DNA of 64,000 nt from Mytilus edulis (Eukaryota): contig NC_092345.1 of assembly GCF_963676685.1 (NCBI RefSeq), forward strand, positions 50,716,001-50,780,000. The letters are read 5' to 3'. Shown piece by piece: positions 1 to 64,000 of the stretch. The notes under the pieces are model-generated. The model did not search any database, was not told the DNA's origin, and worked only from the letters and a program-made list of their open reading frames with translations. A program made the translations under genes and the position numbers. Position 1 is the stretch's first letter. Each line of letters opens with the position of its first letter.

Positions 1-919
1 TGCTTTGTTATGAAAGGTTTAATCTGCAATATGCACGATTTGCTTTGCTTAACAATGTTCCTATACAATGCTTACAAAAAGCATTATCTGTATTTTATGA
101 CATCTGACTATCTAGGCACACCTCCAAAATGGCACACATCAAGAGACCTGTCTATTTGTAATTGTTTTAATTTTCAACAAGTAATTAAAAAATGTTAAAA
201 GCATGGTTGTATAACGAACTCTTAAAGTAAATCCATTTTATATCAATCAATATCTAAAATTACCCAATTTCCAATACTAAATCAACAACCACTTGCACAC
301 ATGTTGCCTTAAATTATAAATCATGAAAGAGCGAAGCAGTCCATAGCTTTTTAGAAAGCTCAAACTCGTTTTCATATTAACTTGAAATAGTCCTTTTCTT
401 TATTTATAGTGTAAACATGGAAACGTGGGTTTTTCCGGACTGCGAAAAGTTGTCATGGCAGTATTGCATGGCATGAGAACAGCAATAGTGCCACAATAAG
501 CGCTTCACAACACAACTCGAATATGATTGATAAACTCCCAATGAGTTTATTGAGATTTATAAACATTTATAATGTATGGGTAACTTTGCGTTCTTGGTAA
601 CCCTCTTGTTGTTTTCCAGCACCAATTAAAATGTTACAAATTAGCCAATGTTTAGAAAATTTATTATGCACATATATCCGAACGTATGCTTAGTACTGAC
701 ACAGAACCAATCGCAATGCCAAAGATAAGACCCAGTAAAAAAATTAATTGGGCTAGTTATCGAGACAAAACCTTTCATAATAACGGCAAATTGTCGACAT
801 TTCAACATAACATGCAAACGATACATTAAAACCTAAAGACTGAGTTACACGAGTCTTACAGTGATATAAGGTGCGCCTTGAGGGTATGCACATCCTGCTT
901 CACATGTGAGATTCCGCCG

Positions 920-1700
920 TGTTGCTCATGGCAGGTACACATTCGGTGCTGTTGCTCATGGAAAGTACAAATTCGATTATGTTGCTAAAGGTAAGTACAA
1001 TTTCGATGATGTTGCTAATGGCAAGTACAAATTCGATTATGTTGCTCATGGAAAGTACAAATTCGGTGATGTTGCTCATGGAAAGTACACATTCGATTAT
1101 GTTGCTAAAGGTAAGTACAATTTCGATGATGTTGCTAATGGTAAGTACAAATTCGATTATGTTGCTAATTGTAAGTACAAATTCGATTATGTTGCTAATT
1201 ATAAGTACAAATTTGATGATGTTGCTTATGGAAAGTACAAATTCGATTATGTTGCTAATGGTTAGTACAAATTCGATTATGTTGATAATGGTAAGCACAC
1301 ATTCGATGATGTTGCTTATAGTACGTACTCATGGTAGGTACAAATGTCCATGGTTAGTACACATTCGATGATGTTGTTCATTGTAAGTACAAATTTGATG
1401 ATATTGCTCATAGATGATATTGCTCATAGTAAGTACTCATGGTATAAACAAAGGTTCATGGTAAGTACAAATTCGATCATGGTGTTGCTCATGGAAAGTA
1501 CAAATTCGATGATATTGCTCATGATAAGTACAAATTCGATGATGTTGCTCATAGTAAGTACTAATGGTAAGTACAAATGTCCATGGTTAGTACAAACAAA
1601 TCGATGATGTTGCTCATGGTAAGTACAAATTCGGTGATGTTGCTCATAGAAATACAAATTCGATATTGTTGCTCATGGTAAGTTCGAATTCGGTGATGAC
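920..1700. repeat. 30-bp minisatellite (about 25 units)
   Basis: Unit GTTGCTCATGGAAAGTACAAATTCGATTAT repeated in tandem, decaying toward the 3' end. Confidence 0.95.
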
Positions 1701-3839
1701 ATTATCAATTAAAAAGGTGAGTGGAGAATGGCTATGACAGTTGGAACATATCCATGATGATCTGTGAGTAACTCATAACAGTCAAACACTAACTCATGAC
1801 AATAACTTCAACAATTGTCAAAGATATCAAATGCCGGTCGAAGTATATGTATAATTAGTTTGTAGTTTGTTCATCTGTCTCGAGGTTCTTATGCAAGCAA
1901 ATTTAATAAACAATGATTTTATACAGATTTTTTTGTTTTCACTTTACATTGAGCTTTATCTCTGATCTTATTTCTGTGTGCACAATTCTGATTCTACGTA
2001 TTTCGACGGGAAGTTCTAAAACGCGGAAGTGGAAAACGCGGAAGTGCATACTTGATATATATTTTAAATACTATCTCCGGAACCGTTAAAGCTAAATTAA
2101 TAATTAAAACAGATTTTGAAAGCTTATATAATAGTTTATAAGATGAAATAAAAACCGTTGTTTTTAGATATGCATTATTACCGAAAAGTGGACGTTGATA
2201 GTCGAAAAAAGGTGGTTCCGGTGTTAACCTCCTTTACCCCCGGGCTCGAGTCTCCACTGGTGATATTGATCAATGTGTGCCGTATGCAAGTTTTACTTGA
2301 ATTAAATTGGTTATGGATGATAACAGTGAAAATATCTAACTTGCAAAAATTTGACATTCGTATATTTGCAAACAAAAAAGTTACCACAGATCGTAAGTGA
2401 TTCGCCCCCTTGTTAGTGATATTACAATATGAAATAAATAGAATTAGGCCTATACAATGAACAGTTTGTTTACTTAATGATTTCAGAATTCCATGGTTGC
2501 TTAAGATATATACTAGGCTAGCGTCCTCATTAGTAGCATTCAGACGTATAATGTTAAAGTCATTAATAATAGATCCATTTCAATCTAAGTAAAACGCTCA
2601 GGGTATATCGTATATGGGTAATACAAAATCAAGCATGTCAAATATCCGTTATTTACGTTTACAAGGTAACATATGAATCAACCTTGAATTTTTACCACCC
2701 TGTTTTTAATGGATAAAAAGTAGACCTTTGATTAATGTGTCATCCATAGCTACACTTACGTGCTTTATAGACCATTGCAACAACAAATAAACAAATAGAC
2801 GGAAATACATGTAGTAATTTATTACTAAATATACATTTACGGAAACACGCTTGATCATTCATGTGGAGTTAAAAGTTTTATTTACCTTCTTAAATTTAAA
2901 TTGGAAAACCGGAACACGATAATAACATAATAAAGTAGTAAGATCTGTTTTTAGTGATATTTTGTGTTGATTATTTTGAAGTTTAATAACAGTTTATCAA
3001 CCAAAAACAGTTTATCAACCAAAAAGGACTTTCTTAATTCATTCAGGATGGTCTCTTTAGTGATGAAAAAGTGGTGTTATATACCATGATATACGGAGAT
3101 GTTTGTTTAAACTTACATGTTATTTGTAGGAATATATATATACACGAATTATAATTCGGAGACCATTCAGGTAACTACTGATTTTATTATTTTATTATAT
3201 TTTATTTACCCACTAGATAGCCTACAACTTATTTTAAGTATGACTTGCGAAAAGTGAAAAATATGAGCTATTATCGGTAATATTGATTTTTGTAAATACT
3301 TCATTCAGGTTATTTAAGATATAGTTCACACCATGAAAGATAATTTGATATATTGAATTGAACTTTGATTAGAAAAAGAATTAAAATAATTTCGGAAGAA
3401 TGTGTGTACCGTGTTAACATATATATCATAATGCCCCCTCATTTATAGAAGCCTGTCTCATTGTATTAATATGTTTCATAAAAATCTATTTTTTTTAAAT
3501 ATCTTTTGATCAAAATACAATAATCTACATGAAAATCAATTAGAACTTATTTTTATCGTGACCCTTTTGTACATCTATCATGTTTTTTTGTGTCGTGTTT
3601 TTGTTGACTGATGTTTTCTGATTGTCATTTTTTCTTATATTTTTGTTGTCTGACTTTTATTGATTTGTTTGCCCCCCCCCCTTTTTGCGCCTTCTCGTGT
3701 CTTCTCCCCTTATAAAGAACATTGTAATTTTAACGATTCATTTTCTACTATGAAACAGAAGATACAAATACAAACAGTGCATTAGAGCAAACTCATTATC
3801 ATTTATTGGTTAAGATCTAATAACAGAAATGATAGAATT

Positions 3840-4121
3840 AAACAAGAATGTGTCCTAAGTACTCTGATGCCCCATCCGCACTATCATTTTCTATGTTCAG
3901 TGGACCGTAAAAATTGGGTCAAATCTCTAATTTGGCATGAAAATTAAAAATATATCATAAGGAACATGTGTACTAAGTTTCAAGTTGATTGGACTTCAAC
4001 TTCATCAGAAACTACCTTGACCAAAAACTTTAACCTGAAGCGGGACGAACGGACGAACGGACGAACAGACGAACGGACGCACAGACCAGAAAACATAATG
4101 CCCTTAAATGGGGCATAAAAA
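3840..4121 (-). mobile_element. Short non-autonomous Helentron-like element (HINE type)
   Basis: Subterminal ATGCCCCA/TGGGGCAT repeats, terminal palindrome ATGCCCTTAAATGGGGCAT, (GGACGAAC)n microsatellite, T-run insertion site. Confidence 0.6.
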
Positions 4122-4665
4122 TCATACTAATATATTATACCAGTAAACTATAATTCCTTATATTTAAACACTCTTATATAAAAGAGGAAAACATTTTATT
4201 TGCTTAATTAAGCTGTGCTATTTTTCACCAATATTTTTTTTTAAGTATTAATGTTTTATAAATATCAGATTAGTTTTATTTTCTAGTATTTCTTGTTTTG
4301 AGGTTAATTTTTTACACTGAAATAAGAAATACTGTTCGTCTTCAATTTGCCAGACAGTACAGTACCTTTCTTTTCTTGGAATTTAAAAATGCCTTCTCCT
4401 TTCAGTCATAAAAAGAATGGTCACTTATGCATACATTGTATTTTGCATATTGCTGATTGTAGTTTCTTTCCAAAATGTAACTTTTCACATAACTTGGCTA
4501 TTTGGAGTTTTTTTTTCATAAAAGTTCACAACAGAATAATTGATAGCAGCTTGAAGTGGTAAAAATTCTCGGACTACATTTGGTAGTTATTATATTCATA
4601 ATATGACTTATAAAGATTTTTGTAAAATTTAACAATTCTAAATTTAGATATGAGCTTGGAATGTA

Positions 4666-5420
4666 TCTATAATACTAAAATTACGAGGTCCAATTTGTCA
4701 GCCGTCATCACGTAAAAACGACGAATCAAAGAATTCAACTTTATATATAACTAATATAGTACAAAGGTGTAGATTAAAAATTACACCACTCCAGGCCCTT
4801 TTGTTTTCTACGTAATTAATATTGCCAATAATTAAGAAGTTCCGGGTCGAGTCCGATACCGATACCAATAGTATATTCACCTGTTACCGATTACCTTATC
4901 TGTACGTCCCGCTTCTGACAGGCGCACCACCAAACGGTGTATTCAGGATTACTATGCTATATAGTATTACACGGGTCACAATCACAGGGTTGACACTACT
5001 TAATTGTCAAATTGTTACCTATTGTAGTATTTTAATCAGTTAGACTTTCTAAGATAACAATACGAATACTAAAAATCTGGACTAAAGTAAGGTGTATAGA
5101 TACAGTTTTCAATTTGTTAGCGGGCATGACGTAAAACAGCGAATCAAAGAATTCAATATTTATAACTAATATAGGACAATGCTGTTGATTAAAAAATACT
5201 CCATTCCAGGACCTTTTGTTTTCCAAATAATTAATATTATCAATAATTGATAAGTTCCAGTTCGACGGGTTCAAACAGAAAGATTTGAAAGCAGAGAAAA
5301 CTGTGTATCTTATAATCAGCATGACTTTATCAGATGACAATACTAATACTAAAATAAGGCTTGCGCATAGTTATATACTTTAATTCAGTCACGGACCCGC
5401 GATATACGGGTGTATTCTAG
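4666..5420 (+). mobile_element. Non-autonomous Helitron
   Basis: A|TC start and CTAG|T end, subterminal hairpin ACCCG-cgatata-CGGGT, internal diverged duplication (about 4690-4850 versus 5110-5270). Confidence 0.75.
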
Positions 5421-7651
5421 TTCTCATAATAAATGCCATAATGTCAAAATATTGAGTTAAAATAAATGGGCTTAACGCTCGGTTTCTCTCGTTTTGATTC
5501 ATGACATAATAGCAATAAAAGAACATAGTTACAGAACTGTAAATGCATGTATATACGTGGTAATTGTAAAACTATTTTTATGTAATTCGTAAATAATTAA
5601 TTTATTGTGTCTAAAAAATCGAAATTTGTAACATCTTACCCGCTAGCAATTTGATATGATCTATGTAAGTGCAAAGTGTTTTCTCACCCAGGGGAAACAA
5701 TTACATAATTGAATAGCCTGAGTTGTTTTTTTTACGTCGACTGGGAAAATTTAAAATAAATAAATAAAAACAAACATATAGGGGATACGTACTTTCTTTA
5801 GCAATTTTTTTATTGTAATGTACGATACTTCATTGAAAAATCTTAAAAAGAGGTCAGACTAAAACAGAAAAATGAGACGTGTCCCAAAAATACAAATAGA
5901 AATGTATATAGTGTTGACAGTGGAAAACTACGTATCAGGGCTGTACACTGCGCTTAATTAAGTTAAGATTTAATCCGAACGAACGGATCTTTCTGCATAT
6001 GTCCTACGATAAATTAGTACTACCAGAAGTCCACTAGACTAGTAAGTAATGGACTTCTGCTACTACGTATATAAGTCATTTGTCTAGTAATCAAAATACT
6101 TTATCTTGAAGTGGTTTTATGCATATCAGCCATGAAGATCACCGTAAGTAAACGGACTTAAAAAATAATCAATAATTTAATCAGTATTTTATTAATAGGC
6201 ATATTTATGAATACGGAGTTATTCTAAATTGTGACTTTAAATGAAATTTAGTTTTTAGACTTTGAACCTTTTTTTTTAATACTTTCTTACATGGATTTGT
6301 AAAGAAATTTAGTTAAGATAAGGCTATGCATATTGGATGCATTTTGTATTGTAAAAATGTAAGTACATCGCCATTTGAAGGTTAGGTATGTAATAATTCA
6401 ATAAACTAAAATCGAAATATATTTGTACACTTTAAAAAGCTTTCAAAGACATGCAATATAAGGCAATATTCTAGTAATCACATTTTCTGCAGTAAAATTA
6501 CATGGGAAAATAACGGAAACGGAAATAAAAATGGCAAATTATTAAGAATAATTGCATCCACTATCTTCATGCAGAGCATGATTGTTTATTTCAAATTCAA
6601 GTACTTTGAAGTATGTTTCTTTCAGCCGAGTACTCTCTATAATATCCACATAGAAATTATTACTGAAGTAGAAACTGTGTCAATGTGGAAAGCATATCTT
6701 ACTGTAGGATAGGACCAACGCAACCATTGTTATTGTTATAAAGAGGTGTCTTTTTCTTTTGCCAACTATTTCTTTTTTTAGTTTTGAATACATTTTTTTT
6801 CAATTACATACTGGTATGTACATAAAACTATCAGTATTTAATTTATATGATATTATATCAAATAATAACAATAACGGTAGCGTTTATTATTACATGTATA
6901 AATACGTAATTTAGGACATTAAATATATAAATGTTAACACAAGAGAATGGGATATATCAAATTAAACTTTAAATCAAATAAGATTTTTTTTTAAAATGTC
7001 TCAATTTGAGGGGATGATCATGCAATGATATTCTGATGTCTCACTAACATGTTATTATATTTCTTCTCCTTCATACATGATAAGTTTATCCCATTTTTAT
7101 GGTGTATTTATCTTTGTTTCGTAAAGCCTTTTCTCGACATGTGTCCAAATACAAAAAAAAAGATATATATATATTTGTATATATAGTGTCTCATAAGCCT
7201 ATCTAGGCTGGGTATTTGTCTTATTTTAATAGTAGACGTAGAAAATGTCAATGTTGCGAAAGGAATAAAATACAAAGTTATAGAATTAATCAAGCATCTT
7301 GTTTGGTTATATGTCTGACTTTGTGAGAAATAACCATTGACCAAGATCTTCATTGTTATGAATAACACAGGTACACATTTGACAAAAAAGATATTATCTG
7401 ACATTATATCATTCGAATGTCAAATTTGCGGATGTTTTGAATATAAATATATAGGTAGCTGAATTAAGTCAAGTTGTTGATTTTAAACTTTTGAATTTAT
7501 TTAATCACCATGCCTTTATATTCGAAGATAACAAAATGACAACAAAGATATCGATTTTGTTTTAATTTTGAACGAACATTAGAAACCTCGTGCGTCTTTT
7601 ACGGTTTCCGGTTTGCTACTACCTAAATATTCTGGGATTTTGCGTATTTAA

Positions 7652-8196
7652 GGAGGCTCGCGGGAACAAAAATTTCAGCAAAAAATTAAACATTTGTTTT
7701 TTCATTACAAATTTTATGTATTACACTATTAGTTATTACTTTATGATATGGTACAAAAATCACCAAAAAAAATAGCTTCGGCTTGGCCACAGGTGACTTT
7801 TAAAATGTTTATATCATTGAAAAAGCTCCAAGTTATCTTCATTTGGTGCAAAAATGCCATTTTTTGGCATTAAAATTGAAATATCTTTTTTTCAACTAAT
7901 CGGTGACCTATATGTTTTATTACTGATTTCAAATAAGATATACATAAAGTAAATAATTGTAAAATTTAAGCGATTTCTGTAATTTCGTTCTTTTTTAATT
8001 TCGATTAGTTCAACAGAAAAAAAGGACATTAACAAAAATGTATGCTTCTTTCGGAGGCAGATTGTGAGCTTAAATGAACAGTGACCCCATTTTTTTATTT
8101 CATTTTTCTATTAAGTATATGATAAAGTTCATTTATAAAAAAATATAGCGAAAACCTATATTAGAAAAAAAAAATGATTTATACCCGCGAGCCCCC
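7652..8196. mobile_element. MITE with TTAA target duplication (Kolobok-like)
   Basis: TTAA|GGAGGCTCGCGGG ... CCCGCGAGCCCCC|TTAA. Confidence 0.8.
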
Positions 8197-8663
8197 TTAA
8201 TGTCTTTAGTGTAAATAATGTTGTAGACATTGTTTTGGTTATGGTTTATTCTGTAACACTAAAAAAGACATATTTTTAACCGAATAAATCAATTATTACA
8301 CTCTTTGTGGTTTCGAGTCGAAACCGTTTCGTGGAAGAAAGCTCGCACCGAGCGCAAAAAGTTAGTAAATGTTTGATTTCCGACAATCAGTTATATTTAC
8401 TCGATCCTACCATGGAAGTATTATTTAAATATTACTTCCATGCTCCTACTCTAACGAGAACAAACAATTAAGGAGTAAGAGCAGATACCGGCCTGCTTTT
8501 GATCAATTAGAAAGATTTGTTGATAGGAGCCAGTACGGCGAAAGTGAGAAAAGCAATCGAGTTGAGATGACCTATGATAATCTGTTTATCGCTATTTTAC
8601 CTATGACGACGTTGTTATTTTCAGACCATTTCATTGAAAACGGGTACGTGCGCCCTTATGATT

Positions 8664-9392
8664 CTGGCGTCACACATCAGCGTATGGATCCGACGTACGC
8701 CGGGCGTGGTAAAAAATTATGTACGCTGCCAATACGCTAGTAATTTTGGATGCATTCAACTTGTCAATCATATCTGTATCGCGTATACAACGTGCCCTAA
8801 ATGTGTCTCAAACTTATCTGTAGCGCGTTTAACGCGCTTGTGGCGTATGTATAACGTGCGTGTAGCGTACAGGTATACGCTAGACACACGCTTGAGCTGG
8901 ATGAAAATTTTTATGCTGCATAAAAATTTCCTGGAGTTGTAGCGTTCACCAAGCGTATACCTTTGTATTTCGACGTACTTCAAACTTATGCAACGCGAGT
9001 TTAACGATTGCTTAGCGTTCCTCTGGCGTGCAACTAACGTATACCGACTTTGTCAATTTTCTCTGTACGTTTGGTGCACGCCGGTCTACACGCCGATTTG
9101 TGACGCCGGCATTACAAACACACCCGCATACGCTATAGTTAATTAAAGTCGAACGATCTTGAAACGTATACAACGTGCCCTAAACGTGTCTCAAACTTAT
9201 CTGTAGTGTTTTCAACGCGCTTGTAGCGTATTTATTACGTGCGTGTAGCGTACAGGTATACGCTTGACAAACGCTTGTGCTAGATGACAATTTTTTATAG
9301 CGTTCTGGCGTGCAACTAACGTATACGGACTTTGTCAATTTTCTCTGTACGTCTGGTGCACGCCGGTCTATACTCCAATGTGTGACGCCGGC
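8664..9392. mobile_element. TIR element with a duplicated right half, inserted into another repeat
   Basis: GGCGTCACAC left end; GTGACGCCGGC right ends at about 9110 and 9392. The host repeat has an uninterrupted copy at about 27600-27893. Confidence 0.65.
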
Positions 9393-11559
9393 ATAGCTTC
9401 TAACGATAAATTTTCATATCACTCTACTGCGCTGAGAAAGGTAATTATCAGAAAGTAAGATCAAAGTAAAATTTCGTAAAATAGCGATGATAAATGTTTT
9501 TTAGCTGTTACCTTGCGAGTTAGATATTTAAATATATGACAAGAAGTCTCAGTCTAGTACCACCAATCGACGAGTTCTTAAAATGCATGCAATATTTACA
9601 ACATTAAATATTACACCATAAGAGTCGCTTGAAAACTTTATAACAAAAGAGATGATTTCAGTTTTCCTATTGTGAACTGTCCGGTTCTTTATAACAATAT
9701 TTCAAAAGCAACATGTCAAAAGCGCCTACATATTGCTTCCTACAAGAATAGAGGAAGTATACCGAAATAATTTCATAATATAAGAAGATAATAAACATTT
9801 AAAACCTCTGCCTGTGAAAAAAAGTGGACACAATTATAGAGATCTTTTTAAAAAAAAAAAGAGTAAAATATATGAATATCGACGTAATAACGAAGGCGAA
9901 AAAAAGTGTTCTTCATGTCAAACGTTCAAAAGCATCCAAACTTTCAATTCATGATAGAAACAAACTCGTTATATATTTAATTAACGCTCATTACAGGTTC
10001 ATTGAATTTGAAATCACTTTGCATACTTGTAACCATGGTGTTGTCTTGGTTTTTTCTCCGACTTGTGGTTATTTTGCTTCATTGGTATCTTCCCACAAAT
10101 TATGAAGAAGACATAAAGCAAAATATTGGGTTTTTTTTTATCAGATAACAAAGGACAGAAAATAGAACGGTTTGACCACTGTTTCTTTCATTTTGAACAA
10201 TAACCAGGCTTCCCTGAGGATAAATAACGTATGACAATAAAAATACATGTATCTACTAGTAATATGTAATAGTATCAATTTTTAACGTAAATTGTTAATT
10301 ATTTATATAATTGTCTCTCGAACTCGTAATTCTTTACGTTTTACCTAATTTAATATTATAAATGTACATATGAAACGGTTTCACACCAGGGGAGACAATT
10401 ACAAATTTGAATAACCCGTGTTTAAAGTAGGGGACTTGTTATTAAAAGATTTGGTGGACTGGATGTGTTATCTATTCTCGTGATATATTTGATACAACTA
10501 TTTTACGAAAGAGGCTAGAGTGTAAAATAATATATGAAGTAATTGGTATCCTGCAAAAAAATAGTGTGCAAAGTACTGCGTACCAGAAATCCGATGTAAG
10601 TAATTATTGATTTCATTATAATGAATATTTTAATCATTTATAAATATATATTTTAACACATTGCTATTTAAAGTTGTGACTAAAAACAATATTAAGATAA
10701 GAATTTCTAACGGTGGGATTTTAAACCTTGACTTAATTAAATTGTACATATGTATATAAATGTGGTTATAACATTGTAGCACGTTTGCACTTAAATAACA
10801 AGATATCTTATTGAATTAACGGTGCAAATTTTTTAAGTAAAAATCTAAATAATTATGTTAAGTTGATAAACCTATAAAAACATACATTATTTTATCAAAA
10901 GCAATACACATTGCATTGTTGTATGCTCACGTTAACTTTAATTGATTTAGTCTTAGTTGCATGAGTGCATGAGTTTGTTTTATTAGTTGTTATTGGGTTT
11001 GAAGTATAGCTAATAGATCTCAGATCTGTACTTAGTGTCTTTTTGTCGTTGGGATGTGCAAGTACCCGACCACGTCCACTCTGCGTTTTTTGTTAGATGT
11101 ATTATAGTTTGTATCAATCTGATAACTTAAGTCTTTTTTAACTGATTTTTATAGTTCGTTCTTATGTTGTATTGTTACACCACTGTCACAGGTTAGGGGG
11201 AATTTGGATTTCGCTAACATGTTTAACCCAGCCACATTTGTGTGTCTGTTCTAAGTCAGGAGCCTGTAACTCAGTACTTGTCGTTTAGTTGCTGTGTTGC
11301 TTATTTGTTTTTCGTCTAATTTTTGTACAAAAATGTACAAAAATTAGAAGCTGTTAGATCTCTTGTTGTTTGAAGTGTTTTATGTTTGTTTGTTTGGTGT
11401 TGTTTTTTTTTAGTTGACTATGCAGTATGGGCATTGTTCATAATTGAAGGCCGTATGTGAACCTGTAGTTGTTAGTTTCTGTGCCATTTGGTCTTTTGTG
11501 AAGAACTGTCTCATTGGCAATCATTCCACATCTTCTTTTATATGCATACATTTTATGAT

Positions 11560-12012
11560 GGAGAATTGCTGCTCCCAAGAAAGCTATTAAACCAAGATGG
11601 TGAAGTTGAACTACTCCCTTCGTAAATTTTACAGACGCCATCACGAGTTGGTTGACCGTTATAAAATAACTGTTTCACATATGATATCGGATATGTTACT
11701 TATGTCGTAACTACAATACCCTACCCTTTTCATGAATGTGACCTACCGAATTTACCGGATTTGTAATAACATAAGCAACACGACGTATGCCTGATGTGGA
11801 GCAGGATCTGCTTACCCTTCTCGAGTAGCTGAGACCCCCCCCCCCCCCCCCAAGTTTTTGGTGGGGTTCATGTTGCTTAGTCTTTAGTTTTCTATGTTGT
11901 GTCTTTTGTACTATTATTTATCTGTTTGTCATTTTATTTTTAGCCATGGCGTTGTCAGTTTATTTTCAATCTATGAGTTTGACTCTCTCTCTGATATCTT
12001 TCGACCCCTTTT
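11560..12012 (+). mobile_element. Diverged 3' end of a Naiad-type Penelope-like element
   Basis: Similar to 29412-29910 and to the reverse complement of 47201-47700. Confidence 0.75.
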
Positions 12013-15000
12013 CATGCAGAATCAGTTTCATGATGACTAGGTTTAGCCGAAATTAACCTTGATTCTGCAAATCTTTAAAAAAAAAATAATATTTTTATGC
12101 TAAATCATTAGACATGGTCGCCTTCTTTGTTATTAGATAATATACAGATAATAATAAAATTATCTATCTATCTATCTATACAGATTGTGATTATTGTTTA
12201 AAGTGTCATATCTTGATCTTACAAATAAATACATCAAGTTCAATACACAAAAGAGATAAAACAAAGATCAATACCCAGTCTTTATCATAGACTTACAAGA
12301 CACTAAATTTACAATAAAACACATTAAAAATATATAAAATTTATAAATCATACACTAACATGCTGAGTTGGTTTAGGATAGCTCACGTGATAACATGCCG
12401 TGAAACATTATTCTGGCTCTGAGCCGACCAGTCTTTGTTCTTACTCATGAATACCACGTGCTTACCAGAATAGAAGCAAAATAATAGTCTTGCGAATCTT
12501 TTAAAATGCATGGAATGAGCTTTGATTGCAATAAGCACGGTTTTAAGCATTTGGCAAAATTGTATGACGATTTTAGTTATGTTTGATTTTTTTCTTAAAA
12601 AAAATGTTTTGTTGTTTTATTGATTTCATGATTGCTAGATCCATGTAGAATAATATATATTTTTTAAGAAAATGTATATTTGCCTTCCATATATTTTTTC
12701 TTGTTTCATGCATCGTCTTATTCGTGGACCAACGCATATAACTTTGTTTGTTATGTGTTAGTCGCATATTTGTCTTTTGATGTTTGTCTTTTATTTCCAT
12801 GGCGTTGTCAGTTTATTTCCGATTAACGAGTTTGAATGTCCCTTTTGTATCTCTTACCTGTCTTTTTAAAAACGTGTTCTTCTTATCATGAACATTTCGA
12901 TATATCCCATATAGAGAAAGTTCAACTTACTGACAGACGCCGACAATGTTAGTCGCTTGTTCACTCACTTGATACAATTTAGACATATGTGTTGCTAAAT
13001 TTTGATCGTAAAAACCTTTTATCGCCTTCCTTCTTCCTGGAGCGTTTTTGCTGAGTTCATTTAATAACCCAAATCTTTAGTGTTTTGTGGACTCATCTTG
13101 TCTATCCATCTTTATATTTGGTCATACACGATCTGGACAAGATTTTTTTTATCTTTTAAACAGACACCGTCAGAAGACATATTATACACGCAATATATCT
13201 TTGGCACTGAGAAGGATATTCTGTGAACAGGAGAATGTTGAATAAAGCAGTGTTTAAAAAATTTGAGATTTAAAAGCATTTTACCCTGTTTCTCTAACAT
13301 ACCTAAAAGTATGCATTATTCGAAATACTAAGGATTTCCTTATCCCATGCACATATTACCTTAGTGATATTTGGCACAACCTTTTCGAATTTCGGGTCCT
13401 CAATGCTCTTCAACTTCATAATTGTTTGGCTTTTTATAAATTATGTTGATATGAGCGTCATTTTTTTGTAGACGAAATGCGCTTCTGGCGCATCAAATTA
13501 TAAGCCTGATACCTTTGATAATTAAAGAAATTTCAACACTAAACTTGATAAACATATACCCTATTTGAAGGCCAATGTCGATAAATAAATTTGATTGTTA
13601 AAATCATATTGTCTGGCTTTATTTCATTGTCCGTCATGTGTTGTTAATTTCTTTCGTAAAATGGTTGATTGACTTTATCAACTTTTGACACGGATGGTCC
13701 GACAATTGATATTTTAATCGAGTTTTACTTATCCTAAACCTAATCTATGAAAACTTGATTAATCTATACATGGAAGTAATATTTAAATTCAATATTACTT
13801 CCATGATCTATACAAGATTTAGATTTATTTCCTCAGACGGTGTATTTCAATTGTTGGTCTAAACCTGATTAGTTTTCTGTTATTTAACGGGGATATATTA
13901 AGTCCTATATTCAGGATCCTTTTCGTTAGTACAACACACTTTTGAGTGTTATCAAACACCTGAGACTACTATAACACATGTATTTAATATAGTAGTCTCA
14001 GCAAATACTGACTATATACATGAACCGGTATATCTATGTATTAAAGTTTAGAATTTTTAAAAACCCTATTTCATTTTCCATCTTAATCATTTTAATGTTG
14101 CAAATTCTCATAAACATAATTCTATTTAAAATTTAATACTAGTATATACACCAGTCGTTATTATGAGACACTATCGTAGCCCGAGACCACAATTAATTCC
14201 TATATCAGTTCTTGTCGCATTAAAAAAATTACCATTTGTTTTTTGTCTATTTTTTTGTGTGTTTAATGTACAGTGCAAATCCAGAAGTATATCCAACTTT
14301 CAGAAAAATTGCATACGAATTTGGTCAATACACATCCATACCCCCATAGGCAAGTCAAGAGATGTTCCGAAAAGTGTAAATATTACCTTTTTGCACCTGG
14401 CCTAATCACTCTTTCCATATCTAAATCAGTTAAAATGAAACGTCAAAAAGTTTATTTCAATTCTCTTCTTTCATTTACACCCCAGAAAAACTAAGAAATG
14501 TATGAGAAATGGAAAGAAAAGAAATAAAGAAAAAACACACTATTATAATTAAAGGGAACTATATATTCATACTTTTGGCCAATGTTTTATTTAAGAACTG
14601 AGACATTTGAGACATTTGAGACATTTGAGATCAGAGTTACATAACATAAAATGTCAATATTTAAAGAGATACAACATGAATGGGAGTGCAACCTAATGAC
14701 ACACAAAAACCGAGACATATCGGTTCAACACTTTGACATTTTAATTTGTCTCTTCGTCTTAAAGAAACCCATATATCTATCAGATTAACATTTGAAGGTT
14801 ACAGTTTTATAATTAAAATAACGAGGTATCGATAAGTCCTTTAACATAATATTTTCCTTTGGTTTATTTAAGTATACGTGGACGAATGAATAGAATATCT
14901 CAAAATAATGCCAAAATATTATACGTAATGAAAATTAGTGTGGTTTTAGAATATCTTTATTTAATAGAATCACGTTTTTAATTTTGTATTACGATTAACG

Positions 15001-16414
15001 AAACATATTGATCGATTTTCAATACAAAGCAAATCTCGTGCCCTTCCCTCGTGAAAACCTTTGGTGACACCTTGGCACTGACCAATTTTTCATGAAACCA
15101 GAAAGATTCAAGTTTTGACGTATTTTTTTTTATTTGCGTCTTTGTCAGATTAATTTGTTGGTCTATTTGATTTTTGAGTCAGTGTTGTATGTCTGGTAAT
15201 GTGGCTGCAAGAACAAAATTACTGTCACATTAACTTATCATTCATCTATGTTTGGTTGCTCACCTAATTTTGTCAATATAACGGAACTATCATACATGTA
15301 GGAGCTAGGTTTAGGTAGCTGCAAAACCAGGTTTAACCAACCATTTTTTCCCAACATGCCAGTACTAATTCAGATATATGGCAGATGTTCCCTGATTGAA
15401 AGCGTTTGATTTTGTTAGTTTTTATGGACTTTCTTTTACCAAATTTTTATCGGAACTTTATCCACGAATAATTACATTAGATGTATGTTTCATTATACTG
15501 TCAGGGAAAGATGTCGTTAAATAATCAAATAAGTACACGAAAAATGCTTGTTAAATTGTTAAATGAAGCATGTAGGTAATAAATTCAGTAGTGTTGGATC
15601 ACAAAATTCGTTGATGAATAAAGATACAATTTTCGAGGTAAACTGTTATATCGTAACAAATGTAACCACTCAAATCTATTTACAGCTTACGACATGTACT
15701 TGAACATGGAATCCCATAAAAGTTATAAAATAATTTATATAAATAATTTATAAATTCTTTACACCAAAACAAAATAATACAGTTTTTAGTCAATTATCTA
15801 CAGTGCGAAAATAAACATTCCCTCTAGTATTAGTTTTACATACAACTGTAAAAAAACATTCACAACAGGCAGGTTTTTCTTCCCTCTGACAGACATTCAT
15901 TGTAGATGGTGTCCGTCAACGGCTATAAAATATATCTGTATAAACATCTTCTTAAATTATTTTTTTTCGGTGATATTTAACTTTAAATAGGCCCTCCACG
16001 GTTAGAGCAGTTTTTACGGCAATCAAATATGTTGCAGAAAGATGCACACGACCTGCAGTGCCGAACAGATGTTGATTCGTAAAAGAACTAATCGATGCTT
16101 TAAATAAGAGTCAATACCAATATTCAACATTGACGCACTATCAATGTTGCTTAAAGGGGCACTAGCTTCGAGATATATAAAACATCTAAAATTTGATTTT
16201 TTTTGTTCAATCATAAATGAAAGTGAAATAGTTAAATAACAATTTGCTTTTAGCGGCCAGTATGTTTCTATTTTGTACAAATAAGCTAAGAAACTTTGAT
16301 GATAAATTGCAAGTGAATAACTCGACCTCGTTAAATCCGTATTCATGTGAACTTCAATTTAACCTCTTAGCTAAATATGGATAATTTTATAATTTGATTG
16401 ATTGGTTTGATCAA

Positions 16415-18250
16415 CAACATATCATTCTATTTTGAATTCACGTTTGAATAAATTTTCTGATGATTTTTGTTTACTATGTCAGAATCAAGCTGGTTTCAGA
16501 GAAGGTTATTCTACTACAGATAATTTATTTGTTATCTACATGCTTATTAGTATCATGAAAAATAAGAAAAAGAAACTATTTTGTGCATTCGTAGATTTTG
16601 CTAAAGCCTTTGACACTGGTTGGAGAAAGGGTCTTTGGCATAAATTACTTGTGAATAATATTAACGGTAAAATGTATAATGTAATTTTTAATATGTACAC
16701 TGGTATTAAATCTCGTATTGTGTATAATGGTGAAATGTCAGAATACTTTTCATGCAATATCGGTGTAAGACAGGGTGAAAATATGTCTCCTTTTTTATTT
16801 TCATTGTATTTGAACGATCTTCAACAGTTTATTGAAGAAAAAAATGTATGTGGTTTAAATTGTATTACTGATGAAATAGAGAATGAGTTTGATATCTACT
16901 TAAAACTGTTTGTGTTATTGTACGCAGATGATACAGTGTTATTTTCGGATAATGCATCCGATTAGATATATTCTTTGAATATTGCAGTACCTGGAAACTA
17001 AAAGTTAACACTAGTAAAACTAAGATTATATTTTTTTCTGGTGGTAGATTACCCAAAAATATTAACTTTATATATGACGGAAATGCATTGGAGATAGTCA
17101 ATGAATTGACATATCTTGGGTTAAATTTTTCAAGAACAGGTAGCTTTATGAGTGCTAAGAAAACTTTAGTTAGAAAAGCATATAAAGCAATGTATGAAGT
17201 ATTGAAAAAGGGGAGGTTGCACAACTTGTCAGTGAAATCACAATATGATCTTTTTGATAAAATTGTGAAGCCAATTCTCCTGTATGGGTGTGAGATTTGG
17301 GGTTTCAGTAATACTGATATTATAGAAAAAGTGCACTTAAAATTTTGTAAACTATTATTAAACCTTAAGAAGTCGACACCGAGTTTTATGATTTATGGTG
17401 AACTTGGTATTTATCCCATGTCTTTATATATACAGCTGCGTATGGTTATTTTTTGGTCAAAAATGGTAAATCGGGATGATAACAGGATTGCTAAAATACT
17501 ATACAAATACATGTTCTTGAAAAGTTCTGACAACCAATTTAGGTCAGATTGGTTGAAATACGTTAAAGATATATTAGATAAGTGTGGATACAGCAATATA
17601 TGGTTGTCACAAGGAAATTTTAATCCAAAGTGGTTGGGTATTAGTTTAAAACAAAAGTTATTTGATCAGTTTCAACAGAAATGGAGAGCTGATATTGACT
17701 GTTCGTCAAAAGGTTTGGCCTACAAATTGTATAAACAAAATTTTGAATTTGAGGAATATCTGAATATTTTAAGTGATAAAGATAGAATAACATATTGTAG
17801 ATTTCGAACGGGTAACCATAAGTTACCAATCGAAACTGGTAGATGGAATAAGATTGAGCGAAACCTTAGATATTGTAACTTATGTCATGGTAACGAGATT
17901 GGTGATGAATTTCATTACATTTGCAGTGTAGTTCTTTGGCAAATTTTCGATCCCAATATTTGGATACTTTTTTCTTGCACAGATGTAACATACTAAAATT
18001 TGAAAAACTATTTCAGTTAAAATTTAAAAATAAGTTGAAAAAGCTGTGCAAATTTATCAGGGTTATAACTTTTCAAGTGAGTCTTCCTGGTTAATCACCA
18101 CTCTTCGCTACTATACTGTTTATTTTATTTTATTTGATTTTTTCATCTCATCTTGTCATGTGTGTTTGTGTTATGTTATATAACTTTTGATGAACTTCTT
18201 TGTACCATTGTAATTTTATGGTGTTTGAGAAATAAAAGAATCTTGAAAAG
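16415..18250 (+). mobile_element. 5'-truncated CR1/L2-group LINE, RT pseudogene
   Basis: NQAGFR, FVDFAKAFD, GVRQGENMSP, LLYADD, C-terminal CxxC..DEFH motif; frame break near 16965; AATAAA plus ATCTTGA-type tail. Confidence 0.9.
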
Positions 18251-18299
18251 AATCTATAAGGTAAAAACGATGATTAACATATATTTTTAATCTATAACA

Positions 18300-18950
18300 T
18301 CTGGTGATAGATTACCCAAAAATATTAACTTTATATATGATGGAAATGCATTGGAGATAGTAAACGAATTGACATACATTGGGTTGAATTTTTCAAGAAC
18401 AGGTAGCTTTATGAGTGCTAAAAAAATTTTAGTTAGAAAAGCAAATAATACAATGTATGAAAAGGGGAGGTTGCAGAACTTGTCAGTGAAATCTCAATAT
18501 GATCTATTTGATAAAATTGTGAAGCCAATCCTTCTGTATGGGTGTGAGATTTAGGGTTTCATTAATACTAATATTATAGAAAAAGTGCACTTAAAATTTT
18601 GTAAACTATTATTAAACTTTGCAGTGTAGTTCTTTGGCAAATGTTCGAGCACAATATCTGGATACTTTTTTCTTGCACAGATGTAACATACTAAAATTTG
18701 AAAAACTATTTCAGTTAAAAGTAAAAAATAAGTTGAAAAAGCTGTGCAAATTTATCAGGGTTATAAATTTTCAAGTGAGTCTTCCTGGTTAATCACCACT
18801 CTTCGCTACTATACTGTTTATTTTATTTTATTTGATATTTTCATCCCATCTTGTCATGTGTGTTTGTGTTATGTTATATAACTTTTGATGAACTTCTTTG
18901 TACCATTGTAACTTTATGGTGTTTGAGAAATAAATAATCTTGAATCTTGA
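18300..18950 (+). mobile_element. Second truncated and internally deleted copy of the same LINE 3' end
   Basis: Matches 17037-17365 joined to 17920-18245; ends AATAAAT(AATCTTG)2. Confidence 0.88.
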
Positions 18951-19319
18951 AATAAAACAGACATAGAAACATCGAATTATAAGAGTCGACTTTCTATTTT
19001 ATCTGTAATTATGTTTATATCGCTTAAAATCAACTCGATAGTTAATTAGATGGCGTCTAGACTGAAATACACACGAAACGAAGCTACATATTCTCAAGCC
19101 TGTTACCTGTAAATTGTTTATTTGAGACATGTTATAATTTGTTATATGTTTGACATGGTTATAAATCAAATATGAGAATTTCAGTCAAATCGATGAACAT
19201 GAATATGGCATCTAGTGCCCCTTTAATACTTGTTCATAAGTTTTATTTCCTTTGATATTCTTATTAGAAAGTGTTATTTTTCTTTGTAGATCAAATTGAG
19301 CCACTTGTAGCAAACTGCA

Positions 19320-19336
19320 ATGAGTAACTTAGAGAG
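19320..19336 (+). CDS. PLA2G4A: cPLA2 putative start exon (MSNLE; exon 19290-19336)
   Basis: Polypyrimidine-TAG acceptor at 19289; ATG AGT AAC TTA GAG AG|gtaagt. The phase-2 end matches the next micro-exon, giving MSNLESFDPFQ (vertebrate MSFIDPYQ). Confidence 0.65.
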
Positions 19337-22300
19337 GTAAGTCTATGAATTAACTATCAAGAACATTTATGCGTTATCAGAATAATCTAAGGTATATAGG
19401 TTTTACTTATTTGGGTACAAGAAGCAGGGAAAATGCTTTGAGCTAAATGTGTGACAATTTGATCCAAAAACAGAACTGGAAATATCTAATAATATTCATT
19501 TATTGGGTTACGGTCATTAATCTTTTGTTTCGATTAATTTTTGACATAGGCGAAGAAAAAAAGGGTAGGTCGTTTGCATTTTCGAATTTTTTTTGTGTAT
19601 TTTTTTTCATTTTGTATGGTTGTTTTGTGTGTGTTTGTGTGTGTGTGTGGGGGTGGTTTAAAAAAAACATGTGTTACTTTTGGTTGGTCCTTAATTTTTT
19701 TTTTCAGGTTCTGTAGAATCAGATTTTAATTCCATCTTTCTATAAATTTCCATCATTTTATTATAATAACAGTCAAGGGTTCTGGGAGAAGGGTGTTACT
19801 TTGACAATTCCATATATTTATAAACGTTAATTAAATATAATACACAGAAAAGGGACGCAAATTTAATGGGTGAAAATAATCATTATTTTGCATGTCAGAA
19901 ACGGATCGAAATTTTCAATTTTTACCTATGACAATAAAAGCCAAGGAGGAAGGATTAAACAAAATAATAGGATTAAAAAGATATCGAAAACGCAGTTTTT
20001 TCTCCCGCGTTATTCTGAAAACAGATAATTATGTATTGTTAAAATAATGCAGCATCATACTCATGCAAAGTGTACACTGAGATAGTGAATGATTCCTAAT
20101 GAGAAATTAGCAATTGTAGACCATAGGATGATTATGTTATCAACAAGATATCACTAACTGACTTCTTCAATGAACAATATCGATATCGTATAATTAGATA
20201 CAGGAAATCCTTGGCATGAAAAATGAAACAATTTTAAAAGAGAAAGCAAACTACCTGATTTATACTAAAAAAATAAACGAACATCATGTATTCCATTATG
20301 CAACCAACGACAACCACTGAGATTTGGGACAGGCACATACAGAGTGTTGCTTGTGAGCTGTTAAATCCCGTATTTTGGACAGTCGATTTAAAGCACTACA
20401 TTTAAAAGTTGGAATTATCAGATCGACACTAAAAACACATATACCTAAAAATAAAAAAAAAAATTAAAAAAAAACCAAAAAGAACACAAGGTACTGATCT
20501 AAGAGGACTCGCAGTTATTGAAGACAAGTTCAAATCCAATAGCAACTAATGAATAAATAATGTTTTCCCAGACAGGCTTATTACAAGCCAGCAAAGTTTC
20601 GGTAAGGAAAGACTATACAGTATATGTAATAATTATTTATAAGGGATCAAACCTAAACCTGTAGCATACTTTTCATTATCGCACAAGTGCATTCGCTTCT
20701 AGCATAGTAGCCAGTATGCAATGAATATACTGTATGTAGATAACCCCTTTAAAATATTTTTTTTAAATGTGAAGTTATAGGTAATTTCACCCTGCTTTTC
20801 GACACCTTTAATGCTACCGTTTTCTCGGTATTTATAAAATTTAAAAAAAGGTTGTTTTAACAAAGTTAATATATATTTATTTGTTTGGACTATAAAACTA
20901 GGTGTTCGGACGGTTTTAAAGATATATAAAGTCAAAAAAGAATGAAAAAATTAAAAACAACTGCTTATCAAAATAAATCTTAGTATGTTTCTCATGACAA
21001 ACAATGTCCTTATGTTGTACTGTTATACCACTGTCCCTAATGAGGAGGAGGGTTGGGATCCCACTAAAATGTTTAACCCCACCCACATTATGTATGTATG
21101 TGCCTGTCCCAAGTCAGGAGCCTGTAATTCAGTGGCTGTCGTTTGTTTAAGTGTTACATATTTGTTTTTCGTTCATTTTTTTTTATAAATATTAAGGCCG
21201 TTAGTTTTCTCGTTTGAATTGTTTTACATTGTCATTTCGGGGCCTTTTATAACTGACTATGCGGTATGGGCTTTGCTCATAGTTGAAGGCCGTACGGTTA
21301 TCTACAATTGTTAGTTTCTGTGTCATTTTTGGTCTCTTGTTGAGAGTTGACCCATTGGCAATCATACCACATCTTCTTTTTTATAATGACATAGGACCAT
21401 AATTATTTTCAAAATTGTATGATTGTTTTGTATAAATTTTTTTCCCCGGATATACTCTTATATATATGACCTTAATTATGTGGCATGTTGGGTTCTGAGA
21501 CCAGGAAGAGTTTTCTATGTTGCCTACAGCACTACATCATCCACTGTATGTTGCATACAGCGTTCACTTAAAAAGTTGATTAGAGGTTGTTAACGAAGAA
21601 CCTTGTTGCAATATTTTTATGTGTTATTAGGATAGGGATAAAAATTCGGTATATATCAATTTAGTTTTAAATGGTTGTTGTGGTTGTATAAATTTCTTTT
21701 TTGTCCGCAAACCTATCTTGCTGCTTTTTGATTTGTGATGTACGTGCATTATACTCTGGATTCCGAATGTTTATACGTCTACCTTTTTAGTTATAAATAC
21801 TTATTTAGATGTTACATCTGTACAAATATATGATACAATTTAGATACAACTTCACAAAAGGTGTAAGTGAGGAAGCATATTGTAAGTGGTAATTAAAAAG
21901 TCAAAAATAAACAAACAACACCATGGCGAAAAGAAGGAAAACGAAAAGGAAAACAACAATCTACACAGCACTATCCAGAAAACCCAATATTGAGTAGCAT
22001 GAGTCTTGTCATTGACCAAAAGATCTCAGATGCACAAACAGTTTTGTCCTTCCCCATCAGTGTTATCTACCACTTAAATCAATATAATAGAGTTCCTGTA
22101 GATGTTTAGGGTAAAATAAGTGCTGCATATAATCTTAAAATCATTTTGCCTTTCAGTTTTGGCAGACTTCGTCTGCAAAATTACAGGTAAAACACAAACG
22201 CAATATGTTTACTTGCCACAATTTTTTCAGTTTTTGTTTTATCAGTTGCTGTGGCAATTTATCAAATCAATTGTTTGATTAATGTGTTACATTACATTCT

Positions 22301-25300
22301 TTTAATTTGCTTAAGGTAGTCGCCTTTTTATTAGATATATAACTACACACGCATAATATACCATTAAGCACGCGCAGTCTGTTGTATACATATTCATACC
22401 TAAAATTGAATTAATATTATTGACATGTAAATCAACTGAGCGGATTCTCAATACCCCCCAAAAAAACATACAATGATCATACTACTCTCATATTTGAAAA
22501 TCCTCTATTGTTTATCCATTTAAAACAAACACATGTTTATTACAATATTGGAATATCAAAAAGTTGTACCATGAGTTCAGGCCTGCAGTTCTAAGTTTTC
22601 CAAAACGGATATCTCTTATTCAAAGTTTGGCAAATTACTTCTCAAAAGTCAATTCACAAAAATACCGAACTCCGAGGAAAATTCTAAACGGAAAGTCTTT
22701 AATAAAAAATTAGAAACTCAAACACATCAAACGAATGGATAACATTAGTCATATTCCTGACTTGGTAACAAACATGTTAAATTGTCCCTCTCATTGAGCA
22801 GATAAGTTTACAAGCTTATGATTGGTGTACATTTTAATACTCCTTCCCTCTGTGATTGTGATTATTGGCAAATGAAAAAAAAAAATAAAAATGCCAAATT
22901 TTTAATGTTTATTCAGAAAAGGGGGAAGTCCATAAACCCTGACAAATTCAAATGTTTGGCTATATCAAGTAACCATGGTAACGGAACGAATGGAAAATCA
23001 CTGTCACTGATCAGTATTATGCAGACGAAACGCGCGTCTGGCATATTAAATTATAATCCTGGTACCGTTGATTACTTTTGACATTTCTACTGGTACTGGA
23101 ATTTTCTTTGGAAAATGCCGAACATAATCAAACCTGGTTTCATAGCTAGCTTAATCTCCAACTTGTATGACAGATGGACAGTTTATGCATTATAAATATA
23201 TAACATCAAAATTTAAGCAGAATTACACATCTTTTAAAACAGTAGCAGTTTTAATTTCAACTCCTTTTGTATTCATATCTCATATCCGCATGATAATATT
23301 ATATATCTTTTTAACTGTTCATTTGCAAATAGACAACTACACATTAATAGTAATTTTATAATTTGTATACACTTTTAGTTTTGATTTTTCAAGAGAAAGA
23401 TCACTTTGCTAACTGTTGTTCTAACCTTTGCTTCCTAAGTATGATATTTTTATGATTTGTATGACATGTAATATTATAACGTATTGCATGGCGTGTATAA
23501 ATTGTATTTGTATTTGTCAAATTTGATTTTAGATTAATTTTCACCTGTTCACCGGTTAATAAATGGCAAATATAGTGTATTTCTTATCATGATCTCCTTA
23601 TAGCAGTATTTATTTAATAACATCTACACCAGTAAAAAAAAAAAAGGGAATGTTGTAGTGCACAAAATCAATGTCCATTTACCTTTTTACCTTATTTACA
23701 TTTTTACTTCCTCCGGTTTTTATATTTTACAGAAATGTAAAATTTGCTGCTGATCATTAAAATCAATTGTGAATTATTAGAGATATTTTCTTACATATAG
23801 CCATATCAATGACAATTTCTTTATATTATTATTGTATGACTATATCTAATTGTATGTCTTTAATTCCAGCTTCGATCCTTTTTATTAGGCTTCATTTACA
23901 TTTTAACTTCCTCTGGATTTTGCATTTTACAGAAATGTAGACTATGCTGTTGAGAATTAGAATTAATTGTGATACTTTCCTAACATATAGCCATATATAT
24001 GACAATTTCTATAATTATTTTGTTACTATATCTGATTTTTTATCTTTTATTCCAGCTTCGACCCTTTTCAGGTTTTTGAGGTGAGTACTGAGAATAGATT
24101 TATTATTGACTATTATAGTTTAAGCCAAAACACAATCAATTATATTGTTTAAATTTTCGTATATTCTTTATTGTATTAAATTCATACTAATCAGGTATAT
24201 ATTTAATAAAGCATTGCAAAAATATATTAGTTAGATCAATTCAAAATTATTCCTTTCCACTTGGCTTATTGACAGCCTAAAATAGTTAAAATAGATTCGC
24301 TCCTTTATTTATGTTCAAAATCTGTTCAAGACGTTTACACTGTAACTTATAAAACCAACAACGGTAAGAGATTGTAGAAAACTATTTAATAATTTGAATG
24401 TAAATCTTGCTATCATACTTCTATCATTAAAAGTTTTTTCAATGACAGATACATAAATAAACTCATCAAAAATACCAGGACATAATTTTGTATATACGCC
24501 AGACGTGCGTTTCGTCTACAAAAGACTCATCAGTGACGCTCGAATTCAAAACAGTTAAAAAGGCCAAATAAAGGACGAAGTAAACCAGTGCAATTACAAA
24601 TCTGAATTGGTTGAATAAAAATAACCTTCGAAAAGTAACTCCCAAAGCAAGGTCATGTGCAATAACTGGTGCATGTAAATGGTATATGTCAGCATATTTT
24701 CGATTCTTTTGTCCTTATTTAAAAAAAAGTAAACAAAATATTTCTCAGTTAGTTAATTATTCAATTGATTTACATTTTATTGGTAAATTTTATATGACCT
24801 ATTCGACAGCACACTTCTAAAAAGTAATTTGTGCATTCCTTGTTTTATAGGTATCCCACTATCCATGTACAATACTATATATCAAAGTGGTGCGAGGATA
24901 CAATATAACGAAAGGATGGGCTGCAGATCTAAGTAAGTTGTAGTTATAGAAGAAACAGCATATCACTGAAAATACATTTACGATTTCTTATTTTTTTATA
25001 TGACATTCATTGACTTTTTTTCTTTAAACGTAGGGTCTGTTTCTGTTTTATGTGTTTTAAGTCTTACCTTTATCATATGTATGTCGGTTAAAAACGCTTA
25101 TGCTGTATTGTTATAATTATGTATACTCGACTTTCAATGCGGTATGAGTACCAATGAGACAAATCTCCATTCAAGTTACAATTAATAAAAGCTTACCATT
25201 ATAGGTCAAAGTACGGTCTTGAACACGAGGCCCTGTCTTTGTCTAAAAACACTAAAAGTATACAAATCAACATGACACTCTAATACACGAGGTGTTACAA

Positions 25301-28300
25301 ACAATACCGTTCAAATGTTAACCATTTATTAGCAACTGGCATATTTAATATTAATTTTCTCGAAAGTAAAATAAACAAATTTTGAGTATTAAAACTTAGG
25401 TAATGCAGTTACTGTAAGAAACTATTGCCTCATATTTTATTCTTTAGGTTATATGAAGTACGTTTTGCTATATATTTTGATACAGCTCGTCAATAAATCA
25501 AAACCGGAACATACCTCTCAAAATGGTGGCAATATATATGAATGTATTTTTGCATTCTTGAAATTTTAATGCCATTTTTCACTGTTATTGAGTAAGTTAG
25601 CTAATTATAAAATATACATTATATTTTAGCATCCCATTATTCTTTAATTTTGCAACATCTCTTTTCTTTATGTCATTTTTGCCCAATATTATTTTTATTC
25701 TGTAAATCCTGTATGGTTTTGCTTCTGTTTACAAAAAGTAAAAAGTACTGAACATTTATGCAAACAATTTAATAGACCTTCAAATATTGAACTGTTTTAT
25801 TTTACAGTGGATACACCAGATCCGTTCGTATCGTTATATATCAAGACATCTCCAAACTGTTTGCAGAAGACCAAGACTGTAGATAACGAAGTGAATCCAG
25901 TATGGGATGAAACATTTCAATTCTACCTTGATCCTAGAGATAACAATGAGCTTGGTACAGTCATTTGCTTTTTAAGATACATAAACTTGTGTCATACCTA
26001 TCAGTAATGTCATTCAATAAAACAAAGTACTTATCTAACTACCTACAACAATCATCTTTGGATATACATAACTGCAGTTACGAAGATCATACCCCAGAGA
26101 ACAATTATTCAGATCAATCCTGTATTACATGAAAGATTATCATTTAATCAAGTTATGACTATTAAACAGCGGTATACTACTGTTGCTTTTATACCATATG
26201 AACCACAAAAGCTTATATTTAATGAAAGAGATTAAAACAAAATGTATATCATGTAGATAGCTTAAATCAAAAATAGACTATGAACACCTTGACAATTGAA
26301 ATAAAAATGATTCACCTTAAAAAGTTTTATTGCGAATTTGCATACCACTTGATTTTTTTTTTCATATTGATAAGAATAGATTACAATATCAAAAATACTG
26401 AACTCCGATGAAAATTCAAAACGGAATGTCCGTAGCCAAATGACAAAAGGTCCTCTAAATCCTGTAATAAATTAAGGGTATTATGTTCAAAATCTTCATT
26501 CATAACTAGTAAAGTCCATAACAGTCGTTTGTTCTGTCACGCTGAAACCTTATGACAAATAAATATGGTCTCCAATTTGTTTAAATTTAACTTGTCGTGG
26601 CCACACAAAGCATTGTACGATTCTGATTCACCAACTTTACTTCTCTCTGCAACTTCATGATACATTATTTAATTTTTTGACATTATATGAAAACAACTAT
26701 CTTAAACTAGGTATATGAGAAGTAATATTCGTTCAGGCATGTATAGTAACATTTGTCATATGAGCTTTTCGGGCACCTAAGAATCCCAAGTTAATTTATT
26801 AGTAGATGTCAAGGTCAGTTATATGATGTCACTTGTGAACTGCTTTTCTTTTTCTCAATTTCAGAAATTACCTTGATTGATGCTAACTATACCATAGACG
26901 AAACTATTGGTATGTGTATCATAAGTTTGAAGGATTTACCATATGCAGAGAAAGAAACAAAAACTTTACAATTCAATAAGGTACTGTTACCTCATATGTA
27001 TATACAATTGTTATCGATATTTAAATTCAAAAATAGGTAATGGCTTTTTTCGATGAAAAATAAAAATAATAAAAATACTGAACTCCAAGGAAAATTCAAA
27101 ACGTCAAGTCTATTAACAAACGGCACAATCCAAAGCTCAGACACATCAAACGAATAGAAAAAAACCTGTCATGTTCTGGATTTGGACAGATATTTCCTTA
27201 TGTAGAGATTTGTTGGATTAAACTTGGTTTTATAGGTTGCTTAGCCTATTAACTGTATGACAGTCACATATAATTCCATTATATTGACAACAATGTGTGA
27301 GCAAAAAGAACAGACATAATAGGTAAAAATGTCAAAAATAGGGGTACATCAATCAACATTGTGTTATTATCACAATCATTATAAAAAAAGAACTATGTCA
27401 ACAAAGGAAAACAAAAAGGTATGTAGACACTCCACTAACAAAGCACATTGTCATAAAATAAAGACAAAAATACAATCGATACAAAGACAATTAAAAAAAA
27501 CCCACTATAACACGTAATTAAGATGATAAACAACGTCAGTACATAGAATCTATATTCTAGAGACAAACATGTATTATTTGTGAATTTTATAATATACTTG
27601 TAGATTATCGTTGATCATCTGAACGAAATTGATTTTCCCGCTTGAACCGAGACGGCGAAAGCGAGAAAAGCAATCGAGTTGAGATGACCATTGATAATCT
27701 ATTTATCGCTATTTTACTTATGCCGACATTGTCAATTTAATGTCAATTTCATTATCAACGCCACGTGCTCCCATAGTTTCTATCGATAATGTTAATATCA
27801 CTCGACTCCGTTTTCATATCACTCGAATTCGCTGAGAAAGAAAATTATCAGACAGTAAGATCAAAGGAAAATTTTGTTAAATAGCGATAATAATGGCAAC
27901 AGAAGTTTACCGATGTTCAAAATTCTATTAAGAAGATATAAAGAAAGGTGGATAGCAAAAAATTGTCGGAATCGCAGGGCTTTGAAAAGGGTCGAGACCA
28001 AGTCTTTCTTTATGTAAACAGCATCCGCCTTGCGAATCCACACTCAGTCAATATATAACCATCAGGAATTAGACATTATTGGTAACTTTAAAGATCAGTT
28101 GACCATTCTGGTTTTTTAAAGACCTTAGATTGCAAAAAAACATGTCGCAGTTTAGTGATGGTGTCAATTTCCAATGCATCATACATCTGATTGGATATTT
28201 TTTGTGTAAGGAGTAAACTCCTTCTAACGATGTTCGCATAGAGTTAAAATGCACGACTGTTAAGTATACATTTTACGTTGTATATGTAAACTCTTTCATT

Positions 28301-31300
28301 GGTGCGGATGATAGTTTATCGTTCTTACTACCGCTAGGTAGATACCTCTGTTGGTGGACTACATGCCCAAAATCAGTATTTTTATACAGGCATGAAAACG
28401 GACTGTTTTATTGAGATTCAATATCCTAATCTTAATCAAAATAAAATAGAAAAGATTTTCAATTATAGTTAAACGTGCCATTAAGTTTTAATACATAAGA
28501 ATTTCAATTTCTACCTGTGAATATTGGAATTCCAATTTGTACTAAGAGGATTCTGGATCCACCAAACAATTTGTACTGTTACGTCGATAAGGGGAACTGT
28601 TCATTCTTGGGAAAGATCAATATGTATTCCTACACATCATAAATAATCAACTCATCTTTTATTTATCAGGTTACCCCCATCAAATCTTTTATTCCAAACG
28701 TCATGTTAATAAAGACAACATCACCTAAGCTCACACCGGGTTATTCAATCTTTATTTTATTGAGCAGTGTTTTGTAAATAATTACATTACGGTATGAAAT
28801 GTGGGAAACATCATATATACAAACGTTGAAGACAATATACAAAAAAAAGGAACATAAGTATAGCGAAAGGAAGATAAGTAACAAAGGATTTCATGAGGGA
28901 TGTATTTCTCAATTTAAAATTACCTCCAAAATTTCAACCGTTTTCTTTCAGGCCATGGTGTTTTATTTCTATTCAACTTGTGATTTTCGTTTGCTTTTTG
29001 TTTTATCATCTCTCTATAAAAAACACCAATTGTCATCTATGGACTTTAAAACTTTTATTTATTATTTACAGACTTCAGAAGTCGACATTGAGATGTGGGC
29101 AGAAACAAGGTATGATTACTAAAATTTAAATTTAGAAAAGAAACGAAATATCATGCAGGAGTGGAGGTTATCCTTGACAATTGACTTTAACCTAAAGCGC
29201 CATAACAAAAAAACAAAAAAAATATCATCGATAAATCGACATTTGATGAATGTGATGAGCTAGAAAGTCATTTCCCTCTGAACTAGTAAATTCGAGAAGT
29301 AATACAAAGATTGAACCTTGCTTTCTTATTTCAGCGGACATCATGTTTAGGCTTGAAGAAGAATATTATAATAACATTAAGGAAATGATCGAATAAACGC
29401 ATTGTATACATTGCTTGCATTTCCTATCATGATTTTCTTGATAGAGGGTTACTGCTTACAAGGAAGCTATTAAACCAAGAGTTCCAAATGGTGAAGTTGA
29501 AATCATCCCTTCGTAAATTTTACGGACGCCATCACGAGTTGGTTGACCGTTATGGAATAACCGTTTCACAAATGATATCGGATATGTTCCTTACGTCGTA
29601 ACTACAATCCCCTTTCCTTTCATGCATGTGACCTACCGAATTAGACTATTTACCGGATTTGTAATCACATAAGCAACACGACGGGTGCCACATGTGGAGC
29701 AGGATCTGCTTACCCTTCCGGAGCACCTGAGATCACCCTTAGTGTTTGGTGGGGTTCGTGTTGTTTATTCTTTGGTTTTCTATGTTGTGTCATGTGTATT
29801 GTTGTTTTTCTGTTTTTCTGTTTGTCTTTTTCATTTTTAGCCATGGCGTTGTCAGTTTGTTTTAGATTTATGAGTTTGATTGTCCCTTTGGTATCTTTCG
29901 TCCCTCTTTTACTGCTGTACCAATTAGCATTAAATTTTAAGACAAAAGCAATGACAAGAAGGATGGATGATCCATTGTATAACATTATTTGATAGATAGC
30001 TAGTATTATATTACAATTTGTTTATACCCATTGAAAAAATATTACAAAATACACTTATCATAATTACTAGGATAAACAATGTACGCCAGACGCGAGTTAA
30101 GGTATATTTATGAACGAAATAAGAGTGATGCAACTTTCATGAAAACTTCATCTTTTCACTTTTCGAGTAAAATCAATCTGACATTGACATATGACATTGA
30201 ACACAGTAAACCAAACAAACTAAAATGAAGCTAATCTGGTTATTAACGAAATTTACACTTTTTCAATTTCTCACGTTTGAAGCGCTTTTCTGTATTTACC
30301 TTCATCAGGGAAAATCAAATTTAAACATTTGAAAGAAGTATTTTTTTTATAATTTCACGAAATATGTATAAAAAAGTAACTTTTTACACTATGAAGGGTT
30401 ATTTCTAAAGAAAATGAGTAGCAAAGAACCTTGATAGTTTTGTTGTCTATTAGTGGCATTAGTACGCATTAATTTATATTTGCAGTGTCACGCCAGATCT
30501 AAGATTCAGTCTGACGTTATGCGAAGAGGAACGAACATTTTTAGCTCAAAGAAAACGAGTAATTTTTGAGAGCATGAAAAAACAGTTGGGTTCAGATGCA
30601 CCGAAATCATCGAGAGAGGTAAATATATTTTTTTGGGTGCGAACATATATTTTCACGAGTAATTGGCTGTTGATGTATGACTTAAAGAAATTAATTTGTT
30701 CAATTGCTTCAGTTATTTCATTCAGAATTATCGCCTAAACAAGAATTGAACTGTAACATTCTGAATTATAAATCACTTTCTAGAATCTACTTGTTAAGCA
30801 GACCATAAATATTTAAAGTTACTGTTAATTAATGGAAATTAGACATATCATACCGGGAAAAGTTTGCTTCATTACAAATCAAACCACTCACAATTTATTT
30901 TTTAATAGAAACAGGTGGTATATTGATTTAAAACATTAATGAGACGCTTGAAAAATTACAGGTACCGACGATTGGCGTGTTGGGATCTGGCGGTGGTTTT
31001 AGAGCAATGACAGCATATAGTGGCGTATTTTCAGCTTTAGTTGACAGTAAAATACTAGATATGGCAACATACGTGTGTGGACTGTCAGGGTCAGCATGGT
31101 ATGTTATAAATGGATAGCAAAGGCAGAAAAACCGGCATGTTTCTGATATAAAAAGTACTCTTGGAATACATAGATCACTATGAATGCATTATTATCATAA
31201 GAAAATAGAAAATGGAAACGAGGAATGTGTCAAAGAGACAAAGAGCAGACAACAGCCCAAGGTCATCAATGTGTCATAAACACAGCGAGAAAATGTTTTG

Positions 31301-34300
31301 TTATGTCTCAATGTCTCACCCCCTTCCCCAACTATACCTCTAGCCAATGTAAAATAAACAATCACGCAGCAATAGACAGTTAAACAACTCAGCCTAAAAG
31401 AAGTCCGATTACGATGTTATAATAAGTAAAAGAAGAAACAAAGCAAAATGACAATGATACATAAATAATCAAAGGAGAAGAACATAACCCATACCAATTT
31501 TCGTGGGTTATTTAAAACTTTCAATTTTCGCTGATATTTTGTTTCTAGTTTTGCCATATTATGCATATACTGTTCGTGAGTCGTTTAACATTTAATTTCA
31601 TTGTTTGCCTGTACCACCGACGGAAACCACTAATAATATGGAATCAACAATTTTTTTATTCTATTTCTACGTAAAAAAAAAACTCCTCTGCAATTATCTT
31701 ATATTTAAAAAAGAGGTATTATTGATTGTGTTTAGTTAAATAAAACATTATTGAATACGGTGCTAGGAGAAATTCCTAATTTCAAAATCATGAAAGGCAA
31801 ACCACTGCTCAAGAATTTGAGAGTCAGTTTATACGGATTGACACGAAGAAAAAAATCGGTACAAGTTTAAGAACAATCAAATCAACCCGTTTTCCATTGG
31901 TAGCTTTTTTTATTTGTATCATATCCTACAAAAGGAAAAGAACAAATTATAAGGAACTTTAAATTCTTCAAATATATACGTAAATGCAAAGTTCTTTTCA
32001 AAGGAAACATGTTTTTATTTTAAGGTATTTATCTCAACTGTACTCAAATCCAGAATGGCCAAAGAAATCCCCAAAAGAATTACAGCCACAGTTAAAAGAC
32101 AATATAGATTCTAGTCCTTTCCTGTTGCTTGGACCACGGAGCATGTATAAATATGTTAGTAATATTATAGAAAAACGACGTCAAGGTCAACCAGTCAGTT
32201 TCACTGATTTCTTTGGACACCTTGTTGGTGAAACTTTGCTACATGAGGTAAGGGTTATATATATGTTGATATACTTGATTAGACAATAACCGTGTACTCG
32301 GAAAATATTACTCAAAATACAGGTTCAATGATGATTCTTTTTTATTTAGGGAATTACAAAGATTAAACTTTATTTTTCCAACCTTATTAACGTTCTCTCT
32401 GGATATTGTCTTTTTTTTTAAATATTAGAAGTGTGTTCAATTGTTAATCTGAATTATCTTCATGTGAAATGCTATTTTCAAAAATGTGTTTGCAAATACC
32501 TACAAATGTACCATAAACTATGTTGACATATTTTAGAGAATGAATGCCAAACTTACAGACCAGAGAGATATAATAGAAACAGGAGAGGTGCCATTTCCAC
32601 TATACACATGTTTACATGTAAAGAGACAAGTCTCTGCTATGATTTTCCATGGTGAGGTTTACATTTTTTTTTTATAAGTATAAAATGAGAAATACAAATA
32701 CAAATTTGCTTAGTTGCCAAAATGTATTTGTCCTTACGATGTTAGTTTTTTTTACTTTAATAATGACGTCAAAAACAGATTAACAAAGAGTTAATTAAAA
32801 TAACTGGGTTTCAAAATAAATACAAAAACAGAAAATCGTGTAAATTTCCTTATAGTTAGATTTTTAACGTAAAGCGTGTGTTCATTAATAAAAATACAAA
32901 TCTTTAAGCAAAACATAATATAGAGATTCAACAAGATGTATCAACATTTTATTCATAGCACAAGTATTTAGTTACTTTCTATTTCTCAATCTAATGCATG
33001 GATATATCATTTCCTTGATATGTTATTGAGAGAAGGAAACTACTCGAAACTGAGAATACTGATTTTATGTTTAGATATAGAGTGACAAATAAAAAAAATA
33101 AGATGTTTTTCTTGAATTTTGTATAAATTCAGCATTGGTTTTTGTTAACGTTATGTAAAATGTGTTTTATTTCTTAAAAAGTTAAATAACAAAAATGACG
33201 AACGCCGAGGAAAATTCAAAACGAAAAGATCCTACTCAAATGACAAAATCAAAACAAATGGATAACAACTGAATGAATATTGATAAATATAATTTTTTTT
33301 CAGAATGGATGGAATTTTCCGCTTATGAAATTGGTTTACCAAAATATGGAACATTTATGAAAACTGAACATTTTGGTAGTAAATATTTCATGGGACAACT
33401 AGTACGAAAACATCCAGAACCCCCACTTCATTTCTTACAAGGTAAGAAGACACATACGCTTGTTTTTGTTGATTGCACTAGAACATACGGAACATTCACG
33501 CCAAATTAATTAACTTGCATATGTTTAATTGGTGACATAATCGTTTTTCTTGTCCTGTTCTGAAAAACGATTATGTCACCAATTAAACATATGCATATTT
33601 ATTTTGACTTCGAGCTATCCATTTTTGGCTCTTAGTTCTTAATCATAAATGCAACATGATTTGGAAAGAAGCTGCAAATACCAAGTCTTCAGTCATTGTT
33701 TAACCAGACTTGAAACCAAATCCTGACCTGAATCTCTGGACAAGCACTGTTCCATAGATCACCCTAATCGCTCTAAAACAACATTAAAAATATATGATTT
33801 TCTATTAAACATATGTAACAGCTTCTTGTTTGAAACAGCTTTACATATCAAATTCTGATTACTTAGTTTTGGTTTATTTTACTCTTATTTTTTTTTCTGG
33901 TAATGCTACTAATAAATCAGCACTTAATAGATTGTTAAAAAATATAAGTATATTAACATATAGATACACAGATTTTTCAAAAATAAATATTTCAAGCGAA
34001 CAATATAAACTCCTTGGAACTGTATTGCAAGTATAACAGACAAACTTTTTACGAATATGTTTATGCTTCAGGTATTTGGGGGAGTGCATTTTGTATTCAA
34101 CTAAAACGACTCCTGAAAGATGACAAGAAAGTAATGAATGAATGTCATTCATCTTTTGATGAAAGGGAAGAAATGGGTGAGTTCATCTTTTTATATTCAA
34201 GATTCAGACAATACCTATTTGAAGAATTTTGGAGCATTTTTTGTCTTCTCATGATTCATAAGATTATTTAAACTACAACATCACGAATATTTATGAAACT

Positions 34301-37300
34301 TTTAATGGTTTGATTGGATAAATTCGTTATGATTTAATATTGTAGAAATTAGAGGAGGGATCAAATAAGAAAATTACAAACTTAAATAAGCTATCATAGA
34401 AATTACTTATGTAGTGTACTTGTGTTGGCTGTCGAACTTTCTGAATCTGAGCGTCACTTGTTATTCTTGTGTGGACGAAACGCACGTCTGGCGTATTAAA
34501 ATTTTAAACCTGGTACCTTTTGTTAGCTATTATTCGTATGTTTCTCTGTCCTATATGTTCTCCCATTTATTTTTATTGTAGTCCTGTCATGTAATGTTGT
34601 CATTTTAATGTTATATTTAACATTGCCATAAAAGCGGGAAGTTCGACAAGACACAAAAACAAGTTCAACCCACTATTTGTTTCTTAAAATGTCCTGTACC
34701 AAGTAAGGAAAATGACCATTGTTATATTATAGTTCGTTTCTGTGTGTGTTACATTTTAATGTTGTGTCATAGTTCTCCTCTATTATTTGATGCGTACCCC
34801 TCAGTTTTAGTTTGTAACCCGGATTTGTTTTTTTCTCAATCGATTTATGAATTTCGAACAGCGGTATTCTTTGTCGCCTTCATTAGCCACTTGTAGAGAC
34901 AATTAGTTGCAGAATTTGAATTTGTATCACTCTGTTACGGGAAGACATTATACTGGAAACGAAGAACCAAATCTGACTTACTCACGATGATAATTTTTTC
35001 TTTAAAGTCTATCTGGGTACCGGTATTTCATAGCATGACCCGAAATCAGATGACAGAAGCGTCAAAACTAGGCATGTGAATGACAAGAAGTAAAACACAT
35101 AAACATTTACAAATTGTAGAAATAATAACTTTTCAGCACACAATTATAATAATTGCCCCCTCTAAAATAATTGGCTAACAATGAACCATTTCAAGATAAT
35201 GTCTAGCCAAGTACCAGTATTTCATATAATGACCTGCAGTTTTAAAGGAATAGATATGTAATGAAATGGTATTTATGTGAGTGAACATTTGTATAATGGT
35301 CAATGTTTCAATGCAAGAAGGAATTTTGAGCTTGACAAATATCTGAAAATATAAGCATAATGAATTCATACAAACACGTTCAGCCTCCAAAACGTAACTA
35401 CATTTCTTTTTAATTACTATGATACTGTTAATCTTCATATAGCGAAAGAGTTGTTAGACGATATGGGAAATCAAACTGATGAAGATAGTGAATCAAGTGA
35501 AAGTGAGGATGATACCGATGACAAGAAACAAAATGACAAAAGAAAGAATAAAACAACAAAGAAAGAAAATAAACCCGATATGAAGGATCATTCGTTTTGG
35601 AAAAGTGTTCTTGGGACAGTATTTGATGCTAATTCGTGGATAAATTCTATAGAAGGAAGAGCTGCAAAAGTACACAGCTTCATGAGAGGATTATCCCTAT
35701 ATAAAGTGTATCCCTTCTCACCATTTACATCTATAAATGAAGAGACCGCAGGTAAATAAAATTATATAACAAAAAAAACTTTCTTTAAATACATTAGGGT
35801 TTTTATCTTCTCTTTTCTGTATTCTTCATATTCAATTTTTTTTAAATCTTACCACCAGTTGGATTTTTTTTTAATATATGAGCGTAACGTTTTAAATGGG
35901 ATATGTAAACGCCCATAGATGGAACAGAGAGAATTTAAAAGGTTGGAAATGACGAGATGGCATTTGGAAAGTTGAAATCATCACGTTTGCCATAGGCTTA
36001 AATAATGGCAACACTAGTTACCGCTGTTCAAACTCAAGTTTATCAAAATCGATTAAAAATATCAAGAAATGAGGCAGGAATTTAATTTCGGTAGTATCTA
36101 ATTTTAAGTTCCCTTAGATAGATGAAATGTAAGCACTACTTGTAATGTAGGATAGTGGGTGTCAGAACATCATCAATATATCTGAAATTCAAATGAAAGA
36201 ACTGTGCAAGATGCTTTTTTGTCTTTGAGAAGGTACTGTATGAATACATATGAGCACAACAAAAAAATGCTCTGCAGTGGTGCACAATTAGTTCTAATTT
36301 GAAATCCGCTTGTCTGCTTTAATCATTCCATCAAACAGTCGTGCATTTTGATGACTTCATTTCCCGTCTTATTGTTATTGAAATCGGTTAGAACCTTCAC
36401 AACAACAAAAAATCAGGAATTAATACAAGGAATTTGTATCTACATTTCCTATTTCTGAAGAAAAAGAGCTCCGTTTAATGAAAAAAAAAGTCGATCTTTC
36501 AATTGAACATGCGGAGAAGTAGTTTTAAGCATCGAAAAGTAAAAGGTTTTGCTATTCATACAAAATTATAAAGAATACTTGGCACGTGTAAGCGCATTAA
36601 ATATCTTTCAAATACACGCTTTTAGATGGAAATTTAAAACGGATTGTCCTTTATAACACATCAAAATAAAAAATTCACACACATCTAACGAATGGAAAAC
36701 ATTGTGTTATATGTTGCATCATAGCATATGATTGGTTTTTATTGGTTTTGATTTACATCTTTTTATTGCAAATCTTTGTTTGTATTTTCAGATCAGTTTG
36801 ATGGCATTTTTGAACTTTTTCCAACCACAATGAAAAAGCTCTACGTTGTTGATGGGGGATTGACATTCAATTCGCCATACCCGTTGTTACTAAGGCCCCA
36901 GAGACAAGTGGATCTTATCTTGTCGTTTGATTTTAGTGCAAGACCTACTGATGATACACCACCATTTAAGGTAATTGTTAAAACACATTAACCAATTTGC
37001 TTTGTTTAAGCCTAGGTAGCATAAAAGGAAAGAATCATATAAAGAATTGTAAGCCTAGGTAGCATAAAAGGAAAGTATCACATAAAGAATGTTAAGCCTA
37101 GGTAGCATAAAAGGAAAGAATCATATCAAGAATTTTAAGAATTTATCTGTTTTTCATCAAATGATATGGAGTTCTTCTAGAAGACATTTACTTGTCAAAA
37201 CGAAGTATCAAGCACTATATAAGCAGTTCATAAAACAAAAGAATGGCAAAAAATGTATAAATGCTACAAACGCAATTTGTAATTTGTAGGAAATCAAGAT

Positions 37301-38251
37301 TGCAGAACACTGGGCTCACAAGAACAATGTACCGTTTCCACCAATAGACGTCAATATAATGGAAAAGGAAGGAATAAAAGAGTGTTATGTGTTTGAAGAT
37401 CGGAAAGATCCTAAATGTCCTACCATCTTACATTTTGTTTTGTCAAATATAAATTTCAGGAATGAGACACAACCAGGTAATGTTTATGTTGGTATTTTTT
37501 TGCAATTGATAGATTGTTTGTTAGTGGTTAACACGTCATAAAAGAGAGGCGAAATATCTAGAAGTACATTCAAACTCACAAGTTGAAAATAAACTGACAA
37601 CGCATTGGTTGAAAGAAAGAAAAACAGACATAAAACATAGAAAAATTTAAGAGCAATGACAATTGGAAAAAACGACTTTTGTGTAGTTCGGTCAAAGTGT
37701 ATACTTATGATGTACCGTTGATGATTTCAAAGATATTTTTAAAAGCTGTATGAAACATAGTACTGAAGTTATTAAAATACTACAATACTAAAAAGTTCAA
37801 GAATTAATATATGGTGTGGATATACTGTACCATAATTGTATTACTGTCCTGTTAAATGCTCTTGATGTTTTCATTTTATCAAAACGGTGATTTCTTTTCA
37901 ATATTTCATAAAATGTGTATTTCAATTTTAGATGTACCAAGACAAACAGATGAAGAAAAAGAGTTTGGTGATTTCCAACTATTTGACGACCCAAAACGTC
38001 CATATTCGACTTTCAACTTTAATTATTCTCATCTGGCGTTTGAAAGGATAACTCAATTAACTGAATATAACACTCTGCGCTTTAAAAATTTAATAATAGA
38101 CAAGGTTCGAGAATGCGTGAGAAAATATCAGGATTCATCCATTCGAAGACCAATTAAACTACAAGATATTAAGAAATTAAGACTTGGAGCAAAGGATAAG
38201 GAGGATAGATTAAAACAGTTTGTCGAATCTTTTGATTCCCCTGATTCATGA
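19320..38251 (+). CDS. PLA2G4A: Cytosolic phospholipase A2 (group IVA-like), 16 coding exons, about 756 aa
   Basis: Exons join in phase at GT-AG sites: 19320-19336, 24056-24080, 24851-24932, 25808-25954, 26865-26980, 29072-29109, 30486-30618, 30962-31098, 32025-32247, 32537-32651, 33304-33441, 34072-34176, 35443-35751, 36792-36970, 37290-37476, 37932-38251 (total 2271 nt). Shows C2 domain (DTPDP, NPVWDETF, DANY), GSGGGFRAM, nucleophile GLSGS, catalytic DGGLTFN and PFSP; colinear with vertebrate cPLA2-alpha from memory. Confidence 0.95.
21010..21385. repeat. High-copy interspersed repeat (other copies near 11000-11540, 25140-25230, 61740-61980)
   Basis: Shared AAGTCAGGAGCCTGTAA and CATTGGCAATCATACCACATCTT motifs. 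Confidence 0.7.
24056..24080 (+). CDS. PLA2G4A: cPLA2 25-nt micro-exon (FDPFQVFE)
   Basis: ttccag|CTTCGACCCTTTTCAGGTTTTTGAG|gtgagt. Confidence 0.85.
24496..24539 (-). ncRNA. Minimal type I hammerhead ribozyme (retroelement-associated)
   Basis: Minus strand reads GCGUCA CUGAUGA GUCU uuugu AGAC GAAAC gcac GUC UGGCGU: intact core, stems I-III and a GUC cleavage triplet. Confidence 0.8.
24851..24932 (+). CDS. PLA2G4A: cPLA2 exon, C2 domain start
   Basis: atag|VSHYPCTILYIKVVRGYNITKGWAADL|gtaagt. Confidence 0.92.
25808..25954 (+). CDS. PLA2G4A: cPLA2 exon, C2 domain
   Basis: DTPDPFVSLYIKTSPNCLQKTKTVDNEVNPVWDETFQFYLDPRDNNEL, bounded by AG and GT. Confidence 0.95.
26865..26980 (+). CDS. PLA2G4A: cPLA2 exon, C2 domain
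   Basis: EITLIDANYTIDETIGMCIISLKDLPYAEKETKTLQFNK. Confidence 0.95.
27070..27580. repeat. Interspersed repeat family (fragments also near 22660, 26395, 33195, 36625)
   Basis: Recurrent AATACYGAACTCCRAGGAAAATTCAAAACG...CACATCAAACGAAT motif. Confidence 0.7.
29072..29109 (+). CDS. PLA2G4A: cPLA2 38-nt exon, end of C2 domain
   Basis: ttacag|TSEVDIEMWAET|gtatga; phases 0 and 2 fit both neighbours. Confidence 0.88.
29412..29910 (+). mobile_element. Recent 3' fragment of a Naiad-type Penelope-like element in a cPLA2 intron
   Basis: Near-identical reverse complement of 47201-47698; encodes RT C-terminus ...LRKFYGRHHELVDRY. Confidence 0.88.
30486..30618 (+). CDS. PLA2G4A: cPLA2 exon, start of catalytic domain
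   Basis: VTPDLRFSLTLCEEERTFLAQRKRVIFESMKKQLGSDAPKSSRE. Confidence 0.95.
30962..31098 (+). CDS. PLA2G4A: cPLA2 exon with oxyanion loop and nucleophile Ser
   Basis: VPTIGVLGSGGGFRAMTAYSGVFSALVDSKILDMATYVCGLSGSAW. Confidence 0.97.
32025..32247 (+). CDS. PLA2G4A: cPLA2 exon
   Basis: YLSQLYSNPEWP...GQPVSFTDFFGHLVGETLLHE. Confidence 0.95.
32537..32651 (+). CDS. PLA2G4A: cPLA2 exon
   Basis: RMNAKLTDQRDIIETGEVPFPLYTCLHVKRQVSAMIFH. Confidence 0.95.
33304..33441 (+). CDS. PLA2G4A: cPLA2 exon
   Basis: EWMEFSAYEIGLPKYGTFMKTEHFGSKYFMGQLVRKHPEPPLHFLQ. Confidence 0.96.
34072..34176 (+). CDS. PLA2G4A: cPLA2 exon
   Basis: GIWGSAFCIQLKRLLKDDKKVMNECHSSFDEREEM. Confidence 0.93.
35443..35751 (+). CDS. PLA2G4A: cPLA2 exon, acidic loop and MAPK-site region
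   Basis: AKELLDDMG...EGRAAKVHSFMRGLSLYKVYPFSPFTS. Confidence 0.93.
36792..36970 (+). CDS. PLA2G4A: cPLA2 exon with catalytic Asp
   Basis: KKLYVVDGGLTFNSPYPLLLRPQRQVDLILSFDFSARPTDDTPPFK. Confidence 0.97.
37007..37135. repeat. Three copies of a 42-bp intronic tandem repeat (also in the duplicate near 44069-44197)
   Basis: TAAGCCTAGGTAGCATAAAAGGAAAGAATCATATAAAGAATT unit. Confidence 0.9.
37290..37476 (+). CDS. PLA2G4A: cPLA2 exon
   Basis: EIKIAEHWAHKNNVPFPPID...KECYVF...CPTILHFVLSNINFR. Confidence 0.96.
37932..38251 (+). CDS. PLA2G4A: cPLA2 last coding exon
   Basis: VPRQTDEEKEFGDFQLFDDPKRPYSTFNFNY... ending in TGA at 38249-38251. Confidence 0.96.
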
Positions 38252-38769
38252 ATGATAAACTGAGTACAGTTTTGGAACATTGATTGAAAGCATAAGAAGA
38301 TAGTTATGTGCTTATGTTGTTTTTTACGCAGTTTTTGAACATTGATTGCAAGCATAAGAAGATAGTTAGGTGCTTATGTCGGGTTTTTTCAAACACGAAA
38401 TGTTATGATTGTGGGTAAGATAAAGTTGTATTTTCTCACAACATACTACATGCAGAACCTATACCGTGGAATTGAAAATGAACAGTATGATTAAGATAAG
38501 AACTAAAAAAACATATGTTATGAACAGTATGCTTAAGATAAGAACTGAAGAACATATGTTATATTCAGGTGTACCTTGAAATGTTCTACAGACGTTAAGC
38601 AAACGATTGAACATGATTTGAACAGTTTGAAATACGTTAGAAATAGTTGTATTTATTTTTTACATATCTACATTTTGTTTTTACATGTCTGTATTATGTT
38701 TTCGTTACCCATGTCATATTTTTACATGTCTACATTTTGGTTCTCTACTCATATCATTGTTGATGTTTA

Positions 38770-39435
38770 GGTAGCAATACACAGTTAGAAGTTTAGTTTC
38801 GCATTATTGCCATTTTGAATTTTTTAAATATGAAAGTTTTTGCACAATAAAATTGATTTTTAGATAATTGAAGAATAATATAGCCTTCTTAGTGGGTTTA
38901 TATGAACATTTAGATTGTTTTTAGCATGTTTTATAGGCCATTTATCTGTTTGACAGTCAGTATTTTCCTATCCATACCGTCCATAGGTCCATAAATTATT
39001 GTAGTATTTATCAAAAAAGATTTTGCGCTCGATCTTTTCAATTCAATTTTACGGAAAAACGAGCAGAAATGCATATGATTTTATGGACCACTTGATAGAT
39101 ATAAACCTATGGTTTCAGGAAAGGTATCACTGTAATTGATTGAAATTTTCCTTTGGACCAAATTTTGGAGACTTTTGTGACATGTACCCCCCCCCCCTTT
39201 TTTTGCTTATATTTTGTATCAAAGAAATGCAGATTGTTGCCATGGTTACACCCAAAAGGAATTATATTTCACCATTATGACCATTAGAAATCAAATCTAT
39301 GGGATTCTCCTTCTATAAATATATACATGCATAACACAAATATTAAGCCGTATTTGTTAGACAGGCGAGGAAAGAGGGTGTTTAAAAATTATGAGTGTCA
39401 ATTTTAAGTTTTTTTCCTAACTGTGTATTGCTACC
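38770..39435. mobile_element. PIF/Harbinger-like MITE in the putative cPLA2 3' UTR
   Basis: 19-bp perfect TIR GGTAGCAATACACAGTTAG, TTA target duplication; empty site GATGTTTAGTCAAC in the duplicate near 46212-46225. Confidence 0.9.
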
Positions 39436-39704
39436 TTAGTCAACTATTTATTAGAAACCGACTCAATTCCGAATGGATGTCATTGATAGAAATGTTTTTG
39501 TTAAACTTATTTGTTCTTCATTGTTTGATAGAAATGTTTTTGTTAAACTTATTTGTTCTTCATTGTTTATTCCTAAGCGATGTTTTGCAATGTTTTACCT
39601 CTAGTTTTAGTAGTCATTCAGACATTTTTATGTTATCTTTTTAAAAGTGAATTCATTTTATCTGTTTTTCTTATATTTGTTTAATAATTATCTCTTGTTT
39701 TTTA

Positions 39705-39710
39705 AATAAA
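39705..39710 (+). terminator. Candidate cPLA2 polyadenylation signal AATAAA
   Basis: AATAAA near the end of an AU-rich putative 3' UTR, also retained in the duplicate copy near 46512. Confidence 0.4.
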
Positions 39711-39839
39711 TTTATTTAAAATGAATCTTGAAGATGATCATGAAAGAGCCCTTTCTGAAAATGCAAATTTGTCACTTTTTACAGAGATTAAAAAAATACT
39801 TGACGATAGATCACTTTAGATACTGGGTAAATATGTTTA

Positions 39840-40690
39840 TAAATGCGCGTAGATGGTTGGTGGCTACGTTGGATAATGGGGGTACACGTTTTTGTTTTTA
39901 GAAATGCGCGTACATGATTGATCGGTGCATTGGATTATGAAGGTAAACGTTTTTACTTTAATAAATGCAAGTAGATGGTTGGTAGCTGCTTTAGAAATTG
40001 GAGGGAACACCTTCATTTAATTTTAGGAATGCGCGTAGACGATTTGTGGCTACGTTGGAAATTGAGAACATGGTTTTGTTTTAGAATTGCGCGTGCGTAA
40101 ATGATTGATAGCCACGTTAGATAATGGGGTACACGAGTTTTTTATTTTTAGAAATGCCCGTAATGCTTCGTTAGATAATAAGGGTACACGGTTTTGGTTT
40201 TTTTTTAAATGCTCGTAGATGATTGATTACTTCGTTAGATAATGGGGGTACACGGTTTTTTTTATTTAAAAAATGCGCGAAGATAATTGATAGCTACGTT
40301 GAATAATGGGGAAATACGTTTTTGTTTTTAGAAATGCCCGTAGATGATTGATTACTTCGTTAGATAATGGGGGTACAGGTTTTTTATTTTAAAAATGCGC
40401 GAAGATAATTGATAGCTACTTTGAATAATGGCGGTAGACGGTATTGTTTTAGAAATGCGCGTGCTTAGATGATTGATAGCTACGTTGGAAAATTGTGTTC
40501 ACGTTTTTGATTTTAGAAATGCGCGAAGATAATTGATAGCTACGTTGGATAATGACGGTAGACGGTTTTGTTTTAGAAATGCGCGTGAGTGAATGATTGA
40601 TAGCTACGTTTGATAATGGATTTTTTTTTTGATTTTAGAAATGCGCGAGGATAATTGATAGCTACGTTTGATAATGGCGATAGAAGGTTT
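39840..40690. repeat. About 60-bp minisatellite (about 14 units)
   Basis: AGAAATGCGCG...GATTGATAGCTACGTTGGATAATGG...TTTT unit. Confidence 0.92.
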
Positions 40691-40708
40691 TGTTTCGATA
40701 CGTATAGA

Positions 40709-40840
40709 TTATAACATGCCCTTTTCCAAATTATCCCTGGTATCATCCCGAGACTCCCATATCGGCCTCGAGGCTTTAGCCGAGGGCCGATATGGGTCGA
40801 GGGATGATACAAGGGCCAATATGGAAAAGATATGTTATAA
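40709..40840. mobile_element. About 130-bp fold-back palindrome (MITE relic)
   Basis: TTATAACAT..TTTTCCA..GTATCATCCC..CCCATATCGGCC pairs with GGCCGATATGGG..GGGATGATAC..TGGAAAA..ATGTTATAA. Confidence 0.7.
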
Positions 40841-41449
40841 TCTGTTGATCACATATTTAAGTTCTGCAGAATTGAGAGCAAAACAAATCAATTACGACAA
40901 TTTAATGAAACATAACTGGTAAAATCTTAAATTTCTTATCACAAAAGTGTTAAAAATTGTCGTTAAGTACGCAATGACGTCGCGTCATTTGGAATCGGGG
41001 CACAATAACCAATAACCTCTTTTTGGCCCCGGGCAATTATGTGGTTATTGCATATGCAAAACCCAACGTATTCGTAACAAATATGTGATAAAGAAATGTT
41101 ATTTTCATATTTATTACAATATTTGACAATACATATATGACGATCAGTTAGTTGTGTCTCTGAATGACATAGCAGTACAATTTTTGTGAAGAATATCACT
41201 AATTTCCAAAGGAATATATTGGATTTTTTTCTGGTTTTTTTATGTGTTTTGGTTGTGTTTCATCTCCTTTTATTCTCATTCATAATGCGTGTCCTTTCGG
41301 AATACCTTCGTGTTCAACTTTCAAGTGATGGCTAGAATATGGCAACAAGATCATTCAAGCTGTAGTTCATGTTCCCATTCAATAACGAGATGTATGTTCT
41401 GTTTTAATGAGTTGACTGCATTCTGCATTACATCTCCTCTTGTAAACGA

Positions 41450-41806
41450 TTAAGTATTTTCTTCTTTTTTCTCCAAAATATTAGCAATATTACTATGACC
41501 ATTCCGTTCTGCATACATAAGAGCTGTCCATCCATATATATCATATTTGCTGCTATCACAAGTATTTTCGATGAGAAATCTAACAAAAGACTCTCGGTCA
41601 CATTCTACTACACTCCTTTTTCTGATTGAATTTCTGCGGTACTTACATGTTTCTATTAATGGCGTGCTACCAAAATAGTTGATGCAGTTAACCCCTTTGC
41701 CTTTTGAAATTAGATCTGTAGCCAGCGGAAACCTTTCGTGTCGTATAGCCTCGAAGATTGCTCCAATTCTCTCATTTTCTTTGTCTTGACTGATTCCGGT
41801 TCCCAT
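41450..41806 (-). CDS. Small intronless ankyrin-repeat protein (118 aa)
   Basis: True ATG start. Ankyrin motifs IFEAIRHERFPLATDLISKG, GVNCINYFGSTPLIETC and DIYGWTALMYAERNGHSNIANIL. Confidence 0.75.
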   Translation of the reverse strand: MGTGISQDKENERIGAIFEAIRHERFPLATDLISKGKGVNCINYFGSTPLIETCKYRRNSIRKRSVVECDRESFVRFLIENTCDSSKYDIYGWTALMYAERNGHSNIANILEKKEENT

Positions 41807-41930
41807 TTTTCAAAAGTAATAATGTCCTTCCTTGTTCAATGATAAAGCAATAGTATTTCCAATATTATTATCAATCTTATTTATACAAGTTTGCTATCTA
41901 CGTCATTGATGACACTACGCAAAATTACGT

Positions 41931-42466
41931 AATAAAAGTTAACACAGTTCTACCGGATATAAACGTAAGGGAGATACACTATATTTAGCAAAAAAAATAT
42001 ATTGACATTTTAGAGACCAATGTGAAGTATATTTACTTAATACTAATAAATACATATGGTGGTAAACTGTTTATATATACTTCAAGGATATTAGCCTCTC
42101 TGTATTAGATAATAAAAGTTAACACAGTTCTACCGGATATAAACGTAAGGGAGGTACACTATATTTAGCAAAAAAAATATATTGACATTTTAGAGACCAA
42201 TGTGAAGTATATTTACTTAATACTAATAAATACATATGGTGGTAAACTGTTTATATATACTTCAAGGATATTAGCCTCTCTGTATTAGATAATAAAAGTT
42301 AACACAGTTCTACCGGATATAAACGTAAGGGAGGTACACTATATTTAGCAAAGAAAATATATTGACATTTTAGAGACCAATGTGAAGTATATTTACTTAA
42401 TACTAATAAATACATATGGTGGTAAACTGTTTATACTTCAAGGATATTAGCCTCTCTGTATTAGAT
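41931..42466. repeat. Three near-perfect copies of a 180-bp unit
   Basis: Units start at 41931, 42111 and 42291. Confidence 0.95.
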
Positions 42467-43833
42467 GTCTTCGATACTTACTACTATTCCTTCACGGGTT
42501 GCACCCGTCATGTTGCTGAAATAAATCAAAACCTGGTCATAAGTCAGTAGATAACATTCGATAAAACGGGTAACGACAATTAGAACATATCCTTACATCT
42601 GTGAAACCGTTATCCATTACGGTCAACCAACTCATAATGACGTCCTTAAAATTTTCAAAGAGTCATTTCAACTTCACTGTTCAAAACTCTTGGTTTCAAA
42701 AACCTCCTTGTAAGCCAACCCTCTATTGAGGATCTTAGGTGAAAAAAAAAATTAAAAATTGATGTTGTAAGTAAGAGGAGCATTAGTTAATGTGTTATAA
42801 CACCAACTCATAATACGTCACATCCGGACACATAGGAAAATTGGTCGATAAAAATACTCCCTTGAATTTGACAGTTGTAGGTAATTAATCCTACATTTCA
42901 TTGCAGTAAAACATTTCTAGTCATAAACATATATCTGGGGTATTTCAAAGCATCATTATATTTTTATTTAGGTTTCTATAGAATATTTTAGAAACTTGAA
43001 ATTGCATGATTACTGAAGCTTGTACACGGGTTTTAAAAAGGTGAAAATTTGATTGGTTAACTTCCAGGGATGTTTATTTTCTTATACGCAATGAAATATT
43101 ATATGAAATTGTTTCTATAGTACTGGACAGGATAACACTTTACTCATGCCAAGTACTTCTTTATTTGAAACAAAGCCATGCTTATTGTTTTGGGGAACTA
43201 TCTCCTTATTTCTTGTATTCAGCTGAAATTGAAAATGTTTCTTTAATAAAGATATAGTTATAAGTAGATAAAATCATGTTAAAAATAGTAACAACAAATT
43301 ATTGACTAACCACTCTGGAAAACGGCGCAAATTTAAGTTTTACGTAGGGACTTATTGAAACCTCCTTGGAGACAAAAAACTTTTATATGGATAGTTCATT
43401 TAGCTTCATTACTTCAATTACTCATTTATTATAACATTTCTATCATAAATAAGTCAAAGTTTACCTAAAATGTTTATTTATTGGCCTAAAAAGATGAATA
43501 TTTGAGGAAATAAGAGGGATAAATGGACCAAGAGAGACTTTAAAACGAAGACAAAGAGGTCTATTAGTGGTATTTATCCTAAAGTCATCTCTTGCAACAT
43601 TTTCAACTGTTTGTAGGCAGATGAGATAAATATTTGATAATTTATTAGTTCACACTATATTCTATCATGATGCGGCTTGGTTTGGATTTTTCGAAAAAAA
43701 ATTGCTCGAACCGCTGTAGATCTCGCCTTACGTTATACTCGATTTTTCTCCATCATTGAATTGATTATGACAAAACTTAACAGGAATGCTTGCAATAACC
43801 AGTATTACAAAGGGGAAAAGTCACAATCAGTTT

Positions 43834-46635
43834 ATCTTTGTTTGTATTTTCAGATCAGTTTGATGGCATTTTTGAACTTTTTCCAACCACAATGAAAAAG
43901 CTCTACGTTGTTGATGGGGGATTGACATTCAATTCGCCATACCCGTTGTTACTAAGGCCCCAGAGACAAGTGGATCTTATCTTGTCGTTTGATTTTAGTG
44001 CAAGACCTACTGATGATACACCACCATTTAAGGTAATTGTTAAAACACATTAACCAATTTGCTTTGTTTAAGCCTAGGTAGCATAAAAGGAAAGAATCAC
44101 ATAAAGAATTGTAAGCCTAGGTAGCATAAAAGGAAAGTATCATATAAAGAATTTTAAGCCTAGGTAGCATAAAAGGAAAGAATCATATCAAGAATTTTAA
44201 GAATTTATCTGTTTTTCATTAAATGATATGAAGTTCTTCTAGAAGACATTTACTTGTCAAAACAAAGTATCAAGCACTAAATAAGCAGTTCATAAAACCA
44301 AAGAAAGGCAAAACATGTATAAATGCTACAAACGCCAATTTGTAATTTGTAGGAAATCAAGATTGCAGAACACTGGGCTCACAAGAACAATGTACCGTTT
44401 CCACCAATAGACGTCAATATAATGGAAAAGGAAGGAATAAAAGAGTGTTATGTGTTTGAAGATCGGAAAGATACTTAATGTCCTACCATCTTACATTTTG
44501 TTTTGTCAAATATAAATTTCAGGAATGAGACACAACCAGGTAATGTTTATGTTGGTATTTTTTGCAATTGATAGATTGTTTGCTAGTGGTTAACATGTCA
44601 TAAAAGAGAGGCGAAATATCTAGAAGTACATTCAAACTCACAAGTTGAAAATAAACTGACAACACATTGGTTGAAAGAAAGAAAAACAGACATAGAAAAT
44701 TTAAGAGCAATGACAAATAGAAAAAAAACCTTTTGTGTTGTTCGGTCAAAGTGTATACTTATGATGTGCCGTTGATGATTTCAAAGATATTTTTAAAAGC
44801 TGTATGAAACATAGTACTGAAGTTATTAAAATACTACAATACTAAAAAGATCAAGAATTAATATATGGTGTGGATATACTCTTCAATTTTAGATGTACCA
44901 AGACAAACAGATGAAGAAAAAGAGTTTGGTGATTTCCAACTATTTGACGACCCAAAACGACCACATTCGACTTTCAACTTTAATTATTCTCATCTGGCGT
45001 TTGAAAGGATAACTCAATTAACTGAATATAACACTCTGCGCTTTAAAAATCTAATAATGGACAAGGTTCGAGAATGCGTGAGAAAATATCAGGATTCATC
45101 CATTCGAAGACCAATTAAACTACAAGATATTAAGAAATTAAGATTAGGGGCAAAGGATAAGGAGGATAGATTAAAACAGTTTGTCGAGTTTTTTGATACC
45201 CCTGATCCATGATTGATAAACTGAGTGCAAGTTTTTGAACATTGATTGCAAACTTAAGAAGATAGTTGGGTGCTTATGTGTGACAATATGATGGCTTAAA
45301 ATATATATATAGATATATATTATATATATTTATATTTATATTTATGATTATATATTCTCAAAAATGTTTATTAAATTGAATAAAATAAATACAGGAGAAT
45401 ATCTATTAAGAAAAACATGACCTTGTAAAAGGTTGTTCAATTGATCACTGGGTTGCATATATATAACATGTTTACATGCAGACCAGGTAGTGACATGTAG
45501 CAATTAGTTAAAACACGGGAAATATGTGTATTCTTTGACCATTAATCTCCAGGTTGGTCAAAACATGTCAATTAAAGTCAACTTAATAGATATTCATCCC
45601 TGTATCTTTTGATTTAAGACTATAATTGTCAAATTAATAGAAACCTTGACACTGTTTATATTCTGTATATATACTGATGTATTTTACTGTATAGAGGAGA
45701 CCGTCCGTTATGGACACTGGTCCAGACGGGCTTTAATAAACTGCTATTCAAAATAACCATGTGTTGTGTTACATATGTTGGATTTTTGCGCAGTTTTTGA
45801 ACATTGATTGCAAGCATAAGAAGATAGTTAGGTGCTTATGTTGGTTTTTTCAAACACGAAATGTTACGATTGTGGGTAAGAGAAAAGTTGTATTTTCTTA
45901 CAACATAATACATGCAGTACCTATACCGTGGAACTGAAAATGAACAGTGTGCTTAAAATAAGAACTGAAGATCATATGCTATGTTCAGGCGTACCTTTAA
46001 ATGTTCTACAGACGTTACGTAAACGATTGGACATGGTTATAAATTGAACAGTTTGAAATACATTAGAAATAGTTGTAATTATTTTTTACATATCTTCATT
46101 TTGTTTTCGTTACCTATGTTATATTTTTACATGTCTGGTTTTTTTTTGTTTTCGTTACCCATGTCATATTTTTACATGTCTACATTTTGGTTCTCTACCC
46201 ATATCATTGTTGATGTTTAGTCAACCATTTATTAGAAACCGACCTTGTGTAATATCATTGTTCGTACACCAAAATGAAAATAACGTGACGTCAATGGCTC
46301 AATTTCCATTGTTTAGAACGTTTTACACCAATCACAACGTTTTGGTGTACGCTTTTGAAAATATTACCCAGGATGCATTAGATTCTGAAACGGGTGTCAT
46401 TGATAGAAATGTTTATGTTAAACTAATTTGTTCTTCATTATTTATTCTATAAGTGAATTCATTTTATCTGTTTTTCTTATATTTGTTTAATAATTATCTC
46501 TTGTTTTTTAAATAAATTTATCTAAAATAAATCTTGAAGTTGATCGTGAAAGAGCCCTTTCAAATGTTGTCAGCAACATTTGACATGACATGAAAATGCC
46601 AATTTGTGACTTTTTACAGAGATTAACAAAATGCT
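43834..46635 (+). pseudogene. Partial tandem duplicate of the cPLA2 3' end (exon copies 43854-44032, 44353-44539, 44893-45212, plus introns and 3' UTR)
   Basis: Near-identical to about 36772-39800. CCT AAA has become ACT TAA, a premature stop at 44476-44478. No upstream exons are present. Confidence 0.92.
45279..45773 (+). mobile_element. Solo LTR (495 bp)
   Basis: TGTGACA...TGTTACA termini, 4-bp TATG target duplication, AATAAA at 45735; absent from the paralogous 3' UTR near 38310. Confidence 0.8.
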
Positions 46636-46830
46636 TTTCTATTCGTAGACTGTCCCTTTCACTCGATCTATTCTCTTACTGTAACAGTATTCTGTCCACA
46701 CCTTGCAGAATGCTTTAAAAATATAAAATAGATACCGAAATGAAATGTCTACTGATAGAGAGGCAAAAAATACGAGAGTAATATTCAAACTCCTAAGTCG
46801 AAAGCAAACTGACAACGCCATAGCAAAAAT

Positions 46831-49340
46831 AACTAGAGGCTCTAAAGAGCCTGTGTCGCTCACCTTGGTCTATGCGCATATCATAAACAAAGGACACAGA
46901 TGGATTCATGACAAAATTGTGTTTTGGTGATGGTGATGTTTTTGTAGATCTTACCTTACTGAACATTCTTGCGGCTTACAATTACCTCTATCAAATGAAC
47001 CTATGAATCTATCCCAGAAGTTAAAATCGTTTCTAAAAATTTACAAAATTTACAAAATTTATGAAAATTGTTAAAAATTTATTATAAAGGGCAATAACTC
47101 CTTAAGAGGTCAATTGTCCATTTTGATTATGTTGACTTGTTTGTAATTTTTTACTTTGCTGTGCATTAATGCTGTCTACAGTTTTTCTCTATCTATAATA
47201 AAAGAGGGACGAAAGATACCAAAGGGACAGTCAAACTCATAAATCTAAAACAAACTGACAACGCCATGGCTAAAAATGAAAAAGACAAACAGAAAAACAG
47301 AAATACAATAGTACACATGACACAACATAGAAAACTAAAGAATAAACAACACGAACCCCACCAATAACTAGGGGTGATCTCAGGTGCTCCGGAAGGGTAA
47401 GCAGATCCTGCTCCACATGTGGCACCCGTCGTGTTGCTTATGTGATTACAAATCCGGGAAATAGTCTAATTCGGTAGGTCACATTCATGAAAGGGAAGGG
47501 GATTGTAGTTACGACGTAAGGAACATATCCGATATCATTTGTGAAACGGTTATTCCATAACGGTCAACCAACTCGTGATGGCGTCCGTAAAATTTACGAA
47601 GGGATGATTTCAACTTCACCATTTGGAACTCTTGGTTTAATAGCTTCCTTGTGAGCAGTAACCCTCTATCAAGAAAATCATGATAGGAAATGCAAGCACG
47701 GGAATATCGTATCAATTGGGAGATATATACCCGTATGCAGGTGCTGCTGGAATGTTGCTATTTAGAAATGGAAAGTTCACAATTGGAAAGCTGAAATCAT
47801 CTCTTTTGTCGTGAAGTTTTGTTTTCAACCGACCCTCATTGTCAATTTCTAGATGTAAGTCAAGATATGAAGCCGACTTAACTGTATCTGTAGTATCCTT
47901 AATCTCCAATTCGATGGGATAGATGCGTTCCACATAGTCACCAAATTTTGAATTGTTTAGTGAAAGAACGTCATCTATATAGCGGAAAGTAGAGTTAAAG
48001 GTTATTGCTAACTTCTTATCTTTCTTCCTAAGAAGTTCCTGCATGAAGTCAGCCTCATAATAATAAAGAAACAAGTCGGCAAGTAGAGGGGCACAGTTTG
48101 TTCCCATTGGGATGCCGACAGTCTGTTGAAAAACACGTCCTCCGAACGTTACAAATATGTTGTCAATCAAGAAATCAAGCATCTTGATAATATCGGTTTC
48201 AGAGAATTTTTTGTTTGAATCAAAGTGATTCTTTACAAAGTATGATTTATCCCTCCCTAAGACAAGATACTTGTATCTACGTTGGCCATTCTTTTTTATA
48301 AAGCAAAGTAATACCAACTCTTTCAATTTGTCTTTTAGTTTGGAATGTGGAATACTTGTGTAAAGAGTAGAAAAGTCAAATGTTTTAATACTGTTACAAG
48401 ATGAAAGAGAGTTAGATTGTATGTACTCTAAAAGATCTTTGGAATTTTTAAGTATCCACATCTGATTCACGCCACCTCTTGAATAGGCAGTTTCACAATA
48501 ACTTTGAAGCCCGTCTTTGATTGCTGATAAAATAGATGTTAATAATTTAGAAAGAGGTTTCGTGGAGCACTTGGAAGACCCAGCAATATACCGTTGTTTG
48601 TAAGGACACTTATGTAGTTTAGGTATCCAATACAGTGATGGAAGATCCAGTTCTTCATCTTTGGTTGAAATACCAAAGGAACAAATATATATAATATTCA
48701 AGATAATAACCAAAAACGGCAAAATTATCTTAAAACTACCAAATCAGGGGCAGCAACCCAACAACGGGTTGTCCAATTCATCTGAAAGTTTCGGAGCGGA
48801 TAAATCTTGACCTGATAAACAATTTTACCCCATGTCAGATTTGCTCTAAATGCTTTGATTTTAGAGATATAAGCCAAAACTTACATTTAATCCTATGGTC
48901 TATTTTTAGCCATGGCGGCCATCTTAATTGGTTGACCGGGTCACCGGACACATTTTTTAGACTAGATACCCCAATGATGATTGTGGCCAAGTATGGTTAA
49001 ATTTGGCCCAGTAGTTTCAGAGGAGAAGATTTTTGTAAAAGTTAACAAAAATTACGAGAAATTGACTATAAAGGGCAATAACTCGTTAAGGGGTCAACTG
49101 ACCATTTTGGTCATACAAAACTTTTTTGTAGAGCTTACTCTGCTTAAAATTATTGCTGTATACCGTTTATCTCTATCTATAATAATATTCAAGATAATAA
49201 CCAAAAACGGCAAAATTTTCTTAAAATTACCAATTCAGGGGCAGCAACCCAACAAAGAGTTGTTCGATTCATCTGAAAATTTCAGGGCAAATAGATCTTG
49301 ACCTGATAAACAAATTTAACCCCCATATCATATTTGCTCC
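46831..49340 (-). mobile_element. Helentron-like non-autonomous element (HINE type) with internal tandem units, split by the Penelope-like insertion
   Basis: End AACTAGAGGCTCTAAAGAGCCTGTGTCGCTCACC (hairpin plus sub-TIR), the same end as at 53250-53285; repeated internal units. Confidence 0.7.
47201..48684 (-). mobile_element. 5'-truncated Penelope-like retroelement (Naiad type, RT at the C-terminus)
   Basis: LYWIPKLHK, FDFSTLYTSIPH, GIPMGTNCAPLLADL, FRYIDD, YLDL motifs; frameshift near 47730; ORF stops after RT with no C-terminal GIY-YIG. Confidence 0.88.
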
Positions 49341-50939
49341 AGAAAGGGTAAGCAGATCCTGGTCTAAATGTGGTCGTGTTGCTCGTGTAAGTACAAATCA
49401 TTTGATTATTATAATTCCGATTCGGTGTGTCACATTCGAAGGAAAGAGGACAGAATGAGATTGTTGTTACGAAAATTGGAACATAACTGTCGTCATCTGT
49501 CAAACAGATAAACCGCGGTCAATAAACTAAAAATAAGCGTCCGTTAATTTTTGAACTTGAAACATGAAATTCATGTTTGGTCCATCTGAAAAATAAGCGC
49601 AACCAGTTATAAATATCCATTGGACAAAACAACTGCATTGGTAACCATGTTAACTACAAACTTAATTTTAACGTAAAGCGCATATGTCCTCTATGATATA
49701 TTTTTCGTTTACCTTTAACGTATTTTTTATTATTAAAGACATACGAAAGCCTATAAGCACTGGTGGTAAGCGGATGGTCGTAACTTAAAATTACGACCAT
49801 CCAAAAACGGGAGACAACTCTGGAGGTCAGTTTTTCTTTTCTGATTTTCGTGCAGTAAAAGGTTCATTTGAGCTAAACCGCTTGTCTCGTACATACTAAT
49901 CGTTACTGTGTTGATATTGAAATAAACTTTTATACATAAAATCATTCTAATTTCCGTAAAGTAGTCATTCAGAAATTCGATCATGATGGTCGTAACTAAA
50001 ACAACAAAAATGTTGAGGATGGTCATAACGTAAAATTGTGAAGGTCGTAACACTTTATTAAAAAGGACTGAATAAAGCAAGTCAAGAGTGTATATTATAT
50101 GATATATTTATGAAGATTTTTTTTATTTTTACATACAACGTGTATTAAAGAATTTCGGTCCGTGTAACACTTATGAATTCAAAATTTTACAAAGTTTTCA
50201 AATATTAGTGTTTTTTTTTAAATTTTGATTTAAGTTTAAAAATAGAAAAATCACATTTTTTTTTTAATATTTTGGACCGAATAGTGTTCGTCAATAGTTT
50301 TAAACGTGTCCTTTATTATATGAATATATTATATGATATATAATATAAGAAGTTGTTTTCACCAAATAATAAAAACTGAAAGGGGTGAAGAGAGAGGGTA
50401 CGTACCATGTTAAGTGCGAAACGGAAGATAATTGTATAATCTTATTTTATCAGCTGGTATTTATCCCACCAGCTGGAAGAATGTTTTTATTGTTTTATTC
50501 CATAAGTCTGGAGATAAAGAAAACATATGCAGTTATAGAGGTATTTCTATTTTAAACTGTCTATCAAAATTATATAGCTCTATTTAAATAAAAGACTTAT
50601 TAATAAAGCATTATGAATATAAGTTTTCCAGTCATCAATTTGGATTTCGTTCAAATCATAGAACGTCTGATAGCATATTTATTTTAAAAACTCTTGTCTC
50701 CAAATACTTGGGGAAAAAATAGACAAAGCTTGTTTTGTAGATTTGCATGGTGCTTTTGACTCTATTTGGCATAATGGCCTGTTGTATAAATTGATAAATG
50801 ATGGTATTGGTGTGAAGTTTCATACTATTTTGAAAAAATATGTATAGCTTATCACAGTCCGCACTGAAGATTAATACTGAACACTCTGTTTTCCAATTAT
50901 TAGAGGTGTAAGACAAGGGGACAGTTGAAGTCCTACTGT

Positions 50940-53285
50940 TTAGCTCACCTGGCCCGAAGAGCCAAGTGGGCTATTTTCATCACTTGGCGTCCGTCGTCCT
51001 CGTTAACTTTTTACATTTTGAACTTCTCCTAGAGAACCGCTGAATGGAATGGAACCAAATATGGCATGAATGTGCCTTATGAGGTGCTGACCAAGTGTTG
51101 TTACTTTGTAGTCGATCCATCATTCAAGATGGCCACCAGCGGGTTTTGGGGGGGGGGGTAGTTTAATATAGGACCCATTGGGAAATATATACAAATGTCT
51201 TCTTTTAGAGAACAATTGAATGGAATGAAATCAAAAATAGCAATATTAAACCAAATTTGGTCTCAGACATTATTATAACTATCTGTTATGATTTTATTTT
51301 ACGGCCGCAAAAATTGAAAAAATGTTGGTCGTATATTGGTATCACGTTGGCGTCGTCGTCTGCGTCGTCGTCGTCGTCGTCGTCGTCTTCGTCCGAATAC
51401 TTTTAGTTTTCGCACTCTAACTTTAGTAAAAGTGAATAGAAATCTATGAAATTTTAACACAAGGTTTATGACCACAAAAGGAAGGTTGGGATTGATTTTG
51501 GGAGTTTTGGTCCTAACATTTTAGGAATTAGGGGCCAAAAAGGGCCCAAATAAGCAGTTTCTTGATTTTCGCACTATAACTTTAGTTTAAGTAAATTGAA
51601 ATCTATGAAATTTTGACACAAGGTTTATGACCACAAAAGGAAGGTTGGGATTGATTTTGGGAGATTTTGTTCCAACAGTTTAGGAATTAGGGGCCAAAAT
51701 GGGCCCAAATAAGCATTATTCTTGGTTTTCGCACAATAACTTTAGTATAAGTAAATAGAAATCTATGAAATTTAAACACAAGGTTTATGACCATAAAAGG
51801 AAGGTTGGGTTTGATTAAAGGAGTTTTGGTCCCAACAGTTTAGGAATAAGGGACCCAAAGGGTCCAAAATTGAACTTTGTTTGATTTTATCAAAAATTGA
51901 ATAATTGGGGTTCTTTGATATGCCGAATCTAACTGTGTATGTTGATTCTTAATTTTTGGTCCCGTTTTCAAATTGGTCTACATTAAGGTCCAAAGGGTCC
52001 AAAATTAAACTTAGTTTGATTTTAACAAAAATTGAAACCTTGGGGTTCCTTGATATGCTGAATCTAAAAATGCACTTAGATTTTTGATTATTGGCCCAGT
52101 TTTCAAGTTGGTCCAAATCATGGTCCAAAATTAAACTTTCACTATATATAAATTGTTTGATTTTATTAAAAATTGAATAATTGGGGTTCTTTGATATGCC
52201 AAATCTAACTGTGTATGTAGATTCTTAATTGTTGGTCCCATTTTCAAATTGGTCTACATTAAAGTCCAAAGGGTCCTAAATTAAACTAAGTTTTATTTTA
52301 ACAAAAATTGAATTCTTGGGCTTTTTTGATATGCTGAATCTAAACATGTACTTAGATTTTTGATTATGGTCCCAGTTTTCAACTTGATTTAAATTAGGAT
52401 CCAAAATTATTATATTAAATATTGTGCAATAGCAAGAAATTTTCAATTGTTCAGTATTCAGCAATAGCAAGAAATCTTCAATTGCACAGTATAGTGCAAT
52501 AGCAAGAAATTTTCAATTGCACAGTATTGCGCAATAGCAAGAAATCTTCAATTGCACAGTATTGTGCAATAGCAAATATGTTCAATTGCACAGTATTGCG
52601 CAATAGCAAGAAATATCTAATTGCACAATATTGTGTAATAGCAAGAAATTTTCAATTGGAGTTATCTTTTTTTGTCCAGAATAGTAGTTGAATCAACTTA
52701 AATCCTTGTTTTATTCAATATACAATGTATATTCATTTTTACTGCCAACTGATAAATTAAAACAATCTTTACCATTCAGTGATAACAAGTACTTTATTTT
52801 TACATTTTAATATTTTATGATGTATTTAAATGAGTAGTTATTGTTGCAAACTCCATTAGAAATTTGAATTGAGATCAGTTTTGGAAAAAGGGAAAGGGGA
52901 TGTGAAAAAAAGGGAGGGGGGGTTAAAGTTTTCTCATTTCAGATTTCATAAATAAAAAGAAAATTTCTTCAAACATTTTTTTGAGAGGATTAATATTCAA
53001 CAGCATAGTGAATTGCTCAAAGGCAAAAAAAATATTTTAAGTTCATTAGACCACATTCATTCTGTGTCAGAAACCTATGCTGTGTCAACTATTTAATCAC
53101 AATCCAAATTTAAAGCTGAATCCAGCTTGAATGTTGTGTCCATACTTGCCCAAACCGTTCAGGGTTCAACCTCTGCGGTCGTATAAAGCTGCGCCCTGTG
53201 GAGCATCTGGTTATCTTTTTATCATATGAATCCAAAAACCAAGAGGAGTCAGGTGAGCGACACAGGCTCTTGATAGCCTCTAGTT
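50940..53285 (+). mobile_element. HINE-type Helentron element A
   Basis: 5' TTAGCTCACCTG with inverted repeat and (GTC)n; 3' CAGGTGAGC with hairpin AGGCT..AGCCT then CTAGTT. Confidence 0.75.
51297..53212 (+). mobile_element. HINE-type Helentron element B with internal tandem arrays
   Basis: TACGGCCGCA and TGCGGTCGTA sub-TIRs, (CGT)n, about 160-bp, about 240-bp and about 30-bp tandem units. Confidence 0.75.
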
Positions 53286-55396
53286 TTAATTGTTACATTA
53301 CTGATTTGCATTCAGTTTTTGGTGAAACTTGTAACCCTCCAGTTCTTGATACTTCAAGTATCCAAACTTTCAGTTACGAAGATGATCCAGTGTTACTGTC
53401 TGAGACACACCAGTGGCTTCAAAACGCGTTAGACAAACTAAATAAATATTGCATTAAATGGCAGTTGAGTGTAAATACAAACAAGACTAAAATTCTAGTT
53501 TTTCAGAATATTTATAAACAATCTTCACCTCTCTTGTTCAATGATAAATTTTTGACTGAAGTTAAGGATTTTTCTAGGTAATATTATTAACTATAGAGGA
53601 ATTTTACAAAAACTACTGAAGAGCTGTTTAAAAAAGGTATTAAAGTTTTATTTTTATTGAGAAAACCAACGTCCAATTTAAATTTTGTTTCCACTACTAA
53701 TTTGTCATGTAAATTATTTGATACACTTATAAGACATATTTCGACAAACAACTCTGAAATTTGGTTTATGGATAATGTTCAGTCAGCTTTTAAGGCATTT
53801 AATAGAGCTGCTGAAATACTTTTTGTAATACTCTTGCTTTTAATAGCAGAAAAGTATCACTTTAAGAGGAATCATTCTATATTTTCTAAATAGCTGCTAG
53901 ATCGGAATTAGGGAGATTTACTTTGAACTCTTATATAAAAACTCAAACACTCATGTATTTTTATAAAATAAACTTTAATGATATGTTAATCATCTGGTTA
54001 AAGAATCTCTACAAACAAACATAAATTTACATTCCACAGGAATTTATTCTTGGTACTCATTTGCAGATACAATTTTTAAAGATATGAAAATAAACCCAGG
54101 AAATTACTCTAATTTTAATGTACCTTTTAAACAATTGAAAAAAGTGTTAAATGTAATATTGAAAAGTGTGTTTCAGAGGAATATGAACAAACTACTTTAA
54201 ATAAACTTTCAAAATTGGATTCCTCATCCAAACTTTGTCTTTATGGGAATTAAAAAACTAATTGTCAGTCTGAGGAACATTTGAATTGCAATAATTTTAT
54301 TCATAGGCAGTTACTCTCATATTTATATCATACCCGTGTTTTAAGCGACACGCACATTGGCCATGCAGGTCATAAATTAATTTGTTGAATGAAATCAAAT
54401 CAGTAAGTACTGATGGATACCGTAGAATTTTCCACGGGAGTTTTGAGCGAGGATTTCTTGACATGGGTTGTAATTCTGAATCCACGGGGTCGCAAAGAAT
54501 CTTGTGTTAGCTTCGAACGTAGGAGGTTGTTGATACCTAATCTACGCTACTATCCGCTATACACCCTGAACTTAAGAATGGAATCAAATACATTAGATAT
54601 ATGAGTATAGCGTGTAGATAGAACTATTTGTTTCAACTCGTTGGGTTCAGTGAGTTTATTAACATGGTTTCGTGCACAGTACTTTAAAATACTTCCATAA
54701 AAGTCCGCTTTAAGTACTCGCGTAACAGTCACCTTTAAGTGCATACGAAACAGTTTGTTGTCTCTTTGACACATTCCCCATTTCCGAAACGGGTTGTTGT
54801 CTCTTTGACACATTCCCCATTTCCATTCTCAATTTTATTAATTCCATATTGGCATTTTGATGAAAATGTGCATATGGGCTATTTTATACTGCATGTGCTT
54901 TTTTTAAAACTGAGGTCGAGATTTCGGATATTTGCTTAACTTTCAGATTTGTGGACGCATTTTTCCTTACGATAAATATACATAACTTTTTTTGTTATAA
55001 GATAAGTTACGACCATCACACATTTTAAATTACGACCATCATGCTTGAATTTTTGAATGACTATTTTACGAAAATTGGAATTATTTTATGTATCAAACTT
55101 GGTTTCAATATCAACGCACTCACGATAAGTGTATATGTGACAAGCAGTTTGGATCAAATAAACCTTTTACTGTACAAAAATCGGAAAAGAAAAACTGATC
55201 CCTAGAGTTGTCTCCCATTTTCGGATGGTCGTAACTTTAAGTTACGACCATCCGCTTACCACCAGTGATTAGGGTATATAACTATCGCGTAATTACGAGA
55301 AAACTATCTCGTAATAACAAGATAAATTACACATATATATATATATAGAGAGAGATATATAGATATTCCGGGGCACGTGATGAAGCGCTAGTTTTT

Positions 55397-56005
55397 ATTA
55401 GCTCACCTGACCCAAAGGGTCAAGTGATCTTTTCCCATCACTTGGCGTCCGTCGTCCATCGTCGTCCGTTAACTTTTACAAAAATCTTCTCCTCAGAAAC
55501 CACTGGGCCAAATAAAACAAAACTTGGCCTTATTCATCTTTAGGGTTTCCAGTTTAAAAAATGTATCCAAGGACCAACCAAGATGGCCACCATGGCTAAA
55601 ATAGAACACAAAGAAGGGGGGGGGGGGGGGGGGTTAAAAGGAAGTTTATTGCTTATATCTTTGAAACTAAAGCATTTAGAGCAAATATGACAGGGTAAAA
55701 AATTTCAGACGAATCAGACTTTCCGTTAATAAGATGCTGCTCCTGATTTGGTAATTTAAATGATTTTTTTTCAGTTTTTGGTTATTTTCTTGAATATTAT
55801 AATAGATAGATATAAACTGTAGCAGCAAAAATGTTCAGCCATGTAAGATATATAAATAAGTCAAATGACCAAAATTGTGAATTAAGCCCTTAATCAGTTA
55901 TTGTCCTTTAAAGTCATTTCTGCAATTTTAAAGTAAATTTCACTATTTCTCGTAAATTTTTGTATATTTTTTACAAAAATCCCCTCTTAATCTACTTGGC
56001 CAAAT
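55397..56005 (+). mobile_element. Truncated HINE-type element
   Basis: TTAGCTCACCTGACCCAAAGGGTCAAGTGA start, GTC repeats; body related to 46831-49340. Confidence 0.65.
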
Positions 56006-56009
56006 GAAT

Positions 56010-56395
56010 TTTAATCTCGTAATAACGAGATAGTTTTCTCGTAATAATGAGACACACAACTTCTTATCTCGTAAATATGCAATAGTTTTCTCGTAATTAC
56101 GCGATGATTATCTCGTAATTAAGATATTAAAAACTTCTTATCTTGTAATTACGCGATGATTATCTCATTATTACGAGATCAAAATCTTATCTCGTAATTA
56201 CGTGATAGTTTTCTCGTAATTACGCGATAATTATCTCGTAATTACGCGATAAGTATCTTGTAATTACGAGATATAACAATGATTATCTCGTAGTTATCGC
56301 AATAACTAGATAATTATAGTTTTCTCGTAATTATCGCAATAACGAGGTAATTATCGCGTAATTGCGCGATAGTTTTCTCGTAATTACGAGATAAA
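56010..56395. repeat. Array of short self-complementary units (TCTCGTAATTACGCGA); also 55280-55330
   Basis: Directly visible repeats of about 20 bp. Confidence 0.85.
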
Positions 56396-57148
56396 TATTT
56401 TTTTTTTGTGACCCGGATTAGCTTACGTAGGTCTATGATGAATGAAAAATAAAATATACCTATAATATACCTGAAATTTACCTGTAAAAAATTCGGCGTT
56501 AATGAAAAAAAATCGGCGCAAATGCAAATGCGCCGATTGCAACAGCCATTTTTTTTTTAAATTAACCTAAGTATAGTATTAAGCATTGGTACCGACGGAG
56601 ATTACTTGAAGTCATGCACAATTGGTTAAAATAACATAGCAAGATCAAGCATCTAAAACAGTCGTGGTCATAAGTAGTCTACAGTCTCTGGGGAAAAAAC
56701 CACATAAACACAGCAAATCCCACACAATGATTATGAATGTAAAAAAAACCCAACGCTTTCCTTTAAATTTTCTGTTTTCTGTTTTCTGTGTAACCTAAAA
56801 CTGCATCATTTTATAAAAGTCACCCGACATTGAACGATTACCGGTTGTTTGGCGCACTAAAGTATAATACTGGTACCTTTGATAACTAAACACACCGCGT
56901 CTAAATATACAGTTGAAGGTTTATTATCTTATTACCGATCAGTACGTATGTTTGTAAGTGGGAACAGTATGTGTACCAGTCTTTTCTTGTTGTTTGTATT
57001 TCATATGTACAATATAAACTCCACTTTCTTCCAAAAAGAAAAGTGAATTTGAGATTTGCTGATTTTAAATCAGATAATTAATTTCCAATGGTTAATTTGA
57101 AATGTTGTCTGTCATTTATTTTATATGTTGCTTTGTGCCATTTCGGTT

Positions 57149-57163
57149 TACTTTCCGGAAGTA
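57149..57163 (+). promoter_or_regulatory. ETS-type motif CCGGAAGT in the putative promoter of the 57.3 kb gene
   Basis: TACTTTCCGGAAGTA about 160 nt upstream of the ATG, in a locally CpG-richer stretch. Confidence 0.35.
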
Positions 57164-57319
57164 CATAGAACAGTACAAAGAACGTCACAGAAACACCACT
57201 GGTAACGTCTTCGACGTCGTTGTTAAAGATCGTTACAGATTGACAAACGTATCGTTGTATTTTGTGATCAATATTATTACAGATTTACAGAGTTTTACTG
57301 AATATTACAGATAATTGAA

Positions 57320-59273
57320 ATGAAGGTAAGTAATTGAACTAAACTAAACTCTATTTTAAGCAGGTATTGTCAAACTTATGAAGTATGTTTTCAGGAGAGG
57401 CAAACACTTAACATCATGGACAACCTTGACATGCGTTAGCCGCAGTAAAAAAAAATCCAAAATCTATATTCACATTTAACATGAAAAATGCGAAAGACTC
57501 AAATGGAGATATGTGAATATAAATATACCTCTGGTATATAAAATTGTAGACGAACTGTTTTAATTATTAATACTTGGTATGTGTAGCATGCAAGAATAAA
57601 TAATCAACTAATGCTAGATATGTAATCATATTAAACCATGACTTATTTTAATAATAAATCGTAAGAAAAATAGCAAGGCATGATTGATGTTTTTAAAGAA
57701 GAATTTTAACCTATTTTTCCTTGTCATTTCAGATGGTTGACTTCAACTATAACAATTTCACCCACGAGGGTTTAGAAATAGAGAAGAAAAAGCTCATTGT
57801 TCAGCTTAAGGAGGAGTCCAGTTCTAAAGATGGAAGGGAATTTTGGGCTAAGGCGGAGACAATCCAAGAACAATATGAAGATCCATATAGAAGATCAGGT
57901 TTGTAAATTTGAATACTAGTACTTAGAATTGACAGATGGGACAAAAGCATTCGGTGTAATCTTCAATTACAGAAAGAACATTGCCAAAGAATTTCTAATG
58001 TTTGATTTGTTTGACTTTTATTTGGTGATTTGGGAACAGAACACGTAGCTGAATTTTGTATAGCTTGTGTAGCTGTATGAAAATATGTGCATTTTTTATA
58101 ACCTGAAATTGTGTATCTTGGATAAATATATTGAATCCTGTACTTGTGACAGGCTTACATCTTGTCTTCTTTTGTTTGTTTTTTAATATCTTTATTGTTT
58201 TTTTATACATCAAAATAGCTGCGGAACCGTAGCTCTGATGTCCTTATATCATATTTTTTTTATTATTTTCGGACCGTATATAAAAATCCGTAGCTCTATG
58301 GTCCGTAAGTAGTCAAAAATATCACAATGACCTGAGATCAACGGTTCAGCTACTAACGTCTATACTGTTTATGAAGTAAATTGACAGAATGTTTGCCTCA
58401 ATTGATAAAAGATAAGATAGACATTGTCGAAAAATCAAATATGATTTTATACATGTAATTCTTTAATTGATGAACACAAATGTATTAAAATGCAATAATT
58501 ATCATTTTGTCGGATTTTGAGTAATGGATGAATAATGAACAGTTCTTTTCTGTCTTCTTGTAGAATATACAAGCAGGAAGCTGTTTACTCAATTTAAAAA
58601 CGAGGCACAGTCAGAGTCAGAGTTACAGTTCTGGACACAACTTGAACTAATGAGAGGCGCTTACAGATATCCCGAGGATGATAGCTTCATCTGTGAAGAT
58701 ATACGAGGTTTGTTAAAATAATTACTTTTAAATGAACGTGAGTTATCGAATGCATTAAACTGGAAAAACAGATCTCTAGACAAAGAGACACGAAAATGCA
58801 GTTAAAATGAAGATATTGAATCAGGAACGTAGGTCAAAACGTACCAAAACATGTGCTTATTGTTACGAAATCCTTGATTAAAATGCATCTGTTATCTTCC
58901 TGGTTTGTCACGGCTTGGCAATTATTTTTTATTTAGCAAACTCAATTTAATTAATTTTGTAAATGTAAAAAAAAATTAAAACATGAAACTCACAGTTCTG
59001 TATATTGTTCCTGGACAATATGCAAATAATTATCAGTTATTTTTTAAGTATTTTTCATATATCTTAGATGAAGAAACGGAGGACGAAGCCGATATCGTTC
59101 AAGCTAAAACCGATTATGTACAACTAGAATCCAGCAATGGAATATATGAAGCCGGAAACAAACAAGATAATGTTGATAAGGAACAAGATGAAACCAGAAA
59201 TGACAAAAGTGACAAACAAAACAAAATAGCAGAGACAGCAGCTAAAACCAGGACAGCACACAGAAAACTGTTG
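57320..59273 (+). CDS. Uncharacterised spliced gene, 5' part (exons 57320-57325, 57733-57898, 58564-58707, 59068-59273); downstream exons not identified
   Basis: ATG AAG|gtaagt, then three GT-AG exons joining in phases 0, 1 and 1 without stops: MKMVDFNYNNFTHEG...PYRRS-EYTSRKLF...CEDIR-DEETEDE...HRKLL|gtaagt. Confidence 0.72.
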
Positions 59274-60069
59274 GTAAGTTATAAATAGCAGCATCCTGAC
59301 TCCATCAAAATTACGCAATATGTTTTCAATTAAAATTGTTACTTTTATATAGTCCTAGTGATCAAACGGACAAGAGCAAATCTGATAGGGTCACAAACGG
59401 CACTGTTCAAATCTAGTAGCCTGTTTCACACAAAAACAAAATACGATTCAGATTGATCGTACTAAGTATACTGAATTGTTCATAACTTACGATCAGTCTT
59501 AGTCGTAAGTTTTTTTGTGAAACCCGACTCAGGGATCAAAATTAGAGTGCAAATATTTCAAATACCAATAACTAAATTTATGTGTTTAACCTTTGACATC
59601 AGTAGCTATCCGAGTCAACAATTATAGTGCCTGTATGATCATATGATTAGAAAAAGCAACATTTTTCTCCGTAATAACACATGGCCACCTAAGGGTTTCA
59701 TATTTCAAATCACAATATCAAGATAGACGGTGTACATTTACGCCAAACATTTTTCATTTTAAGCTGAACAAATAGATTTTGAAAATATCCTACAAATTTT
59801 TAAATTAATTGGTTTTATAAATGTAACAAACATCTGTTGAAGTCACTTCTGAAAAATCATTTTCGTTATGAGAATTGAAATTTGTAATTTTCATGACATT
59901 ACATTATTTAATTTCACGAGGATAATATTAAAAGTAATGATAAGTTTGTCTTAAAAAGATTTCATCTTATCAACAGTTTGAATAAATTAAAACATTTTAA
60001 TTTGATTGTTTTAGAAAAGAAACAAATTTCAATCTCCTTCTTAAGGACAAAATATTGAAATTGCTAACC

Positions 60070-60335
60070 TTAAGCATTTTTCAATTTGCCATAAAATATT
60101 GAAAAATGAAAAATGCTAAAACGTGGAGCATTTTTCAATTTGCCTTTAAAAATTGAAAAATGAAAAATGCTCCAACGTGGAGCATTTTTCAATTTGCCTT
60201 CAAAAATCAAAAAATGAAAAATGCTCAAACGTGGAGCATTTTTCAATTTGCCTTAAAAAATGGAAAAATGAAAAATGCTCCAATGTGGAGCATTTTTCAA
60301 TTTGCTTTGAAATATTGAAAAATGAAAAATGTTGA
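60070..60335. repeat. 57-bp minisatellite (about 4.5 units)
   Basis: GAAAAATGAAAAATGCTCAAACGTGGAGCATTTTTCAATTTGCC unit. Confidence 0.92.
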
Positions 60336-62269
60336 ATTTTCATCTTTAATTTTTTTTTCTCAAAAATGAAAATGATTTTTTTTGTGTTGAGGATTTTTCA
60401 ATTAGTTTAATCAAAGTTTTGTTTTTATGCTTTAAATATAATACACATATGTGTATGTGTGAACCCGTTTATACACATTTATTACCTTACCCCGAAAAGA
60501 TAGGAGAACAACAACGCACCAGCAAAATTTTGTGATGTGGCGCAGGATTATTATGCAAAAAATTATTGTTATTTCCCTTGCTTAAAACCCTTAACTTTTT
60601 TTTGTTATTCACATTCAGGTTAACTGCATATTCTCTTTATATCTGTTAAATCAAATGGATATTGGTTTGTTTGTTTAATTCATTGATAGAGTTATTTATT
60701 TTTACTCCAAAGTTTAGTATTTGCACCGTTGCAAAACATTTGTAAACTTCTTTAAAAAGTTAATATACATTTAAGATAACATCTGAGCAATACGGACACG
60801 CATAGATCAAGGCATATATAACCCTGTTCGTAACAACACGGTTCGGTTATTGCCATTAAAGGATTTAGCATAGCGGAAAGCAATTACAATATGCCCTATA
60901 AAACCCTCAACGACAGAATAGCTGCACCAAAGCTGAGAGCTATTCATCAATAAATAGTAAATGAAAAATATTGTAACATAAGATTTCGTACTTTCATGCA
61001 ATTGCTACGGATTTGGTGATACCCTTGTTGACAACCTAGAAAATATGTAAAGATAAAAACAACACCTAGGAAAGCTGTTCTGTTCCCAGTCTCTCTGTAT
61101 AAGGTTGATTAATATGCCATTTTCCTTCTAAATACAGCTCATTTTGGAAGTCATTGAAAGATCCCTTTCTTAACTAGATAAAATGAATTAAATAATTTGT
61201 TCACTGGGTTTTTTTTGGGGGGGTTAGTATTACTTAGCTATTTTAAAACCAATAGTGCTTTAACAATTGGCATCCATCGTCTCTGTTTACAACTAGAACA
61301 AGCTGTGGTTTACATCTCCGAATCTCAATCAGAATTACTAATGCTAAATGTTGGTCCCGCGAGGTTGATGTTGAATTTTACAGCGATTTTTCTGTTTTTA
61401 ACTGAAATACATTATTTTGGGAAAACTAATCAGAAATGAAGCAGACATTTGAGTCAGTGCTCGGTGGAATTAGATACGACTGTCTTTAGGAGACAAGTTT
61501 TGAAAATGTATGTGTATAATTGTTCCTGTGGTCTTTTATTTTTATAGTATGGTTTATTTGGTACATTTTGTGTGAATGTATATAGTCAAAATATGTTTAA
61601 TGTTGTCAAGACTGATATTGCTGATTACTTAAAGTTTGTTCATTTTGAGACAGATTTTCTTTTATTTGGAATGAATGTGCGGTGTCATTTTTGCTAAAAA
61701 TTAACTTCAAATGTGAAGCTAGTTTACATTTCTCTAGATATAAGAAGATGTGGTATGAGTGCCAATGAGACAGTTTGCCTTCTAAGTCACAATTTTTAAA
61801 TAAAAACCATTATAGGTCAAAGTACGGTCTTCAACACAGAGTCATGGTTCACATAAAACAATAAGCTATAAATTGTTCCCAAAATGACTTGTGTAAAACG
61901 ATTCACGCGGGAAAAACAACGATATAATATATATACAGAACGAGAAACACTTATGAATCAAATCAACTAACGACAACAAGGAACATTATAGAAGATAAAA
62001 AAAACCTGTTAAACAGACTTAGGAAGAAGGGATATAGTACGATTCTGTTGTGGTTGTCAGATTATTAAAGTTTGCATATTTTGGTTTTAATATTGTTTCA
62101 CTTATAGGGTCTTTACATCGGGATTAAACATATTTTTTAAAACCCAGTTGTTGAACATGACACGGGTTATGTTCTTCTCTTAAATATTTTATAATTTGTA
62201 TAATACTGAACCCCTAACGGGAGTTGCCTGATATTCTTATAATGAAGACGTAATCTTAAAATCAGTTTA

Positions 62270-62770
62270 ATTAAGGTCTGGAGCTGACATGTCAGTAACT
62301 TCTAGTAGTCTGTTGTTATTTATGTATTATTATCATTTTGTTTATTTTCTTTTGTTACCTCTTCTGACATCGGACTCGGACTTCTTTTGAACAGAATTTT
62401 ACTGGGTGTATGGTTATGCGTTTACTTTTCTACATTGGTCAGAGGTATCAGGGGAGGGTTGAAATCTCATAAACATGTTTAACTCCACTTATTTTGCGCC
62501 TGTTCCAAGTCAGGAGCCTGTGGCCTCTGTTAGTCTTGTATTATTTTTAAATTAGGTTTTTAGTTTTTAATGTTTAGTATGGCGTCCATTATCACTGAAC
62601 TAGTACATGTATATATATTTTTGTTTAGGGGCAAGCTGAAGGACGCCTTTTGGTGCGGCAGTTTCTCGCTGCATTAAAGACCTATTGGTGACCTTCTTCT
62701 GTTGTCTGTTCTATATATATGGTCGGGTTATTATCTCTTTGAGACATTCCCCATTTCCATTCTCAAATGG
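62270..62770 (+). repeat. Interspersed repeat ending CTCTTTGACACATTCCCCATTTCCATTCTCAA (also 54758-54835 and about 31205-31470 reversed)
   Basis: Shared terminal motif and CCAAGTCAGGAGCC. Confidence 0.65.
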
Positions 62771-64000
62771 ATTGTCTATTTAAAAAAATAGAAGATACAA
62801 AATTATTATGTCTGAAGCTGTCAGGGAGAATCATAAAACCCTTGACATAAAATTATCCATATTTTGAGTCAGAGATGGGAGATCTTCCTATGATGCCCGC
62901 CCGTCCTCCCCCTAAAAAAAAAGTAAACAACACTAAAATCTTATTCTGACATTACAGATGGGATTTAATTTCATTCACGTGAATGAGGTTGGAGTGACTC
63001 GGTGTGCGCCTTTTCCTAAATTCATCTTTTTTGTTTGTTCTCCAGATCCCACCTTTGGTGTCCCCTTGATTTCATTACCCACATTTTAATAATCCTATAT
63101 CCGACCATCCCTTTTTGTAACCTCAATAGCACCCCCTCTCTATATCCCACTTCTAGGGCTACTTGCAAAATTCATTTTGATCAAGATGGATTGTATGCTC
63201 AGAATTATCAGCCTGATATGGATCAGGATAAAAGTTTCGTGATCCCTGTAAAAAAACAAAACAGTTGTGACTTTCTGTTTTATACATAACGAATATAAAA
63301 GGGGAGCGGACGAGCTACAAAAAATATAATAGTATCAACAAAGAGGCAATTTCGATAAATGTTCAAATTATTTAAAATTTCTCAAATTACGAAAAGAGTG
63401 CACACGCTGAAATGTCTCGCCTTCTTTACTAATCATTGATATTATGTTGATCCAAAATCCTGGACTTAAAAACATGAAATCCCGAGGTCCTGAATGAAAA
63501 AAAAAATCCCGGGTCCCGAAAGGGTTAATCCCGAAATCACAAGCTTAAAAACACTCGATCCTGACGTCCTGAAAAAGGTCCTGCCCACCCTCTATGTTGA
63601 TAGTCCTAAATATAAAGCTTTACTACAACTATCACATAAACTTAACATGGTCAAAGAAAATTAGGACAAGGTCATATAAACAAAACAAGAAATACATGTA
63701 CACCTTACAATAAATCACTAAGTATAAATGACCCATGCTAATAGTTTCTAAGAAACAGACTTAACCGAGAAAACTAAACACATGAACCACGAAACTAAGG
63801 TCAAGGATCTGAACCATGGCAGGCAGAAGTGTACAACTTACAATTCCATACAGCAAGTAAAGTTAACCTATTTCTTATAGTTTAAGAAAATCAGAACAAA
63901 ACTAAAATAATGAATACTGTGCAATGAACAGTGAAAATGAGGCCAAGGCCAAATAAAACCTGCCAGACTGACATGCACATCATTAAATATTTCCATACAC

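Follow-up and report, generated by a model that had tools for sequence, protein, structure and literature searches.

The 64-kb stretch of mussel DNA analyzed here (hereafter the window) contains four short palindromes, each bordered by a 7-bp direct repeat, and raises the question of how they arose. An earlier note took them for excision scars, or else ultra-short MITEs, of up to three P-like transposon families. Our analysis favors the scar half of this proposal, which is much better supported than the MITE half, and we put at roughly 88% the probability that the four palindromes are donor-site scars left by cut-and-paste excision of P-superfamily elements. Long elements with the same termini, a peak in scar length and the transposase of one family (D) all support this reading; these were the points at which the earlier note had expected a wrong reading to fail.

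Palindromes, flanks and alleles in the window

The window was scanned for palindromes with an arm of at least 10 and an adjoining 7-bp repeat with at most one mismatch. Six matches were recovered, the four palindromes (Table 1) and two within a 54-bp tandem array at 60073-60331; the same scan of 100 dinucleotide shuffles of the window gave a mean of 0.04 matches and a maximum of 1. The four palindromes and their 7-bp duplications are confirmed as real. At a repeat length of 6 or 8 bp, the flank mismatches listed in Table 1 become 4-8. Coordinates, arms and flanks agree with those first described except for one base: the palindrome at 8411-8442 lies where it was placed, but its left arm carries a substitution that had been overlooked. 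The window does hold three families, and a search of its 64 kb with the ends of seven families (at most 2 mismatches in 15 nt) revealed no further scar.

Table 1. Palindromes of the window and the target duplications that flank them.
Scar	Position	Family	Length (bp)	Composition	Arm	Left copy (7 bp)	Right copy (7 bp)	Mismatches between copies
1	6024..6059	C	36		10	6017..6023	6060..6066	1
2	8411..8442	A	32	19 nt + 13 nt, one substitution	10	8404..8410	8443..8449	1
3	13769..13805	A	37	19 nt + 18 nt	15	13762..13768	13806..13812	0 (perfect)
4	13960..14001	D	42	19 nt + 9-nt filler + 14 nt	14	13953..13959	14002..14008	1

Scar 3 exactly joins the outermost 19 nt on the left of an A parent (L082 type) to its outermost 18 nt on the right. 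Scar 1 can be read as derived from the 35-bp scar common in family C by a duplication of 4 nt and the loss of 3 nt.

We next turned to the alleles present at these sites. Runs with a share near 0.4, which are probably repeat-only matches, were kept out of the evidence unless aligned. At 13762-13805 an exact empty allele with a single target copy was found in 4 of 4 runs from 4 studies, as a skip of 44 that equals 37+7. A scar-free allele of scar 4 was present in runs X2 and X5, and the scar at 6024-6059 was present in X1, X15 and X16. The comparison of orthologous sites suggested earlier thus yielded two of the three expected alleles: among the 7 runs aligned there were empty and scar alleles only, and no site at which a full element stood against a scar. 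The empty allele fits a tiny insertion and the scar reading equally well. A paralogous empty site for the 8411 scar was considered and ruled out, the surrounding DNA being single-copy, and none of the contig pieces listed spans this scar.

Genome-wide families and their long parents

Genome-wide, short A/B palindromes numbered 464, compared to 2 for a reversed control; D ends numbered 2026 versus 9, and C ends 177 versus 54. A 7-bp duplication with at most one mismatch flanked 42 of 50 A/B, 12 of 16 C, 26 of 31 D, 9 of 10 E and 12 of 14 G scars, and an 8-bp duplication was found at none of the 50 A/B, none of the 16 C and one of the 31 D scars. Scar lengths peaked at 31-39 bp. A peak near 32-36 bp had been anticipated, and one exists, but the values for B (37) and D (35-39) exceed it. 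The scars were diverse in sequence (40 types among 50 A/B, 27 among 31 D and 15 among 16 C), and a uniform interior, as in a MITE, was not seen. The A/B junctions comprised blunt joins, short overlaps and fillers, and the genome also contains one-sided repair products of 69-224 bp. The target profile R-T-n-W-n-A-Y was identical for 83 scars and 19 full elements.

There is a hint that sites of different families cluster: 3 of 36 A/B sites lay within 2 kb of another family's site (0.21 expected), as did 1 of 76 in the comparison of D with other families (0.26 expected); at 20-50 kb nothing clear emerged for A/B or D. Two candidate neighbors were set aside. At L088 a scar lies 134 bp from a full A copy with the same right-end variant, which says little for a local hop because that variant is common (14 of 15 right ends, in a 92%-identity subfamily). 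At L323 the neighbor of the scar turned out to be a 184-bp one-sided repair product rather than a full element.

Long elements with matching termini exist for all three window families, as the earlier note had predicted. Parents of A measure 1.3-2.4 kb, those of B 1.4-1.9 kb, the C parent 1.9 kb (L229 7918-9846) and the D parents 6.2, 11.5 and 15.0 kb; full copies of all seven families, A to G, are flanked by a 7-bp duplication. The D parents of 11.5 and 15 kb encode a P-superfamily transposase with a GTP-binding insertion (PF21787, E 1e-26; PF21788, E 1e-19), and the sole match in a comparison with the PDB was the fly P transposase 6p5a (E 9e-10). PF21787 scored above its cut-off in D, E, F and G parents. 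PF21788 was predicted in D, F and G (E 1e-18 to 4e-20) and was not detected in the E pieces scanned. Acidic motifs 1 and 2 could be aligned in D, E, F and G and motif 3 in E, F and G; neither of the two D copies showed the third catalytic residue. Parents of the transposase-bearing lineage have two genes and span 8-15 kb. No THAP match was detected in the long and upstream open reading frames of D, E, F and G, a search that small unspliced exons could escape; in E, a weak motif resembling zf-AD was seen (E 0.0045).

For the remaining window families the parents recovered were non-coding. Among 40 of the 47 PF21787 loci, with 26 of the locus neighborhoods extended on one or both sides, there was no coding parent with A, B or C ends, and tblastn with the transposases and second open reading frames found no coding trace in 8 non-autonomous copies. 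The ends of A, B and C resemble those of E and G, and target profile and scar rule are shared; P-type enzymes may move A, B and C too. The expectation of a THAP/P transposase in the parents was therefore borne out for D as regards the transposase, while A and C offered only non-coding parents and THAP appeared in no family. CA..TG ends, which the note had ascribed to P-like families in general, are present in A, B, C, E and G. F has them at one end only, its other end starting with CT as D does, yet both D and F carry a P-type transposase.

Where the arms stop

Terminal repeats of these elements are ~27-37 bp long, and the arms of the scars end well inside them, at a position specific to the family: 18 nt in E and at the right end of A, 19 at the left end of A and in C and D, and 20 in B. 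Exact double joins were 18+18 in E, 19+18 in A, 19+19 in D, 19+20 in F and 20+20 in B and G, such that asymmetric ends gave asymmetric scars (A, F). In B, 23 of 34 scars were exactly 20+20 and none was 21+21; in D, 18 of 50 (the first 50 of 106) were 19+19 and none was 20+20. Fourteen A sides stopped at 19 and 6 E sides at 18, with none going further. A minority ran on past the stop, by 2-3 nt in 4 of 34 B and 3 of 30 G cases, and in 3 of 50 D cases. In addition, the reading was 21 for 12 B sides and 20 for 5 D sides, in most cases at junctions for which the opposite arm could supply the base. The tails thus surpass both the fly limit of 17 nt and the figure of about 16-18 bp per end given in the earlier note, which does not hold: they reach 18-20 nt.

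The stop sits immediately ahead of an inner copy of bases 3-7 of the terminus. In all 7 ends tested, the best match to this copy fell at the stop actually observed, with ties at other offsets in 2, and none of 200000 shuffles matched all four families, in a test performed after the pattern had been noticed. The rule was also used in advance and predicted 20 for G and 19 for F. Both predictions held: 22 of 30 G sides that reach nucleotide 20 stop there, although 15 of these 22 come from 35-bp scars that also allow a 19+16 reading, and 13 of 13 F sides that reach nucleotide 19 do not continue into the parent's GG. Moreover, the letters of tip and inner copy differ between families but change in concert. 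In four further P-like families, those with CACAG ends, support for the rule is weak: offsets 15-17 give 3-4 of 5 matches.

We propose that a full element formerly stood at each of the four sites, that the enzyme would leave behind two single-stranded end pieces of 18-20 nt, depending on the family, and that end joining would seal both tails between the flanking 7-bp target copies. The arm stop would mark the nick on the non-transferred strand. Its placement just before the inner copy of bases 3-7 would follow from a need for the freed 5' end to pair again, close to the tip, with the transferred strand, as seen in the fly structure; the loop between tip and inner copy could absorb 17 to 20 nt.

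Could the palindromes have arisen in another way? Ultra-short MITEs, generated once from long parents and then mobilized as 24-50-bp units, would be consistent with the empty alleles that hold a single target copy, and the short forms of D, F and G are far commoner than long ends. Identical types also recur (37-bp B, 38-bp D, 36-bp F, 35-bp G), but these are blunt joins or short overlaps of both tails. One 3-nt filler is common to three D scars, which also suits MITEs. Elsewhere, filler-bearing scars that recur have common flanks too and were therefore copied within larger repeats. The diversity of the A/B and D scars described above argues against such units, as does the requirement that seven families should each have contracted to a comparable endpoint. 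The short forms also lack the inner half of the terminal repeat contacted by the fly enzyme (PMC7776569, section 8). We consider a MITE origin improbable. An even smaller chance attaches to spontaneous deletion of the middle of the element between its terminal repeats, with no nick by a transposase. Long inverted repeats can promote deletions via a hairpin or cruciform, and the minority of scars that continue beyond the usual stop would suit this origin. However, both arms stop at the same base inside the repeats in 23 of 34 B and 18 of 50 D scars, the asymmetric scars of A and F mirror asymmetric ends, and slippage would not account for why the stop goes with an inner copy of the tip.

A further alternative accepts the scars and competes with the inner-copy rule only. 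Here the nick distance would be fixed, the spread of 18-20 would reflect later trimming, fill-in and small indels at the ends, and the inner copy would be a by-product of purine-rich ends. Many junctions are indeed ambiguous by one base, a minority run on, the ends of A, B, E and G are related and therefore not independent, and the shuffle test postdates sight of the pattern. Weighed against the differing exact double joins, the joint change of tip and inner copy, and the two predictions that held, a fixed nick appears unlikely, though it deserves serious consideration. Returning to the inner-copy rule, we think it probable that the ends of P-superfamily elements encode their own cut register: the non-transferred strand would be nicked just before the inner copy of bases 3-7, the stagger would slide between 17 and 20 as the spacer varies, and co-variation of tip and inner copy would preserve the strand-swap helix of the fly cryo-EM structure. 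On this reading, mollusc genomes would contain thousands of scars that make the stagger of any family readable and predictable, here for two-gene P elements of 8-15 kb with no detectable THAP domain.

Significance and comparison with known systems

P excision is a known mechanism; the many matching scars of this genome point to a probable variant of it, with a longer, family-specific stagger (18-20 nt instead of 17) that can be predicted from the end sequence. In the literature searched, with most subscription journals and the Repbase reports outside its scope, neither scars of this kind nor a stagger of variable length turned up. Our data suggest that a long stagger was retained in a mollusc lineage, with a length that varies by family and follows a simple sequence rule. 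The scars could serve as natural evidence for the unusual re-paired DNA of the fly structure, as a way to classify orphan elements, and as a large record of how long, non-matching overhangs are end-joined in the germ line of an animal whose genetics is little developed. Some very short palindromic repeats, of a kind that repeat-finding programs would overlook or label MITEs, would be explained by them as well, and the inner-copy rule is open to direct experiment.

Like other MITEs derived from DNA transposons, such as BuT5 (PMC3698922), the 1.3-1.9-kb A, B and C elements are non-coding partners; by contrast, the 24-50-bp palindromes are heterogeneous at the center and lack the inner terminal repeat. 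Pdre/THAP9 of zebrafish resembles the mussel system in having a P-type transposase outside insects and non-autonomous derivatives, but differs in its 13-bp terminal repeats and 8-bp duplications; deletions are reported at its donor sites, and the portion of the account consulted gives no stagger length (PMC10983969). Galileo and 1360, P-superfamily elements of Drosophila, share 7-bp target duplications with the mussel families, and the R-T-n-W-n-A-Y profile fits the GTAGTAC consensus of Galileo, with scar 1 lying in that word on the minus strand. The mussel elements differ from both in their short terminal repeats and two-gene layout, and the sections consulted of these accounts give neither excision scars nor stagger (PMC2775673, PMC3698922).

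The fly P element is another close counterpart. In the fly, donor junctions comprise blunt joins, overlaps of 1-3 nt and fillers (PMC2895639 Tables 1-3), and the mussel junctions are heterogeneous products of end joining of the same classes. In both systems the two target copies are retained, the palindromic remnant consists of the two end tails (PMC2895639; PMC7776569), and the transposase has a split RNase H domain with a GTP-binding insertion (PMC7776569). The three bases after the stop in A, B, E and G are AGG, and AGG stands at that place in the fly too (guide sequence of PMC11368186). Taking the fly pairing register as given in a review, the inner-copy rule appears to fit the strand-swap helix of the fly structure. 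Unlike the fly element, with its 17-nt tails and 8-bp duplication, the mussel families have tails of 18-20 nt according to family and a duplication of 7 bp; some of their ends start with CT, and their parents are up to 15 kb long, contain a second gene and yielded no THAP match. In the mussel, moreover, the scars are abundant in a natural genome.

Four palindromes in the window and their families

Re-reading the window sequence bore out the four palindromes described in the earlier note and the 7-bp direct repeats around them, which carry 1, 1, 0 and 1 mismatches for scars 1 to 4; flanks compared at 6 and 8 bp gave no match. A scan of the 64-kb window (G000:C2:50716001-50780000) for arms of at least 10 bp with a 7-bp repeat returned these four and two matches in a 54-bp tandem array (60073-60331), against a mean of 0.04 such palindromes in 100 local dinucleotide shuffles. 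The four scars lie within 8 kb (6017-14008). Scar 2 occupies a short single-copy stretch with repeats on either side (8300-8520), and about 15 bp before it stands a TCAGTT word, which we take to resemble an initiator motif.

Features of the window and genome (19+18 denotes nt kept from the left and right element ends)
Feature	Position	Description
Scar 1	6024-6059	family C; readable as the 35-bp type plus two small indels
Scar 2	8411-8442	family A, 19+13, one base changed
Scar 3	13769-13805	left 19 + right 18 of an A parent, every letter identical
Scar 4	13960-14001	family D, 19 + 9 filler + 14
Palindrome	33516-33595	80 bp, 34-bp perfect arms, flanking duplication not evident
Two related palindromes	49772-49802, 55222-55254	31-33 bp, probably parts of one repeat family
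Tandem arrays with internal palindromes	60073-60331, 56062-56289	54-bp and 22-bp units
ORF pieces	41453-41809 (-); 37856-38248 and 44862-45209 (+)	ankyrin-repeat-like piece; duplicated piece about 7 kb apart
Family F element	L093 343 to L243, G000:C9 18.79-18.80 Mb	perfect 7-bp duplication
8.15-kb elements	L105, L106/L252, L123/L253, L124, L130; e.g. G000:C5 65.21-65.22 Mb	

Exact pattern searches of the 1.37-Gb genome placed these palindromes in families. The arms of the palindromes at 8411 and 13769 matched 464 short palindromes, whereas reversing the pattern gave 2; the 464 are of two kinds, A and B. Counts for the other two arms are of ends, not scars: 177 against 54 in the control for the 6024 arm (family C) and 2026 against 9 for the 13960 arm (family D). 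We read 50 listed A/B scars (minus one spurious row where a fetched piece ended), 16 from C (8 chosen for their closed look), 31 from D (13 of the 20 extra loci chosen as paired ends) and 10 from a further family, E. Duplications of 7 bp, allowing one mismatch, flanked 42/50, 12/16, 26/31 and 9/10, respectively. The shortest measured 24 bp and the longest 53 bp; lengths peaked at 31-32 and 37 bp for A/B, 35 bp for C and 35-39 bp for D. Scars of different families often lie 0.2-3 kb apart (on contig C1 of G000, for example at 2.706-2.710, 3.691, 53.329 and 57.915 Mb). In a partial test, 3 of 36 A/B sites fell within 2 kb of another family's site, versus 0.21 expected, and the same clustering was not significant for D scars; the clusters are possibly insertion hot spots.

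We also compared alleles in sequencing runs. At 13762-13805, contigs from 4/4 runs (four studies, three organism labels) skip 44 bases, exactly the scar plus one target copy; the scar 3 allele is also present in run X16, which may be close to the source. At 13960, X2 and X5 lack the scar, with skips of 54, and of 52 with 2 bases between, versus 49 expected; X16 carries it and X4 has no coverage there. Scars 3 and 4 are therefore insertions relative to the ancestral site, which fits a scar or a tiny element alike. Scar 1 is spanned gap-free in X1, X15 and X16. Of the empty, full and footprint alleles that the earlier note proposed to compare, empty and scar alleles were found, and a full-length element was not seen at the scar sites in the 7 runs compared of 24 listed.

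Parent elements and transposases

Every family has long elements with matching ends and 7-bp duplications. Parents measure 1.3-2.4 kb in A (38 near-full matches in 40 scored of 223 candidates), 1.4-1.9 kb in B and 1.9 kb in C; D has a 6.2-kb parent besides its transposase-bearing copies. We searched with Pfam PF21787 and fetched 40 of the 47 P-type transposase matches. At two of these 40 loci the P-type transposase sits in a D element, of 15,038 bp at one and 11,535 bp at the other, and both elements have perfect 7-bp duplications. The D protein matches PF21787 (E 1e-26) and, for the GTP-binding insertion, PF21788 (E 1e-19), and its sole match among solved structures is the fly P transposase; neither copy yielded its last catalytic exon. 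Families E (7,850 bp), G (9.8-14.2 kb) and F (11,842 bp) likewise have transposase-bearing elements with 7-bp duplications; in F the two ends differ, CA beginning one (19-nt tail) and CT the other (20-nt tail). No coding parent for A, B or C was present among the 40 of 47 loci fetched. The earlier expectation of long parents encoding a P transposase thus held for D, and as to long elements for all families; for A and C, no transposase-bearing parent was found among the loci fetched. Because their ends resemble those of E and G, and because they share the target profile and the scar rule described below, we infer that A, B and C belong to the P superfamily.

E (locus L096), D (L097), F (L093) and G (L099) each have a second ORF, convergent and 350-430 aa long. 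These ORFs are homologous (24-40% identity) and matched no clear Pfam family; upstream of them in D, F and G lies a C2H2 finger. No THAP domain was detected in D, E, F or G. Both D copies carry a GDSL/SGNH hydrolase ORF. Other P-like elements (L304-L305, L306-L307, L256-L257) have CACAG ends, span 11-16 kb and combine long terminal repeats with duplications of 7 or 8 bp. A separate 8.15-kb group has perfect terminal repeats of about 600 bp and 8-bp duplications; it encodes a P-like RNase H transposase, which is faced by a 1091-aa ORF matching Pif1 helicase and PHD. This family looks young, since ten loci score equally and the transposase is 99.9-100% identical in the five checked; our literature search found nothing on such a P-like/Pif1 family.

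Where the arms stop

The parents' terminal repeats extend about 27-37 bp, and scar arms end inside them; counts drawn from search listings are by eye. Among all 34 B scars with both arms of at least 20, 23 are exact 20+20 joins and none is 21+21; the rest have C/G fillers (3/34), an A next (4/34) or 2-3 further parent bases (4/34). Among the first 50 of 106 D scars with both arms of at least 18, exact joins were 19+19 in 18, 19+18 in 14, 18+18 in 4 and 20+20 in none, with a single C in 1, fillers in 13 and parent bases kept past 19 in 3. In the A/B scars read, 14 A sides reach 19 and none goes beyond; of the 19 listed E sides that reach 18, 16 stop there, 3 have one extra A and none has two. 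The 16 C scars gave five sides at 19 and one at 21. One-sided products of 69-224 bp join a short tail to a long piece of the opposite end.

In A to E, the five bases past the stop copy terminal bases 3-7 in 4-5 of 5 positions. The best inner-copy match at offsets 10-30 coincided with the observed stop in 7/7 ends, tied with other offsets in two. No shuffle in 200,000 fitted four families together, a figure to be read knowing that the pattern was seen before the test and that A, B and E are related. We then predicted stops at 20 for G and 19 for F before their scars were read. Among 30 non-parent G rows reaching base 20 (from the first 100 of 3058 ends), 22 stop at 20, five have one extra A and three extend by another 2-3; a 35-bp class, readable also as 19+16, makes up 15 of the 22. 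Joins in G included one 20+20 and one 20+7+20, with no 19+19 among the rows listed. In the first 100 of 703 F rows, 13 reach base 19, none of which continues into the parent GG, and two have exact 19+20 joins. The second F end, located after the prediction, has a 5/5 inner copy at 20. Terminal tip and inner copy co-vary between families. Arms thus probably stop just before an inner copy of terminal bases 3-7.

Proposed excision mechanism and comparison with the fly P element

We consider the palindromes to be excision scars, with a probability of about 0.88. The element would be excised leaving 18-20-nt tails on the chromosome, and end joining would seal both tails. According to PMC7776569, fly P is cut at the tip of its 3' end and 17 bases inside on the other strand. 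The structure shows the transferred strand bulging out in a loop, with a disordered stretch from -14 to -18, before it folds back and base-pairs with the non-transferred strand in the 5' part of the latter; transposition depends on this pairing. The nick may precede the inner copy because the latter would have to stand in for top-strand bases removed close to the tip, and a flexible loop could let tail length vary. The fly P end fits this rule loosely: the six bases after position 17 give three matches and two G-T wobbles to bases 3-8 (PMC11368186).

In the literature searched, mostly outside subscription journals, we found neither mollusc scars of this kind nor a stagger of varying length described. 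Galileo and 1360 (PMC2775673, PMC3698922) share the 7-bp duplication and target profile of the mussel scars. Fly P donor sites, in Tables 1-3 of PMC2895639, have 17-nt tails joined bluntly, via short overlaps or with fillers, the same junction classes as here. Fly tails are capped at 17 nt, a limit that the mussel tails exceed. The mussel scars most likely reflect a variant of the known fly P excision mechanism, with longer tails.
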